Source of the DNA: Candidatus Kapaibacterium sp.
GTDB taxonomy: Bacteria > Bacteroidota > Ignavibacteria > Kapaibacteriales > UBA2268
Direction: 5' to 3'
Length of the DNA stretch: 64,000 bases
NCBI GenBank assembly: GCA_032027125.1
Contig: JAVSMQ010000001.1
Location: 12,819-76,818 of the forward strand
The position numbers and the translations under genes were made by a program. The notes beneath the pieces were generated by a model. It was not told the origin of the DNA and searched no databases. It saw only the letters and a program-made list of their open reading frames with translations. Shown piece after piece: positions 1 through 64,000 of the stretch. Within the stretch, counting starts at the first letter, position 1; the number at the start of each line of letters is the position of its first letter.

Positions 1-1080
1 AGCGAATTGAAGGATTACAAATCTGCTCTTGAAAATTATATCCTTTATGAAACATTAAAAGATTCTATATTTTCAGTATCCAATAACATTAAAATATCTA
101 ACCTCGAAATGCGCCGTGAAAATGAACTTAAAGATAAAGAAATAGTAATTCTCCAGACAGAAAAAAAAGCACAGCAGTTACAATCCTATTTGCTTGGTAG
201 CGGAGTTATAGTGCTCCTTGGTGCGTTTGGTATTGCCTATCTTAGATTCCGTGAAAAGAAGAAATTGAGTGATAAATTAGCAATTCAAAATGCAGAAATT
301 GAAACTCAAAAATCAATTGTTGATGAGAAAAACGAGCAGATTTATGATTCTATTCGTTACGCTTCGACTATCCAACATGCAATTCTTCCCTGGGACAGTA
401 CTCTCCAAAAAGCATTCAGAGATATATTTATTTTTTATAAACCTAAAGATATTGTATCCGGAGACAGTTACTGGTTTCAGGAAGTTGGCGGTATAAAGTT
501 TTTGGCTGTTATAGACTGCACAGGGCATGGTATTCCCGGCTCTATGTTGACTGTAATCGCCTCGTCGGTACTTGATGATGCAGTACTAAGCAAGAGGCTA
601 ACTGATACCGGTGAAATCCTGACCTATATGAATAACAAAGTAACTGAAGTACTCAATCAGCGTTTAAAAGAAAACGAAACCCGTGATGGTATGGAGATTG
701 CACTTATAGCTGTAAAAGACAATAAAATCCAATTCTCGGGGGCAGGTCGTCCACTATATTTGAAGAATGACACTTATGAAATCATCAAAACAGATAAGCG
801 TGGAATTGCCGGGCAAACCGAAAATGATGATTATCAATTCTCATCAGTTGAAATTGAAAAATCTGAAAATCTTTTTCTTTACCTCACAACGGACGGCTTT
901 GCAGACCAAATGAATGAAGAAAGTAGGAAATACAGCACAAAACGATTTTTACAATTACTTGAATCAATTTCCGTTAAAGAACTTTTAGAGCAAAAATTGA
1001 TTCTTGAAAATGAATTTTCTGACCATAAAGGTGACCGAAACCAAATTGATGACATAACTATTTTGGGAGTAAAGATATGA
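1..1080 (+). CDS. TM-anchored PP2C/SpoIIE-type serine phosphatase, 5'-truncated by window edge (paralog of next gene)
   Basis: The frame is open to base 1. A hydrophobic helix (LLGSGVIVLLGAFGIAYL) is followed by a SpoIIE-like core (YASTIQHAILPW, SGDSYWF, IDCTGHGIPGSMLT, TDGFADQ, DDITILG). It aligns end to end with the C-terminal half of 1077..3353. Confidence 0.8.
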   Translation, partial: SELKDYKSALENYILYETLKDSIFSVSNNIKISNLEMRRENELKDKEIVILQTEKKAQQLQSYLLGSGVIVLLGAFGIAYLRFREKKKLSDKLAIQNAEIETQKSIVDEKNEQIYDSIRYASTIQHAILPWDSTLQKAFRDIFIFYKPKDIVSGDSYWFQEVGGIKFLAVIDCTGHGIPGSMLTVIASSVLDDAVLSKRLTDTGEILTYMNNKVTEVLNQRLKENETRDGMEIALIAVKDNKIQFSGAGRPLYLKNDTYEIIKTDKRGIAGQTENDDYQFSSVEIEKSENLFLYLTTDGFADQMNEESRKYSTKRFLQLLESISVKELLEQKLILENEFSDHKGDRNQIDDITILGVKI

Positions 1081-3353
1081 GTAAGTTTGTAATTCTTAGT
1101 GCCTTAATCTTCATAATCACCATAAATTCCGCCGTTTCTCAGTTACGTGGAAAGGAAAAGATTGATTCTTTGCTGATAGAGCTGCAAAAGTCAAAGGAAG
1201 ATACAAATAAAGTTAATCTTTTGATTTCTATATCCTATGATTATAGCAAGTTTAATGTTGATGAGGGATTAAAATTCGGACAAGAATCTCTTGATTTATC
1301 TCAAAAATTAAAATGGAAAAAAGGTGAAGCCCGGGCATATAATATACTTGGTATAATCGCAAGAACAAAGGATGATAGTAAAATGGCAATGGAGTATTAT
1401 CAAAAGGCATTAGATATAAATGAATCTTTAGATAATAAACAAGGTGTAGCCCGTAATCTTGGCAACATCGGTCAGATATGCATTGACAAGTCTGATTTCC
1501 CTAAAGCAGTGGAGTATTTAGAGAAAGCCTTAAAAATCGAAAGGGAATTAGATAACAAATCAGGCATTGCAGGCAATATTACAAATATTGGCAGCATCTA
1601 TTTTCAACAAAGTAATTATTCTGAAGCTTTAAAATGCTTTTTAGATGCGTTAAAAAATTATGAGGAAATTGGAAATAAACATGGCACTGCAAGTAATTTG
1701 TTAAATATCGGCAACATTTATGTACTACAAAAACAGTACCATAAAGCATTGGATTATTATCTTAAATCATTGAAAATATGTAAAGAATTAAATTTGAATG
1801 ATGGAATTGCAAATAATCTTGCTAATATCGGTATGATTTATTATGAGCAAAATGATATTCAAAAAGCTTTGGATTATTATTTAGAAGCATTAAAAATTAA
1901 TTACCAAATGGGTAGTAAAAGCGGTATAGCCAATAATCTTATCAATATCGGTAATTTATATATTAAAATAGGTGATGTTAATAAATCTATGAATTATCTT
2001 AATAGAGGACTTGTCGTTAATGAAGAAATAAGTGATACCAGACAAATTATCTATAATTTATATGCAATTTCAGATAATTATTTAAAACAAGCAGAACAAC
2101 TGGATTCACTTAGAATTTTAGGTAACAAAAATATCAAATTCAGTGAAAATAAATTGAATCTTCATTATGAAGCAGCTTTAAAATATTCTTTAAGGGCAGC
2201 CGAGATGGCTGATAGTATCGGTCTCGGTGAATTACAGCATCCTATATACCAAAATGTAGCCAAATCTTACGAAGGGCTTAAAAGATATGCTGAAGCTCTA
2301 AAATATTATAAAAAATATCAGGATAGTTGGAAATCAGTTTTTTCGAATGAAAAAAACAAAGCCATTTCTGAAATAACAGAAAGTTTTGAAAGAGACAAGA
2401 AAATCGAACAATATAAAATCAGGGAGAAAAGAAGAGAAGAAAAGGAAATGATGAGAACATACCTCTTTTTAGCCGGTTTTTTACTGTTATCAATAATTTT
2501 TATATTCTCCTTTATACGTTTTCGTGAAAATAAAAAAATGAACGCCAAATTAACTACTAAAAATCATGAAATTGAGCTGCAGAAATTTCTTGTTGAAGAA
2601 AAAAACGAACAGATATATGCATCTTTGAGGTATGCGTCAACTATTCAACATGCAATCATGCCATGGGAAAGTACACTCAAAGAAGCATTCAAGGACTATT
2701 TTTTAATTTTCATGCCAAAGGATATTGTCTCAGGTGATTGTTTTTGGTATGAGAAGGTCGGTGATATCCAATTCCTTGCAGTAATTGACTGTACAGGACA
2801 CGGCATACCCGGCTCCATGCTAACAGTAATTGCATCGTCCGTACTTGATGATGCTGTTTTGAGTAAAAAATTGACTGATACAGGCGAAATCCTGACTTAT
2901 ATCAATACAAAAGTTACTGAAGTTTTGAATCAAAAACAAATTGATAATAATATTCGGGACGGTATGGAATTGATATTAATTGCAATTTATAAGGACCATA
3001 TTCAATTCTCAGGTGCAGGAAGACCACTAATCGTTAAGAATGGAACTTTACAAACATTTAAGACAGACCGCAGAAGTATTGCCGGAAATACCGATTCCAT
3101 AGATTTTCATTATAGTTCGAATGAAATTGCAAAAAGTGAGGATATGATAATTTATTTAACAACTGACGGTTTTGCTGACCAGATGAATGTTAGAAGTAAA
3201 AAATACGGTTCAAAACGTTTTATTACTTTGTTAGAAACTCTTTCTGATAAACCGTTTACAGAACAGCAGCAATTATTAGAGAAAGAACTGTCGGAACATA
3301 AAGGATTTAATAATCAAATTGATGATATAACGATAATAGGCATAAAAGTTTGA
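1077..3353 (+). CDS. signal peptide + TPR repeats + TM helix + C-terminal PP2C/SpoIIE-type phosphatase
   Basis: The N-terminal signal-like segment is MSKFVILSALIFIITINSAVSQ. There are about 8 TPR-like 40-aa repeats (..A..Y..AL.I...L.NK.G.A.NL.NIG.IY..). A TM helix (YLFLAGFLLLSIIFIFSFI) is followed by SpoIIE motifs (SGDCFWY, IDCTGHGIPGSMLT, TDGFADQ). An ATGA overlap joins it to the upstream paralog. Confidence 0.85.
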   Translation: MSKFVILSALIFIITINSAVSQLRGKEKIDSLLIELQKSKEDTNKVNLLISISYDYSKFNVDEGLKFGQESLDLSQKLKWKKGEARAYNILGIIARTKDDSKMAMEYYQKALDINESLDNKQGVARNLGNIGQICIDKSDFPKAVEYLEKALKIERELDNKSGIAGNITNIGSIYFQQSNYSEALKCFLDALKNYEEIGNKHGTASNLLNIGNIYVLQKQYHKALDYYLKSLKICKELNLNDGIANNLANIGMIYYEQNDIQKALDYYLEALKINYQMGSKSGIANNLINIGNLYIKIGDVNKSMNYLNRGLVVNEEISDTRQIIYNLYAISDNYLKQAEQLDSLRILGNKNIKFSENKLNLHYEAALKYSLRAAEMADSIGLGELQHPIYQNVAKSYEGLKRYAEALKYYKKYQDSWKSVFSNEKNKAISEITESFERDKKIEQYKIREKRREEKEMMRTYLFLAGFLLLSIIFIFSFIRFRENKKMNAKLTTKNHEIELQKFLVEEKNEQIYASLRYASTIQHAIMPWESTLKEAFKDYFLIFMPKDIVSGDCFWYEKVGDIQFLAVIDCTGHGIPGSMLTVIASSVLDDAVLSKKLTDTGEILTYINTKVTEVLNQKQIDNNIRDGMELILIAIYKDHIQFSGAGRPLIVKNGTLQTFKTDRRSIAGNTDSIDFHYSSNEIAKSEDMIIYLTTDGFADQMNVRSKKYGSKRFITLLETLSDKPFTEQQQLLEKELSEHKGFNNQIDDITIIGIKV

Positions 3354-3393
3354 TAATATAACATCAAATGTAATATCACTTAATTTGAAAAAA

Positions 3394-4221
3394 TCATTTC
3401 TGTCCGGTAAGGTACTTAATTGACTCAACAACAGAATATGGTACGTAAAAATTGCCTATATTAAAAGCATCAAATTCACGTGAACCGTGAAAATCAGAAC
3501 CGCCTGTCTCTAACAGCCAATACTGGCTTGCAACATAGTGGTAAAATTTTCTCTGCTCTTCTGAATGGCTTGGATGATTAACTTCTATTCCATCAAGACC
3601 GGATTGAATGAACTTATAAAGCGTGGGCTGGTCAATATAATTTCTGGGATGAGCAAGTACTGCAACACCTTTGGCTTTGTTTATCATTTTTATAGCCATT
3701 TCAACAGGAAAAACAGATTTCGGATAATACGCCGGACATCCCTCACCAAGATATTTCATAAAAGACTCCCTCAGGTCTTTAACATATCCTTTTTTAACAA
3801 GGACTGAACCAATGTGGGGTCTTGCAACAGGTGCTTTATCAGCAGCTTCAAGAATTTCATCAAATGATATATCAACACCCAATATCTTAAGTTTTTTATG
3901 AATTTGTTTCGCACGTGTTAGTCTGGCAATACGATAATTATCAAGATGAATTCCTAAATTTTTATCTGTCGGGTCAAAGGCATAACCAAGTAAATGATAC
4001 TCTTTTCCATTTTCGTAACATGAAAATTCACAGCCCATAATCACTTCGATATCATATTCCGAACAAATTGAAGCCGCTTCAATATTACCGTCTAAAGTAT
4101 CATGGTCAACAATACTTATAACAGATAATCCCTTTTCCCTTGCTAAATTCAGCAATTCAAAAGGTTTTAAAATACCGTCCGAATAAGTTGTATGAGTATG
4201 TAAATCTGCTTTTAGTTCCAT
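3394..4221 (-). CDS. PHP-domain metal-dependent phosphoesterase (TrpH/YciV-like)
   Basis: The N-terminal motif ADLHTHTTYSDG is present, followed by VDHDT and a later GGSDFHG. These are the typical PHP histidine/aspartate ligands. Confidence 0.8.
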   Translation of the reverse strand: MELKADLHTHTTYSDGILKPFELLNLAREKGLSVISIVDHDTLDGNIEAASICSEYDIEVIMGCEFSCYENGKEYHLLGYAFDPTDKNLGIHLDNYRIARLTRAKQIHKKLKILGVDISFDEILEAADKAPVARPHIGSVLVKKGYVKDLRESFMKYLGEGCPAYYPKSVFPVEMAIKMINKAKGVAVLAHPRNYIDQPTLYKFIQSGLDGIEVNHPSHSEEQRKFYHYVASQYWLLETGGSDFHGSREFDAFNIGNFYVPYSVVESIKYLTGQK

Positions 4222-4290
4222 TTCACCAAAATATTTGAAATATTAATTAAGTCTGTTTTCCAGAAAGGTATGGGATTATTTATCTGTGAG

Positions 4291-5988
4291 TTAAGCATAA
4301 ATACCTTTTAAAACAGAGACAATATCTGTAAAATCAACAAGTTGGCGAATCCCATCCTTTCTTGATTTAATTTCAACTTTTCCATTTACCAGATTTTTGT
4401 TGCCGACAATAATCTGAATTGGAATACCAATCAAATCAGCATCATTGAATTTTATTCCGGGCGATTCATTCCTGTCATCATATAACAATTCGTACCCGGC
4501 TTCTGATAAATCTAAGTATATTTTTTCAGCAATTTGCTTAACTTCAGGAAATTTCGATTCATTCAGACCAAGTATATGTGCATGAAACGGAGAAAGTGGT
4601 CCTTCCCATATTATTCCTGAACTATCGTTATGCTGTTCGATATAACATGCTAAAACACGTTCTGCGCCAATTCCATAACTTCCCATAATTATAGGATGTT
4701 CGTTACTTTCAGAATCAATAAAGTTCGCTCCCAGAGCTTCTGAATATTTGGTTCCCAATTTAAATATATGTCCTAATTCAATTGCTTTCACAACTCTGAT
4801 GGGAGAACCATTGATTATACATGGCTCACCCGCCTGAACTGTTCGTAAATCCTGATATTCCGGTATTGTGCAGTCGCGTGTAAAATCAATGTTCTTATAA
4901 TGATAGCCGTTCTGATTTGCTCCGCTGATTAAACCGTTTGCATCTTTGAGTAAACTATCTGCAATTATTCTGACTTTGGTTTTTAGGTTAATCGGACCAA
5001 TCGAACCGTGATCAGCTCCCGAATACTTAATTAATTCATCTGTTACAGCAGGTCTTATATTGGCAGTACCCAAAATGCTCTGCAATTTTGTTTCATTGAG
5101 TTCATCATTCCCCCTCATAAATAGAAGAACAGGCTCGTCGTCAGCAATATAAAGAACAGATTTGGCACATCTTTCTTCGGGAAATCCATATTGGTTTATA
5201 AGGTCATTAATTGTCTTAGCCGAAGGTGTCGGGAACAATTCAAGAGGCAAATTATCATTTATCCTGCCAACCGGAGGTATTCCGGATACTGCAACTTCAA
5301 TATTTGCTGCATAACCTGAATCAGCAACAGCACAAGTATCTTCACCGCTGTCAGATTCTACCATAAACTCCTGCGACTGTCTTCCGCCCATGGCACCGCT
5401 CGAAGCTCCTACAACAAAAAATTGAATCCCGCATCTGTCGAAAATCGCTTTATAAGCTTTAGCATGTTTATTATAACTTTCATCCAATCCTTCAAATGTA
5501 GTATCGAGCGAGTAAGCATCTTTCATAATGAATTGTCTTCCTCGTAATATACCTGATTTGGGACGCGGTTCATTACGGAATTTTGTCTGAATCTGATACC
5601 AAATCTGAGGCATATCCCTATATGATTTAATATGCTGGCGGGCATGAACTGTGATTATTTCTTCGTGAGTCGGAGCAAGTACCAGACCCTCACGGTTTTT
5701 TATATGGAACATCACATCGCCCATTGATTCAACTCTGCCGGTTTGTTCCCATATCTCAATCGGATTTAGAGCAGGCAGCAGAAACTCCTGCCCTCCTATG
5801 CGGTTCATTTCTTCACGGATTATACCGATTACTTTATTTAACACTTTAAAACCAAGCGGCAGAAATGAAAATATTCCGGAAGCCAGCTGTCTGACCATAC
5901 CGGCTCTTAATAATAACTGATGCGAAGGAATCTGTGCATCAGCCGGGATTTCCTTCAGCGTAGGTATAAAGTACTCTGATTGTCTCAT
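4291..5988 (-). CDS. proS: proline--tRNA ligase (bacterial type with editing insertion)
   Basis: MRQSEYFIPTLKEIPADAQIPSHQLLLRAGMVRQLASG aligns with the N-terminus of bacterial ProRS. Class II motifs are present (FRNEPRPKSGILRGRQF, GSYGIG). The start was chosen at the ATG at 5988, not the upstream ATG at 6003. Confidence 0.93.
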   Translation of the reverse strand: MRQSEYFIPTLKEIPADAQIPSHQLLLRAGMVRQLASGIFSFLPLGFKVLNKVIGIIREEMNRIGGQEFLLPALNPIEIWEQTGRVESMGDVMFHIKNREGLVLAPTHEEIITVHARQHIKSYRDMPQIWYQIQTKFRNEPRPKSGILRGRQFIMKDAYSLDTTFEGLDESYNKHAKAYKAIFDRCGIQFFVVGASSGAMGGRQSQEFMVESDSGEDTCAVADSGYAANIEVAVSGIPPVGRINDNLPLELFPTPSAKTINDLINQYGFPEERCAKSVLYIADDEPVLLFMRGNDELNETKLQSILGTANIRPAVTDELIKYSGADHGSIGPINLKTKVRIIADSLLKDANGLISGANQNGYHYKNIDFTRDCTIPEYQDLRTVQAGEPCIINGSPIRVVKAIELGHIFKLGTKYSEALGANFIDSESNEHPIIMGSYGIGAERVLACYIEQHNDSSGIIWEGPLSPFHAHILGLNESKFPEVKQIAEKIYLDLSEAGYELLYDDRNESPGIKFNDADLIGIPIQIIVGNKNLVNGKVEIKSRKDGIRQLVDFTDIVSVLKGIYA

Positions 5989-6165
5989 TATTATAAAGTC
6001 CAAAAATTAATTTTAGATTTACTAAAAAATTAAACTACAAAGTTAACAAAATATGTCAATATAGTTGTAATTTTTTTTGCAAAAATAAGTGAAAAATATT
6101 CTATTCTTTTAATTTTATTTTGCATTTTTGCTATTTATTAATGTTAAACAAATAGAAATCATACA

Positions 6166-6582
6166 ATGAAAAGTTTTAGAAAAGAGTTATGGTTCAATAC
6201 CTCAACACGAAGAGCCTTTATAAATATTACTTCGGAAGTTGAAAAATGTCTTCGGGAGAGCAATATTAATGAAGGTTTTGTTCTTGTAAATGCCATGCAT
6301 ATAACTTCAAGTGTATTTATTAATGATGACGAAAGCGGTCTTCATAATGATTTTGAAATCTGGCTTGAAAAACTTGCTCCGGAGAATCCACATTCTCAGT
6401 ACAGACATAATGGATATGAAGACAATGCCGATGCACACCTTAAACGGCAAATAATGGGTCGAGAAGTAGTGGTTGCTGTAACTGAAGGCAGACTTGACTT
6501 TGGTCCCTGGGAACAAATTTTCTATGGTGAATTTGACGGTAAAAGGCAAAAAAGGGTATTAGTGAAAATAATCGGTGAATAA
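6166..6582 (+). CDS. yjbQ: YjbQ/UPF0047 family protein (secondary thiamine-phosphate synthase-like)
   Basis: The size is 138 aa. Motifs are [33 protein letters not shown] and [16 protein letters not shown], which are characteristic of YjbQ. Confidence 0.8.
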
Positions 6583-6839
6583 TTTAATTTGAATTCAAAC
6601 CTGAGTTTTATATTAGTTTGTCATTTATTCTTGAATTGAAGTGTTAATCAAATCAAGTAACTTGTTGTAATTATTGATATTAAGGGAGAAATTAGTCATT
6701 CGGTTAATAATTTTAAAACATTATATTTATGATATTAATTCATGCTAAATATTTTTTGTGAATCAAAATATTTCACTTTAATAAATGATTATGAAATTAT
6801 TAAGTTGATATAGTCAGGTGATAATAGACAAATTTTCCT

Positions 6840-6847
6840 TATTTTTG
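6840..6847 (+). promoter_or_regulatory. candidate Bacteroidota-type -7 promoter element TATTTTTG upstream of uvrA
   Basis: The sequence matches TAnnTTTG exactly, 41 nt upstream of the ATG at 6888. No clear -33 TTTG was seen. Confidence 0.25.
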
Positions 6848-6887
6848 TTAGTTTATGTTGTTGATTGATTTTAAAATACACCCGATT

Positions 6888-9839
6888 ATGAATTCAGTAA
6901 GAAAAATAGATTTTGATGAAAGTAAAGCCGGCGATTATGAGAACGAACTCAGTGAGATTACAATTACAGGTGCCCGTGAACATAATCTGAAAAATGTTGA
7001 TTTAAAAATTCCAAGAGATAAATTTATAGTCATTACGGGACTGTCCGGTTCAGGTAAATCTTCTTTGGCTTTCGATACTTTATATGCCGAGGGTCAGAGA
7101 AGGTACGTAGAATGTCTGTCTCCTTATGCAAAGCAATTTCTCGGTATGATGAAAAAGCCGGATGTAGATACTATTGAGGGTCTCTCCCCTGCTATTTCGA
7201 TTGAGCAGAAATCAATCAGCCATAATCCACGTTCGACTGTAGGCACAACTACTGAAATATATGATTATGTCCGTCTGCTTTATGCCAAAACCGGCATTCA
7301 ATTTTGTGTAGATTGCGATTTACCTGTTGTTAAAAAAACACTTGACCAGATTATATCAGAAATCAAGATAAAATATCATGGTAATGATGTTTTGATTCTT
7401 GCACCTCTGGTTAAAGCAAGGAAAGGTCATTATCGTGAATTATTCGACAGTTTATTGAAACAAGGTTTTACAAGAGTTAGAATTGACAATCAAATCCGGT
7501 TAATTGAACCGAATATGAAACTTGAACGTTATGCAATTCATGATATTGAACTGGTAATTGATAAAATTACGCCTTCCGACGCATCAGAACATCGTTTGTA
7601 CGAGTCAGTCCAGCTTGCGTTGACCAGAGCAGACGGTATCGTAATGATACAACCATGGGAAACCGAAAAAGCAAATCAACACGCTGAACTGTATTCTACT
7701 CTTAATAGTTGCCCCCGTTGCGGCAAATCTTATGAACAGTCCGCTCCCAATATGTTCTCATTTAATAGTCCCTATGGTGCCTGTAAGCGTTGTGAAGGAT
7801 TAGGAATTGTTAATGAATTTGATGTGTCACTTGTTATACCTGACGACAATTTAAGCATATTTAACGGTGCTATTGCTCCACTCGGTAAGGAAAGCTCAAC
7901 ATGGCTTTGGGCTCAGATAAAATTGTTTGCAGAAAAGTTTAATATTGATTTGAAAGCACCCTTTAAAAACATTTCAGAAGAGAATAAAAATTTTCTACTA
8001 TTTGGATTAGAAGATGATACTATTGAACAATCCTATAAGTTCGGACAAAAAGATGAACTGACATACAGACATAAATTCATCGGAATAATCAGTAATTTAA
8101 AACATTTACTCGAAAATCCGGCTTCAAGTACTCAAAAAAGAATTCTCGAAAATTTTTTAAAAGAAAGCTTATGTCCCGAATGTCATGGTGGCAGATTAAG
8201 GAAGGAATCTCTTGCTGTAAAACTTTACGGTTACAATATAATGCAGCTTTGCCGGCTTGACATACCTGAAATGGTTGATGCATGTAAGGAAATTGAAAAA
8301 AAACTTTCCGAAAGAGAAAGTAAAATTGCTCATCTGGTATTTAAGGAAATAATTACACGTTTAAATTTTTTAATTGAAGTCGGCTTGTCTTATCTCTCGC
8401 TTGACAGAAGTGTAAGGACACTTTCCGGTGGTGAGTCCCAGAGAATCAGACTGGCTTCGCAAATCGGTTCGCAGCTTGTTGGCATCATGTATGTACTCGA
8501 TGAGCCAAGTATCGGACTTCATCAGCATGACAACAACAAGCTAATTGAATCATTAAAGAAACTTCGTGATATAGGCAATACTGTCATTGTTGTCGAACAT
8601 GACAAAGCAATGATTGAACAAGCAGATTATTTAGTTGATATTGGTCCCGGAGCAGGTATCCACGGCGGTGAAATTATACTTACAGGCAATCCTCATGAAC
8701 TGCTTGATAATTGGACAAAACATTTAGGTTATAAAAATTCTCTTACTGCTCAATATCTTACAGGCGACCGAAACATTATTTTTCCTGAAAAACGAAGGGA
8801 AGGCAACGGCAGTTTCATTGAACTAAAGGGTGCTTTAGGAAATAATTTGAAAAATGTGAATTTAAAACTTCCGCTTAATACTTTTACCTGCATTACTGGA
8901 ATGAGCGGTTCCGGTAAAAGCACCTTAATAAATGATACTCTCTACCCTGTTTTGTCTAATTATTTCAATAAAAATTCAAACGCTGTCCCGCTGAAACATG
9001 AATCAATCGCCGGATTGGAAAATATTGACAAAGTAATTGAAATTGACCAGGCACCTATCGGGAGAACACCACGCTCAAATCCCGCAACTTATACAGGTAT
9101 TTTTACTTTAATAAGAGATTTTTATGCAATGCTTCCGGAATCGAAAGTCCGCGGATATAAGTCCGGCAGATTTTCATTCAATGTGCATGGAGGCAGGTGT
9201 GAAGAATGTCAGGGTGCCGGAATTAAAAAGATTGAAATGAATTTTCTTCCTGATGTTTATGTGACCTGTGATGTTTGTGATGGAAAGAGGTACAACAGCG
9301 AAACCACTGCGGTTCTGTTCAAAAGTAAATCAATTGCCGATGTGCTGGATATGACTGTCGAAGAAGCTAATATATTTTTTAAGGATATTCCCAAAATTAA
9401 CAAAAAATTGGTCACACTCTTTGAAGTCGGTCTGGGATACATAAAACTTGGTCAGCAGGCACCAACACTTTCAGGAGGCGAAGCCCAAAGAGTCAAACTT
9501 GCAACCGAACTATCAAAAATAGGTACCGGCAAGACACTTTATCTATTGGATGAACCTACTACAGGTCTTCATTTCGAAGATGTAAATGTTTTATTGAAGC
9601 TGTTGGACAAATTAGTTGTCAAGGGCAATACTGTAGTCGTTATCGAACACAATCTTGATGTTATAAAATGTGCCGATTATGTGATTGATTTGGGTCCCGA
9701 AGGCGGCAAGAACGGAGGTTATATCATATCAGAAGGTACACCTGAAAAAATAGCCCGTTCAACAAAAAGTCTTACCGGAAAATATCTGAAAATTGAATTA
9801 CAGAAGCAAAAAAAACTTAAATTGAAAAATAAATCGTGA
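6888..9839 (+). CDS. uvrA: excinuclease ABC subunit A
   Basis: ITGAREHNLKNVDLKIPRDKFIVITGLSGSGKSSLAFDTLYAEGQRRYVE is present. A second ABC module carries GMSGSGKSTL, zinc-finger cysteines are present, and LSGGE signatures occur twice. An alternative upstream ATG lies at 6855. Confidence 0.95.
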   Translation: MNSVRKIDFDESKAGDYENELSEITITGAREHNLKNVDLKIPRDKFIVITGLSGSGKSSLAFDTLYAEGQRRYVECLSPYAKQFLGMMKKPDVDTIEGLSPAISIEQKSISHNPRSTVGTTTEIYDYVRLLYAKTGIQFCVDCDLPVVKKTLDQIISEIKIKYHGNDVLILAPLVKARKGHYRELFDSLLKQGFTRVRIDNQIRLIEPNMKLERYAIHDIELVIDKITPSDASEHRLYESVQLALTRADGIVMIQPWETEKANQHAELYSTLNSCPRCGKSYEQSAPNMFSFNSPYGACKRCEGLGIVNEFDVSLVIPDDNLSIFNGAIAPLGKESSTWLWAQIKLFAEKFNIDLKAPFKNISEENKNFLLFGLEDDTIEQSYKFGQKDELTYRHKFIGIISNLKHLLENPASSTQKRILENFLKESLCPECHGGRLRKESLAVKLYGYNIMQLCRLDIPEMVDACKEIEKKLSERESKIAHLVFKEIITRLNFLIEVGLSYLSLDRSVRTLSGGESQRIRLASQIGSQLVGIMYVLDEPSIGLHQHDNNKLIESLKKLRDIGNTVIVVEHDKAMIEQADYLVDIGPGAGIHGGEIILTGNPHELLDNWTKHLGYKNSLTAQYLTGDRNIIFPEKRREGNGSFIELKGALGNNLKNVNLKLPLNTFTCITGMSGSGKSTLINDTLYPVLSNYFNKNSNAVPLKHESIAGLENIDKVIEIDQAPIGRTPRSNPATYTGIFTLIRDFYAMLPESKVRGYKSGRFSFNVHGGRCEECQGAGIKKIEMNFLPDVYVTCDVCDGKRYNSETTAVLFKSKSIADVLDMTVEEANIFFKDIPKINKKLVTLFEVGLGYIKLGQQAPTLSGGEAQRVKLATELSKIGTGKTLYLLDEPTTGLHFEDVNVLLKLLDKLVVKGNTVVVIEHNLDVIKCADYVIDLGPEGGKNGGYIISEGTPEKIARSTKSLTGKYLKIELQKQKKLKLKNKS

Positions 9840-9929
9840 TTATTTTAATTATTTTTCACTTATTGAAAAATATAATTATGTTCATTCGTTAAATACATAT
9901 TGTTAAATTGTAAAATTTTGGTTTTAGAA

Positions 9930-10556
9930 ATGAAAAAATATTTGTTACTTACATTTGCTGCTTTCGCTATGATTTCCTGCTCAGGCAAAGAAGAAAAGAC
10001 ACAACCTGAAGTTGACCCAATGGGTGAAATGCCTGCCGGGCACCCTCCAATGACAGGTATGGATGCACTGTCTGAATTGTCTGAGGATTTACCTCCTATT
10101 GACCCGTCAAATCCTGTACTTGAATTATCTAATATAACTCTTACATCTCCTGACAGTTGGGTACGTGAGAATCCAACCTCAGCTATGAGAGTTGTTCAAT
10201 ATAAATTAAAAAGTGATTCTAATACAAAAGTAGTAGGATTTTTCTTTGGTAAACAAGATATGCTGAGACAAAATATAGATAGATGGAAAGCTGAGTTTGT
10301 TGAACTTAAAGATGCTAAGGAAGAAAAACTTTCCGGTGGTAAGGTTACAATGGTCAAACTTGAAGGTATATATAACGTCAAACCGTTCCCAATGGCTGAA
10401 GAATTTACCCCTACACCTGATTACATGGTACTTGCAGCGATTGTTGAGACAGACGATGGACCATATTATTTCAAAGTTTTCGCACCTGCGAAAATTTTAA
10501 ATGCAGAAATGAATAATTTTAAGAAATTTTTAAATTCTTATAAGATTAAATCATAA
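9930..10556 (+). CDS. hypothetical lipoprotein
   Basis: MKKYLLLTFAAFAMISCSG is a lipobox-type signal peptide. No recognisable domain was found. The start was moved to the ATG at 9930. Confidence 0.6.
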   Translation: MKKYLLLTFAAFAMISCSGKEEKTQPEVDPMGEMPAGHPPMTGMDALSELSEDLPPIDPSNPVLELSNITLTSPDSWVRENPTSAMRVVQYKLKSDSNTKVVGFFFGKQDMLRQNIDRWKAEFVELKDAKEEKLSGGKVTMVKLEGIYNVKPFPMAEEFTPTPDYMVLAAIVETDDGPYYFKVFAPAKILNAEMNNFKKFLNSYKIKS

Positions 10557-10595
10557 ATATTTTGTATATTTGTATTGTATAAAATTTGCATTTTT

Positions 10596-10661
10596 GGAGC
10601 GGGCACATTCTACCCTCCTACCCACTATTCCCTATCCTTGTGCCTGCTCCATCTTTTTTTT
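10596..10661 (+). terminator. hairpin with 12-bp GC-rich stem, large pyrimidine-rich loop and T-tract
   Basis: ggagcgggcaca (10596-10607) pairs with tgtgcctgctcc (10639-10650), with one G-U pair. The T-run atcttttttttat follows. It lies 40 nt downstream of the lipoprotein stop codon. Confidence 0.5.
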
Positions 10662-10845
10662 ATAAAATCCTTATTTTAATATACTTAGCCTTGAACCTCA
10701 AAGTAAATCTTAACCCAACTTCTGTGAAAGGAAAGATTCCTGACTAAGTCAATAGTTTACCCCCGAACTTATTATTGAATAAGATCTCGCGTTCATTTAT
10801 TTCATAAAAAACCATGTTTATAATGTTTATGAGAAGTGTTCTAAA

Positions 10846-11739
10846 TTACAGCATATAAATTAACGCAATTCCGGCACCGATTTTTTCAGACAACTGAACT
10901 CCCTCATAATTTTTAATGATTGGCAATTCAACAAAACCTGAAATTGAAATATCGGTAAAATGATAACTGAGTTGAGGGACAATCGCTAATATACTTCTTC
11001 CTGTATTGATGATCGGAGTTGAATCATGATTTGATTTTGTCAGATAGTCGTATCTGGCTTCAATTATTCCCGTCAAATCATCAATAATTCCTTTCGTCAA
11101 AAATAGTGAAGTCACAAAACTATTGCCGAGATTTATACTGTCTCTACCTTCTGCGAACAATTCACTCCTGTGAAAAAGTATCATATTCAAATCATCTGTA
11201 AGATTTTTGAAATAAAACAATTGTAATATCAATCCCGGGCTTCCTGACAAAGTTGTATTAGAAGTCAGCGGCAGTCTGCCGCCCAATCCTAATGTTATTT
11301 CCTGAGCATTTGCCCTATCAGAGTAAATTGTATATTTTCCTATTAGAGCAGCGGACGAAAAGCCCGAAATCTTTTCTCTTATAAATCCGAAATTCAAATC
11401 TTTATCAGGGAAAGCACCGATTTCAGTTTCGAGAGTAAATTTCTTTGTTAATCCGTATCCAATATTCAAACCCATGAAGTGTATATTCAGTTCTTCGTCA
11501 TAATACTTCTTAAGCTCTTCACTGCCGCTGTAAAACCGTGAGCCGTGAATAAAATGATTCATTCCTATAATCCTTAACGAACCTTCTTTCAGTACTCCGA
11601 CATTTGATGTTCCTGCAGTAAATGCAGAACTTGAAAAAGCTGCACTGCATGGCGTACACTGACTATAAGTCTGATAATAGAATAAAATTAATAAAAAAAT
11701 TGCGAAAGTAACAATTTTGAGCAATTTACATTCCCTCAA
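10846..11739 (-). CDS. putative outer-membrane beta-barrel protein (hypothetical)
   Basis: An N-terminal signal-like segment is present. Alternating hydrophobic beta-strand patterning runs throughout, with G/S/T/N-rich turns. The gene overlaps the upstream thioredoxin-like gene by 14 nt. Confidence 0.45.
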   Translation of the reverse strand: MRECKLLKIVTFAIFLLILFYYQTYSQCTPCSAAFSSSAFTAGTSNVGVLKEGSLRIIGMNHFIHGSRFYSGSEELKKYYDEELNIHFMGLNIGYGLTKKFTLETEIGAFPDKDLNFGFIREKISGFSSAALIGKYTIYSDRANAQEITLGLGGRLPLTSNTTLSGSPGLILQLFYFKNLTDDLNMILFHRSELFAEGRDSINLGNSFVTSLFLTKGIIDDLTGIIEARYDYLTKSNHDSTPIINTGRSILAIVPQLSYHFTDISISGFVELPIIKNYEGVQLSEKIGAGIALIYML

Positions 11740-12241
11740 TTTTATTTATTATCAATGTAATATCAGTAAATTCTTTTTTTGTCAGAATTATTTGTCCGGA
11801 ATCCGATTCTATAAAAACAATTGGTACCTCGGTAATTTTATACTTTTTGAATATTCCTGAAGGCTCTTCCCAATAATCGTCAAGTCCGTAAAGATTAATT
11901 CTGTTATCTTCGATATTGGATTCTATCAACAGTTTAAAAAAATACGGAAGCGATTGTGAACACTCCAAACACGTTGAAGATGCAAAAATTACAAATCTTA
12001 ATCCTTTTGAATCACTTAGTGAACGAAACTTTTTAATTTCATCATCAGAAAATCCAGTTTTCCGGTATAATGTATCATCCCACCCTGATTTCAGAATCCA
12101 ATCTGTTATATTTGACCTGCCGATTATTTTGTCTGATTCTTCTGTTTTACTTGAAGCACACGAAACAATCATCAAAATAATTAAAATCAACAAATGAACA
12201 AATCTATTTAAAACATTTAAATATACTTTAATTTTTCTCAC
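11726..12241 (-). CDS. thioredoxin-fold lipoprotein (CxxC)
   Basis: The signal peptide has the lipobox IVSCASS. FVIFASSTCLECSQSLPYF contains a CxxC in a thioredoxin-like context, and a later EVPIVF matches a cis-Pro loop-like motif. Confidence 0.55.
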   Translation of the reverse strand: MRKIKVYLNVLNRFVHLLILIILMIVSCASSKTEESDKIIGRSNITDWILKSGWDDTLYRKTGFSDDEIKKFRSLSDSKGLRFVIFASSTCLECSQSLPYFFKLLIESNIEDNRINLYGLDDYWEEPSGIFKKYKITEVPIVFIESDSGQIILTKKEFTDITLIINKIEGM

Positions 12242-12258
12242 TAAATTTCTAAGCCTTT

Positions 12259-13503
12259 TTATGGTTTTTTATCAATATCATCATCAAAAAAGGAATATTG
12301 GTCGTCATCTTCTTCCCAACCGTCATCATCATCGTTGTCTTCTTCTTCCCAGTCTTCATCATCATCTTCATCATCCATTCTAAATTCTTCTTCAAATTCA
12401 ATGATGATATCTGAAAGTTCTCCATCAATCAATTCAAAGAAATCATTTTTTGATAATCCTGCTTCAAATTGATTGAGCAATATTTCCATTTGTTTTTTAA
12501 TTGATAATGCAATTGATTTTGCATTATCATATAGTATTAAAGGACCATTGGGAATATAATCAATATAATTAAAAATTACATCATATTTAGATAAAAATGC
12601 AAGGTTATGAAATGAATGTTTCAAAAATTCAATATTATCATTCATCATTTTAATATAAAAATCAATTCTTTCGACTTGTATGTCATTTAACTTTTCAGGA
12701 TTTGTTGCATAGTATTTGATTTCCAACTTAAACAGTTCTAACAAATTGTCAGTTCTATAGGCTTCCTTTGCTTTATCAATTATTATTTTACTATTCTGAA
12801 CGGTTATTTTATTTTCTTTCAAATCATCAGCAATTGAGAGTTTAATGTGATTATACATTTTATTGAGCATTTCTACAAACTGCTTATTATCAATTTTAAA
12901 AGGAATATTCAATAATGCATTTCCTTTTTCAATAAATTGTTTTATAATTTGATTTGCAATTTCATCAAAATTTAGAATATTCATATTTATTTGAGAAAAA
13001 TCAACTTCATAACCGAAGTAATCACTTATCTCATTCCTTAGGTCTTCCTCCATGTTCGAAATATTCTCTGCCTTCTCTTGTAGATAATCATAACCGGCAA
13101 TACTGATAAACAAAGCATTTTGTTTGGAATCAGGTGTAATAAATTCAAATGAATTATAAAGCATTCGTATTAAAAATTCATCCAACTCAATTCTTTGTTC
13201 TTTATTAATATCAAATTTTTTTGAAGTTACATATATGTTATCAGCAAATCTGTATAAATATTTTGATAAATCTATAAGAATCGGTTTTAATTCATTTTCG
13301 TATTTAACTAATATTGTATCAAACCATTCACGCCTCGCAGCAAGTTCATTTCCCAATTTTTCAGTTTGTTCAGACAACTCAAGAAATTTTCTAATTTTTT
13401 TATCAAGTGGTGATTTGTTTATTTTTACAATCTTCAAAGTACCATCAGCAGAAGATTTGCCGTCCAGTCCTTTTTTCAATTTTGCCATAATGACCCTTTT
13501 CAA
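12259..13503 (-). CDS. hypothetical protein with extremely acidic Trp-containing C-terminal tail
   Basis: This is a long ORF with no recognisable domain. The C-terminus reads MDDEDDDEDWEEEDNDDDDGWEEDDDQYSFFDDDIDKKP. An alternative start lies at 13488. Confidence 0.5.
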   Translation of the reverse strand: MKRVIMAKLKKGLDGKSSADGTLKIVKINKSPLDKKIRKFLELSEQTEKLGNELAARREWFDTILVKYENELKPILIDLSKYLYRFADNIYVTSKKFDINKEQRIELDEFLIRMLYNSFEFITPDSKQNALFISIAGYDYLQEKAENISNMEEDLRNEISDYFGYEVDFSQINMNILNFDEIANQIIKQFIEKGNALLNIPFKIDNKQFVEMLNKMYNHIKLSIADDLKENKITVQNSKIIIDKAKEAYRTDNLLELFKLEIKYYATNPEKLNDIQVERIDFYIKMMNDNIEFLKHSFHNLAFLSKYDVIFNYIDYIPNGPLILYDNAKSIALSIKKQMEILLNQFEAGLSKNDFFELIDGELSDIIIEFEEEFRMDDEDDDEDWEEEDNDDDDGWEEDDDQYSFFDDDIDKKP

Positions 13504-13597
13504 ACTAAATTACACATATACAAAAATACAATTTTCAATTAATATAAAATCAATAAAAAATTGTATTTTTTCTAAATATTAAGAAAACAATTTGAAA

Positions 13598-15790
13598 TTA
13601 TTTTTCTTCTTCTTTTAAAGGTGGATTTTCATCCGGTTTTTCTACTTTGGTTGAATCCGCAGGTATTTTTGCTTCTTCAAGTTTAAAGAACTGCAAAGGA
13701 TTCTGTATTGGATTTTCCGGCATCTCAATCCCCTTCAGCAACTCAACGGGATTTTGCATCAATCCTTCAGTATTATTCAATAATGATGCAGGGTCTTTTA
13801 AAAGTTTTCTCGGGTCGGGCGGTTCCTTTCTTTGGTTGACCTGCTTCATCTGGTTTCTCATTCGTCCTTTTTCAACATCCTGCTGCTTGGGAATTATAAC
13901 TTCTCTTTCTCTTAGTGAATCAGGTATAGGTTCTCCGCTGTTAACAGCCAGTTTGTAGGCAACACCCAGGTTTATTTCTTTTGCATGCTCGGATTGCGGG
14001 TATTTGTCTAATAATATTTTATAATATGCAAGTGCAGAGTCCGGCAGTCTGAGATATTTTTCAAATATCCAGCCGATTGAATAAATCGAAGCAGGCGAGT
14101 ATTTAGACTTTGGATAGCCTTCATAAACTTTGGAAAACTGACTGATTGAATAGTTGTAATCACCATGCCGCATAAGGTTTAAACCGGATGTATAAAGCTC
14201 AGCAACTGAATCAATAACGAAATTACTTGTATATCCTAACTGAAGCTGGGCATCTTTACCAAATTCAGTCAGAGGATGGGTCATAACTATCACATCAAGC
14301 AGTGAATCTACAAGATATGGGTTTGACGGTTTCATGACCCTTGCATAAGCGTGATAAAACCTCGAACTTTCCGGATTCGAGAGAGGTGCCGTATCAACAG
14401 CCAGCTTAAAGTAGTATTCGACTGAATCTTTATTTCCTAATTCTTCGTGTATTCTGCCAACTGAGAAAAGATTTGAAGAAAGTTCAAATTTAGAAGAGTC
14501 TGACAATGCTTCACCGGACTGATATTTCACAAGAAGCGGTTCAGCAGCCTTACGCTTAATATCCCAATTATTCATTAACTCGAACATTTTTTCGGCAGTT
14601 TTAAAAACCGGTGTACGTGTAACCCTTGCTTTTGCAAACATAGAGCGTGCTTTTACATAATCATTTTGGTCATATAAATTCATCCCCTTTTCAAAATAGT
14701 ATGTTAACAAAGCAGGATTGTTTGAATATGCAGAATCAACAAATTTTTCAATTTTGGCAAGGTGTTCAAATGTCGGCTTTGGTTCATCTTCTTTTGGAGT
14801 ATAAGTTGAATCAAGCCATTTCATTCGTACAACCTGCAATTTTTGTACTTGGGTATGAGCAATCCATTCTTCATACTTGCCGTCATTTTCTAATCGGTTA
14901 AGAATTTCATCGGCTTCATCATATCGTCCGATTCTTGCAAGTGAAGCAGCCTGATAAAGATAAGCTTCGAATTTCAAAAGGTAATCAGGGCTGTATTTAT
15001 GAACCTGTCTGAAAGCTTCTTCAGCAAGTTCAAATTTGTGAATCCTATATAATAATGCTGCCATATCGACTTGCCAGCGTGCTTTGACTGCACCGTCGTC
15101 TGTTTGGGAAATTGCATTTTTATAAGGTCTTAAAGCTTTTTCATAATCATTGTTCAGTAGGGCAAGTTCAGCTTCAATTCGGAATGCTTCGGATAAAATG
15201 TCGTATCTTTTTTTCTGCCATGCAATGTCAACAGTACGTGAAAGCATTATTTCACCGGCATGGAATTTTCTCTGAATCAATAAATTTTTTGTATATAATA
15301 AATGAGCATCAGGCGACAAATCACCTTCTGGAAATTTATCTACAAGTTCACTACACTTTAATTGTGAGTTAAGCCAATCTTCCTGATAAAAGAAAGATTT
15401 CGACATCAACCACAGAGCTCCTTCTACATAATCGCTTTTACCCTTACGAGCTAATATTTTGGAACCTTTAATGATAATAGAATCTAATTTAACCTGTACG
15501 GGCTGTCTTTTCTGCTTGGTTACAATGAATTCTATTAAAAATGGAGGCGGACCCATTATGTTTTGGTCCTGAACATATATCTCCGGCTGAGGTACAAATA
15601 CACGGGGCTGAACCCGCTTTTTTTCATCCTGAAATTCGAATTCTTCTTCTGCCTCGTAAGTAAGCCGCTCCATATTATAATAGGTATTAAAATATGTGGT
15701 AAAATTAGTGAAATTTGAGCAGGCACTACCCATCAGAAAGTATGTTGCCAGTGTTAGCAGCATCAATGTTATGATTCTTTTAGGATTCAT
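13598..15790 (-). CDS. TPR-repeat lipoprotein with Pro/Glu/Lys-rich C-terminus
   Basis: The lipobox is LMGSACSNF. Multiple TPR-like helical repeats are present (e.g. AL.YYK.LLDKYPQSEHA). The tail is low complexity. A PorW/SprE-like role is conceivable but not testable here. Confidence 0.65.
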   Translation of the reverse strand: MNPKRIITLMLLTLATYFLMGSACSNFTNFTTYFNTYYNMERLTYEAEEEFEFQDEKKRVQPRVFVPQPEIYVQDQNIMGPPPFLIEFIVTKQKRQPVQVKLDSIIIKGSKILARKGKSDYVEGALWLMSKSFFYQEDWLNSQLKCSELVDKFPEGDLSPDAHLLYTKNLLIQRKFHAGEIMLSRTVDIAWQKKRYDILSEAFRIEAELALLNNDYEKALRPYKNAISQTDDGAVKARWQVDMAALLYRIHKFELAEEAFRQVHKYSPDYLLKFEAYLYQAASLARIGRYDEADEILNRLENDGKYEEWIAHTQVQKLQVVRMKWLDSTYTPKEDEPKPTFEHLAKIEKFVDSAYSNNPALLTYYFEKGMNLYDQNDYVKARSMFAKARVTRTPVFKTAEKMFELMNNWDIKRKAAEPLLVKYQSGEALSDSSKFELSSNLFSVGRIHEELGNKDSVEYYFKLAVDTAPLSNPESSRFYHAYARVMKPSNPYLVDSLLDVIVMTHPLTEFGKDAQLQLGYTSNFVIDSVAELYTSGLNLMRHGDYNYSISQFSKVYEGYPKSKYSPASIYSIGWIFEKYLRLPDSALAYYKILLDKYPQSEHAKEINLGVAYKLAVNSGEPIPDSLREREVIIPKQQDVEKGRMRNQMKQVNQRKEPPDPRKLLKDPASLLNNTEGLMQNPVELLKGIEMPENPIQNPLQFFKLEEAKIPADSTKVEKPDENPPLKEEEK

Positions 15791-15940
15791 TTTCTAATTT
15801 AATATTCAATTATACAATGTATAAAATAACTAATATACAATCCTCCACTCGTAAAGACAATTCAATTCAAAAAATGTTTCACATAATTGTATTTACGATA
15901 TTCAAATATTAATATTTTTAATTTTTTTAGAATGATTGAT

Positions 15941-17242
15941 TTAATTGCTGAATAACAATTTACCTTTAATATATGTAGAATCAACATATTTGTTGCCTAA
16001 CAAATAAAGAAGTTTGGAAGTAATTGTATCAAGGGATATATTACCGATTTCAATACCCATTCTTTCTAATTTTACAGTCGCAAAATCGGCATCCACTCCG
16101 GTTTTAAAATCACCTGTAATATTTGATATTCCAAGTATATCGGCATTTCCTTTTGTTGCCGTCCACAATGCCTCCCCTGAAGATAAGACTTCTGATGTAT
16201 GATCATGTATCAATTGATATGTTTTGCTTGTTTCTACGGCTTCTTTAAGCTCGTGCAGCATTGAGAGAGAAGTGCCGCCTGCAACATCGCTGCCAATTCC
16301 GACATGTATAAGTTCATTTATATTCATAAATGGGAATATACCGCTTTTCAAAAATCTGTTCGATGAAGGACAATGAACAACATTTGAATTATTACTTTTG
16401 ATAAGTTCTATTTCATAATCACTCAAGTAAATACAATGTGCAAGAAGAGTTTTTTCATTTAACATTCCTGCCTGATGGTAAACATCTGTATATGTATTAC
16501 ATTGCGGAAACATTCCGGCAACCTTCTTCAGTTCGTCAATATTTTCTGCTAAATGAGTCTGAATATAAAAACCGTCTTTACGTGAAACTTCACCGGTTTT
16601 TTTCATAAGTTCCATTGAACATATCAGTGCGTATCTTGGTGTCAGGATATATTTGAGTTTATTCTCTCCGGCTCCGTGCCATTTTCCGGCAAGTTTTAAA
16701 GAGTCATCAATGTTGTTCCTTGTTGATTTTAACAGCAATTCAGGTGCATTAGTATCCATCATAGACATTCCGATAAACGCCCTAATACCTGAATCGAAGG
16801 CAGCCTGAAAAGCTGAATCAGTACCGTCAAAACTTGAATTTGAATATGCTGTTACTGTGGTTGTGCCATATTTGAGACATTCCTCAAAGAACATTTTTGA
16901 TAAAGAAAAAGCATATTCCGGATCATTGAATTTTATTTCCAACGGATAAATATATTCGTCAAGCCATTTTAATAAAGTTCCTTTTCCTAAACCAATAGCG
17001 GGATATTGGGGAATGTGTGTATGTAAATCAATTAATCCGGGAATAATAATGCAGTCTGTTTTATCAAGTATTTCATTTATATTGTAATCAGTTATGCTTT
17101 CTGTGTTAATACCGAAATATCTAATCTTACCTTCAGTATCAACCGCCAGATAATGATTCTCAAAAAATTCCATTTTTTTATCAGAACCCGGTTTCAGAAA
17201 ATGTGATTTGATAACATAACTTTTATTTCTAAACTGACCCAT
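15941..17242 (-). CDS. guaD: amidohydrolase, guanine deaminase-like
   Basis: PGLIDLHTHIPQYPAIG...LLKWLDEYIYPLEIKFNDPEYA matches the guanine deaminase N-terminal metal-binding region. Later HLAEN, HC and GSDVAGG motifs are also present. Confidence 0.7.
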   Translation of the reverse strand: MGQFRNKSYVIKSHFLKPGSDKKMEFFENHYLAVDTEGKIRYFGINTESITDYNINEILDKTDCIIIPGLIDLHTHIPQYPAIGLGKGTLLKWLDEYIYPLEIKFNDPEYAFSLSKMFFEECLKYGTTTVTAYSNSSFDGTDSAFQAAFDSGIRAFIGMSMMDTNAPELLLKSTRNNIDDSLKLAGKWHGAGENKLKYILTPRYALICSMELMKKTGEVSRKDGFYIQTHLAENIDELKKVAGMFPQCNTYTDVYHQAGMLNEKTLLAHCIYLSDYEIELIKSNNSNVVHCPSSNRFLKSGIFPFMNINELIHVGIGSDVAGGTSLSMLHELKEAVETSKTYQLIHDHTSEVLSSGEALWTATKGNADILGISNITGDFKTGVDADFATVKLERMGIEIGNISLDTITSKLLYLLGNKYVDSTYIKGKLLFSN

Positions 17243-17255
17243 TTCATCCTCTTTT

Positions 17256-18587
17256 TTAAACCAGTCTTCTTGATTTGATTTCCAGATACTTATTTATTGT
17301 TTTCAATGTTAAATCTTCAGGTTTACACAGTAATGACATTATGCCATTCATCCTTAATTCGTTTATTATTTCCTGTTTTTCAATCATAAACTGTTCGGCA
17401 GTAATTTTTTTATAAATATCGAAATCTTTTTGAGGTATATCATTAAGCATTTTACTGACTTCGGTATTTTCAAAGAAAACAATCAAGGGCAGATGAAATT
17501 TAGCAATCAATTTTATGTAATCAATATTCCGCCTCATTGCATTGATTGTTTCAAAATTTGTAAATATCATCAGGAGGCTTCTTTGTGGAATTTTTCGTCT
17601 AATGAAAGAATATAGTATTTCAAAGCTTGTTTCAGCGTAATTGGTTTCTAAACGATATAACGATTCTGAAATTTTTGCTCTTTGGGTAATAGAATTACTT
17701 GCCGGAATAAATGTACCCAATTCATCGGAGAAAGTTACAAGTCCGGCTTTATCATATTTTTTTTGCACTATTGATGAAACCGCAAGTGTTGAATTTATTG
17801 AATAGTCAAGCAGGGTCATGCCGTTAAAAGGCATTTTCATGTTTCTTCCCATATCAATTATGCAGTAAATATTCTGCGACCGTTCATCAATAAACTGATT
17901 AACCATCATGTCGCCTTTTCTTCCGGTAGCTTTCCAGTTGATTGAGCGGTAATCATCACCGTTTCGATATTCCCTGATATGCTCAAACTCCATCGTATGC
18001 CCAAGCTTTCGGACTTCCTTTATTCCCGGATTAATCAAGCGGTTCGATATTGCTTTCATTTCATAATGCTTAATTTTAAGAAATGACGGGTAAACAGGTA
18101 ATTCAGTACCTTCGCAGAAAATGAACTTTCTGCTTCCCAGTCCTAAAATGCCTGTAACATAAATATTTAATTTCCCAAAAGTGTAACTGCCCCGTTTAAC
18201 AGGTCTAAGAAAATATTTCAATGTAATTTCAGAACCGGTGCTGAGTTTCCGAATTATTTTAAAATCTCTTTTCTGCAATTGAAATGGTGTTTCATCAATT
18301 ATCAAACATTCTATATTAAATTTGTATCTGTTTATAAGTTTTATTAAAATCTCATTTTCATCACCGTTTGATAATTTTTCCGGTAAAATTCTATCAGCTA
18401 CGATACCATCAGAAAGATAAAGAATGAAAATCTCTGTAATTACAGCCAAAATTGTCAATAACAAAAATCCCATGGCAATGTAATAAATGATTCCAAAAAA
18501 GAAACCGCAGACAAACATTACTGAAATGACTGCCAGAATCCAAAACAATCTCAAATTGGGATAATATGACCTGATAAAACTTATCAA
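17256..18587 (-). CDS. DUF58 domain protein (vWA-like partner of MoxR)
   Basis: Two N-terminal TM helices are present. The DUF58 signature region is FEHIREYRNGDDYRSINWKATGRKGDMMVNQF. A 4-nt overlap joins it to the MoxR gene. Confidence 0.8.
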   Translation of the reverse strand: MISFIRSYYPNLRLFWILAVISVMFVCGFFFGIIYYIAMGFLLLTILAVITEIFILYLSDGIVADRILPEKLSNGDENEILIKLINRYKFNIECLIIDETPFQLQKRDFKIIRKLSTGSEITLKYFLRPVKRGSYTFGKLNIYVTGILGLGSRKFIFCEGTELPVYPSFLKIKHYEMKAISNRLINPGIKEVRKLGHTMEFEHIREYRNGDDYRSINWKATGRKGDMMVNQFIDERSQNIYCIIDMGRNMKMPFNGMTLLDYSINSTLAVSSIVQKKYDKAGLVTFSDELGTFIPASNSITQRAKISESLYRLETNYAETSFEILYSFIRRKIPQRSLLMIFTNFETINAMRRNIDYIKLIAKFHLPLIVFFENTEVSKMLNDIPQKDFDIYKKITAEQFMIEKQEIINELRMNGIMSLLCKPEDLTLKTINKYLEIKSRRLV

Positions 18588-19570
18588 CGCGGAACCTCTA
18601 TTCCCTGTATAATTGATTTAATTACTTCATCAGGACTGATTCCATCCATTTCTTTTTCAGGTGTTAAAATCAATCTGTGACGTAATGCCGGATAAGCAAC
18701 ATACAATATATCCTCGGGAGTTACGAAATCACGCCCGTTTATTGCTGCATATACTTTCGATGACTGCAAAATTGCCACTGCTCCTCTCGGTGATGCTCCC
18801 AGAAATACCGATTTACTCTTTCGTGTAGCCTGAACAATTTCAGCAATATATTTCAGTAATTCATCACTTATTATTGTTTTTGAAGCAGTTAACCGCATTA
18901 AATCGAGTTCGTCGGAGGTTAGAACAGGATTAATATTTTCAAGTCTGTTAATAATATTACCTGAATTTTTTAATTTCAATATTTCAATTTCGTCATTTAA
19001 CGAAGGATAATCAAGGAGAATCTTAAACAGAAATCTGTCAATCTGAGCTTCAGGCAGCCGGTATGTACCTTCCTGTTCTATTGGATTTTGAGTAGCCAAA
19101 ACTGTAAATGAAGAAGGTAATTGGTGAGTATTGCCGTCAATTGTTACCTGTAATTCTTCCATTGCTTCGAATAATGCCGATTGAGTCTTTGCCGGGGCTC
19201 GGTTGATTTCATCTGCCAGTATAATATTCGAAAAAACAGGTCCTTTACGAAGCTCGAATTCAAGCGACCTTGGATTGAAAACAGAAGTTCCTGTTATGTC
19301 GGAGGGCATCAAATCCGGAGTGAATTGAATTCTTTTAAAATCAAGCTGCAAAGTATGAGCAGTCAATTTTGCCATTAGGGTTTTCGCTATTCCCGGTACA
19401 CCTTCTATCAGAACATGACCGCCGGAAATCAGAGCAGTCAGAATAAGCTCGACAGCATCATTATTTGCTATCAATCCTTTACCGATTTCTGATTTAACCT
19501 TATCAATCAGGTTTTTAAAATTTGACAAATCAATTCTTGAGGTAAATTCCAATTCAGATTTTTCGTTCAT
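18584..19570 (-). CDS. MoxR-family AAA+ ATPase
   Basis: Walker A is EGVPGIAKT and Walker B is ILADEINRAPAKTQSALFEAM. LATQNPIEQEGTYRLPEAQIDRF is the typical MoxR core. Confidence 0.9.
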   Translation of the reverse strand: MNEKSELEFTSRIDLSNFKNLIDKVKSEIGKGLIANNDAVELILTALISGGHVLIEGVPGIAKTLMAKLTAHTLQLDFKRIQFTPDLMPSDITGTSVFNPRSLEFELRKGPVFSNIILADEINRAPAKTQSALFEAMEELQVTIDGNTHQLPSSFTVLATQNPIEQEGTYRLPEAQIDRFLFKILLDYPSLNDEIEILKLKNSGNIINRLENINPVLTSDELDLMRLTASKTIISDELLKYIAEIVQATRKSKSVFLGASPRGAVAILQSSKVYAAINGRDFVTPEDILYVAYPALRHRLILTPEKEMDGISPDEVIKSIIQGIEVPR

Positions 19571-20784
19571 AAGTTAACCTTTTTATAAAATGTATCAATT
19601 TCACTGCATAAAGATTCCAACTGTTTATTATCAATTTTTGACGATAAATTTATAGTATTCATTTTATCAAAAATTCGTTTTATTTCATGCTCTGTAAGTC
19701 CTGATTTAGATGACAAATACTCATAAAATCCATCAACATGCGGATTAATATTTATATTCATCCTGTTTCTGATATAATTGTAGAAATGGTTTATTTTTTT
19801 CTGAGCTATTTCCTGATTATCGCGAATTGCAAAAGATAGTTTTGCTATTGTTGAAATAAATTCAGCTGTTGAATTTATGTGTGGTTTGATTTCAGGAATT
19901 GCTCTCTGTCTGCGTTTGATTCCGAAAATCATAAACAAAAAAACCGAAATCAGCAGTACATAATACCCGCTCGTTAGAGATTTATTACTCATAATAAATT
20001 TCAGTGGTGATTTATCCATATTACCGACTGCAAAATAGTCAATTATGACTGTATTCCGTAAGGGCAAAAATGACAAACATTTTTCTGCTAATTGGCGTGA
20101 ATTTGAATCAAGCAGGTTAATATTTGTAAAAGTGAATGGAAATGAGAACAAATACAAACTGCCTTTATAAGTATCATTTTTCAATAAAACCGCGACATCA
20201 TTATCTGCTTCAATCAATAAACTGCATGTTTGTTTCAAGCTGTCAGTATCGAAATATGCACAATAACCGACAGGCATGTAATATGTATTACCTGAATCGG
20301 AAATACTAATAAACCTTAAAGGTTTGTAATCCTTGTCACGCTGCTTAAAATTGTTGTCGAAATATTGGTAGGGTTCACATTTTATACCAAGTTTTTTTTC
20401 AATTATACCGAAACTTGTAGAAGCAATAAATATGTTATTTCCCTGATTGAGTAAATAAGTAATATCATCAAAATCACTTTTCGTAAATGATGTATTTTCA
20501 CCAATAATTATAAAATTTTTCACCGAGTCTGAAAGCAACCGGTTGTTTTTATTTAAATTACTCTCAGAGCGGTATTCGAAAAGCGTTTTTGAATAAACTT
20601 CAACTTTCCGGGTTCTAAATAAATCCTGCACAATTTTATCGAAAACGTACATACCGAAAGGATTCTTGTCGTTTAGTCTGAATGTAGCTGTCCAATCTAA
20701 TGGTTTTGTCCTTGTCAATTCAGCAATAAGCGTGAATAACACCATCAAAGTTACCGAAATATATATCAATTTAAGGGTTTTCAT
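19567..20784 (-). CDS. DUF4350-like membrane-anchored protein
   Basis: An N-terminal TM helix and a second TM near residue 275 are present. Its position between the DUF4129-like and MoxR genes matches the conserved cluster. The family assignment is from memory of this architecture. Confidence 0.5.
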   Translation of the reverse strand: MKTLKLIYISVTLMVLFTLIAELTRTKPLDWTATFRLNDKNPFGMYVFDKIVQDLFRTRKVEVYSKTLFEYRSESNLNKNNRLLSDSVKNFIIIGENTSFTKSDFDDITYLLNQGNNIFIASTSFGIIEKKLGIKCEPYQYFDNNFKQRDKDYKPLRFISISDSGNTYYMPVGYCAYFDTDSLKQTCSLLIEADNDVAVLLKNDTYKGSLYLFSFPFTFTNINLLDSNSRQLAEKCLSFLPLRNTVIIDYFAVGNMDKSPLKFIMSNKSLTSGYYVLLISVFLFMIFGIKRRQRAIPEIKPHINSTAEFISTIAKLSFAIRDNQEIAQKKINHFYNYIRNRMNININPHVDGFYEYLSSKSGLTEHEIKRIFDKMNTINLSSKIDNKQLESLCSEIDTFYKKVNL

Positions 20785-21667
20785 TTTTGACCACCCTATT
20801 TGAGAAATCTGAAAACTTTTCTGATATTATTGAATAATCATTTTCCGATATTTGAAATTTTCCATAAGATACAAAATTGAAAATATATGACAGCCGGCTA
20901 AATGCTTCATGTAAATGTGAATTCCTGATTTCCCGCAGGTAATCTGTATTTGTGCTGCCGGGTTTATAATTCAATATCCCTGATTCAAATAATATTTTCA
21001 ATACCTTTAGAAAATTTAGTCTTACAGCTTCTGAATAATTGCCGCTCTCTAATGCTTCTGCAATTTCTCTGTCAAAATTCAAAGTATGTATCTCATTAAA
21101 AGAATTTTTTCTTACGACTAATGATTTACCTAATGAATTAGATAATCCTGTATTAAGTCTTTTTTTAATCAGAAGGAATATCAAAAAACCGGATATGAGT
21201 AAAATCAATATAATTAATATTGGTGATGCACCCGAATTGCCTATTAATTCTGTCAGGGGAATAATAACATATTTATAAAACAGCCTATCTAAAAATTCCC
21301 ATAAATCAAATTTTGGAGCAGTATTTCCGGAATAATAAAAATCCTTATCATTATGGAAATCATTTATTTTTTGGGTATCAAAATTTCTTGTTTCAATAGA
21401 TGATGAATCATATAACAAATTGTTTTTTGAAGTTGCTTCAACACTGTCATCTACAATACCGGAATTAGAAATAATTGTTGAATCAGCTTGGCTTATCTTC
21501 AAAGAATCAATCGAAATTTGGGAACTCAGAATTATCGGGTAGAAAAAAAATATCAATGAAACAATTGCTAAAATCCGCAAAATAATAACACCGGACCTCC
21601 CCAATTGGGAAGGTCTGTGTATTTGTAAATAATTTTGATAAAAATAATCACACCCAATTTTGAGCAT
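20771..21667 (-). CDS. DUF4129-like membrane protein
   Basis: TM helices are followed by a C-terminal helical region (YSEAVRLNFLKVLKILFESGILNYKPGSTNTDYLREI) typical of DUF4129. A 14-nt overlap joins it to the downstream gene. Confidence 0.5.
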   Translation of the reverse strand: MLKIGCDYFYQNYLQIHRPSQLGRSGVIILRILAIVSLIFFFYPIILSSQISIDSLKISQADSTIISNSGIVDDSVEATSKNNLLYDSSSIETRNFDTQKINDFHNDKDFYYSGNTAPKFDLWEFLDRLFYKYVIIPLTELIGNSGASPILIILILLISGFLIFLLIKKRLNTGLSNSLGKSLVVRKNSFNEIHTLNFDREIAEALESGNYSEAVRLNFLKVLKILFESGILNYKPGSTNTDYLREIRNSHLHEAFSRLSYIFNFVSYGKFQISENDYSIISEKFSDFSNRVVKNENP

Positions 21668-21678
21668 TTATTACCTTT

Positions 21679-22548
21679 TTAATTGCTGCTACCTAATTCA
21701 TCAATACCTTTCATCAGATTTCCGGCTTCTTTCAACTCATACTGGCTGTGGTAATAAAGAGCAAGGAATATAATCACCAGACTTGAGAAAAGATAGGCTA
21801 AAGTCGAAATAATGTTTAAAACAATAGATAACATTAGCATAAGCGGGCTGTCAGGTGCTGCTGTTATCAATCCGGTTGTCTGTAAAATAGTCAGAATACC
21901 TGCAGGCATACTGAATACTGTACTTATCAGAGCATAAATTAAACCGATGACTATTATGTAACCTAGAGTACGCCACCAATATCCTTTTACAAAATACATA
22001 CTGCGTTGGAGTGATGTTCCTAATCCTGTATCCTCAAAGACCAGCACAACCGAAGATAGAGCCATAGCGATATACAGATACATACCGGGAATAATAAAGA
22101 AAATAAAGCCAATTCCTACTAAAATGAAATATACAAAATTTAATGCAAGAAGGCGCGGCAGAAATGCTTTTACCTGAGCAAGAATATTCTCAAATGGTAC
22201 TTGTGGACCGTTATTGATATATTCCACAATATAACCGAGTACAATTGCACTGATTACGGATATTGCAAGATAATATATGATAAAAATCAATCCGTATTGA
22301 ATCATAAGATTCTGAAAATAATCTAAACCGACAGAGTCAGGATTTTGGGCAGAATCTGTAATCATACTCATATTCTCAGTTTGAAAAATCCCGAGAACTA
22401 TACCAAGCAATATCAGAAGCGGCATTGCAAGTATAAGCATGGATTTAAAAAGCGGTTTTATTTCCTGACGCGTAAATGCAAACGTTGCATTGAGTAAATC
22501 CCGTAATTTACGGTATTCATTAAACTTAACTGTGTATGAGTTCACCAT
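21679..22548 (-). CDS. polytopic membrane protein (uncharacterised)
   Basis: About 6 predicted TM helices are present and no catalytic motif was recognised. It overlaps the SpoIIM-like gene by 23 nt. Confidence 0.55.
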   Translation of the reverse strand: MVNSYTVKFNEYRKLRDLLNATFAFTRQEIKPLFKSMLILAMPLLILLGIVLGIFQTENMSMITDSAQNPDSVGLDYFQNLMIQYGLIFIIYYLAISVISAIVLGYIVEYINNGPQVPFENILAQVKAFLPRLLALNFVYFILVGIGFIFFIIPGMYLYIAMALSSVVLVFEDTGLGTSLQRSMYFVKGYWWRTLGYIIVIGLIYALISTVFSMPAGILTILQTTGLITAAPDSPLMLMLSIVLNIISTLAYLFSSLVIIFLALYYHSQYELKEAGNLMKGIDELGSSN

Positions 22549-23503
22549 AGATACTCCTTTTATAAATTTTAACTGGATAAATCACAAAATACCAGATAAC
22601 AAAAATCAGTGACAAAATTATTATAAACAAATTGAAAACATCCGGCAATTCAGTCAGTCTGGTTACATAACCTTCAAGAAAGCCTGCTGCTATAAATACC
22701 GGAACTAAACCGAGTGCTATCTTAACACCTCTGACAGCACCTCTCTGAAATGAAACCAGTCGCGTGTAAGTACCCGGGAACAAAAAGCTGTTGCCAATAA
22801 TTATACCTGCCGCTCCGGCAATAATAATAGCAGAAATTTCAAGCGTTCCATGTATCCATACTGTTCTGAATGATTCCCAAAATAGACCTTTTTCGATAAA
22901 GAATTGCTGGAAAGTTCCCAGCATAACTCCATTTTGGAAAAGAACAAATGCCGTCCCCAATGCAGACAGCAGTCCAAAAGAAAAAGTTTTAAAAGAAACC
23001 ATAATATTATTCAAAGTGATACCCAAAAACATATCTATCCCGTTTGCTGATTTATAAACAGCCATCGGGTCGCCCTTTTCAATATTTTTTAATGTCATAT
23101 TTACATATTCACTGCCAAGTACAACCCGGACAAAAGAATCGTCATATTTTGTTGAAATCAGACCGATAAGCATCCCAATCACAAAAATCGAGAATGAAAT
23201 CAAAAGTTCTTTTCTTGACTCATACATAATAAGCGGTAATTCTTTCACCCAAAACCTTTTGAAATCGGAAATATCAAATTTGCCCTTGCTGTAAACCTTT
23301 GAATGTACCTTTAATGCGAGGTCATTCAGGTACAAAGTCGTTTTGCTCAGTGGATAAAATGTACGTGAATACGATAAAGCATCAATCAAATTTGTATATG
23401 CAGATTTCAGTTCATCAGGGGTAAGTTTGAGGTTACCTCCAATAAACTTTTCAACTATTTCCCACTCGGACTTATTTTTTTGCAGAAAATTTATTTCTTT
23501 CAT
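22526..23503 (-). CDS. stage II sporulation protein M-like (DUF95) membrane protein
   Basis: The C-terminal half carries WIHGTLEISAIIIAGAAGIIIG, which is characteristic of SpoIIM/DUF95. Multiple TM helices are present. Confidence 0.65.
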   Translation of the reverse strand: MKEINFLQKNKSEWEIVEKFIGGNLKLTPDELKSAYTNLIDALSYSRTFYPLSKTTLYLNDLALKVHSKVYSKGKFDISDFKRFWVKELPLIMYESRKELLISFSIFVIGMLIGLISTKYDDSFVRVVLGSEYVNMTLKNIEKGDPMAVYKSANGIDMFLGITLNNIMVSFKTFSFGLLSALGTAFVLFQNGVMLGTFQQFFIEKGLFWESFRTVWIHGTLEISAIIIAGAAGIIIGNSFLFPGTYTRLVSFQRGAVRGVKIALGLVPVFIAAGFLEGYVTRLTELPDVFNLFIIILSLIFVIWYFVIYPVKIYKRSIYGELIHS

Positions 23504-23548
23504 CGTATTTTAGAATAATAATATTTACAAATTTAATAAAAAAAATGA

Positions 23549-24274
23549 ATGGACAGTGTAAATTTCGATACTTCGCACAATGTTTTTTTAGAATTTAAGG
23601 TTGCAGGACTTTTTGACAGGATTCTTGCTGCATGTATTGACGTCGTAATTCTGGTTATTTACTCAATTATAATCAGCATAATTTTAGTTCAAATTGTGCT
23701 GGTAGAAGGGGTTTATATAATAATCGCTTTATTTTTGCCGGTAATATTTTATGATTTGATTTGTGAATCTCTTTGGGGCGGGCAAAGTATCGGCAAGAAA
23801 TCAATGAAAATACGGGTTATCAGGGTTGACGGTTTGGAACCTACCTTTGTACAGTATTTTCTAAGATGGATTCTCCGTCCGGTTGATATTTGGATAACAA
23901 CAGGCGGACTTGCTGCACTTGTGGTTTTTCTAAACGGAAAAGGTCAGCGTATTGGCGACATGGCGGCTGGAACAACCGTAGTAAATATTCGGAAGGCTTT
24001 TCGGCTCGAAGACACAATTTTCAGCGGCATTGATGAATCCTATATTCCTGAATTTCCTGAAACTGCCGCTCTGAACGATAAGGATATTTCAATTTTAAAA
24101 GATGTTTTAAATGCAAACTTATTACCTGAAGTACCGGAAGCGGTTATTGACGGAAATTACAGGGTTAAAAGAATATTGGAAGAGAAGATGAAAATCAGCA
24201 CTCATAAGCCGCCCCTCGAATTTATTCAAAAAGTTATACTTGATTACAATTATTATAACAAAATTGCCAATTAA
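23549..24274 (+). CDS. RDD-family membrane protein
   Basis: FDRILAACIDVVILVIY, GQSIGKKSMKIRV and GQRIGDMAAGTTVV are typical RDD-domain features. The gene is divergent from the SpoIIM-like/MoxR operon. Confidence 0.7.
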   Translation: MDSVNFDTSHNVFLEFKVAGLFDRILAACIDVVILVIYSIIISIILVQIVLVEGVYIIIALFLPVIFYDLICESLWGGQSIGKKSMKIRVIRVDGLEPTFVQYFLRWILRPVDIWITTGGLAALVVFLNGKGQRIGDMAAGTTVVNIRKAFRLEDTIFSGIDESYIPEFPETAALNDKDISILKDVLNANLLPEVPEAVIDGNYRVKRILEEKMKISTHKPPLEFIQKVILDYNYYNKIAN

Positions 24275-24289
24275 ATTGTTTAACTTAAT

Positions 24290-25150
24290 TCAGAATTCAG
24301 CATTCAGCATTCAGAATTGCCTTCCAATTCCGTAGGAATGCCCTGTTTGTAGAAAAAATATCATTCCCTCAAATATCATCAAGCTCCGTAAGAGCGGACT
24401 GTTAAAAGAAAATGTACAAATACGATAATGAAATTCATTTTATCTCGTAGAGATTGAATTGTGGTAACATGAGCAATACCTAATTGATTGATATCCCGTA
24501 GGGATTATATTTTTTTACCATAATTCAACCTCTACGAGGTAGTTATGTTCATCGGGACAGGTTTTTGTTACCATAATTTATCTCCTATGGAGAAGAGAAC
24601 CCAAATAAACTCAAAATATGTCAATCTCAAAATGTGGATTTAAATCAGTGTAATCCTTTAATCCGTGTAATCCGTGATTCAGAATTGCCACCCAATTCCG
24701 TAGGAATGACCTTTTTGTAGAAAAAATATCTTGCCCGTAAATATTACTAAGCTCCGTAGGAGCGGACTGTTCAAACCAAAAAGACACTAATATAATAATG
24801 TAATTCATTTTATCTCATAGAGATTGAATTGTGGTAACATGAGCAATGCCTAATTGATTGATATCCCGTAGGGATTATATTTTTTTACCATAATTCAACC
24901 TCTACGAGGTAGTCATGTTCATCGGGACAGGTTTTTGTTACCATAATTTATCTCCTATGGAGAAGAGAACCCAAATAAACACAAAATATGTCAATCTCAA
25001 AATGTGGATTTAAATCAGTGTAATCCTTTAATCCGTGTAATCCGTGATTCAGAATTGCCATCCAATTCCGTAGGAATGCCCTGTTTGTAGAAAATAATCA
25101 ACCCCTCAAAAAATATGAAGCTCTGTAGGAGCGGACTGTTCAATTAACAA
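24290..25150. repeat. 368-370-bp tandem repeat, about 2.3 copies, built of GTA-loop mini-hairpins
   Basis: Unit starts (tcagaattgcc) lie at 24311, 24679 and 25049. The second halves of copies 1 and 2 are nearly identical. Each unit contains attccGTAggaat, gctcCGTAAgagc, atctcGTAgagat, atcccGTAgggat, acctcTACgaggt and tctccTATggaga. Confidence 0.9.
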
Positions 25151-25197
25151 GAATCTCTTAAAGAAATTAAATGAGTAAAATTTATTAAATAAACTTT

Positions 25198-25617
25198 CTA
25201 ACAACTACGAATAACTTTTGAACCCGACGGAATTACTTTTGTACCCGACGGAATTACTTTTGTACCCGACGGAATTACTTTTGAACCCGACGGAATTACT
25301 TTTGAACAACTACGATGAACTTTCGTACAAGTGCGATGAACTTTGCATAAGTTTCATTGTGCTTTGCATAAGGTTCATTATAATTTTCATATGGTTTATT
25401 ATACTTTTCATAAGGTTCATTACGCTTTTCATAAGGTTCATTACGCTTTTCATAAGGTTCATTACGCTTTTCATAAGGTTCATTACGCTTTTCATAGGGT
25501 TCATTATGCATTTCATAAGGTTCATTACGCTTTTCATAAGGTTCATTACGCTTTTCATAAGGTTCATTACGCTTTTCATAAGGTTCATTACGCTTTTCAT
25601 AAGGTTCATTACGCTTT
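25198..25617. repeat. 21-bp tandem array, 20 units in perfect register (locus 1)
   Basis: This was hand-parsed. There is 1 unit of ctaacaactacgaataacttt and 4 of tgWacccgacggaattacttt. Five transitional units follow. There are 4+5 units of tcataaggttcattacgcttt, separated by 1 variant. Confidence 0.95.
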
Positions 25618-25704
25618 TCATATATATTAAAACCTTAATGAAGGACATTTTAAGTACAATGAATTAAGTTAGAATATCAAATTACAACTTTCAATCATGA
25701 ACTG

Positions 25705-25748
25705 AAAACACAAAAAACCCTTCCGAAAGCATTGATTTTTCGGAAGGG
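25705..25748 (-). terminator. rho-independent terminator of the T9SS-cargo gene
   Basis: The 11-bp stem pairs cccttccgaaa (25718-25728) with tttcggaaggg (25738-25748). On the minus strand it is followed by TTTTTTGTGTTTT. Confidence 0.75.
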
Positions 25749-25847
25749 CTTATTATTATCAATAATTATTACTTCTTTCTATATCATTCTCCTCAAAATG
25801 ATTGAGGGAAGGAGGAAAATTATTAATGTTTTCATATTAATTTTCCT

Positions 25848-27125
25848 TTACTCTGTTACTAAAAATTTTGAGGAATATTCTGTCTTACCGTCTTGTATAT
25901 GTATCAGGTATGTTCCGTTGAGTAGTTTGATTGGAATTCTTAGTTCAGAATCAATTTTAGGAGAATTTAAAGTATATACAACTTTGCCTTTAATATCGCT
26001 AATTGAAATATTAATTTGACCGGAAATTGAAATCAATCCAGTGACAAATAGCGTGCTTTTTCGGTATTGAACGGATATAGCATTTTGTTGGATTGGCTCA
26101 CTTAGACCTGTTAGGATTTTATTAAGATCATAAGATTCAATACCTTCATTTCTTACTAAGAATGAATTATGAATAGGATTATATCCTAATAAACCCGATT
26201 TTCCGTGACGATAAAAGACTTTTTTATCATTTAGCAAATTCATTATCATAAAATTCCTTTTTGAAAAACTTTCACCAGAACTTAATCCAATTAAGTCATA
26301 GTCCAAAAAACAGAAATATATTACTCCATACTCAACATTCGACTCATTATAGTGTTTAAACAAACTCATGCCATCTAATTTGTAAACATAAAAATCTCTC
26401 AAATAGACTTGATACCCCACATACTTTCCATCCTGTGAGAATTTGATACTACGTACTTCAAAGTTACCGCCAATCTTAGCAAGTTCTTTAATTGGTTTTA
26501 GTGTGACAGCATCCCAGAGAGTTAAAATTGTATAAAATACATCATCTCCCATTATATCTTTTTCTGTTTTAGTACCTCCGGTTGCGAAGTATTTTCCGTC
26601 GAGTGAAGTTGCAATTACCGGTCTTGAATAATTCAAATCAAGATAAGTATATTCATCTTTTATTAAATTATAAACTACTAAGGACGAGTCAAGACCTGTT
26701 CCTAAAGCTTTTTGATGACAATAGATTATTCTGTTGCCATCTGGGAAAAACCTGAGATTTGGATATGAACCCGGCACTCTTAATTTTTTTAATACTGCTT
26801 CCGTTTCGTAATCAATTATTGTTACAGAATCTGTAAGTATCAGCAGATATTTTCCATCCGGTGAAATATCTCCGACGGGTGCTTTAATGTTAAATACCCG
26901 TATTACTTCTCCTGTATTACCATTTAATTCAGAAATACGTAAACCCTTCATGGCAATAATATTGCCATTAGGGTGTACAAGGAATGCTTCATAGCCTTCT
27001 GGGTCGGTCGTCTGCCAAAGCAGATATGGGTCGGGTTCTTGTCCCCAAAGGGGATTCATGCCGATTATTACTGACACTGCGATAAATAAAAACATCTTAC
27101 AGTTCATTTTCATAACTTTTCTCAA
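25848..27125 (-). CDS. secreted beta-propeller-like protein with T9SS C-terminal sorting domain
   Basis: A signal peptide is present. Repeated DGKY-type blades occur (ISPDGKYLLIL, SLDGKYFATG, FSQDGKYVGY). The C-terminal roughly 80 aa (ISISDIKGKVVYTL...LLNGTYLIHIQDGKTEYSSKFLVTE) resemble the T9SS type A CTD. Confidence 0.75.
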   Translation of the reverse strand: MRKVMKMNCKMFLFIAVSVIIGMNPLWGQEPDPYLLWQTTDPEGYEAFLVHPNGNIIAMKGLRISELNGNTGEVIRVFNIKAPVGDISPDGKYLLILTDSVTIIDYETEAVLKKLRVPGSYPNLRFFPDGNRIIYCHQKALGTGLDSSLVVYNLIKDEYTYLDLNYSRPVIATSLDGKYFATGGTKTEKDIMGDDVFYTILTLWDAVTLKPIKELAKIGGNFEVRSIKFSQDGKYVGYQVYLRDFYVYKLDGMSLFKHYNESNVEYGVIYFCFLDYDLIGLSSGESFSKRNFMIMNLLNDKKVFYRHGKSGLLGYNPIHNSFLVRNEGIESYDLNKILTGLSEPIQQNAISVQYRKSTLFVTGLISISGQINISISDIKGKVVYTLNSPKIDSELRIPIKLLNGTYLIHIQDGKTEYSSKFLVTE

Positions 27126-27384
27126 AAATACTTTTTCAATATTAACAAATATACTTACTTATAATAACACATCAAACTCAAAAACGTCCCGAAAAAATTG
27201 AAATTGAATAAAAAGTTCACTAAACATTGTTATTGAGATTATCTAATTTTTCTTTTGGAAATTTTGTCATATTTTTACCATTATGAAATTTGTTTGAATT
27301 AATATAAGTTGGATTTGTAATTTAGTCAGAAATTTAATTAATAGCTTAAATTCTTTTTGTTGTTAAAATTAATAGTAATGTGAA

Positions 27385-28662
27385 TTGAGAAAAAAAGTAC
27401 CGATAGCGATTGTTGATTGTAATAATTTTTACGCATCATGCGAAAGAGTTTTCAATCCTCGTTTAAATGGTAAGCCGATTATTGTGCTTTCCAACAACGA
27501 CGGTGTGATAGTTGCACTCTCAAACGAAGCCAAAGCACTCGGGATAAAGGGATTCTCCCCGTTATTCAAGGTTCAGGATTTGGTAACAAAACATAATGTA
27601 GCGGTATTTTCTTCTAATTATACATTATACGGTGATTTATCCCACAGAGTTATGACTACTCTGGAGCAGTTCTCACCAAATGTCGAAATTTACTCGATAG
27701 ATGAAGCATTTATCTATCTGGATGGTATTCATTCAAAAGATTTGACAGCTTATTGCAGTGAAATCCGCCAAACCGTTAAAAAATGGGTCGGCATTCCTGT
27801 ATCAGTCGGCATTGCTTATACCAAAACTCTTGCAAAACTGGCTAACAGACGTGCAAAAAAGAATCCGGTTTATAATGGAGTTCTTAATCTTATTGACAAT
27901 CCCGATATTGAATCACATCTCAAAGGTGTTGAAGTCGGTGATGTCTGGGGAGTCGGAAGACAATATACCAAACTTTTGAACTGCCATAATATTTATACAG
28001 CTTACGACCTTTCCAAAGCAAACCAAACATGGATAAAAAAGAGAATGACTGTGCAGGGTTTGAGGACTGTTCATGAGTTAAACGGCGAACCATGCATTAG
28101 TGCCGAATATACACCGCCTGATAAAAAAGGGATTATTTCATCAAGGTCTTTTGGCAAAAATGTTACCGAAAAGAAAGATTTGGCGGAGGCAATTGCAAAC
28201 TATACAACCCGTGCCGCCGAGAAACTCAGAATGCAGAAATCAATCGCAAATGCTATCTATGTTTTTCTTCGTACAAATCCATATAAAGATACTCCACAGT
28301 ATCATAACGGCTGTCAGGTAATTCTGCCTGTTGCTACCGACTTTACAAATGAACTGATTGAATATGCTATGAAAGGGCTTGAGCAAATCTACCGACCGGA
28401 CTATTTATATCAGAAAGCAGGAATAATGCTGACGGGAATACTGCCGAAATCAACAGAGCAGGTTTCACTTTTTGATAAAATTGACCGCGACAAATTTCAA
28501 AAAATTACAGATGCTATGGATAAATTAAATATGGAAATGGGTTCAGGAACAGTTTTTTTTGCAGCAGCAGGCATCAAACGAGGATGGAAAATGAAACGCG
28601 AACTTAAGTCACCGCAATATACAACCAGATGGGAGGAAATACCTGATGTTAAAGCTTTTTGA
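27385..28662 (+). CDS. umuC: Y-family translesion DNA polymerase, UmuC-like
   Basis: [49 protein letters not shown] aligns with the UmuC N-terminus. SIDEAF and VWGVGR motifs are present. The apparent start is TTG. Confidence 0.88.
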
Positions 28663-30343
28663 AAATAATGTAACATATTTGCAGGATGCAAACTACAGAA
28701 AACGTATTTTGTTATTTACTACAATTATTTATATCCTTTTTATCGGAAATGTTAATCTTTTCGACTGGGACGAGATAAATTTCGCCGAAGCAGCCCGTGA
28801 GATGATTGTAACAGGTGACTATCTGAATGTCCGTATTGATTATGAGCCGTTCCACGAAAAGCCGCCGCTGTTTATCTGGATGCAGGTTATTTCGATGAAA
28901 ATATTAGGTGTAAGCGAACAGTCAGCAAGACTTCCCAATGTCATATTTGGTATTTTAACATTATCATTTCTTATTAGAATCGGCAAAAATATATTTGACC
29001 GCAGGTTCGGTTATCTCTGGGCATTGGCATATTTCGGCTCGCTTCTACCCCACTTTTATTTTAAATCGAGTATTATTGACCCTGTTTTTAATTTTTTTAT
29101 GTTTGCAGGTGTCTATTATTTATTCAGGTTTACTTCCGAGAATATGATTACGGGTAAAATCATAAACAGGGATATTTATTGGGCAGGGCTATACACATCT
29201 CTTGCATTTATGACAAAGGGTCCGGTCGGGTTTATGCTTGTTTTCATTACCTGGGCTGTCTTTTGGGGATTTAATGCCCGGAGCTTCCAACTTCCGGTTA
29301 AACAAATTCTAATCTTTACCGGAATTTCATTCCTACCTGCAGTAATCTGGTATGCCGCAATATTCTATCAGCAGGGCGGCGGAATTATAAGTGAGTTTAT
29401 AACTTATCAGATTCGTCTGCTTACGACAGGTGATGCCGGTCATGAAGGTCCGTTTTATTATCATTTTTTAGTGGTATTTTTAGGATGTTTTCCTGCTTCA
29501 ATATTTGTTTTCAGAGCTTTCAGAAACAGTGAATTTGATAACTCATCACAAAAGATATTCAAAAATTTCAATATAATACTATTGGCAGTTGTGCTCATAA
29601 TTTTTTCAATTGTCAAGACAAAGATTGTTCATTATTCCTCTCTCTCCTATTTCCCTGTGACTTTTCTTGCAGCATATACAATGCATAAAATTATTAATGG
29701 TGAAATCAGGAACAAATTATCAACAAATATCGGTGTTGCTGCAATCGGTATAATTTTATCAATACTTTTTATAGCTTTTCCGCTTGTATTAATGAATATT
29801 GACAGCTTTCTTCCTCAAATTACGGATAAATTTACAAATGCTTTGCTTCAGGCAGAAGTTAGTTGGACAGGATTCGAGATTGTAGTTGGATTTACTTTGC
29901 TAATTGGGACAATTTTTTACTTGATATATTCTATTAGGAAAGAGTATTTAAAATCATATATTTCTATATACTTAGCTACTGCGTTGACAATTTTTCTTTT
30001 TCTGCCTGTGATGGCTCCTAAAATCGGAATTTATACTCAAAGAGCACCGGTTGATTTCTTTAAATCATTAGCAGGAAAGGATGTATATGTTCATACATTA
30101 GGTTATAAGAGCTATGCTCCTTATTTTTATCAGAGAAAAGAATTAAAAAACTCAAAATATTACATGAAAATGACCGGTGAAGAATACGAAGATTTCTTAC
30201 TGACAGGCAATATCCAAAAGCCTGCTTATTTTTCTGCTAAGAATAATAATATTGACGAATATCTTGTCAGGCAGCCGCAGTTGAAGGAATTATACAGGAA
30301 AAACGGATTTGTATTCTTTGTCAGGGAGCCGGTAAAAGAGTAA
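28646..30343 (+). CDS. GT39/ArnT-like lipid-carrier-dependent glycosyltransferase
   Basis: There are more than 10 TM helices. The N-terminal loop motif is [14 protein letters not shown]...[10 protein letters not shown], as in ArnT/PMT-family enzymes. The gene overlaps the end of umuC by 17 nt. Confidence 0.75.
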
Positions 30344-30536
30344 TAGTTTTCTGTCGAATAAATTCTTTTGGATTGAGAATATTTAACTTATGAGTCTGTT
30401 ACAAAAAGTATTTATTTATTCTTATTTTACATGAATGCTACATTGAGTGATGTCGAAATGTAATATATACGTTATTTGAAAGTTATTAAATCCCTTCCTT
30501 CGACTTCGCTAAGGATGACCAAAATACCGGTGTTTT

Positions 30537-30698
30537 GTATTTGTCCCCCGCTGGCGGGGGCAGGGGGTGGAAATTAATTTTTGGATTTCTTAAACGTTAT
30601 AATGTAAAACGACAATTTTTGGTTTATAATTCTGAGAGACTGCGAAGGTCTGAATTTAATTTTCCACCCCCTAACCCCCGCCAGCGGGGGACAAATAC
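30537..30698. repeat. GC-rich nested palindromic element (about 41-bp inverted arms, about 78-bp core)
   Basis: The left arm is gtatttgtcccccgctggcgggggcagggggtggaaattaa (30537-30577). Its near-perfect reverse complement lies at 30656-30698. Each arm also contains its own palindrome, cccccgcYRgcggggg. Confidence 0.9.
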
Positions 30699-30868
30699 TA
30701 AAGAACTGAATTTATCACTTTGAGGTAATGAGTACATGAATTAATAAATTAACAGCCTGGACTCTTCGCAGGCTCAGAGAGACAAAACAAGGGGTTTTAT
30801 TTAAAATAAATCTTTAGTGACTCTTTATCTGGATTTCCATTTATTAAAAAACCAAACTTATACATCTT

Positions 30869-32890
30869 TTAATTATTATGTACAGTAAGCGGCAGAGATA
30901 TTTTAACGGTAGTTCCTTCACCCGATTTTGAGGAGATTGAAATATCACCGCCCATAATTTGGGAAAATTCTTTACAAATTATCAGTCCTAAACCGGTACC
31001 CCGCTCTCCGTTTGTACCTATATCGGGCTTTTTATAATCAATTCTGAATAAATTATCAAGGTCAATTTCATCAATTCCAACACCGTTATCTTTTATAATA
31101 AATACCGCCTGACCATTATTTGACTCGTTAGATAATTCAATTGTACCGCCGCTGTTTGTAAATTTTATTGAATTATTAACAGTATTACGAATCAGTGTAT
31201 CAAACAAATTAACATCATTATCTATAATCAAATTCTTGTCAACATAATTGTTAATTGTAATATTTTTATTGTTTGCAGTTGTAATCAATAAATCAATGGT
31301 TGATTGAACGGAAGCATTTGCATTAAATCTTGACTGATTAATTTCAAGAGAATTTCGTTGCGCTGTTGACCAAAGCAGAAGATTCTCAAGTAAATTCAGC
31401 ATTTCTGTTGAAGAAATAGCCAGTTCCTTTATGATTTCCTGCTTTTCGATATCAGTAAAATCATCTTTGTAAATATTCATCTGGTCAAGTATCATTTTTG
31501 TTCCGCCCATAGGACCTCTCAGGTCATGAGCAATAATCGAAAAGAATTTATCCTTAGTAGCATTCAAATCCATTAAATTCTTTTCAGACAAGGAAAGAGC
31601 CTCGTTAGTTCTTTTTAATTGTTTAGCCTTAAAGACAAGCATCGCAGTTAATCCAAGCAAAAACAAAGCAAGAAGTCCGATAATATACAGATAAACAGTG
31701 ATTTCGTTCAGATATTTTTTAATAAGAGCATTTTCTTCTTTAGTGCTTTTAACTTCTTCGCGGTATTTTACAACTCTTTCGGCGTTAAAATCACCTTCGA
31801 GACTTAGCGATGCCTGAGCAATTTCGCTGACAACTGCAATTTTATTCAGTGAATCGGTTAGATTTATTAATGTATCCAGATATTTATAAGCATTTTCAAA
31901 ATCACCTAAAGCGAAGTAATTATCGGCAATATTATCATAAAGATTTTTTAAGATAAATGTGTTATTCAGATTCTTTGAAATCTCGAGACTTTTGATATTG
32001 TAATCAATTGATTGTTTAAAATCACCTGATTTAGTGTAATAACTTCCATAAGTGTTATAAATATTGGATATTAATAAATCATTTTTTAATGAATCGGCAT
32101 ACGTCTCGGCAAGTTTTAAAAATGGCAGAGCCCTGGAGGTTTCATTTTGGCTTATTAAAATTCTTGCAAAAAGATTACGGTTTGAAGTAATTAAATCTAA
32201 TCTGTCCGTAAGTTTCAAATAGGTAAAGCCTTTGTCACAAAACTGCTTTGCTTTTGAATAGTTTCCGATAAGATTATAATAATTACCAATATTTGAATAA
32301 ATAAATCCACGGCTGAGAGTGTCGTTTGATTCGATAGAAATTTCCAAACCCTTATCAAGGGTTTCCTTCATTTTTTCATAGTCTTTCAAATCAAGATAGA
32401 TATTTGCAATATTATTAATTACAGACAACATGGAAGGAGTGTTATTATTATTTTTTGCAAAATCATAAGCTTCTCTGTATGCCTTCAGAGCAGCTATATA
32501 ATTATTTTTCTTTTTGTAAATAATTCCGATATTATTCAGGCAGTGATTAATTCCGACTTTAGATTTGATATCCTTTAGAATATTCAAAGACAAGTGATAA
32601 TATTTTAAAGCTGAGTCAAGATTTTCAAGATAATCATTTGCAAAAGCTAAATTGAAATAATACCGCGCTAATTTTTCGGGTTCTTTTATTTTCTTACTAA
32701 GTTCGGATATGGAAACAAGAATTTCTAATGAAACCTCTGGATTACTATTCACTAATGAAGAGGCATATAAGTTATATTCTTTAAATTTCACACTATCAGG
32801 TTTATTTTCCAATGACTTTCTTAAACTGTCAATATTAGAATACATTATATTAGATGAAATCAAAAAGAAGATGACAATAGCTTTAAACAT
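30869..32890 (-). CDS. TPR-sensor histidine kinase (signal peptide, TPR repeats, TM, HisKA, HATPase_c)
   Basis: The H-box is FSIIAHDLRGPMGG. N, G1 and G2 boxes are present (NNSIKFT, DNGVGI, GTGLGL). The N-terminal half is TPR-like, with one TM helix before the kinase core. Confidence 0.88.
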   Translation of the reverse strand: MFKAIVIFFLISSNIMYSNIDSLRKSLENKPDSVKFKEYNLYASSLVNSNPEVSLEILVSISELSKKIKEPEKLARYYFNLAFANDYLENLDSALKYYHLSLNILKDIKSKVGINHCLNNIGIIYKKKNNYIAALKAYREAYDFAKNNNNTPSMLSVINNIANIYLDLKDYEKMKETLDKGLEISIESNDTLSRGFIYSNIGNYYNLIGNYSKAKQFCDKGFTYLKLTDRLDLITSNRNLFARILISQNETSRALPFLKLAETYADSLKNDLLISNIYNTYGSYYTKSGDFKQSIDYNIKSLEISKNLNNTFILKNLYDNIADNYFALGDFENAYKYLDTLINLTDSLNKIAVVSEIAQASLSLEGDFNAERVVKYREEVKSTKEENALIKKYLNEITVYLYIIGLLALFLLGLTAMLVFKAKQLKRTNEALSLSEKNLMDLNATKDKFFSIIAHDLRGPMGGTKMILDQMNIYKDDFTDIEKQEIIKELAISSTEMLNLLENLLLWSTAQRNSLEINQSRFNANASVQSTIDLLITTANNKNITINNYVDKNLIIDNDVNLFDTLIRNTVNNSIKFTNSGGTIELSNESNNGQAVFIIKDNGVGIDEIDLDNLFRIDYKKPDIGTNGERGTGLGLIICKEFSQIMGGDISISSKSGEGTTVKISLPLTVHNN

Positions 32891-33021
32891 TTTTCAAACT
32901 TATAACTTTAAACATTGTTAAAAATAACACAAATTTCCAGAAATTAAATATTATTTTATCAATTTACTGCTTTAAAAAATCCAAATAATGTGAAAATTGG
33001 TGAGTTTAAGTAAATATTTTG

Positions 33022-33029
33022 TAATTTTG
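33022..33029 (+). promoter_or_regulatory. candidate -7 element TAATTTTG upstream of the HAL-like gene
   Basis: The sequence matches TAnnTTTG exactly, 41 nt upstream of the ATG at 33070. The -33 region is only approximate. Confidence 0.3.
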
Positions 33030-33069
33030 CATTTTAAAAAACATATAAAATTAAAAATTGAGGTTAATA

Positions 33070-34596
33070 ATGGCTATCACATTAAACGGTTCAGGTTTGA
33101 CTATCGAAAAGGTAGTCGAGATAGCAAGAAATGGTGCTGCTGTTGAACTTAGTCCGGTATCTGCCGAACTAATTAAAAAATGCCGCATACTCTTAGAATC
33201 AAAGATAGAAAAAAGAGAAATAATGTATGGAGTTAATACCGGAATAGGCGAATTTTCAGAAATGGTTTTAACAGATGAACAAATTAAAGAATTTCAGAAA
33301 TATTTGATTTACAACCATGCTGCAGGAATCGGCGAACCGACCAAAAATGAATTTGTACGTGGTGCAATTACAGGCAGAATCAATGTCCATGCACATGGCA
33401 ATTCCGGCTGTCGGTTAGAGATAACAAATACTCTGGTTGATATGCTTAATAAAGGTGTAACTCCGGTTGTCTGCCAAAAAGGTTCTGTAGGTGCCTGCGG
33501 TGATTTAGCTCCGATGTCTCAGATGGCTTTGTCGCTAATGGGTGAAGGAGAATCTTTCTATCAGGGTGAAAGAATGCCGACAAAAAACGCGTTCGAGAAA
33601 GCCGGCATACCTATTCCCGGTTTACAGGCACGTGACGGACTTGCAACAATAAACGGTTCAAATTTATTGACAGCGATGTCTGCAATTCAGCTTTATGATT
33701 TCAATCGTCTGATTAAACATGCTGAAATAGCAGCAGCAATGTCATTGGAAGCACTTCTGGCTAACATGAAGCCTTATGATTCGAGGCTGCATGAGCTTCG
33801 CGGATTCTCAGGAGCTGTACGTTCTGCCAAATCAATCAGAAAATGTCTTGACGGAAGCGATTTGATGTCCGGCAAAATGAAAACCAAAGTTCAGGATGCT
33901 TACTCAATGCGTTCATCACCGCAGGTAATAGGTGCTGCACATGATGCCTGCAACTATGCCCGTACTCAGGTTGAAATAGAACTAAACGGAGTTGGTGATA
34001 ATCCGATATTTCTCCCTGATGAAAATGTAACATTAACCGGTGCCAATTTCCAGGGGACTCCTGTTTCACTTCCTATGGATATGGCAGGTATTTCACTTAC
34101 AATGGTCTGCATACTATCCGAGAGAAGGCTGAACAGATTATTGAATCCTGCTTTGAGTGTAGGACTACCGGCATTTTTGACCAAAGGAGCAGGTATGTTT
34201 TCCGGTATGATGTTAAGTCAATACACAGCTGATATGTTGATTGTCGAGCAGAAAATTCTCTCGAGCCCGGCATCTATTCAATCTATACCTGCTGCTGCAG
34301 ATCAGGAGGACTTTGTTTCGATGGGTATGAATACAGCCTTGAAAAATCAGCAGATACTTGACAATGCTTTTGGTATTATCGGAATTGAACTGATGGCTGC
34401 AGCCCAGGCTCTTGACTTTAGAGAATTTAAATATGGAGAAGGTGTCAGCCGTGCACGTGAAGTTATTCGCGAACATGTTGATTTTCTTGATATTGACAGA
34501 CCTCTGTTCAATGACCATAATGCAATGGCTGCACTTGTAAAATCAGGTAAAATACTTGATGAAGTTGAAAAACTGGTTGGCAGTTTAGAGAATTAA
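33070..34596 (+). CDS. hutH: histidine ammonia-lyase family (MIO-dependent aromatic amino acid lyase/mutase)
   Basis: The protein is HAL-like along its full length (YGVNTGIGEF, GSVGACGDLAPMSQ, NGSN, QDAYS.R, GNFQG, QEDFVSMG). The start was placed at the ATG after gaggttaata. The MIO triad reads A-C-G rather than A-S-G. Confidence 0.85.
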   Translation: MAITLNGSGLTIEKVVEIARNGAAVELSPVSAELIKKCRILLESKIEKREIMYGVNTGIGEFSEMVLTDEQIKEFQKYLIYNHAAGIGEPTKNEFVRGAITGRINVHAHGNSGCRLEITNTLVDMLNKGVTPVVCQKGSVGACGDLAPMSQMALSLMGEGESFYQGERMPTKNAFEKAGIPIPGLQARDGLATINGSNLLTAMSAIQLYDFNRLIKHAEIAAAMSLEALLANMKPYDSRLHELRGFSGAVRSAKSIRKCLDGSDLMSGKMKTKVQDAYSMRSSPQVIGAAHDACNYARTQVEIELNGVGDNPIFLPDENVTLTGANFQGTPVSLPMDMAGISLTMVCILSERRLNRLLNPALSVGLPAFLTKGAGMFSGMMLSQYTADMLIVEQKILSSPASIQSIPAAADQEDFVSMGMNTALKNQQILDNAFGIIGIELMAAAQALDFREFKYGEGVSRAREVIREHVDFLDIDRPLFNDHNAMAALVKSGKILDEVEKLVGSLEN

Positions 34597-34615
34597 TTTA
34601 ATATCAATCTGAACT

Positions 34616-35218
34616 ATGAAATCTTTTAATATAGCTTTTTTCGCCTCACATGGAGGCAGTAACATGCAGGCATTAATTGATGCTTCAAAATCGGGCAGGC
34701 TTAAATCTACGCCTGCCTTGGTTATATCCAATAATTCCAACTCGATAGTTCTTGAGCGGGCAGTGAAAGAAGAAATACCGAATTTTCATATCAGTTCAAA
34801 TACTCATCCCGATGATAATGTTAGAACTCAATATATAATTAAACTTTTTGAGTTGTATAAAATTAATCTGGTTGTTCTTGCCGGTTATATGAAAAAATTA
34901 CCTGACGAAGTAATAAATAAAGTCAATGGAAGAGTCCTTAACATCCATCCTGCACTACTACCCAAATTCGGAGGTGAGGGTATGTACGGTATGAAAGTTC
35001 ATCAGGCAGTATTAGACGCAAAGGAAACAGAAAGCGGCGTGACAGTTCATTTGGTTGATTCAGAATATGACAGAGGCAGAATATTACTTCAGAGAACAGT
35101 TCCGGTAAATATTGATGATACCCCTGAAACACTTGCTGCAAGAGTTCTTGAAATTGAACACAGGATTTATCCTGAAGTCATTGAAATGATTGAGTCCGGA
35201 AAAATTGAGTTTAATTAA
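34616..35218 (+). CDS. purN: phosphoribosylglycinamide formyltransferase
   Basis: The N-terminus is FASHGGSNMQALID. VLAGYMKKL, NIHPALLPKFGGEGMYG and TVHLVDSEYDRG are typical PurN motifs. Confidence 0.9.
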   Translation: MKSFNIAFFASHGGSNMQALIDASKSGRLKSTPALVISNNSNSIVLERAVKEEIPNFHISSNTHPDDNVRTQYIIKLFELYKINLVVLAGYMKKLPDEVINKVNGRVLNIHPALLPKFGGEGMYGMKVHQAVLDAKETESGVTVHLVDSEYDRGRILLQRTVPVNIDDTPETLAARVLEIEHRIYPEVIEMIESGKIEFN

Positions 35219-35249
35219 TAATTACCTGTAAAATTTTAGAATATTTATA

Positions 35250-36203
35250 ATGATTGAACAAAAAATACCTGTTTTTGATAATATTCTTGAAGCTAATGAA
35301 AGAATAAAACATCAGGTGAAACATACACCTGTTTTGACATCACAAAGTATTAACGACATTCTGGGATGCAGCATTTTCTTTAAATGTGAAAACTTTCAAA
35401 AAGTCGGAGCTTTTAAATTCAGAGGTGCATCCAATGCTGTATTATCGTTAAATGAAAAACAGTCGCGAAATGGAGTAGCCACCCATTCGTCAGGTAATCA
35501 TGCACAGGCTCTTGCTTTAGCCGGAAGTATGAGAAATATACCTTCATATATAGTAATGCCTGATAATTCACCGAAAGTTAAATCAGATGCAGTAGCAGGC
35601 TACGGCGGGAATATTATTTACTGTAAGCCTACATTGGAAGCAAGAGAATCTACTTTAGAAAAGGTTGTTAAGGAAACCGGAGCTGAATTTATACATCCAT
35701 ATAATAATTTTAATGTTATATGCGGTCAGGGTACTGCTGCTTTGGAATTACTCCGTGAAATCAAGGAATTAGATATAGTAATGACTCCGGTAGGAGGTGG
35801 CGGACTTTTAAGCGGAACGTCAATTTCAGTAAAAGCTCTCAGCCCAAATACTTTAGTTATTGCAGGTGAACCCAAAGGAGCAGATGATGCCTTTAAATCA
35901 TTACAAAAAGGTGAAATTGTTCCATCATTGAATCCCAAAACTATCGCCGACGGATTATTAACTTCTCTTGGAATATTAACTTTTGAAATTATTAGAAGTA
36001 ATGTAAGCGAAATCATAACTGTTTCCGAAGAATCAATAATCAGTGCAATGAGATTGATTTGGGAAAGAATGAAAATAATTATTGAGCCTTCTTCGGCTGT
36101 ACCCGTCGCTGTAATAATGGATAACAAAGATAAGTTTTCAGGAAAAAGAGTCGGTATTATTTTATCGGGAGGGAATGTTGATTTGGGTAAGTTACCATTT
36201 TGA
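35250..36203 (+). CDS. PLP-dependent serine/threonine dehydratase family (serine racemase-like, no ACT domain)
   Basis: The PLP-lysine motif is FKCENFQKVGAFKFRGA. SSGNHAQA and the glycine loop PVGGGGLLSG are present. The protein is 317 aa. Confidence 0.85.
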   Translation: MIEQKIPVFDNILEANERIKHQVKHTPVLTSQSINDILGCSIFFKCENFQKVGAFKFRGASNAVLSLNEKQSRNGVATHSSGNHAQALALAGSMRNIPSYIVMPDNSPKVKSDAVAGYGGNIIYCKPTLEARESTLEKVVKETGAEFIHPYNNFNVICGQGTAALELLREIKELDIVMTPVGGGGLLSGTSISVKALSPNTLVIAGEPKGADDAFKSLQKGEIVPSLNPKTIADGLLTSLGILTFEIIRSNVSEIITVSEESIISAMRLIWERMKIIIEPSSAVPVAVIMDNKDKFSGKRVGIILSGGNVDLGKLPF

Positions 36204-36322
36204 TGAACGGAATAATTTAAAAAAATTAACTAAATATTTATATGAAGTTAATTTCAAATATTGCCTAACCTACGGATTAATGTCGTAAAAAGCATCAAAA
36301 TTGTCCTAAAAAACCAACAACA

Positions 36323-36355
36323 TTTGTTTACAAAAAATAAATATAACTAAATTTG
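36323..36355 (+). promoter_or_regulatory. candidate Bacteroidota-type promoter (TTTG ... TAAATTTG) upstream of nuoA
   Basis: TTTG lies at 36323-36326 and TAAATTTG at 36348-36355, with a 21-nt spacer. The site is about 160 nt upstream of the nuoA start codon. Confidence 0.3.
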
Positions 36356-36516
36356 CAATATATGTTAAGTATGTGATTTTCAACATGTTATCAATATTTT
36401 AATTTTGACTTACGAATTTTAGATTTAATTATTTTAAATTTAATTTTATTTTCAATGAATTTTTGCTTAGTTTTGCTTTGCTTGATTGAGTAAATTAAGA
36501 TTTTTATGGTAATGAT

Positions 36517-36957
36517 ATGTTAACTGAATATTCTGTAGTATTAGTCTTTCTTATAGTTGGTGTTTTGTTTGTTGCGGCAGGAATTGTTACCGCTGCACTT
36601 ATACGCCCAAGCCACCCGAATCCACGAAAAAATTCCACTTATGAATCAGGTGAAGAGCCAATCGGTACACCATGGGTTCAGTTCAATAACCGATTTTATA
36701 TTATAGCACTTGCATTTATTATTTTTGATGTGGAATTGGTAATGCTTTTTCCATGGGCAGTGGTATTTAAAGATATCGGCTGGTTTGCATTTTGGGGTAT
36801 GATAGTATTTGCTTCCATTCTTGCACTTGGTTTGGCTTACGATTGGGCAAAAGGACTCTTGGACTGGGAAAAACCTATTCCGCAGATTCCTGTTTTATCA
36901 GACCTTGTGACTACCAGAGAAGAGTATTTGAGTAATATGAAGAATAAAGAAAATTAA
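36517..36957 (+). CDS. nuoA: NADH-quinone oxidoreductase subunit A
   Basis: Three TM helices and the TYESGEEPIG motif are present. It is the first gene of the nuo cluster. Confidence 0.9.
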   Translation: MLTEYSVVLVFLIVGVLFVAAGIVTAALIRPSHPNPRKNSTYESGEEPIGTPWVQFNNRFYIIALAFIIFDVELVMLFPWAVVFKDIGWFAFWGMIVFASILALGLAYDWAKGLLDWEKPIPQIPVLSDLVTTREEYLSNMKNKEN

Positions 36958-36965
36958 GGTAAAAA

Positions 36966-37619
36966 ATGGGTTTATTAAATAGATTAGATAATCCTATACA
37001 TGGTGATGGATTAATATTGGGAACAGTTGAGGATCTACTCAACTGGGGCAGAAGTAAATCAGACTGGTATCTGCAGTTTGGACTTGCCTGCTGTGCTATC
37101 GAATTTATGGCACTTAACGCATCGCATTTTGACATGATGAGATTTGGTGCTATTCCACGTACCTCGCCCCGACAGGCAGACTTTATTATTGTTTCAGGAA
37201 CTGTTACACTGAAAATGGCAGATAGAATAAAAACGCTGTACGAACAGATGTCAGAGCCAAGATATGTAATGTCAATGGGTTCGTGTGCAAATTCCGGCGG
37301 TCCTTACTGGGAACATGGTTATCATGTTCTAAAAGGTGTGGACAGAGTTATTCCGGTTGACGTGTACGTACCGGGATGCCCTCCAAGACCGGAAGCATTT
37401 TTTGAGGGATTGGTGAAATTACAGGGCATGATAAGCCACCAGGCAATTTTCAGAAAACGTGAAAAAATGTCACCCGAAGATTTAGCTGACCTCGACCTTA
37501 GAAATAAAAAACTTAAGGAATATAATGACAGATTTGAGCAGGAAACCATCGAACATGGTATAAATCCACCTGTTACATACAGCGGCTACTCACTTGATTT
37601 CAAAAAGGACGGAGAATAA
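36966..37619 (+). CDS. nuoB: NADH-quinone oxidoreductase subunit B (with roughly 60-aa C-terminal extension)
   Basis: The N2 cluster cysteines are present ([29 protein letters not shown]). Confidence 0.93.
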
Positions 37620-37620
37620 T

Positions 37621-38097
37621 ATGTCTGCTAATGAAATATATGAAAAACTAAAAGCGGAATTTGGAGAAGATATTTTATCTTTTACCGAAGATGCTGCCAA
37701 TGAAGCCTTTATCGTTGTTAATCCATCAAGAATTGTAGAGATAAGTCTGTATTTAAGAGATGAATCTGAGATGAAATTCGATTACATGGTTAATTTATCA
37801 GGTGTTGATTACGGAACTAATCTAACGGTAGTTTACCATCTTTATTCTATTCCTTTAAATCAACGCATTGTTCTTAAAGTCGAGCTTGACAGAGAAAATC
37901 CAAATGTACCTTCTGTTGAAAAAGTTTGGAAAACTGCAAACTGGCACGAAAGAGAAGCTTATGATATGTTCGGAATTGTTTTCGAAAATCATCCGTTTAT
38001 GGTTAGAATATTATGCCCTTATGACTGGGAAGGCTATCCTCTTCGTAAAGACTATGTCCAGCCTGAGACTTATCATGGTATTAAGGTAGCTTATTAA
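37621..38097 (+). CDS. nuoC: NADH-quinone oxidoreductase subunit C
   Basis: The WHEREAYDMFGIVFENHP motif is present. The start was set at the ATG at 37621, immediately after the nuoB stop codon. Confidence 0.9.
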   Translation: MSANEIYEKLKAEFGEDILSFTEDAANEAFIVVNPSRIVEISLYLRDESEMKFDYMVNLSGVDYGTNLTVVYHLYSIPLNQRIVLKVELDRENPNVPSVEKVWKTANWHEREAYDMFGIVFENHPFMVRILCPYDWEGYPLRKDYVQPETYHGIKVAY

Positions 38098-38128
38098 TTT
38101 CAGAAAATTAATCTTCAGATGAAAAATA

Positions 38129-39283
38129 ATGATTGAAAAAAAAATATTAGATGTAGATTTTAGCAGAGTAGAAACGGAAAGGATGAGGATAAACATGGGT
38201 CCTCAGCATCCATCTACTCACGGTGTACTCCGTCTGGAAGTTGAATTGGACGGTGAGATTGTTACAGAAGTTGTTCCCCATATCGGATATCTTCACAGGT
38301 GCTTTGAAAAAACCTGCGAAAAGATGTCTTATCCTCAGGTTATTCCTTTTATAGACAGAATGGACTATATCGCTTCTATGAATAACGAGCTTCCTTATGT
38401 TATGGGTATGGAAAAACTCCTTAATATTAATATTCCTGAAAGAATTGAAATGATAAGGGTGGCAATGTGCGAGCTGAACAGAATAGCTAATCATCAGCTT
38501 GCGGTGGCGACATTCGGTCTTGATGCAGGTGCATTCAGCCCCTTTCTGTATTTATTCCGTGACCGCGAAATGATTCTAAATCTTTTCGAAAAGACTTCGG
38601 GCGGCAGATTACTCTATAACTATTTTTGGATTGGCGGATTGATGAGAGATGTCCCCCCTACTTTCAAAAGCGATTGTTTAGAGATTATCAGCACTGTCAG
38701 AAAAACAAATGCCGAAGTAATGGACCTTTTAATAGGTAACAGCATTTTCATAGAAAGAACAATTAATGTAGGAATTTTGCCGGGAGATGTAGCGGTCAAT
38801 TTCGGTGTAAGCGGTCCTGTACTTCGCGGTTCGGGCGTAGCTTATGATTTAAGAAGAAGCGAGCCGTATTCAATTTATGACAAATTTGATTTTGATGTTG
38901 TTGTCGGCAAAGGTGAACTTGGTACTATTGGTGATTGCTGGGACAGAAATATTGTCAGAATGAGAGAAATGGAGCAAAGCTGCAGGATAATTGAACAGAT
39001 TATTTCTCAATTCCCTGATGAAAGTTCAGATGTGCGTGCATTGTGTCCGAGAAGAGCAAAACCTCCGAAAGGCGAAATATATGCAAAGGCTGAAAATCCT
39101 AAAGGAGAATTAGGATTTTATATCGTTAGCGACGGAACAGTAAATCCTTACAGAATGCGTTCGAGAGCTACAAGTTTTGTGAATCTTAGCGTTCTGCCGG
39201 AGATTACAAAAGGTTATATGATTGCAGATTTAATTATGATTCTTGGAAGTCTCGACATTGTGTTGGGCGAAATTGACAGATAA
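38129..39283 (+). CDS. nuoD: NADH-quinone oxidoreductase subunit D
   Basis: NMGPQHPSTHGVLRL, GYLHRCFEK and the C-terminal DIVLGEIDR are present. Confidence 0.95.
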   Translation: MIEKKILDVDFSRVETERMRINMGPQHPSTHGVLRLEVELDGEIVTEVVPHIGYLHRCFEKTCEKMSYPQVIPFIDRMDYIASMNNELPYVMGMEKLLNINIPERIEMIRVAMCELNRIANHQLAVATFGLDAGAFSPFLYLFRDREMILNLFEKTSGGRLLYNYFWIGGLMRDVPPTFKSDCLEIISTVRKTNAEVMDLLIGNSIFIERTINVGILPGDVAVNFGVSGPVLRGSGVAYDLRRSEPYSIYDKFDFDVVVGKGELGTIGDCWDRNIVRMREMEQSCRIIEQIISQFPDESSDVRALCPRRAKPPKGEIYAKAENPKGELGFYIVSDGTVNPYRMRSRATSFVNLSVLPEITKGYMIADLIMILGSLDIVLGEIDR

Positions 39284-39331
39284 TTTGTTTTATAAAATTT
39301 TAACAAAAGTATAAACATAGAAAGATAAATT

Positions 39332-40381
39332 ATGGAACAGAATTTTCTATATTCTATATTTGGAGACGGAATAATTACTTATGCAATATTGGTAGTAATA
39401 CCGCTTGTATTTGTATTAATCTATGCACTTGTTGCGATTTTGGGTGAATTAAAAATTGCATCATGGATTCAAGACCGTCTCGGACCTATGCGAACCGGTT
39501 GGAAAGGAGTTTTGCAGCCGCTGGCAGAGGTAATCAAACTATTACAAAAAGAAGATATCGTACCTGATGCAGCAAACAAACCACTGTTTAATCTTGCACC
39601 TTATGTTATGTTTACAGGTGCTTTCGGTGCATTTGCTGCAATTCCGTTTGCATTCAATTTCGTGCCTGCTCATTTGAATATAGGTTTATTTTATATTTTC
39701 GCTTTAGGTGCTTTTTCTATAATTGGTATAGTAATGGGCGGCTGGGCATCAAACAATAAATATTCGCTGCTCGGTGCAATGCGCGGTGTATCTCAGATGG
39801 TAAGCTACGAAATTCCTATTGCACTTGCATTGTTATCAATTGCTGCACTTGCCGGCTCGCTTGACCTTCAGGAAATTATCAGTCAGCAATCCGGCGGATT
39901 CTGGAATTGGAATGTGTTCGGCGGTTATGGCTCAATATGGAAAATTCTTGTTATTCCATTTACTTTAGGATTATTTATCATACATTTTGTTGCCAGTTTA
40001 GCTGAAACCAACAGAATACCTTTTGACATACCTGAAGGAGAATCGGAAATCGTCGCCGGTTATCATACAGAATACAGCGGAATGAAGTTTGCGATGTTCT
40101 TTTTTGCTGAATATGCAAATATGTTTACCGTATCTGCTATTATCACAATTTGTTTCTTCGGCGGCTGGCAATCACCTTTCGGTGATTTTTTGAATCAGGC
40201 GTATATGCAGCCTGTTTGGTTTATTTCTAAAGCAATGGGTTTTGTATTCGTACAGATTTGGCTTCGCTGGACATTACCCAGATTACGCGTTGACCAACTA
40301 ATGTATGTAAGTTGGAAAGTTATGACACCACTGGCATTTGTTTGCTTTGTAGCAATTGCTGTCTGGAGTATGCTTAGATAA
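39332..40381 (+). CDS. nuoH: NADH-quinone oxidoreductase subunit H
   Basis: WIQDRLGPMRTG, the ETNRIPFDIPEGESEIVAGYHTEYSG motif and 8 TM helices are present. The gene follows nuoD after a 48-nt gap. Confidence 0.95.
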   Translation: MEQNFLYSIFGDGIITYAILVVIPLVFVLIYALVAILGELKIASWIQDRLGPMRTGWKGVLQPLAEVIKLLQKEDIVPDAANKPLFNLAPYVMFTGAFGAFAAIPFAFNFVPAHLNIGLFYIFALGAFSIIGIVMGGWASNNKYSLLGAMRGVSQMVSYEIPIALALLSIAALAGSLDLQEIISQQSGGFWNWNVFGGYGSIWKILVIPFTLGLFIIHFVASLAETNRIPFDIPEGESEIVAGYHTEYSGMKFAMFFFAEYANMFTVSAIITICFFGGWQSPFGDFLNQAYMQPVWFISKAMGFVFVQIWLRWTLPRLRVDQLMYVSWKVMTPLAFVCFVAIAVWSMLR

Positions 40382-40405
40382 TTTATTATCAAAATGAGAT
40401 TAAGT

Positions 40406-41194
40406 ATGGAATATTTTAGAAAAATATATGAAGGCTTGTCAACTACCGCTATAGGTATGAAAATCACCTTCGAACATTTATTCGGAAAAAAGGTAACTAA
40501 TCAATACCCTGAGCATTATCATCCGATAACCTCAGGTGATATGCCTTTACATTCACGAAACAGACTTTTTGTAGATATGAACGGCTGCGACGGCTGCGAT
40601 AGTTGTGCCAAAGCATGTCCGCTAAATTGTATTACTGTCGAAACTATCCGTGTAACTCCCGATGACCCGAATATACCTGACATGAACTCGGGTAAGAAAA
40701 GAAAAATGTGGGTTCCGACACACGAAATTGATTTTGCCAAATGCTGTTTTTGTTCACTTTGTACGCTTGTCTGCCCTACTGAAGCTATATATATGACTCA
40801 GGAATTTGAGTATTCAGAATTTGACCGTGAGAAATTGAAATATAATTTTTCTAACCTCACTGCCGAAGAATCTGAAGAAAAAAGAAAAATGTTTGAAGAA
40901 TATCAAATAGCAAAGAAAAAGGAACAGGAAGAAAAGAAAATTGCTGAAGCAGAAGCCAAAAAAGCTGCTGAAGAAGCTAAAGCTCAGGAGCCGTCTGTTT
41001 CTGAAGCTGCTGTTGTTCCAGCCGAGGCTGTTGCAGAAGAATCAAGTTGCGGCAGTGGTGAAGAAGTTGACTTGCTGCATGTTGAGTTAAGCCCTGAAGA
41101 AATTGAAAAGCAGAAAGCTAAAGAAGCCCGCAGAGCGGAGAATGAACGTAAAAGGGCTGAAAGATTAGCTGCTGCAGCTAAGGATAACGGATGA
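40406..41194 (+). CDS. nuoI: NADH-quinone oxidoreductase subunit I with roughly 110-aa Glu/Lys/Ala-rich C-terminal extension
   Basis: Two 4Fe-4S motifs are present (CDGCDSCAKACP and CCFCSLCTLVCP). An alternative start lies at 40394. Confidence 0.9.
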   Translation: MEYFRKIYEGLSTTAIGMKITFEHLFGKKVTNQYPEHYHPITSGDMPLHSRNRLFVDMNGCDGCDSCAKACPLNCITVETIRVTPDDPNIPDMNSGKKRKMWVPTHEIDFAKCCFCSLCTLVCPTEAIYMTQEFEYSEFDREKLKYNFSNLTAEESEEKRKMFEEYQIAKKKEQEEKKIAEAEAKKAAEEAKAQEPSVSEAAVVPAEAVAEESSCGSGEEVDLLHVELSPEEIEKQKAKEARRAENERKRAERLAAAAKDNG

Positions 41195-41237
41195 TGTTTT
41201 TTGAATTTGAATATTATAAACTAAAAATATAAATTAT

Positions 41238-41738
41238 ATGAACTGGTATGACATAGTATTCTACGGATTCGCGGCAATAGTACTTATTTCCGCAGGGGGC
41301 GTAGTATTCTCCAGAAAAATGATGTACTCGGCATTTTCCCTGCTTTTCACCTTTTTTGGAGTTGCCGGATTATACGTTCTGCTCAATGCCGATTTTATTG
41401 CTGTTACTCAGATTATGGTTTATATCGGCGGCATTCTGATACTGATAATTTTCGGTGTGATGCTAACCTCAAAATTTGTTGATTTGGATATAAAATCCGG
41501 TACAACAGGTGTTGTTCAATATGTACTTGCCGGACTGGCTACGCTTGTAACAGCAGTTTTCCTTATTAATATGTATATCAATGTTGATTGGTTCCAAAAC
41601 CCTGTACCGCAGGTTGAATCAACTGTAAAACCGATAGGCATATTGCTGATGACAGAATATTTCTTAGCCTTTCAGGTAGCTGCAATCTTATTATTGCTTG
41701 CATTTATCGGAGCGGCTAAAATTGCAAGAAGGAAGTAA
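41238..41738 (+). CDS. nuoJ: NADH-quinone oxidoreductase subunit J
   Basis: This is a 166-aa protein with 5 TM helices. Its position and size fit NuoJ. Confidence 0.85.
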   Translation: MNWYDIVFYGFAAIVLISAGGVVFSRKMMYSAFSLLFTFFGVAGLYVLLNADFIAVTQIMVYIGGILILIIFGVMLTSKFVDLDIKSGTTGVVQYVLAGLATLVTAVFLINMYINVDWFQNPVPQVESTVKPIGILLMTEYFLAFQVAAILLLLAFIGAAKIARRK

Positions 41739-41747
41739 ATATAATGG

Positions 41748-42068
41748 ATGGAAATTGATATGACAATCGGATTACCGCATTACCTGATTATAAGCGCTCT
41801 GCTATTTGCACTCGGCTTATTCGGGATAATCACAAGAAAAAATGCCATTATGGTGCTGATGAGTATGGAATTGATACTAAACTCTGCAAATATCAATTTC
41901 ATTGCTTTTGCAAAATACGGCGGAATGAATTTTGAAGGACACGTAGCAGCAATGTTCGTGATAATTCTTGCTGCAGCGGAAGTTGCTGTCGCTCTTGCAA
42001 TCGTGCTTAATATTTATCATAACTTCAGGCACGTGAACATTGACGAAATTAATAGTATGAAAGAATAA
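41748..42068 (+). CDS. nuoK: NADH-quinone oxidoreductase subunit K
   Basis: This is a roughly 100-aa protein with 3 TM helices. LMSMELILNSANINF and AAAEVAVALAIV are present. An alternative start lies at 41760. Confidence 0.9.
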   Translation: MEIDMTIGLPHYLIISALLFALGLFGIITRKNAIMVLMSMELILNSANINFIAFAKYGGMNFEGHVAAMFVIILAAAEVAVALAIVLNIYHNFRHVNIDEINSMKE

Positions 42069-42093
42069 TAACAATTTTTAATAGAAGCGAAAT

Positions 42094-44217
42094 ATGAGCC
42101 ACGACTTATTACTTAAGATATCATTAGTAATACTAATTTTGCCTCTCGTTAGCTTTCTGATAATAATTTTTAATCAGAAAAGACTGGGTAAGGCATCCGG
42201 TATTATTGGTACCTCAATTTTGGGAATTGACCTCTTGCTGGCTCTGGTTGTTGCTTACAGTAAGATAGTGACTTACTCCGAAGTAACAATTATCCAGTGG
42301 AAATTCCAATGGTTCTCATTAGGTCACAGAACAATTGACCTCGGCGTCGGGGTTGACAACATAGCGGCAATGATGCTGATTGTAGTAACTCTTATCAGTT
42401 TCCTTGTGCATTTATTCTCGACTGAATATATGTCTGAGGATAAAAGATTCCCACAATTTTTTGCATATCTCGGATTATTTACATTTTCAATGCTTGGTAT
42501 TGTAATTGCAAATAACCTACTGAATATGTACATTTTCTGGGAGCTTGTAGGACTGAGTTCTTACCTGCTGATCGGTTTCTGGTATGAAAAAGATTCTGCA
42601 TCAAATGCAGGTAAAAAAGCATTTATAACCAACCGTATCGGCGACCTTGGATTTTTTATCGGGATAATGATTGCATTTTTTGCATTCAATACATTTATGT
42701 TCGATGAAATTTTCGAGCAGGTTCGTAACGGTGCTTTACCTTTCGACAGCGGTACGATGCTGACAGCCATGGGAATATTGCTGTTTGCAGGAGCTATAGG
42801 TAAATCAGCCCAATTCCCGCTGCATGTCTGGCTTCCCGATGCAATGGAAGGTCCGACACCGGTTAGTGCGTTGATACATGCTGCAACAATGGTTGCCGCC
42901 GGTGTATATCTTACTGCAAGAATATTTCCGATATTTACAGCCGACGCATTAACTTTTGTAGCGTACACAGGTGCATTCACAGCATTTATGGCTGCTACAA
43001 TCGGTATTACACAGACAGACTTCAAACGGGTTTTGGCATATTCAACCGTAAGCCAGCTTGGTTTTATGGTAATGTCGCTCGGTGTCGGTGCTTATACTTA
43101 CGGATTTTTCCACCTTGTGACACATGCCTGGTTTAAAGCCTGTCTATTCCTTGCTTCAGGTTCGGTTATTCATGCCATGCACCACGCAATGCACAAGTTG
43201 AACGACCATCATACAGACCCGCAGGACATTCGTAATATGGGAGGTCTCCGTAAAACAATGCCGGTTACCTATTATACATTTTTACTGGCAACTATAGCTA
43301 TTTCAGGTGTTCCTTTTACATCAGGTTTTCTAAGTAAGGACGGTATTCTTGCCGGAACACTTGCTTTCGGAAATCTCAGCGGTCACTGGCTGATACCTAT
43401 TATGGGGTTTGCAGCAGCCGGGATGACAGCATTTTATATGTTCAGGCTGACAATTGTTTCATTTTATGGTGAACATAAAACTGAAATCGCTTCAAAAACG
43501 CATGAAAATAAAATGCCTATAGTATTACCGCTAATTGTTCTGTCGGTTCTTTCAATTTGGATATTTTACTCTTTTAATCCTATAGATGCCTCTACAGGCT
43601 GGGTTGCTAAAGCTTTTAAACCTGCTGCAAGCGTTGTACCTGCCGAATACCAATACGGCTTTTTGGTACCGCACAAATTGCCCGAAGTTAATGCTCACGA
43701 ACCTGCCGTGCATAATGCTAATGCACCCCATGTATTATTGAATCAATTTGAAGAAGAAATTCACCATCAGCATTATAATGCAATGTTTTTATCAGTCGGT
43801 ATTGCCGGATTTGGAATTTTACTTGCATTCCTGTTCTATCATTTCAAGATAATTGACCCTGATAAGGTAGCCAATGCTATTAAACCGCTTTATAAACTAT
43901 CTTATAACAAGTGGTATTTTGATGAGATTTATCAGGCTACATTTATTGGTGGAACTTTAGCTCTTACAAAGCTGATGTTCTGGATTGATATGAAAGTAAT
44001 AGACGGTATTGTTAACGGTATGGCGACTCTTTGGAGAGGTATTGCAATTATTACCGGAAAATTTGATAATGGTGTAGTTGACGGTCTTGTCAATTTATCA
44101 GGCGGAGTAGTAGGATTTTCCGGTTCAATGCTCAGAAAGCTTCAAACCGGCAGAGTACAGACATATTTACTTTTAAGCATCATGGGAATAATAATTCTCT
44201 TATGGTGGATGATATAA
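42094..44217 (+). CDS. nuoL: NADH-quinone oxidoreductase subunit L
   Basis: This is an antiporter-like subunit. WELVGLSSYLLIGFW, GKSAQFPLHVWLPDAMEGPTPVSALIHAATMV and a C-terminal lateral-helix region are present. Confidence 0.95.
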   Translation: MSHDLLLKISLVILILPLVSFLIIIFNQKRLGKASGIIGTSILGIDLLLALVVAYSKIVTYSEVTIIQWKFQWFSLGHRTIDLGVGVDNIAAMMLIVVTLISFLVHLFSTEYMSEDKRFPQFFAYLGLFTFSMLGIVIANNLLNMYIFWELVGLSSYLLIGFWYEKDSASNAGKKAFITNRIGDLGFFIGIMIAFFAFNTFMFDEIFEQVRNGALPFDSGTMLTAMGILLFAGAIGKSAQFPLHVWLPDAMEGPTPVSALIHAATMVAAGVYLTARIFPIFTADALTFVAYTGAFTAFMAATIGITQTDFKRVLAYSTVSQLGFMVMSLGVGAYTYGFFHLVTHAWFKACLFLASGSVIHAMHHAMHKLNDHHTDPQDIRNMGGLRKTMPVTYYTFLLATIAISGVPFTSGFLSKDGILAGTLAFGNLSGHWLIPIMGFAAAGMTAFYMFRLTIVSFYGEHKTEIASKTHENKMPIVLPLIVLSVLSIWIFYSFNPIDASTGWVAKAFKPAASVVPAEYQYGFLVPHKLPEVNAHEPAVHNANAPHVLLNQFEEEIHHQHYNAMFLSVGIAGFGILLAFLFYHFKIIDPDKVANAIKPLYKLSYNKWYFDEIYQATFIGGTLALTKLMFWIDMKVIDGIVNGMATLWRGIAIITGKFDNGVVDGLVNLSGGVVGFSGSMLRKLQTGRVQTYLLLSIMGIIILLWWMI

Positions 44218-44254
44218 TTATGAAAAATTTAGAAAAAAATAAATCGGAGGATTG

Positions 44255-45895
44255 ATGTCAGGCACTATCAACATTTTAGGGGTTGGAATTCTTACCTGGA
44301 TAACCTTCTTGCCTATACTTGGAATGATTGCAGTACTTGCAATACCAAGCGGTAAAGATGATGTTAGCCGTGCCCGCTCATTGAATTATTTCAGATACAT
44401 AACTTTAGGTGTCACTTTCTTACAACTGATACTTTCATTAGTTATATATTCAAGTTTTAATTTAGCCATGCCGGGCATCAATGATGCCGGCTCAATGCAA
44501 TTTGTAGAGCGTTTTACCTGGATAAAGGTTATGGGCTTGCCCATGCTGGGCGACCTTAAAATCGAATATTTCCTTGGAATAGACGGTATCAGTATGCCTA
44601 TGTTACTTCTAACGGCATTGGTTTCGACTGTTGCAGTCTTTGCTTCATGGAATATAAAGAAAGCTGCCAAAGGTTATTTCGCTATGTATCTGTTATTAGT
44701 GACAGGCATGATGGGCGTTTTTGTTTCTTTGGACTTTTTCCTGTTTTATGTATTTTGGGAAATCATGCTGCTGCCTATGTACTTTTTGATAGGTATCTGG
44801 GGCGGACCGAGAAAAGAATACGCTGCAATCAAGTTCTTTCTTTATACTTTGTTCGGCTCGGTATTTATGCTGCTGGTTATGATTGCGTTGTATTTCGCGG
44901 TTGGTTCCTTCAATATGTTTGATATGATGGACCCTACAAAATTTGACCAGAATTCAATTCTCAGCGGATTTGGTACAAACTGGCGGTACATAGCTTTTGC
45001 CGCATTATTTATTGGATTTGCCATCAAAGTACCGATTGTACCGTTTCATACATGGCTGCCTGATGCACACGTCGAAGCACCAACCGCCATATCTGTAATA
45101 CTTGCAGGTGTACTTTTGAAAATGGGTACTTACGGTATGATTCGTATAGCATGGCCCATGTTCCCCGATGCAGTATTTTACTTCAACTGGTGGATTGGCT
45201 TAATCGGAACAGTCAGTATTGTTTACGGTGCGTTATGTGCACTGGCACAATTCAGCGTAGGCAAGCGTGACTTAAAGAAACTTATCGCATATTCATCTGT
45301 CAGCCACATGGGTTATGTAATGCTTGGATTGGCTGCCCTGAATACTGAGGGAATGGTTGGAGCTATATTCCAAATGTTCAATCACGGTACCATCACAGCT
45401 ATGCTCTTCATGATTGTGGGTGTAATTTATGATAGAGCCCACACACGAAGTCTCGATGATTTTGGCGGAATAGCAAACAAAATGCCGGTTTATACAGCGG
45501 TTATGATGGTTGCATTTTTTGCTGCTATCGGTCTTCCGGGCTTGAGCGGATTTGTCAGCGAAGCACTTGTATTTTTGGGTGCTTTCAAAATGTATCCTGT
45601 TCTTGCAATTATTTCCGGTTCCGGTATCGTATTAGGTGCAGGATATATGCTGTGGGCTTTGCAGAAAGTATTTTTCGGCAAACTGCCTGACAGATGGAAA
45701 GGTCCCTGGGATCCGACCGGTAAAATTTATAAACATGACGACCTGAATTATATTGAATTAGCCGGACTTGTTCCTCTTGTACTGGTTATCATTTATCTTG
45801 GAATTAATCCTAATCCTGTAATAGGAATGATGACTGCTTCGGTTAATCATTTTGTGGAATTAATTAGAATTGGCGGCAACTTTGCCGGTTTGTAA
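44255..45895 (+). CDS. nuoM: NADH-quinone oxidoreductase subunit M
   Basis: FVFWEIMLLPMYFLIGIWGG, VPFHTWLPDAHVEAPTAISVILAGVLLKMG and YSSVSHMG are present. The ATG at 44255 is preceded by ggagg. Confidence 0.95.
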   Translation: MSGTINILGVGILTWITFLPILGMIAVLAIPSGKDDVSRARSLNYFRYITLGVTFLQLILSLVIYSSFNLAMPGINDAGSMQFVERFTWIKVMGLPMLGDLKIEYFLGIDGISMPMLLLTALVSTVAVFASWNIKKAAKGYFAMYLLLVTGMMGVFVSLDFFLFYVFWEIMLLPMYFLIGIWGGPRKEYAAIKFFLYTLFGSVFMLLVMIALYFAVGSFNMFDMMDPTKFDQNSILSGFGTNWRYIAFAALFIGFAIKVPIVPFHTWLPDAHVEAPTAISVILAGVLLKMGTYGMIRIAWPMFPDAVFYFNWWIGLIGTVSIVYGALCALAQFSVGKRDLKKLIAYSSVSHMGYVMLGLAALNTEGMVGAIFQMFNHGTITAMLFMIVGVIYDRAHTRSLDDFGGIANKMPVYTAVMMVAFFAAIGLPGLSGFVSEALVFLGAFKMYPVLAIISGSGIVLGAGYMLWALQKVFFGKLPDRWKGPWDPTGKIYKHDDLNYIELAGLVPLVLVIIYLGINPNPVIGMMTASVNHFVELIRIGGNFAGL

Positions 45896-45930
45896 TTAAA
45901 TATTGTTGAAATTTAAAGAAAAGAATAGAT

Positions 45931-47430
45931 ATGTACAGTGCAGTAGTCAATGATTTACTTAACAGTCTCGGGTTGTTCAGACCCGAGCTGGCATTGCTCT
46001 CAACATTTGTATTGGTAATAATTGCAGACTTAGTGTTTAAGAATAACAAAGTTAATGCCGGTATTTCGATATTAGGATGTATAGTAACCGGAGTTTTTCT
46101 TATTTTGCAGTCGGGTGTAATATCCGGTGCATTTATGAATATGACTTCTGTTGACCCGTTTGCTGATTTTTTCAAGATGCTGATAGTGATTTCTACCATA
46201 ATTGTCATAGTAATGTCGGAGTTCTCTGAAGAATTGCATAAACGTGATGTATGGATGGGCGAATACTATATGCTCGTTTTGGGTATGGCAATAGGAATGT
46301 TTCTGATTGTTGGTGCATCAAATCTTATATTGATTTATCTTGCAATCGAGACAATGAGTTTTAGTTCTTATCTGCTCGCCGGATATACAAAAGAAATCAA
46401 ACGGTCAAGTGAAGCATCACTGAAGTATGTTATTTTCGGTTCGCTGTCATCAGGTATTATGATTTACGGTATGTCTCTGCTTTTCGGATTGACAGGCTCA
46501 CTCAATATCTTTGAAATTCAGAGCTATTTTCTTCAGAATGGTTTTAGTGAAATAGCTGTATTTATTTCTGGTTTGATGATTATTGCAGGTTTTGCTTACA
46601 AAATATCAGCCGTTCCATTTCACTTTTGGACTCCGGATGTTTACGAAGGCTCACCTATAACGATTACCGCATATTTATCTGTGGCTTCAAAAGCAGCGGG
46701 ATTTGCCGTTCTTATAAGATTTTTGAGATTTGCGTACCTTGACCCTGTCGCTTCATCACCGGAATCATGGCAATTGTTTGCTAATCTGCCATGGAATCTG
46801 GTAATTGTAGTAATTTCGGTTGCAACTATGACCTTAGGAAATCTCATTGCACTCTGGCAGAGTAACATCAAAAGAATGCTGGCATATTCCTCCATAGCAC
46901 ATGCGGGATACATGCTTATGGGTGTTGTGGTTATGAACAACAGCGGACTTATGAGCATCATGGTTTATTTCGTATTCTATATGCTGATGAATTTCGGTGC
47001 TTTCTTTGTAGTTATGCTGTTTGCCCACAAAATCGGCAGTGAAGAAGTTGAGGATTATGAAGGAATCGGTTACCGTGCCCCGGTGCTGGCAACATGTCTG
47101 TCATTATTCCTTGTATCGCTTGCAGGCATACCCCCTACCGCAGGTTTTGTCGGTAAGATGGTTCTGTTCGGTGCAGTTCTCGAAGGCGGTTGGTACTGGC
47201 TGGCAGTTATCGGTGTGCTGAATAGTGTCGTATCACTTTTTTACTATGCTAAAGTTATGCGTAATATGTGGCTCCGAAAAATTGATACGGGTAAAGAACC
47301 TTTGAAATTTTCCGCTGCAAGCCAGATTGTTGTATTAATACTTGCAATTCCGACACTTGTCTTTGGTTTATTTTATGGACCAATCCTGAGATGGGCTGAA
47401 TATTCAGTCAGAATGTTTTTAGGAAATTGA
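45931..47430 (+). CDS. nuoN: NADH-quinone oxidoreductase subunit N
   Basis: VPFHFWTPDVYEGSPITITAYLSVASKAAGF and AYSSIAHAGYM are present. It is the last gene of the cluster. Confidence 0.93.
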   Translation: MYSAVVNDLLNSLGLFRPELALLSTFVLVIIADLVFKNNKVNAGISILGCIVTGVFLILQSGVISGAFMNMTSVDPFADFFKMLIVISTIIVIVMSEFSEELHKRDVWMGEYYMLVLGMAIGMFLIVGASNLILIYLAIETMSFSSYLLAGYTKEIKRSSEASLKYVIFGSLSSGIMIYGMSLLFGLTGSLNIFEIQSYFLQNGFSEIAVFISGLMIIAGFAYKISAVPFHFWTPDVYEGSPITITAYLSVASKAAGFAVLIRFLRFAYLDPVASSPESWQLFANLPWNLVIVVISVATMTLGNLIALWQSNIKRMLAYSSIAHAGYMLMGVVVMNNSGLMSIMVYFVFYMLMNFGAFFVVMLFAHKIGSEEVEDYEGIGYRAPVLATCLSLFLVSLAGIPPTAGFVGKMVLFGAVLEGGWYWLAVIGVLNSVVSLFYYAKVMRNMWLRKIDTGKEPLKFSAASQIVVLILAIPTLVFGLFYGPILRWAEYSVRMFLGN

Positions 47431-47453
47431 TTATTAATATCATTATTAGTTTT

Positions 47454-47488
47454 AAAAAAGGAGCTTTGTTTAAAGCTCCTTTTTTTTA
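47454..47488 (+). terminator. rho-independent terminator of the nuo operon
   Basis: aaaaaaggagcttt-gttt-aaagctcc is followed by a T-run of 9. It lies 24 nt after the nuoN stop codon. Confidence 0.85.
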
Positions 47489-47520
47489 TTTATATGAGTG
47501 ACCTGATTGTAGAAACTTGT

Positions 47521-47730
47521 TAACCACCCCTTCCTTCGGACACCCCTCCTTGAAAAAAGGAGGGGAATAAATCAGTCTGTTAACTCCGTAGGAGTGGAAT
47601 CTCGGTAGAAAAAGCACAACCGAATGGAAACCACAATCCCCCAACTCAGTAGGAGTGACCTGCTAGTAGAAAAACCACAGCCGAAGTCAAAGCTATTCCC
47701 TATTACCTCATTAGGTAGCGGACTAGTAGA
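47521..47730. repeat. intergenic repeat modules: GC hairpin plus three 61-nt hairpin/TAGTAGAAAAA units
   Basis: The hairpin cccctcctt-gaaaaa-aggagggg lies at 47543-47565. ctccGTAggag (47584), ctcaGTAggag (47645) and cctcATTaggt (47706) are each followed about 10 nt later by (g/t)tagtaga(a/t). This is the same family as at 24.3-25.15 kb. Confidence 0.8.
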
Positions 47731-47813
47731 TATCAAATCTTTTAAATCGTCATCACGCAGAATAATAGTTTGTGTAAGCATCACATTATATTTGACTTTG
47801 TGATTCAACATAT

Positions 47814-48425
47814 TCAACGCTTTTGAATTGCTTTTTCAATATTTTCTTCTTTACAAAAAACTAAATTCCCTGTATAACCTTGATGAAATACATATAATCT
47901 CCATTTAATTAAATGATATATTACTGCATTTTTAAACTGAACTTTATCTAAATCATAATACTTTTGAAATTTATCATAATTAATAACTCCTCTATATTGC
48001 TTGATTCCTTCATAATCTGTAGTATTAAAATAATAATCAAGAAAATATTCTTGACCTAAACTTGCTATACTATCAGTAATTTTTTGATATTTTTCAGGAA
48101 TTAAGAATTGCTCAAAAGATTTAGTACAATTTTTTCTTAATATTAATGTATCTTTTTTTATAAGAATATTTTTCACAATTTCATTAAATTCTTTGTATTT
48201 CTTAAACATTTCAGTATCTTTAAGAATAAAATAAAGAGATTGATGTGATAAAATTAATGAATAAACAGTGTCATTATTTTTAATATTAATTTTTAAATAA
48301 TATACTGGAGGAACTTTATCTTTAAATAAATTCGAGTAATAAATAGAATCGGATTCTTTATTATCTTCACTCTGTGCAAAGACATTTAATACTGTCAATA
48401 AAAATAACATTAATAAAATTTTCAT
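47814..48425 (-). CDS. hypothetical secreted protein (orphan, very AT-rich)
   Basis: The signal peptide is MKILLMLFLLTVLNVFAQ. No recognisable domain was found. GC content is visibly lower than in the neighbouring genes. Confidence 0.55.
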   Translation of the reverse strand: MKILLMLFLLTVLNVFAQSEDNKESDSIYYSNLFKDKVPPVYYLKINIKNNDTVYSLILSHQSLYFILKDTEMFKKYKEFNEIVKNILIKKDTLILRKNCTKSFEQFLIPEKYQKITDSIASLGQEYFLDYYFNTTDYEGIKQYRGVINYDKFQKYYDLDKVQFKNAVIYHLIKWRLYVFHQGYTGNLVFCKEENIEKAIQKR

Positions 48426-48458
48426 AATATACCTTATCGTGGAAACATTATCAGGATC

Positions 48459-49133
48459 CTACTGTACTTGTTTTGGAGGATTCTTCATTAATGAATTTAG
48501 TTTGGATTTTAGTACTTTCATTTCTTTTGGTAAATACAAATGATCAATCTGTTTAAAAAAGAACTGTGCACGTATATAGTTTCTTCTTTCAATATAAAAT
48601 TTTGTCAATTCGTGCAAAACATAAGAATTCTTATCATTTATTTCATGGGCTTCCAATAAATATTTTTCAGCCTTTTCAAAATCGCCAGCATTATTATTAA
48701 CTAAGAAAACACCTATTCTAGCCCAAATATTAACCTTAGCTTTATCCATTGAAATTGATTCTAAGAAATCTATATCACTATCTTGCCAATTATTAGAAAA
48801 TTGATGTACCATTATTGCTTGTGCAAAACCCATTGTCATAAAAGTACCATTAATATATGGAAACTTTTTTGCTACTTTATTATGATAATTAATGGCAGAA
48901 TCTTTAAGTCCTTTATTAGCAATAAACATGATTTTTAAACCATGAAAATATTCACTTTTCGGATAAATTGAAAGCATAGAATCAATAAATTCTAATGGTT
49001 TAATGTGATTTATTATAATGTTATCAAACTTACTAATTTCAAAAAAACGAATATCTTTTTCTTCATTATTAGTACATGATAATAGTATTACAAGTAATAT
49101 TATGCTACATTTTTTTAAAATCATTAATTTCAT
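48459..49133 (-). CDS. hypothetical lipoprotein with TPR-like helical C-terminal half (orphan, very AT-rich)
   Basis: The lipobox is LLSCTN. A helical repeat-like region is present (GDFEKAEKYLLEAHEINDKNSYVLHELTKFYIERRNYIRAQFFF). Confidence 0.55.
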   Translation of the reverse strand: MKLMILKKCSIILLVILLSCTNNEEKDIRFFEISKFDNIIINHIKPLEFIDSMLSIYPKSEYFHGLKIMFIANKGLKDSAINYHNKVAKKFPYINGTFMTMGFAQAIMVHQFSNNWQDSDIDFLESISMDKAKVNIWARIGVFLVNNNAGDFEKAEKYLLEAHEINDKNSYVLHELTKFYIERRNYIRAQFFFKQIDHLYLPKEMKVLKSKLNSLMKNPPKQVQ

Positions 49134-49331
49134 AATTATAAGTTTAAAAATTCTTTTTAATTCTTATTTCAAGTACTTTACAAACATAACTAAAATCAAT
49201 CTTTTTCCCCTTTCTTTTTTCAAATCATGAAAAATAAATGGGAAACAACATAGATTTTTTGTTGTCAGATAAGAATTGAATATTGTTCTTTGAAGTTCTA
49301 ACTTAATTCATTTTCCTTAAAATGTCTTTCA

Positions 49332-49771
49332 TTAAGGTTATAATCTCTATGAAAAGCATAAGAAACCTTATGAAAAGCATAAGAAACCTTATGAAAAGCA
49401 TAAGAAACCTTATGAAAAGCATAAGAAACCTTATGAAAAGCATAAGAAACCTTATGAAAAGCGTAATGAACCTTATGAAAAGGTCAGGATACCTTTCAGA
49501 AAGTCAATGTAATTGTACAATTACTCTCAGATTTTGTTCAATTTAACGCAGAATCAGTTAAAAAGAGCGTTTCCGCACTTCACGCGGTCTTTCCCGACCC
49601 TCGCTGACCAATCGGACAGCCTCGATGACCAATCGGACAGCCTCGCTGACCAATCGGACAGCCTCGCTGATAATCGGACAGCCTCGCTGACCAAATGAAC
49701 AGCCTCGATGACCAAATGAACAGCCTCGATGACCAAATGAACAGCCTCGATGACCAAATGAAAGACATCGG
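49332..49771. repeat. 21-bp tandem array (locus 2), inverted relative to locus 1
   Basis: There are 5 units of aaagcataagaaaccttatga and 1 of aaagcgtaatgaaccttatga, which is the exact reverse complement of the locus-1 unit. Degenerate units follow. There are 3 units of tgaccaatcggacagcctcgM and one 20-nt unit. Last come 3 units of tgaccaaatgaacagcctcga plus 1 variant. Confidence 0.95.
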
Positions 49772-49799
49772 AACATAATTGATGACAAACGAAACGTTT

Positions 49800-50010
49800 G
49801 TTACAGTCCTCGAAGAGCATTCCGATACTTGTACTGAACAGTCCGCTCATAAGGAGCATCAAAAATTGTCAATTGATGATTGACAATTAAGCTGGAAATG
49901 CAATGATTTAAGAATCTTTTTTTATTAACAGGGCATTACTGCGGAGTTTAACGTATTTCTTCACATCCTTTTTTCATGGAGGGATTTAGGGGTGGTAATC
50001 AAAAAGTGAA
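49800..50010. repeat. hairpin-module repeats in inverted orientation (counterpart of 47521-47620 and 25049-25150)
   Basis: The reverse complement reads ccacccctaaatccctccatgaaaaaaggatgtg .. aaactccgcagtaatgccctgttaataaaaaaag .. gctccttatgagcggactgttcag. This is homologous to modules at 47.52 kb and 25.05-25.14 kb. Confidence 0.7.
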
Positions 50011-50040
50011 AATATCGCCTGAAAAATGGTTTGATTTTCC

Positions 50041-50298
50041 TTAATATTTCTTATAAATACCGAACATCATCAAACTTGAGCCCTCAGTTTCAATGAGTTT
50101 ATCCTCGAGTTCAAATAATTTATTTAAAATATTCAATGTTTCTTCATTATCAATCATAAAATTATGGGAAATGTCTTTTAATACGTGCATCAAAATATTT
50201 CCACCATAATGCCTTTCATATATGGCTTTACAACAACTTCTTAAAGTAGGGACAATGCTCTCTGAGTCAACAGCCTCCGAAGGATCAGACATAATCAT
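50041..50298 (-). CDS. small ORF, probable detached C-terminal part of the upstream methyltransferase
   Basis: An ATGA overlap joins it to 50295..51017. It begins MIMSDPSEAVDSE. No independent domain was found. Confidence 0.4.
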   Translation of the reverse strand: MIMSDPSEAVDSESIVPTLRSCCKAIYERHYGGNILMHVLKDISHNFMIDNEETLNILNKLFELEDKLIETEGSSLMMFGIYKKY

Positions 50299-51017
50299 CC
50301 TAATCCAACCGGGACCGGAAAAATTATTTTTTGGAGATTAGTACTTAATCTGATTTTAAATTTATCAGGAATTATCTTTAGAATTTTATTAGTTTCTAAT
50401 ATTTGCAGTTCCTTCCACTGAAGTCTGTTCGGACCGACATATTCATTGATTATCAATAAACCTTCATCTTTTAGAAATTTATTTATTATCTGCGGTAAAA
50501 AAGATGTAATATTTTTAAAATGATGAAGAGAATTATCAAACATAATCATATCAAATTTATCATGTACCATACTAAGATTATTAACATCATCAATTACAAA
50601 TTTAATATTTTCCAATCCTGAATTTAGGGCTCTTTCATTTCCTTTATTGACTCTATTTTGAGATAAATCAACACCAATAATGCTTTCAAAGATATTATTA
50701 AATGAAGCAAAATTTAATTCATGAGTTCCATCACCACAACCTAAGGACAACAACGTCAATCCCGTTTTATCTGACAAATAATTCTTAACTACAAATTCTT
50801 CATAGGTTTGATCAGGATTTCCGGTTATGATTTTATTCCACCTCTTTTGTACTTCCGGTACCATCCACCAACCTGACCTAAGCATTTCAGCCTGAAAACT
50901 TGATTTAGTTCTTGAATGCGAATTCAGATTAAATTTAGTCAGTATAAAAGCTGCACCTCTTTGCCGGACTCTTAAATATGTTTCAATTAAATCATCTTTT
51001 GTAATTAATCTCATCAA
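50295..51017 (-). CDS. class I SAM-dependent methyltransferase
   Basis: SAM-binding motif I is LLSLGCGDGTHE. An acidic residue loop (GVDLS) is present, and post I/II motifs are DDVNN and FDMIMFDNSLHHF. Confidence 0.75.
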   Translation of the reverse strand: MMRLITKDDLIETYLRVRQRGAAFILTKFNLNSHSRTKSSFQAEMLRSGWWMVPEVQKRWNKIITGNPDQTYEEFVVKNYLSDKTGLTLLSLGCGDGTHELNFASFNNIFESIIGVDLSQNRVNKGNERALNSGLENIKFVIDDVNNLSMVHDKFDMIMFDNSLHHFKNITSFLPQIINKFLKDEGLLIINEYVGPNRLQWKELQILETNKILKIIPDKFKIRLSTNLQKIIFPVPVGLG

Positions 51018-51062
51018 GTTAAATATCCAATTATGTGTTGAATAGAATATAATCCTAGTTTG

Positions 51063-51962
51063 TTAACTGCTTATATTCTCAATATATTCTTTTACTTTCT
51101 CCATATACCATTGCGGAGTGCTTGTTGCACCGGAAATACCGACGGTGTTTGAATTATCGAACCATAAGTTTTCAATTTCGCTGATATCTTCAATAAAATG
51201 AGTCCTTGGATTGACTTTAAGACAAGAATTAAATAAACTCTTACCGTTAGAAGAATTTTTACCGGAGACAAAAATCATTACATCATTGGATTTTGCAAAT
51301 TGTGTCAGCGGCTCTTCCCTGCTTGTAACAGCACGGCAGGTAGTGTCGCGTCCAATAAGTTTGTTTTCTATTTCACCAAGGTCAATAAGATTAACAATTT
51401 TTGATTCAAGATATTCCTTAACCTGATTAAAAATATGTTTATCCATTGTTGTCTGGGACATGAAGACAGTTTGCTTTCCAAATTCGCTGATTTCTTTGGC
51501 TTCATCAAGTGTTTTGATTACTATACATTGGTCATTGCAGACTCCCCGAAGTCCTATCACTTCAGCATGTTCCTTTTTGCCGAAAATAATAATCTGATAA
51601 CCCTGTGAATAGTATTTTTTTACACGATTCTGTAAATTTGTAACAAGCGGGCATGTAGCGTCAATTACATTAAGTCCGAGTTCTTCGGTTTTTTGATATG
51701 TTGCAGGCGGCTCGCCATGTGCCCTGATAATTATATTGGCATTTTTATCATTCAAGGCAATTGATTCCAAATCATCATGAGTAATTGTGACAAGTCCCTG
51801 CTCTTCAAGTCTGGAGATTTCTTTCGGATTATGTATGATATGACCAAGTATATATGTATTTTTACTTTCTTCGTCAGCCTTTGTCAAAGTTTCCTGAGCA
51901 ATATCAACTGTTCTGACTACTCCCCAGCAAAAACCTGCCTTTGGATCTATTGTAACAATCAT
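51063..51962 (-). CDS. ispH: 4-hydroxy-3-methylbut-2-enyl diphosphate reductase
   Basis: PKAGFCWGV, GHIIHNP, RAHGEPP, ATCPLVT, SQTT and SSNG are typical IspH/LytB motifs. Confidence 0.92.
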   Translation of the reverse strand: MIVTIDPKAGFCWGVVRTVDIAQETLTKADEESKNTYILGHIIHNPKEISRLEEQGLVTITHDDLESIALNDKNANIIIRAHGEPPATYQKTEELGLNVIDATCPLVTNLQNRVKKYYSQGYQIIIFGKKEHAEVIGLRGVCNDQCIVIKTLDEAKEISEFGKQTVFMSQTTMDKHIFNQVKEYLESKIVNLIDLGEIENKLIGRDTTCRAVTSREEPLTQFAKSNDVMIFVSGKNSSNGKSLFNSCLKVNPRTHFIEDISEIENLWFDNSNTVGISGATSTPQWYMEKVKEYIENISS

Positions 51963-52639
51963 TATTTTTGTCCTTCAATAATTTCTTTTGCTAAACTGAT
52001 TATCATTTCTGTCTGCTGCTGAATTGTTATGTTTGAAGTGTCAATTTCAACAGCATCTTCAGCTTTTCTTAACGGACTGTTTTCACGGGAACTGTCATAT
52101 TCATCTCTTGCAGAAATCTGCGAAATGATTTCATCAACCGAGCTGTCAAATCCTTTTGATTTCAACTCAATCAAGCGGCGTTCCGCTCTTGCTGTTATGG
52201 AAGCAATAAGATAAATTTTCAGGTCTGCATTTGGAAAAACCACAGTTCCGATATCTCTGCCGTCCATTACAACGCCGCCGGATTTCCCCATTTCTCTTTG
52301 CTGCTCAACCATTTTTTCACGTACATATCCCATGGCACTTACCGGACTGACTAATTTGGTTACATCAGGTCTTCGGATATCATCACTTACATCTCTTCCA
52401 TTCAAATAAGTTCTCTGACCTGATGAGCTTTGCTTAAGTCCGATTTTAACTTCATCAACAACTTTATTAACTTCAATTTCTGAAATTTCTGTTTTCCTTT
52501 CAATACATGCAAGCGTGACAGCCCTATACATAGCACCCGTATCAATATAAATATATCCAAGTCTTTCGGCTACTATTTTAGCTGAAGTTGATTTTCCTGA
52601 ACCTGCAGGACCGTCTATTGCGATAATAATATTTTTCAT
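51962..52639 (-). CDS. cmk: cytidylate kinase
   Basis: IAIDGPAGSGKSTSAKIVAERLGYIYIDTGAMYRA, DGRDIGTVVFP and the C-terminal RD..D..R are present. Confidence 0.93.
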   Translation of the reverse strand: MKNIIIAIDGPAGSGKSTSAKIVAERLGYIYIDTGAMYRAVTLACIERKTEISEIEVNKVVDEVKIGLKQSSSGQRTYLNGRDVSDDIRRPDVTKLVSPVSAMGYVREKMVEQQREMGKSGGVVMDGRDIGTVVFPNADLKIYLIASITARAERRLIELKSKGFDSSVDEIISQISARDEYDSSRENSPLRKAEDAVEIDTSNITIQQQTEMIISLAKEIIEGQK

Positions 52640-53349
52640 TAGTTTTTGTTTAAAAGAGAATAAATAATTTTCAAAGAAGAGTCAACATCACTAAAATCGA
52701 AAACCGTTTTATCAGGATTGTACATTTCGAGTTCTTCAACGGAAAATCCGCCGGTAGCAACTGCAATCACTTTCATATTGTTTTTTCTTGCACATTCAAT
52801 ATCACGGTAAGTGTCCCCGATTATGATTGTATTTTTAGTATTAAAAATATTGACTTTATAATGATTATTAGTTCTTTCGATTGCAATCGGAGGCAGTAAA
52901 TTTCTGTCTTCCGAATCAGAACCGAAAGCTCCGGTTGGGAAAAATCCGTCAAGTCCGGCGATGCTAAGTTTCAAATATGCATTTTCAATAAAATTACCTG
53001 TTATCAATCCAAGGGTGATTTCATTGTCTTCGCTTAATGCTTTAATAATACTGTTAATTCCCGGCAGCAGAGTAACATTTTCAGGAATTGAGTGAGCCTC
53101 AAACATACAAAGCATACGTTTCCAAATATCGGGAATTGTTTTCAGGACTTCCTGATAATCATGACCAATATTTTCTGTAATGCATTTGATAATCTGTAAA
53201 TCTGTCATTCCGTGAAATTTGGGAATTGCAGAATCAGGTACCTCACAGCCAAATAATTCCTTCAACATTCCGGAAAAAAGGTCCTTTGCAATACCATGTC
53301 TAAAATTTAAAATTGTCCCGTCAATGTCAAAAAGAACTAAATACTTCAT
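52639..53349 (-). CDS. HAD-superfamily hydrolase (phosphoglycolate phosphatase-like)
   Basis: Motif I is LFDIDGTIL. Motif II is ITGN. Motif III/IV is IIGDTYRDIECARKNNMKVIAVATG. Confidence 0.75.
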   Translation of the reverse strand: MKYLVLFDIDGTILNFRHGIAKDLFSGMLKELFGCEVPDSAIPKFHGMTDLQIIKCITENIGHDYQEVLKTIPDIWKRMLCMFEAHSIPENVTLLPGINSIIKALSEDNEITLGLITGNFIENAYLKLSIAGLDGFFPTGAFGSDSEDRNLLPPIAIERTNNHYKVNIFNTKNTIIIGDTYRDIECARKNNMKVIAVATGGFSVEELEMYNPDKTVFDFSDVDSSLKIIYSLLNKN

Positions 53350-53474
53350 GTTACCTGTTTAATTTTAAAAAGTAAGAGACGAATTTTTATATACAACTAT
53401 TTTCATTATCAGAAATAATGTGTCAATTAAGTGTTTAAATGTTGAATTTCAAAGTTTAATTTTAATTTCTATTT

Positions 53475-54494
53475 CTATCTTGAAACCGCTCTTAATGCGT
53501 TTGAATTTACTGTGAAATCTAACGAATAATAATTTTCCGGGTTTTGATTGACTTTTCTTTCACCGATGAATCCTATCATAGCAGCATTATCAACACAGTA
53601 TAGAAGCTCCGGTGCAATGAGTTTGATTTTCCTTTTATTTGCTTCAATCCGGAGATTACTTCTTAGTCCGCTGTTTGAAGAAACTCCGCCTGCAATTGTA
53701 ATAGAACTAACTCCGTATTTTTTTGCAGCTTTTAAAGTTTTAACTGTCAAAACCTCAACAATTGCACTTTGAACTGATGCCGCCAAGTCATTCATAACAT
53801 TATCGCTTAAATCGCCATCGAAATTTTTGTGAATAAAATATCTTACAGATGTTTTCAAGCCTGAAAAGCTAAAATCAAAATTATCATCATGAATCATCGG
53901 ACGGGGAAAATCGTATGCTTTTGGATTTCCATTCTTTGCAAGACGGTCAATGACAGGTCCTCCAGGATAAGGAAGTCCCATTAGTTTTGCAATTTTATCG
54001 AAAGCTTCACCCGCTGCATCATCTCTGGTTAGACCGATTATATCATAATCATTGTATGACTTTACATAAAAGAGTGCCGTATGACCACCGCTTACAACCA
54101 ATGAAATAAATGGAAATTCAAGCGTTGGGTCCTGCAGACAGCCGGAAAATAAATGTCCTTCAATATGATTGACAGGTACGACCGGTAAGTTATATTTAAG
54201 AGATAAACCTTTTGCGAAATTTGAACCGACAATTAAACTACCAGCCAATCCGGGCTGATTTGTAACAGCTATTGCATTAATATCACTAATGGTTACCCCT
54301 GCAATTGTCAATGCTTCATAAGTTATCTGATGAATAGCCTTCAAATGAGCTCTGGATGCAAGTTCCGGAACAACTCCTCCGAATTTTGAATGAAAATATT
54401 GTGAAGAAATGACATTGCTCAAAACTTCAGAGTTGTTTACAATTGAGACCGATGTCTCATCACAGGATGATTCAATTGCCAAAATCATTGTCAT
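53475..54494 (-). CDS. tsaD: tRNA N6-adenosine threonylcarbamoyltransferase
   Basis: LAIESSCDETSVSIV, HIEGHLF, SGGHT and the GPVID, GGVSSN and DNAAMIG motifs are present. Confidence 0.93.
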   Translation of the reverse strand: MTMILAIESSCDETSVSIVNNSEVLSNVISSQYFHSKFGGVVPELASRAHLKAIHQITYEALTIAGVTISDINAIAVTNQPGLAGSLIVGSNFAKGLSLKYNLPVVPVNHIEGHLFSGCLQDPTLEFPFISLVVSGGHTALFYVKSYNDYDIIGLTRDDAAGEAFDKIAKLMGLPYPGGPVIDRLAKNGNPKAYDFPRPMIHDDNFDFSFSGLKTSVRYFIHKNFDGDLSDNVMNDLAASVQSAIVEVLTVKTLKAAKKYGVSSITIAGGVSSNSGLRSNLRIEANKRKIKLIAPELLYCVDNAAMIGFIGERKVNQNPENYYSLDFTVNSNALRAVSR

Positions 54495-55731
54495 TAACCT
54501 TATTTCTAATTAATTCAAGAGCTTTTGTAACCGCTCTTTCGCGATTTAATGAACGGTCATTTCCTAACCGGTATTCATAAGCATTCGTTTCATTCAAATA
54601 CGAAATGCCAATCCAGACTGTACCTACAGGTTTATCATCGGTTCCACCATCAGGACCTGCAATACCCGTAATTGATAATCCAATATCTGTATCAAAATAT
54701 ACTCTGACATTATAAGCCATTTCTATTGCTGTCTGTTTAGATACTGCTCCGAAAGATTCGAGTGTTTTGGGATGAACTTTCAGAAAATCCCTTTTGACTT
54801 CGTTTGAATAAGCTATTATTCCACCCTTAAAATATTCTGAACTGCCTGCAATTTCAGTGAATGCTGCTCCAAGCATACCGCCGGTACAGGATTCAGCAAC
54901 AGAAATTATTAATTTTTTATCTCTCAATAAATTCCCGACTACTGATTGGAGTGAATCATTGCCATATCCGATTATATATTTTCCTGCTTTTTCAATAATA
55001 TAATTTTTCATTTCATTCAAATATTCCTGAGCCTTTTTATAAGTATCCGATTTGGAACCAATTCTCAGACGAACGGTTGCGGCTGCCGGTAAGTATGCAA
55101 GTGTTGCACTATTTGGAAAATCGGTTGGCAAACCTATTAAATCAGCAAGTTTTGACTCAGGAATACCTGCTGTTTTTATAGTAAGATATAATTGCACATC
55201 ATTTGAATATTTTTGAAAATGTTCTACGGCGATTGCCATAAACTCATTTTCGAAAATTGAACGCATCTCAGCAGGAACACCCGGTAATGAAAGCACCAAT
55301 TTTTGACCCAATTCAAAAAGCAATCCCGGTGCTGTACCAACAATATTTTTGAGAGCTTTGCTTTTTGATGGTATGAGAGCCTGCGCCCTGTTTTTCTCTG
55401 ACATAATCCATTTTCTGGATAAAAAGGACTTTTCTAAATTCTGTTCTGTTTCGATATCAATAATTAACTTATCATCGAAATATTCAATCAAAACGCTCTT
55501 GGTAATATCATCATGAGTAGGTCCTAAACCCCCTGTTATCACAATAACATCCGAAGAATTAACAAGTCTGTCAAGTTCAGATTTCATTATTTCGGATTCA
55601 TCCGGTACCGTAGAATGTAAAAATGCAGAATATCCTATTGAAGTCAACTTATCAGCAATCCACGCAGCATTGGTGTTAATAACCTGACCGATACAGATTT
55701 CATCTCCAACAGTTAAAATTGAGAATTTCAT
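54472..55731 (-). CDS. cinA: CinA-family protein (MoCF-type N-domain + nicotinamide-nucleotide amidohydrolase PncC domain)
   Basis: TVGDEICIGQVINTNAAWIADKL and ITGGLGPTHDDITK lie in the N-domain. The C-domain carries AESCTGG, GVTGIAGPDGG and similar motifs. Confidence 0.9.
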   Translation of the reverse strand: MKFSILTVGDEICIGQVINTNAAWIADKLTSIGYSAFLHSTVPDESEIMKSELDRLVNSSDVIVITGGLGPTHDDITKSVLIEYFDDKLIIDIETEQNLEKSFLSRKWIMSEKNRAQALIPSKSKALKNIVGTAPGLLFELGQKLVLSLPGVPAEMRSIFENEFMAIAVEHFQKYSNDVQLYLTIKTAGIPESKLADLIGLPTDFPNSATLAYLPAAATVRLRIGSKSDTYKKAQEYLNEMKNYIIEKAGKYIIGYGNDSLQSVVGNLLRDKKLIISVAESCTGGMLGAAFTEIAGSSEYFKGGIIAYSNEVKRDFLKVHPKTLESFGAVSKQTAIEMAYNVRVYFDTDIGLSITGIAGPDGGTDDKPVGTVWIGISYLNETNAYEYRLGNDRSLNRERAVTKALELIRNKVNDNDFGN

Positions 55732-55750
55732 ATCATTTCCAAATTAATAT

Positions 55751-55778
55751 GGGATTGTTCGTTTATAAGAACAATCCC
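55751..55778 (-). terminator. 10-bp-stem hairpin between rpsA and cinA (weak terminator candidate)
   Basis: The hairpin is gggattgttc-gtttataa-gaacaatccc. The flanking sequence is AT-rich but there is no clean T-tract. Confidence 0.35.
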
Positions 55779-55811
55779 AAATATTAAAGACAAATAATTT
55801 ATTTATATAAA

Positions 55812-57983
55812 TTATACAGTTTTTTCTGTTTCGTCTGTAGATTCAGTAACCGGAGCTTCAACAGGTGTTTCAGCTACAGCAGGTGCTTCAACCTCAGCAG
55901 GTGCTTCAACTTCAGCAGGTGTCTCAACTGGAGCTTCAATTTTAGCAGGTGCTTCAACTTCAGCAGATGCTTCAACTTCAGCAGATGCTTCAACTTCAGC
56001 AGACGCTTCAGCCACAGCAGGAGCTTCGACTGGTGCTTCAACTTTTACAGCCGGTTTTGCTTTAGTTAGTGTTCTAACTTCAGGTTCAACTTCAAAGTTT
56101 TTAAAATCATCCTTGCCGATTCTTTTGTATTCGAGATTGAATTCTTCACTGAAGAAATCAGCCTGAGAACTGTCATAAGTTACTTCAACAGGAGGATTGT
56201 CAGCATTTGGTACCGGATGAGCTTTATTGTAAGCATCAATTAATGACTGATCTTTACTGCGTAATGCTTCAACTACCGAAAGTACAATCTTCTTTGCTTC
56301 TTTGTCAAACTCGACAACTTTTAAAGGAAGATTATCTCCAATCTTGAAATATTCACTGATGTTCTTGACCGGTGCAAATGAAAGTTGTGATACAGGAACA
56401 AATCCGTCCACACCCTCTGGCAATTCAACAATCACGCCTTTTTCGATAATTCTTTCGATCTTAGCTTCAGATTCCGAACCGATGCTATATGTATTTTCAA
56501 AAGTATCCCAAGGATTGTCATTTATTTGCTTATGACCAAGAGCTATTCTTCTTTGTTCAGGGTCAATGCTCAACACCATTACTTCAAGTCTGTCGCCTTT
56601 TTTAACGAATTCCCCCGGATGGCGGATTTTCTTTGTCCATGACAAGTCACTGATATGTACAAGACCGTCAACACCTGGTTCGAGTTCAACAAACACACCG
56701 AAATTCGTAAGATTTCTTACAATTCCGTTATGGCGTGAATCAACAGGGTACTTTCTCATAAGGTCTTCCCATGGATCCGGTTCGAGTTGTTTCATACCAA
56801 GAGCAAGTTTTTTGTTATCTTTATCTATATTTAGAACAGTAGCTTCCACAACCTGACCCATAGAAACAATTTGAGACGGATGTTTTACATGTTGTGTCCA
56901 TGACATTTCACTTATGTGAATCAAACCTTCGATACCTTTTTCGATTTCGATAAATGCACCGTAGTCTGTCAGGCTGACAACTTTACCGCTAACCTTAGTA
57001 GCTTTTTCATATTTTTCACCGATGGTATCCCATGGATGTGGCGTAAGCTGTTTCATGCCAAGAGAAATTCTCTTCTTGTCGCCGTCGAAATCAAGAACAA
57101 CAACTTTGACGACTTCATCAAGTGTAACGATTTCAGTTGGATGAGTAACACGTCCCCATGATAAATCTGTAATGTGAACAAGCCCGTCAACGCCGCCCAA
57201 ATCAACAAATACACCAAAGTCTGAAATAGCTTTAACCGTACCCTCAAGCACGAGTCCTTTTTCAAGACGTGACATAATTTCGGTTCTCTGTTCGGAAAGT
57301 TGTTCTTCAAGCAGAACTTTGTGTGAAACAACAACGTTTTCACTTGGGTGATTAACTTTAACAACTTTAACGTCAATAGTTTTTGTAACCCAGCCGTCGA
57401 AATCTCTTACAGGACGAACATCAATCTGTGAGCCCGGTAAGAATGCTTCGATTCCAAGTAAATCAACAACCATTCCGCCTTTGATTCTGCGAAGAATTTT
57501 AACTTTGGTAACTTCCTGTTTATCGTATAATGCAATAATATCTTCCCAAATTCTCATGAAGTCGGCACGACGTCTCGATAATAATAATTTACCGTTAGAA
57601 TCTTCCATCTTTTCGATAAATACATCAATCTCATCGCCTATTTTATACGTTTCAGCATTAAGAAGCTCTGCTTTAGGCACAACACCCAAAGACTTAAAAC
57701 CTATATCAACAAATACTTCATCTTTGGTAATGTTGACAATACGACCGCTAACCAGCTCATCTTCTTTAATTATCTTGATAGCAGTATCAAACATTTTAGA
57801 AAAGGAATCATCATCAATATCAAAACTGTCAAATCCGCCTTCTAAAAAGTTTGTGATAGCATCTGCATCATATCTCTTGACTTGTTTTTGAATGCCATGC
57901 ATTGGATGTTTGGAATCAGATCCCTGAAAATCGCCTTCAGCTACAGCGACAACATCTTGATTCATATTAGCATTATCCGACAT
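55812..57983 (-). CDS. rpsA: 30S ribosomal protein S1 with Ala/Glu/Pro/Val-rich repeat tail
   Basis: Six S1 domains are present (GRIVNITKDEVFVDIG, G.VKAISDFGVFVDLGGVDGLVHITDLSW, and similar). The start was placed at the ATG at 57983, which is preceded by ggaggac. The upstream part of the ORF looks non-coding. Confidence 0.93.
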   Translation of the reverse strand: MSDNANMNQDVVAVAEGDFQGSDSKHPMHGIQKQVKRYDADAITNFLEGGFDSFDIDDDSFSKMFDTAIKIIKEDELVSGRIVNITKDEVFVDIGFKSLGVVPKAELLNAETYKIGDEIDVFIEKMEDSNGKLLLSRRRADFMRIWEDIIALYDKQEVTKVKILRRIKGGMVVDLLGIEAFLPGSQIDVRPVRDFDGWVTKTIDVKVVKVNHPSENVVVSHKVLLEEQLSEQRTEIMSRLEKGLVLEGTVKAISDFGVFVDLGGVDGLVHITDLSWGRVTHPTEIVTLDEVVKVVVLDFDGDKKRISLGMKQLTPHPWDTIGEKYEKATKVSGKVVSLTDYGAFIEIEKGIEGLIHISEMSWTQHVKHPSQIVSMGQVVEATVLNIDKDNKKLALGMKQLEPDPWEDLMRKYPVDSRHNGIVRNLTNFGVFVELEPGVDGLVHISDLSWTKKIRHPGEFVKKGDRLEVMVLSIDPEQRRIALGHKQINDNPWDTFENTYSIGSESEAKIERIIEKGVIVELPEGVDGFVPVSQLSFAPVKNISEYFKIGDNLPLKVVEFDKEAKKIVLSVVEALRSKDQSLIDAYNKAHPVPNADNPPVEVTYDSSQADFFSEEFNLEYKRIGKDDFKNFEVEPEVRTLTKAKPAVKVEAPVEAPAVAEASAEVEASAEVEASAEVEAPAKIEAPVETPAEVEAPAEVEAPAVAETPVEAPVTESTDETEKTV
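55870..56010. repeat. 18-bp in-frame tandem repeats encoding (E-V-E-A-[SP]-A)n in the S1 tail
   Basis: gcttcaacttcagcag[ag]t is repeated back to back, for example at 55951, 55969 and 55987, with diverged copies upstream. Confidence 0.8.
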
Positions 57984-58152
57984 TAAAGTCCTCCAAAAAA
58001 ATAAAATTATAGTGAAACAAACAGTGTAAAAATTACACCACAAAACATTTTCATATTTTGTACATTTTAGCCATGTAAAATAATACTTAAATTTCAATTA
58101 GACAAATATTTACATGTTTTTTTATGATTTTTTACAATTCTTATTGATTTTA

Positions 58153-59133
58153 TCAAAACATCCCGTTTACAAGTTCTCCAATTTTGACATTGCGGAAATA
58201 ATCTTCAATATTAATATTTTCGAGTGATTCTGATATTGAATGTTCTTCGTGTCTTACCCCTATCAGCAATTTCTCGAAATCTTCAGTTTCCAAAGTGTTG
58301 AAATAATCACCGTAAAACTTACATGCAGTAATTTTGCCGTCCTGCACATCAAGATTGATTTCGATATGTCCGCCATCAGTTTTTATTGATTTGTTGAATG
58401 AATATTTTGCCTGGTAACCGAAATTCCAATCCCATCCTGAGTATTTTGCTGCGACGAGTGATTTTATTTCTGCAACATCCATTTCATTCAGTTCGTATGC
58501 TTCAGAGTCATCATATTTATCCATAATATGATTCATTATCATTCGGGTAAAATCATCAAGTTCCAGCGGAGATTTAAGATGCTCGGAAATATTTGTGACT
58601 CTTGAACGAACTGATTTCACGGCTTTGTCCTGATATTTCAACGGATTAACTTTAAGTGCTTCACTTAAATCCTTCATTTCAGATGCAAATAACAACGTGC
58701 CGTGCTGAAGAACACGATTTCTAACAACATGCATTGCGTTGCCGGAGAATTTACGGCTGTCAATAGTCAAATCATTTCTTCCTTCAAATTTTGCAGGAAT
58801 ATCAAGTTTATGCAGGACTTCAAGAATTGGTTCTGTATATTTTCTGAAATCAACCGGCAAACCATCGGTTGAATTCATAATGAATGTAAAGTTCAGATTA
58901 CCCAAATCATGAAAAACGGCTCCGCCTCCCGATAGACGCCTGACTACCTTTATGTTCTTCTCTTTTACATAGTCAAGATTAATTTCAGCAAGAGTATTTT
59001 GATGTTTACCCACAATGATAGCATTATCATTACGCCAAAGCATGAAAATATCCTGATTAAAATTCTTGAACAGGTATTCTTCGACAGCCATATTAAAATA
59101 CGGCTCGATAGAATTGTTATAAATACAAAGCAT
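58153..59133 (-). CDS. lplA: lipoate-protein ligase A
   Basis: MLCIYNNSIEPYFNMAVEEYLF aligns with the LplA N-terminus. RRLSGGGAVFHDLGN and KFSGNA are present. The start was set at 59133. Confidence 0.9.
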   Translation of the reverse strand: MLCIYNNSIEPYFNMAVEEYLFKNFNQDIFMLWRNDNAIIVGKHQNTLAEINLDYVKEKNIKVVRRLSGGGAVFHDLGNLNFTFIMNSTDGLPVDFRKYTEPILEVLHKLDIPAKFEGRNDLTIDSRKFSGNAMHVVRNRVLQHGTLLFASEMKDLSEALKVNPLKYQDKAVKSVRSRVTNISEHLKSPLELDDFTRMIMNHIMDKYDDSEAYELNEMDVAEIKSLVAAKYSGWDWNFGYQAKYSFNKSIKTDGGHIEINLDVQDGKITACKFYGDYFNTLETEDFEKLLIGVRHEEHSISESLENINIEDYFRNVKIGELVNGMF

Positions 59134-59180
59134 TTTAGTTCCAATGTAATTAATAATAAATTTATGCAAAAATAATTAAT

Positions 59181-59188
59181 TATATTTG
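59181..59188 (+). promoter_or_regulatory. candidate -7 element TATATTTG upstream of rsmI
   Basis: The sequence matches TAnnTTTG exactly, 39 nt upstream of the ATG at 59227. Confidence 0.3.
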
Positions 59189-59226
59189 TATTCTGTATTA
59201 TTACTCAAAATAAATAAGTTACTCAA

Positions 59227-60792
59227 ATGAATAACACTGAAAATCCGGATAATAAAGGTAAACTTTATATTGTTTCAACTCCTATCGGTAACAAAGATGA
59301 TATCACTCTCAGGGCAATCAACACTATTAAACGCTGCGATATAATCGTTTGCGAAGAAATGAAAATGGGAGCCTTAACCCTCAAAAATCTAAATCTTGCT
59401 AAAGAGCTGATTCCTCTTAATGAGAATAATGAAAGTGATATGACAATGGAAGTCCTGAATTTACTCAAAGCAGGTAAAAAGATTGCTTTGATTTCTGATG
59501 CAGGAACTCCAGTCTTTGCCGATCCGGGTTTATATCTTGTCCGCACTGCAATTTCAAATAATATTGAAATGGAAGTCGTTCCCGGTGTGTCAAGTATAAT
59601 GACTGCAATCGTCAGAAGCGGTTTTGATATTTATGAATTTCTTTATGCCGGATTTCTTCCACGCAAAAACGAAGACCGTGACAGAAAAATTCAGCGTCTG
59701 GCAAGAGAACGCCGAACAGTTGTAATACTTGAGACTCCATACAGATTGAACACTCTGTTAAATGCCTGCGCTGAAATTTTACCGGATAGACGTGTTTATC
59801 TGGGCATGAATTTAACTATGCCTTTTGAGACACATCATTACGGTACATTTGCAGAATTGGTTAAGAAATTTGAAAATTCAAAAATCAAGTCCGAATTTGT
59901 GCTTATCATGGAAGGTAATAAAGAATGGATTGGTCCGAAAAAAACTGAAATTTCGGATGATTATTATGATGATGACGACGACGATGATGATGATGGACCC
60001 GTTGAATATGAGTATCCTGTAAAAGCCCATATTAAACCTCCTGTTTCAACCAACAGAAAAATTATTTCTGACAAAAGCAGATTTAAAAAAAGTACTGATT
60101 CAAGAACCGGCAGTTATTCAGGTGCTAAAAAGCCGGGTAGCGGATTCAGTAGAGGCAGTTCTTCAGGAAGCAGGGATTACAATTCTTCAAGTCCAAGAAA
60201 AAGCTATGGCGGTGAATCCGGAGGTTCTTCGGAATTCAGGAAATCACCCGACAGAGATTACAAATCTTCAAGTCCAAGAAAAAGCTACGGCGGTGAATCA
60301 GGAGGTTCATCGGAATTCAGGAAATCACCCGACAGAGATTTCAAATCTTCAAGTCCTAGAAAAAGCTATGGCGGTGAATCAGGCGGTTCATCGGAATTCA
60401 GGAAATCACCCGACAGAGATTTCAAATCTTCAAGTCCAAGAAAAAGCTACGGTGGTGAATCAGGCGGTTCGTCGGAATTCAGGAAATCACCGGATAGAGA
60501 TTTCAAATCTTCAAGTCCAAGAAAAAGCTACGGCGGTGAATCAGGCGGCTCTTCAGAATTCAGGAAATCACCCGACAGAGATTACAAATCTTCAAGTCCT
60601 AGAAAAAGCTATGGCGGAGAATCAGGCGGTTCGTCGGAATTTAGGAAATCACCGGACAGAGATTACAAATCTTCAAGTCCTAGAAAAAGCTATGGCGGAG
60701 AATCAGAGGGCGGATTCTCAGGAGTGAAAAGAACCCCGAGAAAAACTATAAGCCGTGGCAGACCAAGCAAAGGCGGATTTTCGAAAAAATAG
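59227..60792 (+). CDS. rsmI: 16S rRNA (cytidine1402-2'-O)-methyltransferase RsmI fused to poly-Asp linker and Ser/Gly/Arg/Lys-rich tandem-repeat tail
   Basis: The N-terminal roughly 235 aa are RsmI-like (LYIVSTPIGNKDDITLRAINTIKRCDIIVCE, SDAGTPVFADPG, PGVSS, ILETPYR). DDYYDDDDDDDDDG follows, then 6.7 copies of a 27-aa repeat, all in one frame. Confidence 0.85.
   Translation: MNNTENPDNKGKLYIVSTPIGNKDDITLRAINTIKRCDIIVCEEMKMGALTLKNLNLAKELIPLNENNESDMTMEVLNLLKAGKKIALISDAGTPVFADPGLYLVRTAISNNIEMEVVPGVSSIMTAIVRSGFDIYEFLYAGFLPRKNEDRDRKIQRLARERRTVVILETPYRLNTLLNACAEILPDRRVYLGMNLTMPFETHHYGTFAELVKKFENSKIKSEFVLIMEGNKEWIGPKKTEISDDYYDDDDDDDDDGPVEYEYPVKAHIKPPVSTNRKIISDKSRFKKSTDSRTGSYSGAKKPGSGFSRGSSSGSRDYNSSSPRKSYGGESGGSSEFRKSPDRDYKSSSPRKSYGGESGGSSEFRKSPDRDFKSSSPRKSYGGESGGSSEFRKSPDRDFKSSSPRKSYGGESGGSSEFRKSPDRDFKSSSPRKSYGGESGGSSEFRKSPDRDYKSSSPRKSYGGESGGSSEFRKSPDRDYKSSSPRKSYGGESEGGFSGVKRTPRKTISRGRPSKGGFSKK
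60175..60715 (+). repeat. 81-bp in-frame tandem repeat, 6.7 copies (D[YF]KSSSPRKSYGGESGGSSEFRKSPDR)
   Basis: Unit starts (gatt[at]caa) lie at 60175, 60256, 60337, 60418, 60499, 60580 and 60661. Differences between copies are mostly synonymous. Confidence 0.95.
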
Positions 60793-60976
60793 TAAATCTG
60801 ATTGAATAAATCACTTTTATATGATATTTCATTAAAAATTTATGTTTAAAATATTAGATATTTTGAAGATTTGTTGAAAAATGTAATTTTTTATAAAAGT
60901 GATTTTTTTATGATACGTCAAATTCAATTTTAGAAATAAATCATTGGAATATTAATTCATATTTTAAAGGCAGGTT

Positions 60977-62608
60977 ATGAATATATCAGAAATAGAAGGT
61001 AATATTGTTGATGTAGTCGGCAAACGAATTTTCCCTGGAATAATTAAAATCCAAAATGGTTTCATTGACTCGATAAAAGAAACCGAAGAAACTTACGAAA
61101 ATTATATCATGCCGGGCTTTGTGGATGCTCATGTGCATATCGAAAGCTCGATGATGGTGCCGTCGGAGTTTGCAAGACTTGCTGTTTTGCATGGTACTGT
61201 TGCAACTGTTTCAGACCCGCATGAGATTGCAAACGTATGCGGAATGGAAGGTATTAGATTTATGATTAATAATGGTGACCGTGTTCCGTTTAAATTTTTC
61301 TTCGGAGCTCCTTCCTGTGTTCCTGCAACAACATTCGAAACAGCCGGTGCAGTAATTACACCCGATAATATACGCGAACTATTAGAAGACCCTGATATAA
61401 AGTACCTCAGTGAGATGATGAATTTCCCCGGAGTTTTATACGAATTTCCGGAAGTAATGGAAAAGATAAATATTGCTCACGAACTTGGTAAAAAAGTTGA
61501 TGGTCATGCACCCGGATTAAAAGGTGAAAATGCCAGAAAATATATTGCTGCCGGAATATCAACCGACCACGAATGTTTCACTCTTGAAGAAGCTTTAGAT
61601 AAATTATCCTACGGGATGAAAATCCTAATCCGCGAAGGAACTGCAGCAAAGAATTTTGAAACTTTAAACTCATTACTGACCACCCACCCTGAAATGTGTA
61701 TGCTATGCAGTGATGACAAGCATCCCGACGATTTGGTGATAAGCCATATCAATAAAACCGTTTCCAGAGCTGTCGAAAAGGGACATGACTTGTTCAATGT
61801 TTTGCGGGCTGCTACTTATAATCCCGTCAAACATTATAAACTTGAAGTTGGTTTGCTGCAAATTAATGACCCTGCTGATTTCATTATTGTCAGTGATTTG
61901 ATTGATTTTCCCGTTATGCAAACTTATATCAATGGTGATTTGGTTGCCAATTTAGGTCAGTCATTGATTAAACCTGTTGAAGTCAATGAGATTAATAATT
62001 TCTCTGTAAATCCTAAAATGCCAAAGGATTTTGAAATTCAGGCAAATGGAATGGAAGTCTTAAATGTAATTGAAGCGCTGGATGGGGAGCTTGTTACCAG
62101 AAGACTGGTTTTCCCTGCAAAAGTTCAGGACGGACTTCTGATTTCAGATGTTGATAATGATATTTTAAAAATTGCTGTTGTAAACCGCTATTCTGATGTG
62201 CAGCCTGCTGTTGCATTTATTCGTAATTTCGGTATAAAAAAAGGAGCAATTGCATCAAGTGTAGGTCATGATTCGCATAATATTATAGCTGTCGGTGTGA
62301 CAGATGAAGATTTATGCAAAGCTGTCAATGCGGTTATTGATAACAAAGGCGGTTTGTCTGCCGTCTCTGATGATTTTATATTCACACTTCCGCTTCCTGT
62401 CGGCGGTTTGATGAGTTATGAAGACGGAAGAATAATTGCCGAAAAATATCACAGAATTGATTTAGTTTCAAAAGAACTCGGCAGCAGACTGCATTCGCCA
62501 TTCATGACATTATCATTTATGGCATTACTTGTAATCCCAAGCATAAAATTAAGCGACAAGGGACTTTTTGACGGCGATAAATTCGCATTTATGGAGATTG
62601 GACATTGA
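60977..62608 (+). CDS. ade: adenine deaminase
   Basis: IMPGFVDAHVHIESSMMVPSEFARLAVLHGTVATVSDPHEIANV, KVDGHAPG, STDHE and the C-terminal HDSHNIIAVG are present. Confidence 0.9.
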   Translation: MNISEIEGNIVDVVGKRIFPGIIKIQNGFIDSIKETEETYENYIMPGFVDAHVHIESSMMVPSEFARLAVLHGTVATVSDPHEIANVCGMEGIRFMINNGDRVPFKFFFGAPSCVPATTFETAGAVITPDNIRELLEDPDIKYLSEMMNFPGVLYEFPEVMEKINIAHELGKKVDGHAPGLKGENARKYIAAGISTDHECFTLEEALDKLSYGMKILIREGTAAKNFETLNSLLTTHPEMCMLCSDDKHPDDLVISHINKTVSRAVEKGHDLFNVLRAATYNPVKHYKLEVGLLQINDPADFIIVSDLIDFPVMQTYINGDLVANLGQSLIKPVEVNEINNFSVNPKMPKDFEIQANGMEVLNVIEALDGELVTRRLVFPAKVQDGLLISDVDNDILKIAVVNRYSDVQPAVAFIRNFGIKKGAIASSVGHDSHNIIAVGVTDEDLCKAVNAVIDNKGGLSAVSDDFIFTLPLPVGGLMSYEDGRIIAEKYHRIDLVSKELGSRLHSPFMTLSFMALLVIPSIKLSDKGLFDGDKFAFMEIGH

Positions 62609-63063
62609 ATACATTGGAAGTGAAAATTATCAGATTAGACGAAAAATTTTCAGACCTGCCGCTGCCTTCATATATGACTGAAGGTTCGGCAGGAATGGAT
62701 GTATATGCAGCAATTGAAAATGATATTATTATTGAACCGATGAAAACAAAACTGTTTCCAACATCACTGGCAATCGAACTACCAATTGGTCATGAATGTC
62801 AGGTTCGCTCAAGAAGCGGACTTGCATTAAAAAGCGGGATTTTCGCACTTAATGCTCCGGGAACAATAGACAGTGATTACCGCGGTGAAATCGGTGTGAT
62901 ACTTTCAAATTTCAGTGATACTCCTTTTTCAGTCAAACGCGGTGACAGAATTGCACAATTGGTTGTAGCAAAATACGAAAGAGTTGTCTGGAGTCAGGTT
63001 AATTCTCTTGAAGAGACGGAAAGGGCTGCCGGAGGATTCGGTTCATCGGGCATAAGAGGATAA
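62605..63063 (+). CDS. dut: dUTP diphosphatase
   Basis: LPSYMTEGSAGMDV, RSGLALK, GTIDSDYRGEI and GFGSSG are present. The TTG start overlaps the ade stop codon. Confidence 0.92.
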   Translation: MNTLEVKIIRLDEKFSDLPLPSYMTEGSAGMDVYAAIENDIIIEPMKTKLFPTSLAIELPIGHECQVRSRSGLALKSGIFALNAPGTIDSDYRGEIGVILSNFSDTPFSVKRGDRIAQLVVAKYERVVWSQVNSLEETERAAGGFGSSGIRG

Positions 63064-63066
63064 CTT

Positions 63067-63993
63067 ATGCAGAATCCCAAAATAATATTTATGGGTACAC
63101 CTGAATTTGCAGTTCCTGTAATGGAGGCAGTCAACGAGAAATTCGGTTTATCTGCTGTAGTAACGGTTCCTGACAAACCACAAGGGCGGGGATTGAAATT
63201 AATACCTTCGCAGGTCAAAGCAAAAGCCGAAGAACTTGGTTTAAAGATTTTTCTGCCGCAGAGTTTAAAAGAAGAAGATTTCATAGAAGCTGTCCGCGAA
63301 ATAGGACCTGATATAATAGTTGTAATTGCATTCAGAATTTTACCAAAAGAGCTTTATACTCTGCCGTCAATTGCATCATTCAATATTCATGGCAGTCTTC
63401 TGCCTAAATATCGCGGTGCCGCTCCAATCAATCACGCAATAATTAACGGAGAATCTGCTACAGGACTTACTTCGTTCATTCTACAGGACAAAGTTGATAC
63501 CGGCAATATTTTACTGACAAAAGAGACCGATATTTTACCCGGCATGACTGCCGGCGAACTTCATGATAAACTAATGCCGATGGCTGCAGAATTATCAATC
63601 GAAACTATTGAATTACTTCTTAAAGGCAGTTATCAAACTATCTCTCAGAATGATTCACTTGCATCACCAGCACCAAAATTATTTAAAGAAAACACGGTAA
63701 TTGACTGGAATATGTCATCGAAGCGTGTTATTAATTTTATTCACGGGCTGTCTCCCCATCCGGCAGCCTGGACAATAATGGACGGAGCAGTCCTCAAAAT
63801 CCTCAAAGCAGTTGATACAGATTCAAATTCACTGAAACCCGGGCAATTCTTATTATCCAAAAAGGAATTTCTTGTCGGCACCTCAACCGGTGATATCAAA
63901 ATCCTGCAATTGCAGCCTTCAAACAAGAAATCAATGCCTGTTAATGACTTCCTGAACGGTTACAGAGGCACCCTACAAGGGATGATGATTTAA
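63067..63993 (+). CDS. fmt: methionyl-tRNA formyltransferase
   Basis: IIFMGTPEFAVPV, PDKPQGRG, NIHGSLLPKYRGAAPINHAIINGE and LQPSNKKSM are present. Confidence 0.93.
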   Translation: MQNPKIIFMGTPEFAVPVMEAVNEKFGLSAVVTVPDKPQGRGLKLIPSQVKAKAEELGLKIFLPQSLKEEDFIEAVREIGPDIIVVIAFRILPKELYTLPSIASFNIHGSLLPKYRGAAPINHAIINGESATGLTSFILQDKVDTGNILLTKETDILPGMTAGELHDKLMPMAAELSIETIELLLKGSYQTISQNDSLASPAPKLFKENTVIDWNMSSKRVINFIHGLSPHPAAWTIMDGAVLKILKAVDTDSNSLKPGQFLLSKKEFLVGTSTGDIKILQLQPSNKKSMPVNDFLNGYRGTLQGMMI

Positions 63994-64000
63994 CGATTCT

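Follow-up and report, generated by a model that had tools for sequence, protein, structure and literature searches.

A 21-bp tandem array as the probable variable core of a composite intergenic repeat in a Kapabacteria-like chromosome

The repeat region at locus 1

The window (the whole stretch of DNA analysed, 64,000 nucleotides) is chromosomal DNA of an uncultured FCB-group bacterium, Kapabacteria/Ignavibacteria-like; the closest named relatives of its RDD protein are Kapabacteria/Ignavibacteria MAGs, at no more than 62% identity. The neighbouring genes are of the housekeeping kind: SpoIIM, RDD, a T9SS-sorted beta-propeller protein and a Y-family polymerase, with the nuo operon, a TPR protein, a methyltransferase, LytB and fmt as further neighbours. 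Genes of this host have no Shine-Dalgarno sequence and often carry a Bacteroidetes-type TAnnTTTG box, and neither a tRNA nor an Rfam family was found in the window. Locus 1 lies between two convergent genes, RDD (23549-24274, plus strand) and that of a T9SS protein (25848-27113, minus strand). The gap that separates them (24275-25847) is a mosaic of a 7-bp microsatellite, a 370-bp repeat with inverted arms, hairpins with GTA loops and 21-bp arrays. The features of locus 1 are:

24287-24318, plus strand: 7-bp microsatellite (AATTCAG/CATTCAG)n (Tandem Repeats Finder), directly after the RDD stop and at the left edge of the repeat region
24309-25143, plus strand: 370-bp tandem repeat, 2.3 copies (Tandem Repeats Finder score 1430)
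25047-25820, plus strand: whole element, comprising the 5' module, n units of 21 bp and the 3' flank
25047-25150, plus strand: 5' module adjoining the array, common to loci 2 and 3 (repeat search)
25198-25617, plus strand: 21-bp array of 20 units (read and parsed in 21-bp steps)
25310-25648, minus strand: candidate micro-ORF of 112 aa, MSFIKVLIY + (MKSVMNL)n, with its ATG at 25648-25646
25618-25715, plus strand: conserved 3' flank (alignments and pattern search across copies)
25709-25820, no strand assigned: right end of the element, a hairpin at 25718-25748 plus about 70 nt (terminator scan)

The array opens with one ctaacaactacgaataacttt, followed by four units of tgWacccgacggaattacttt (25219-25302) and five transitional units (25303-25407). 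It continues with four tcataaggttcattacgcttt, the variant tcatagggttcattatgcatt at 25492 and five more tcataaggttcattacgcttt up to 25617, the last ten units being tcataaggttcattacgcttt with this one variant among them. CTTT stands in the same register in every unit, 19 of the 20 end in TTT, and the register never slips. Parsing in 21-bp steps thus reproduces exactly the earlier note's description of 20 slip-free units from 25198 to 25617, 19 of them ending in TTT, and the four stop-free frames (of six) that it had reported for the main unit were recovered as well. Tandem Repeats Finder returns a period of 21 at 25209-25307 (score 177) and at 25341-25622 (score 459, 13.4 copies, 93% matches, 0% indels), and by these scores the array is far above chance expectation. 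A partial unit at 25618-25626 prolongs it into the conserved 3' flank.

The sequence on either side of the array is modular too. The 5' module consists of a hairpin attccgtaggaat with GCCCTGTT, then a hairpin gctctgtaggagc with GGACTGTTCA. Further copies of it (24309-24412 and 24677-24780) head the copies of the 370-bp repeat, each of which joins a 5' module of about 104 nt to an R module of about 266 nt with internal inverted arms of 27 nt; the 370-bp repeat is 87-90% identical to its copy at locus 3. The 3' flank holds the partial unit, an inverted partial unit AACCTTAATGAAGG (25631-25644) and the string ..gacattttaag...aatgaattaagttagaa..tcaaa.., and is conserved over about 95 nt between loci 1 and 2 (aaccttaatgaaRgacattttaag..aatgaattaagttagaa). 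The right end of the element is 85% identical to positions 12408-12518 of contig L038. The T-run of its hairpin (25718-25748) is on the minus strand, which indicates that the hairpin terminates the T9SS gene at 25848-27113.

Further copies and their variation

At least three copies of the element lie within 76 kb of one chromosome, beside unrelated genes. Locus 2 falls inside the window, and locus 3 (L038 11161-12518) about 230 bp beyond its right end, on a contig that was reached via an exact protein match to that end. The features of these two copies are:

49255-49945, minus strand: whole element of locus 2, with parts and order as at locus 1, in inverted orientation
49255-49337, minus strand: 3' flank of locus 2 (228 nt, 84% complementary to 25488-25715)
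49325-49546, plus strand: candidate micro-ORF of locus 2, 73 aa, with the same start and N-terminus
49338-49482, minus strand: proximal array of locus 2, a partial unit, five tcataaggtttcttatgcttt and one locus-1 unit (Tandem Repeats Finder score 249)
49599-49757, minus strand: distal array of locus 2, 7.6 copies of ctgtYcRWttggtcaKcgagg (Tandem Repeats Finder score 213, 1% indels)
49835-49945, minus strand: diverged 5' module of locus 2, with ..ctccgcagtaatGCCCTGTT.. and gctccttatgagcGGACTGTTCA
L038 11503-12033, minus strand: candidate micro-ORF of locus 3, 176 aa, called by a public gene caller

At locus 2 a 116-nt spacer (49483-49598) separates the proximal from the distal array, and the 5' module comprises two small GTA-loop hairpins, then GCCCTGTT and GGACTGTTCA. 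One unit of the distal array, at 49661-49680, has 20 bp (spacing 21, 21, 41, 21, 21), so indels do occur. Locus 3 runs from a partial 370-bp module and the 5' module through array A (cttttcccaaggttcattata, 17.3 copies), array B (cttttcatatagtctgttaca, 7.6 copies) and the 3' flank to array C (cggaagacctgaaaacgaata, 9.4 copies), on the far side of that flank, and ends in the same terminator hairpin as locus 1; all three of its arrays have a period of 21.

Between loci 1 and 3, identity is 85-90% in the non-array modules and about 80% in the arrays, and the T9SS proteins beside them share only about 26%. Elements that are 80-90% identical next to proteins so far apart point to dispersal rather than to an old segmental duplication, and the three copies have no conserved gene neighbourhood in common. 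No convincing terminal inverted repeats were found (inspection by eye showed just a 7-nt match, ATTCATT, between the two ends of locus 3) and no target-site duplications, there being no empty site for comparison, which leaves a mechanism of mobility, be it transposition in trans or recombination, unsupported. The inverted copies at loci 1 and 2 were also considered as the ends of a 24-kb mobile island; this was rejected, as the interior has core genes such as the nuo operon.

The arrays differ between strains and samples. A JGI contig of the same species (L001) has three tgWaccc units at locus 1 where the window has four, and one 370-bp copy fewer; in a second sample array B of locus 3 has about 2 units instead of about 7, and array C 14.4 instead of 9.4. 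These comparisons are of metagenome assemblies, in which short-read contigs from many samples end inside the arrays, so that the differences in copy number may partly be assembly artefacts. Together with the runs of identical units they bear out the earlier suggestion of recent amplification. A further strain, with a TPR protein of 100% identity, carries an IS21-family insertion (IstB, E=2e-80) at locus 2, precisely where array and flank meet, making that copy dispensable as a unit; no kinship between the repeat element and this IS21 copy was found.

A relative whose RDD protein is 87% identical (contig L032) has the 5' module at the same site, identical at 58 of 58 nt as far as the contig reaches, whereas its RDD gene matches at only 79% of third codon positions, a contrast which suggests that at least part of the element is under constraint. 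The copy number of the 7-bp microsatellite differs in this relative. Relatives at 54-62% RDD identity lack the element at the syntenic site, and the 61 kb examined from them contain no 21-bp arrays. Scans of genome and metagenome contigs with the 3' flank gave chance matches only, the source samples being evidently absent from these collections; viral contigs scanned with the 3' flank or the 5' module gave nothing, blastn against plasmid and phage collections gave no match, and no papers were found on 21-bp intergenic repeats or on tandem repeats of Ignavibacteria. By the measure that the earlier note had itself set for them, the functional readings are weakened: more distant relatives lack the array, it varies among close ones, and in another strain an IS interrupts it.

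Period, homogenisation and likeness to BOX

Seven arrays with about 70 units of at least four types all have a period of 21, the 20-bp unit being the single exception. The earlier observation that the period survives divergence of the units therefore extends to two further loci. The core units (the main unit of locus 1, the proximal unit of locus 2, and units A and B of locus 3) are clearly interrelated. A rotation-and-strand permutation test finds no significant similarity to the core units in the tgWaccc units, the distal units of locus 2 or the C units of locus 3. CTTT in register and the transitional units that bridge types at locus 1 point to common descent with local homogenisation.

Does a period kept across such divergence call for selection? 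It had been proposed that conserved phase implies a constraint on the period itself. This does not follow, since slippage or unequal exchange in register keeps the period automatically, and a 20-bp unit exists. The period is explicable without selection, and may nevertheless be constrained.

The best-supported reading, by analogy, is that the array represents a central module capable of expansion, within a composite intergenic repeat that is dispersed and resembles the pneumococcal BOX. Between the 5' module and the 3' flank stand one to three blocks of 21-bp units, and copy numbers and unit variants differ between copies of the element and between assemblies. The array is the copy-number-variable core of an element of about 0.7-1.5 kb, most likely a self-propagating minisatellite rather than a CRISPR, an iteron or a known RNA. 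We give a probability of roughly one half to the fuller statement that the element is non-coding and modular in the manner of BOX, with a core that evolves through slippage in register and local homogenisation.

Under this model the arrays would grow, shrink and homogenise by slipped-strand mispairing or by unequal recombination between units, always in register, with the conserved CTTT(T) unit boundary as the putative microhomology for slippage. Blocks of identical units would arise by local amplification of one variant, leaving older units at the block borders as the apparent transitional gradient. New units would copy old ones, and the 21-bp period would be inherited rather than selected. 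The array DNA itself probably has no sequence-specific cellular function, and its effects may be incidental: a substrate for recombination, a target for IS elements, a spacer between convergent genes. Several observations count against a reading of this kind. About 70 units of at least four dissimilar types still measure 21 bp, where pure neutrality would lead one to expect a drift to 20 or 22 bp in some arrays. An ATG on the minus strand, with a 12-codon N-terminus, is conserved in all three copies, and the 5' module (58/58 in L032) hints at constraint. Only three copies of the element have been observed, no mechanism of mobility is supported, and the differences in copy number may in part be artefacts of assembly; these points too count against the favoured reading.

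The BOX of Streptococcus pneumoniae and S. suis is a composite interspersed repeat of the form boxA-(boxB)n-boxC, in which copies and strains differ in how many internal modules they have, longer arrays vary more, and S. suis has several types of internal module (PMC3049150). The present element shares with it the conserved 5' and 3' modules around a short-unit tandem array, at loci 1, 2 and 3, the placing of its copies (three within 76 kb) between genes, the variable number of internal modules and the several module types. It differs in phylum and in unit length (21 bp against 45 bp), and its arrays are much longer, with up to 17-24 units per block and up to about 34 per locus. Its unit types are grouped in blocks, locus 3 has an inverted array, and a terminator hairpin and a candidate micro-ORF form part of it; the terminal inverted repeats and target duplications of the MITE-like ends of BOX were not found here. 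We therefore regard the element as an analogue of BOX and do not claim it as a member, the likeness to boxA, boxB and boxC being one of architecture; with the phylum different, no relation in sequence would be expected.

Bacterial VNTRs and minisatellites, such as the mycobacterial MIRU, are intergenic head-to-tail repeats of tens of bp whose copy number is polymorphic between strains, and whose unit length is a multiple of 3 that lets small ORFs run through. The arrays described here resemble them in their spacer-less head-to-tail units (20 x 21 bp, 0% indels) and in a copy number that differs between assemblies. Unlike these, they lie within a larger conserved composite element, comprise several diverged unit families with one period, and show no relation to operon junctions. 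Other intergenic mosaic elements are the BIME of enterobacteria and the NIME of Neisseria (PMC3049150). The gap at 24275-25847 is likewise a mosaic of small repeats between convergent genes, but neither BIME nor NIME has a long phase-locked core of minisatellite units, and the REP or dRS3 motifs that define them are absent here.

If the BOX-like reading holds, the element would represent a family of composite interspersed repeats that has not been described before, from the poorly studied Kapabacteria/Ignavibacteria lineage, and would offer ready-made VNTR markers for tracking strains in metagenomes. It would also account for the fragmentation of short-read assemblies at these sites in this organism, and would present a clean case of concerted evolution in which block homogenisation goes with inheritance of the period.

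Coding, DNA-site and RNA alternatives

Could the arrays instead be coding? In the main rival reading, tentative and clearly less probable than the BOX-like one but ahead of the other alternatives, the element would carry a gene for a small protein, on the minus strand, made of MSFIKV(L/I)I(Y/S) and variable heptads of the form K-S-[IV]-x-[ND]-[LY]-x. In its spacing of I/V and L/Y, at three and four residues, the heptad pattern resembles a coiled coil or an amphipathic helix. Slippage by 21 bp, or 7 codons, would alter the length of the protein in frame, as in a contingency locus. Selection on the frame would keep the period and the CTTTT boundary (AAA AGY = Lys-Ser), and would thereby account for a constant 21 bp in about 70 units of unrelated sequence. 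The arrays outside the ORF (25198-25302, 49599-49757 and array C of locus 3) would be decayed former coding repeats.

The ATG and the first 12 codons are kept at loci 1, 2 and 3 and in strain variants, all three loci having the ATG followed by MSFIKV(L/I)I(Y/S)MKS, and theirs is the sole stop-free frame in the N-terminal region. Four of six N-terminal substitutions are synonymous, in this frame only (TCC/TCT/TCA, ATA/ATC, AGC/AGT), where about 16% would be expected (binomial p ~0.007, or ~0.04 corrected for six frames), although these statistics rest on six substitution events. The frame stays open through 13, 6.5 and 24 units at loci 1, 2 and 3, and the locus 3 version was picked up by a public gene caller. 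It is the sole frame with matches to generic coiled-coil HMMs (Pfam/NCBIfam), all of them below threshold. A conserved box ttctaacttaat stands at a fixed 14 nt upstream of the ATG, and starts without a Shine-Dalgarno sequence are normal in this genome.

However, no TAnnTTTG promoter box occurs within 80 nt upstream, though the genome uses such boxes, and the start at locus 1 follows a strong terminator at a distance of only about 70 nt. Codon usage yields about 0.3 log-odds for each heptad (genes: 2.05 +/- 1.85) and a negative value for the N-terminus. Across unit variants two further frames are just as free of stops (three of the six are open in 24-25 of 27 variants), which makes avoidance of stop codons uninformative as a test of coding. 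Most unit variants are non-synonymous in the micro-ORF frame, including Leu to Pro; every heptad of array A at locus 3 contains Gly, and the methionine content reaches 28%. The ORF runs into a stop within the locus 1 array, and at locus 2 the spacer cuts it short; in another strain the IS21 element interrupts codon 4 of the locus 2 copy. Protein homology searches with the array ORFs gave no matches; this carries little weight, as such ORFs are mostly absent from the protein collection. The idea of a heptad-repeat peptide thus gains a conserved ATG and N-terminus in three of three copies, and finds neither a recognisable promoter nor gene-like codon usage.

It is doubtful that the three loci are paralogous hypervariable micro-genes on a dispersed element, each a leader-poor ORF of 6 to 24 heptads. 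Equally doubtful is the notion that changes of helical length in 7-residue steps constitute a repeat-number contingency system for a small coiled-coil protein. If they did, variation in repeat number would tune a small coiled-coil protein outside the well-known pathogens; neither this nor the BOX-like reading touches a long-standing open question. Two other frames were set aside. A plus-strand ORF of 149 aa, (FIRFITL)n, has TAG in every array B unit of locus 3 and in its flank, and no HMM matches; a minus-strand frame, (PYEKRNE)n, called as a 71-aa gene in L001, has a start codon only inside a variant unit and meets stops in the tgWaccc units.

Alternatively, the arrays could be cis-acting DNA sites, either bound by a protein encoded elsewhere, on one face of the helix every 21 bp, or forming a curved or superhelical scaffold, with the period under selection; we consider this improbable. 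Plasmid centromeres and iterons are built of tandem repeats, as in the 20-bp repeats of pSK41 parC and the 43-bp repeats of F sopC, and the spacer-less direct repeats found here, with a period near two helical turns, resemble them. Every unit type spans 1.98-2.00 predicted helical turns in 21.0 bp, so that any net bend would add up from unit to unit. CTTT(T) keeps its register in units that have diverged, unit families that have ceased to resemble each other still share the period, and TTCAT/ATGAA reaches 23 per kb in arrays plus flank, compared with 6 per kb for the window.

On the other hand, coherent bending is generic to any 21-bp tandem array, and the curvature predicted here from wedge parameters is ordinary. 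Local values lie at the 12th-83rd percentile of the window (a narrower local range, 75th-83rd, is also given), one unit type is nearly straight, and bending is no more coherent than in shuffled tandem 21-mers, the units falling at the 3rd-87th percentile of composition-matched controls of this kind. Unit sequences diverge strongly between blocks, which makes a single sequence-specific binder unlikely. Copy number is unconstrained and one copy is disrupted by an IS; no rep, par, regulator or DNA-binding gene is common to the three neighbourhoods. Unlike plasmid centromeres and iterons, the arrays are chromosomal, show no similarity to plasmids or phages and have no par or rep genes adjacent, and they have many more units, whose sequence is not conserved between blocks. 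The earlier proposal of an iteron or centromere accordingly loses ground, there being neither rep/par partner genes nor a conserved gene neighbourhood.

A gene for a non-coding RNA has similarly poor prospects, whether transcribed from the plus strand (5' module, arrays, 3' flank, hairpin) or in antisense. The repeats would then be a reiterated binding platform (a sponge) or a variable insert in a structured RNA. BOX offers a precedent, in that boxB in BOX transcripts has been proposed to be a variable insert tolerated by a structured RNA (PMC3049150). In favour of an RNA, conservation of the 5' module exceeds what neutrality predicts, the element contains small conserved hairpins, the flank at loci 1 and 3 leads into a hairpin, and the inverted partial unit of the flank can pair with array units. 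Yet the hairpin stems are invariant or, at locus 2, broken without compensation, the terminator T-run lies on the opposite strand, and CTTT is the only motif common to the unit types. Rfam 15 gave no matches at the gathering score and only weak, chance-level ones at E up to 10. With 20 shuffles, the folding z-score is -1.0 on the plus strand and -2.3 on the minus strand, not clearly below the shuffles, and the 370-bp unit folds at z = -1.6. With neither an Rfam match nor a significant folding energy, the structured RNA that had been suggested earlier is not supported.

A CRISPR, TIGR or retron-like system is dismissed: the regular repeats break short-read assemblies as CRISPR arrays do, but the units abut without spacers, as the earlier note had argued in setting CRISPR aside, cas domains are absent from the neighbours, no cas, RT or Nop genes are present, and Rfam CRISPR-DR matches fall far below threshold. 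The tgWaccc units were also considered as tandem promoters, their TActTTTG matching the TAnnTTTG -7 box; this likeness is treated as a coincidence, since TActTTTG is absent from the other arrays.

The 370-bp repeat and its 5' module

24309-25143: 370-bp tandem repeat, 2.3 copies

Each copy of this repeat at locus 1 places the ~104-nt 5' module of the composite element beside an R module of ~266 nt, in which a 27-nt arm (24441-24467) is complementary to either of two alternative downstream arms (24515-24541 or 24566-24589). Several GTA-loop hairpins with 5-bp stems also lie in the R module, and the repeat looks like a MITE-like or alternative-structure element. The 5' module at 24309-24366 is identical at 58 of 58 positions to 1822-1879 of L032, a relative in which it also adjoins an RDD gene; the RDD genes themselves are 88% identical, and 79% at third codon positions. 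Could this identity be the mark of constraint? Either constraint or recent exchange would account for it.

Further copies of the element

~49325 (L005 1-741, L007-L013): IS21-family element in locus 2 of another strain (IstB_IS21, E=2e-80)
25488-25715 and 49255-49482: 228-nt inverted repeats in loci 1 and 2, 23.5 kb apart
L038 11161-12518: third element copy (locus 3), starting ~230 bp past the right end of the window

Insertion of the IS21-family element occurred at the exact junction between array and 3' flank, and the flank beside it is identical to the window for 59 nt, the next ~100 nt being far more diverged. The 228-nt inverted repeats, which enclose core genes (the nuo operon and others), are a potential substrate for chromosomal inversion. 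Locus 3 carries three 21-bp arrays, with 17.3, 7.6 and 9.4 units, of which one lies beyond the 3' flank, and their copy numbers in L039 (sample 3300019775) differ from those in L038, the contig that runs past the window.

Other repeats and gene-start signals

60171-60706: 81-bp (27-aa) coding tandem repeat, 6.6 copies, within the extended C-terminus of a TP_methylase protein encoded at 59227-60792
55856-56031: 18-bp coding repeat, ~10 copies, within a protein with six S1 domains (encoded at 55812-58097)
30522-30713: GC-rich inverted repeat (..GTCCCCCGCTGGCGGGGG..) inside the intergenic gap 30343-30869
L035 2041-2385: 141-bp tandem repeat, 2.4 copies, in an intergenic gap ~8 kb left of the window

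The TP_methylase protein has 521 aa in the window and L039 but 467 aa in L038, and the six-S1-domain protein 761 aa in the window against 723 aa in L038. The intergenic inverted repeat has 46-nt arms, 83% complementary and separated by 100 nt, in surroundings of otherwise 34% GC.

Expression signalling is of Bacteroidetes type in this Kapabacteria/Ignavibacteria-like genome: upstream regions across the whole window nearly lack Shine-Dalgarno motifs (2 of 29 gene starts), and TAnnTTTG boxes are common 12-55 nt before the start codons of the same 29 genes.
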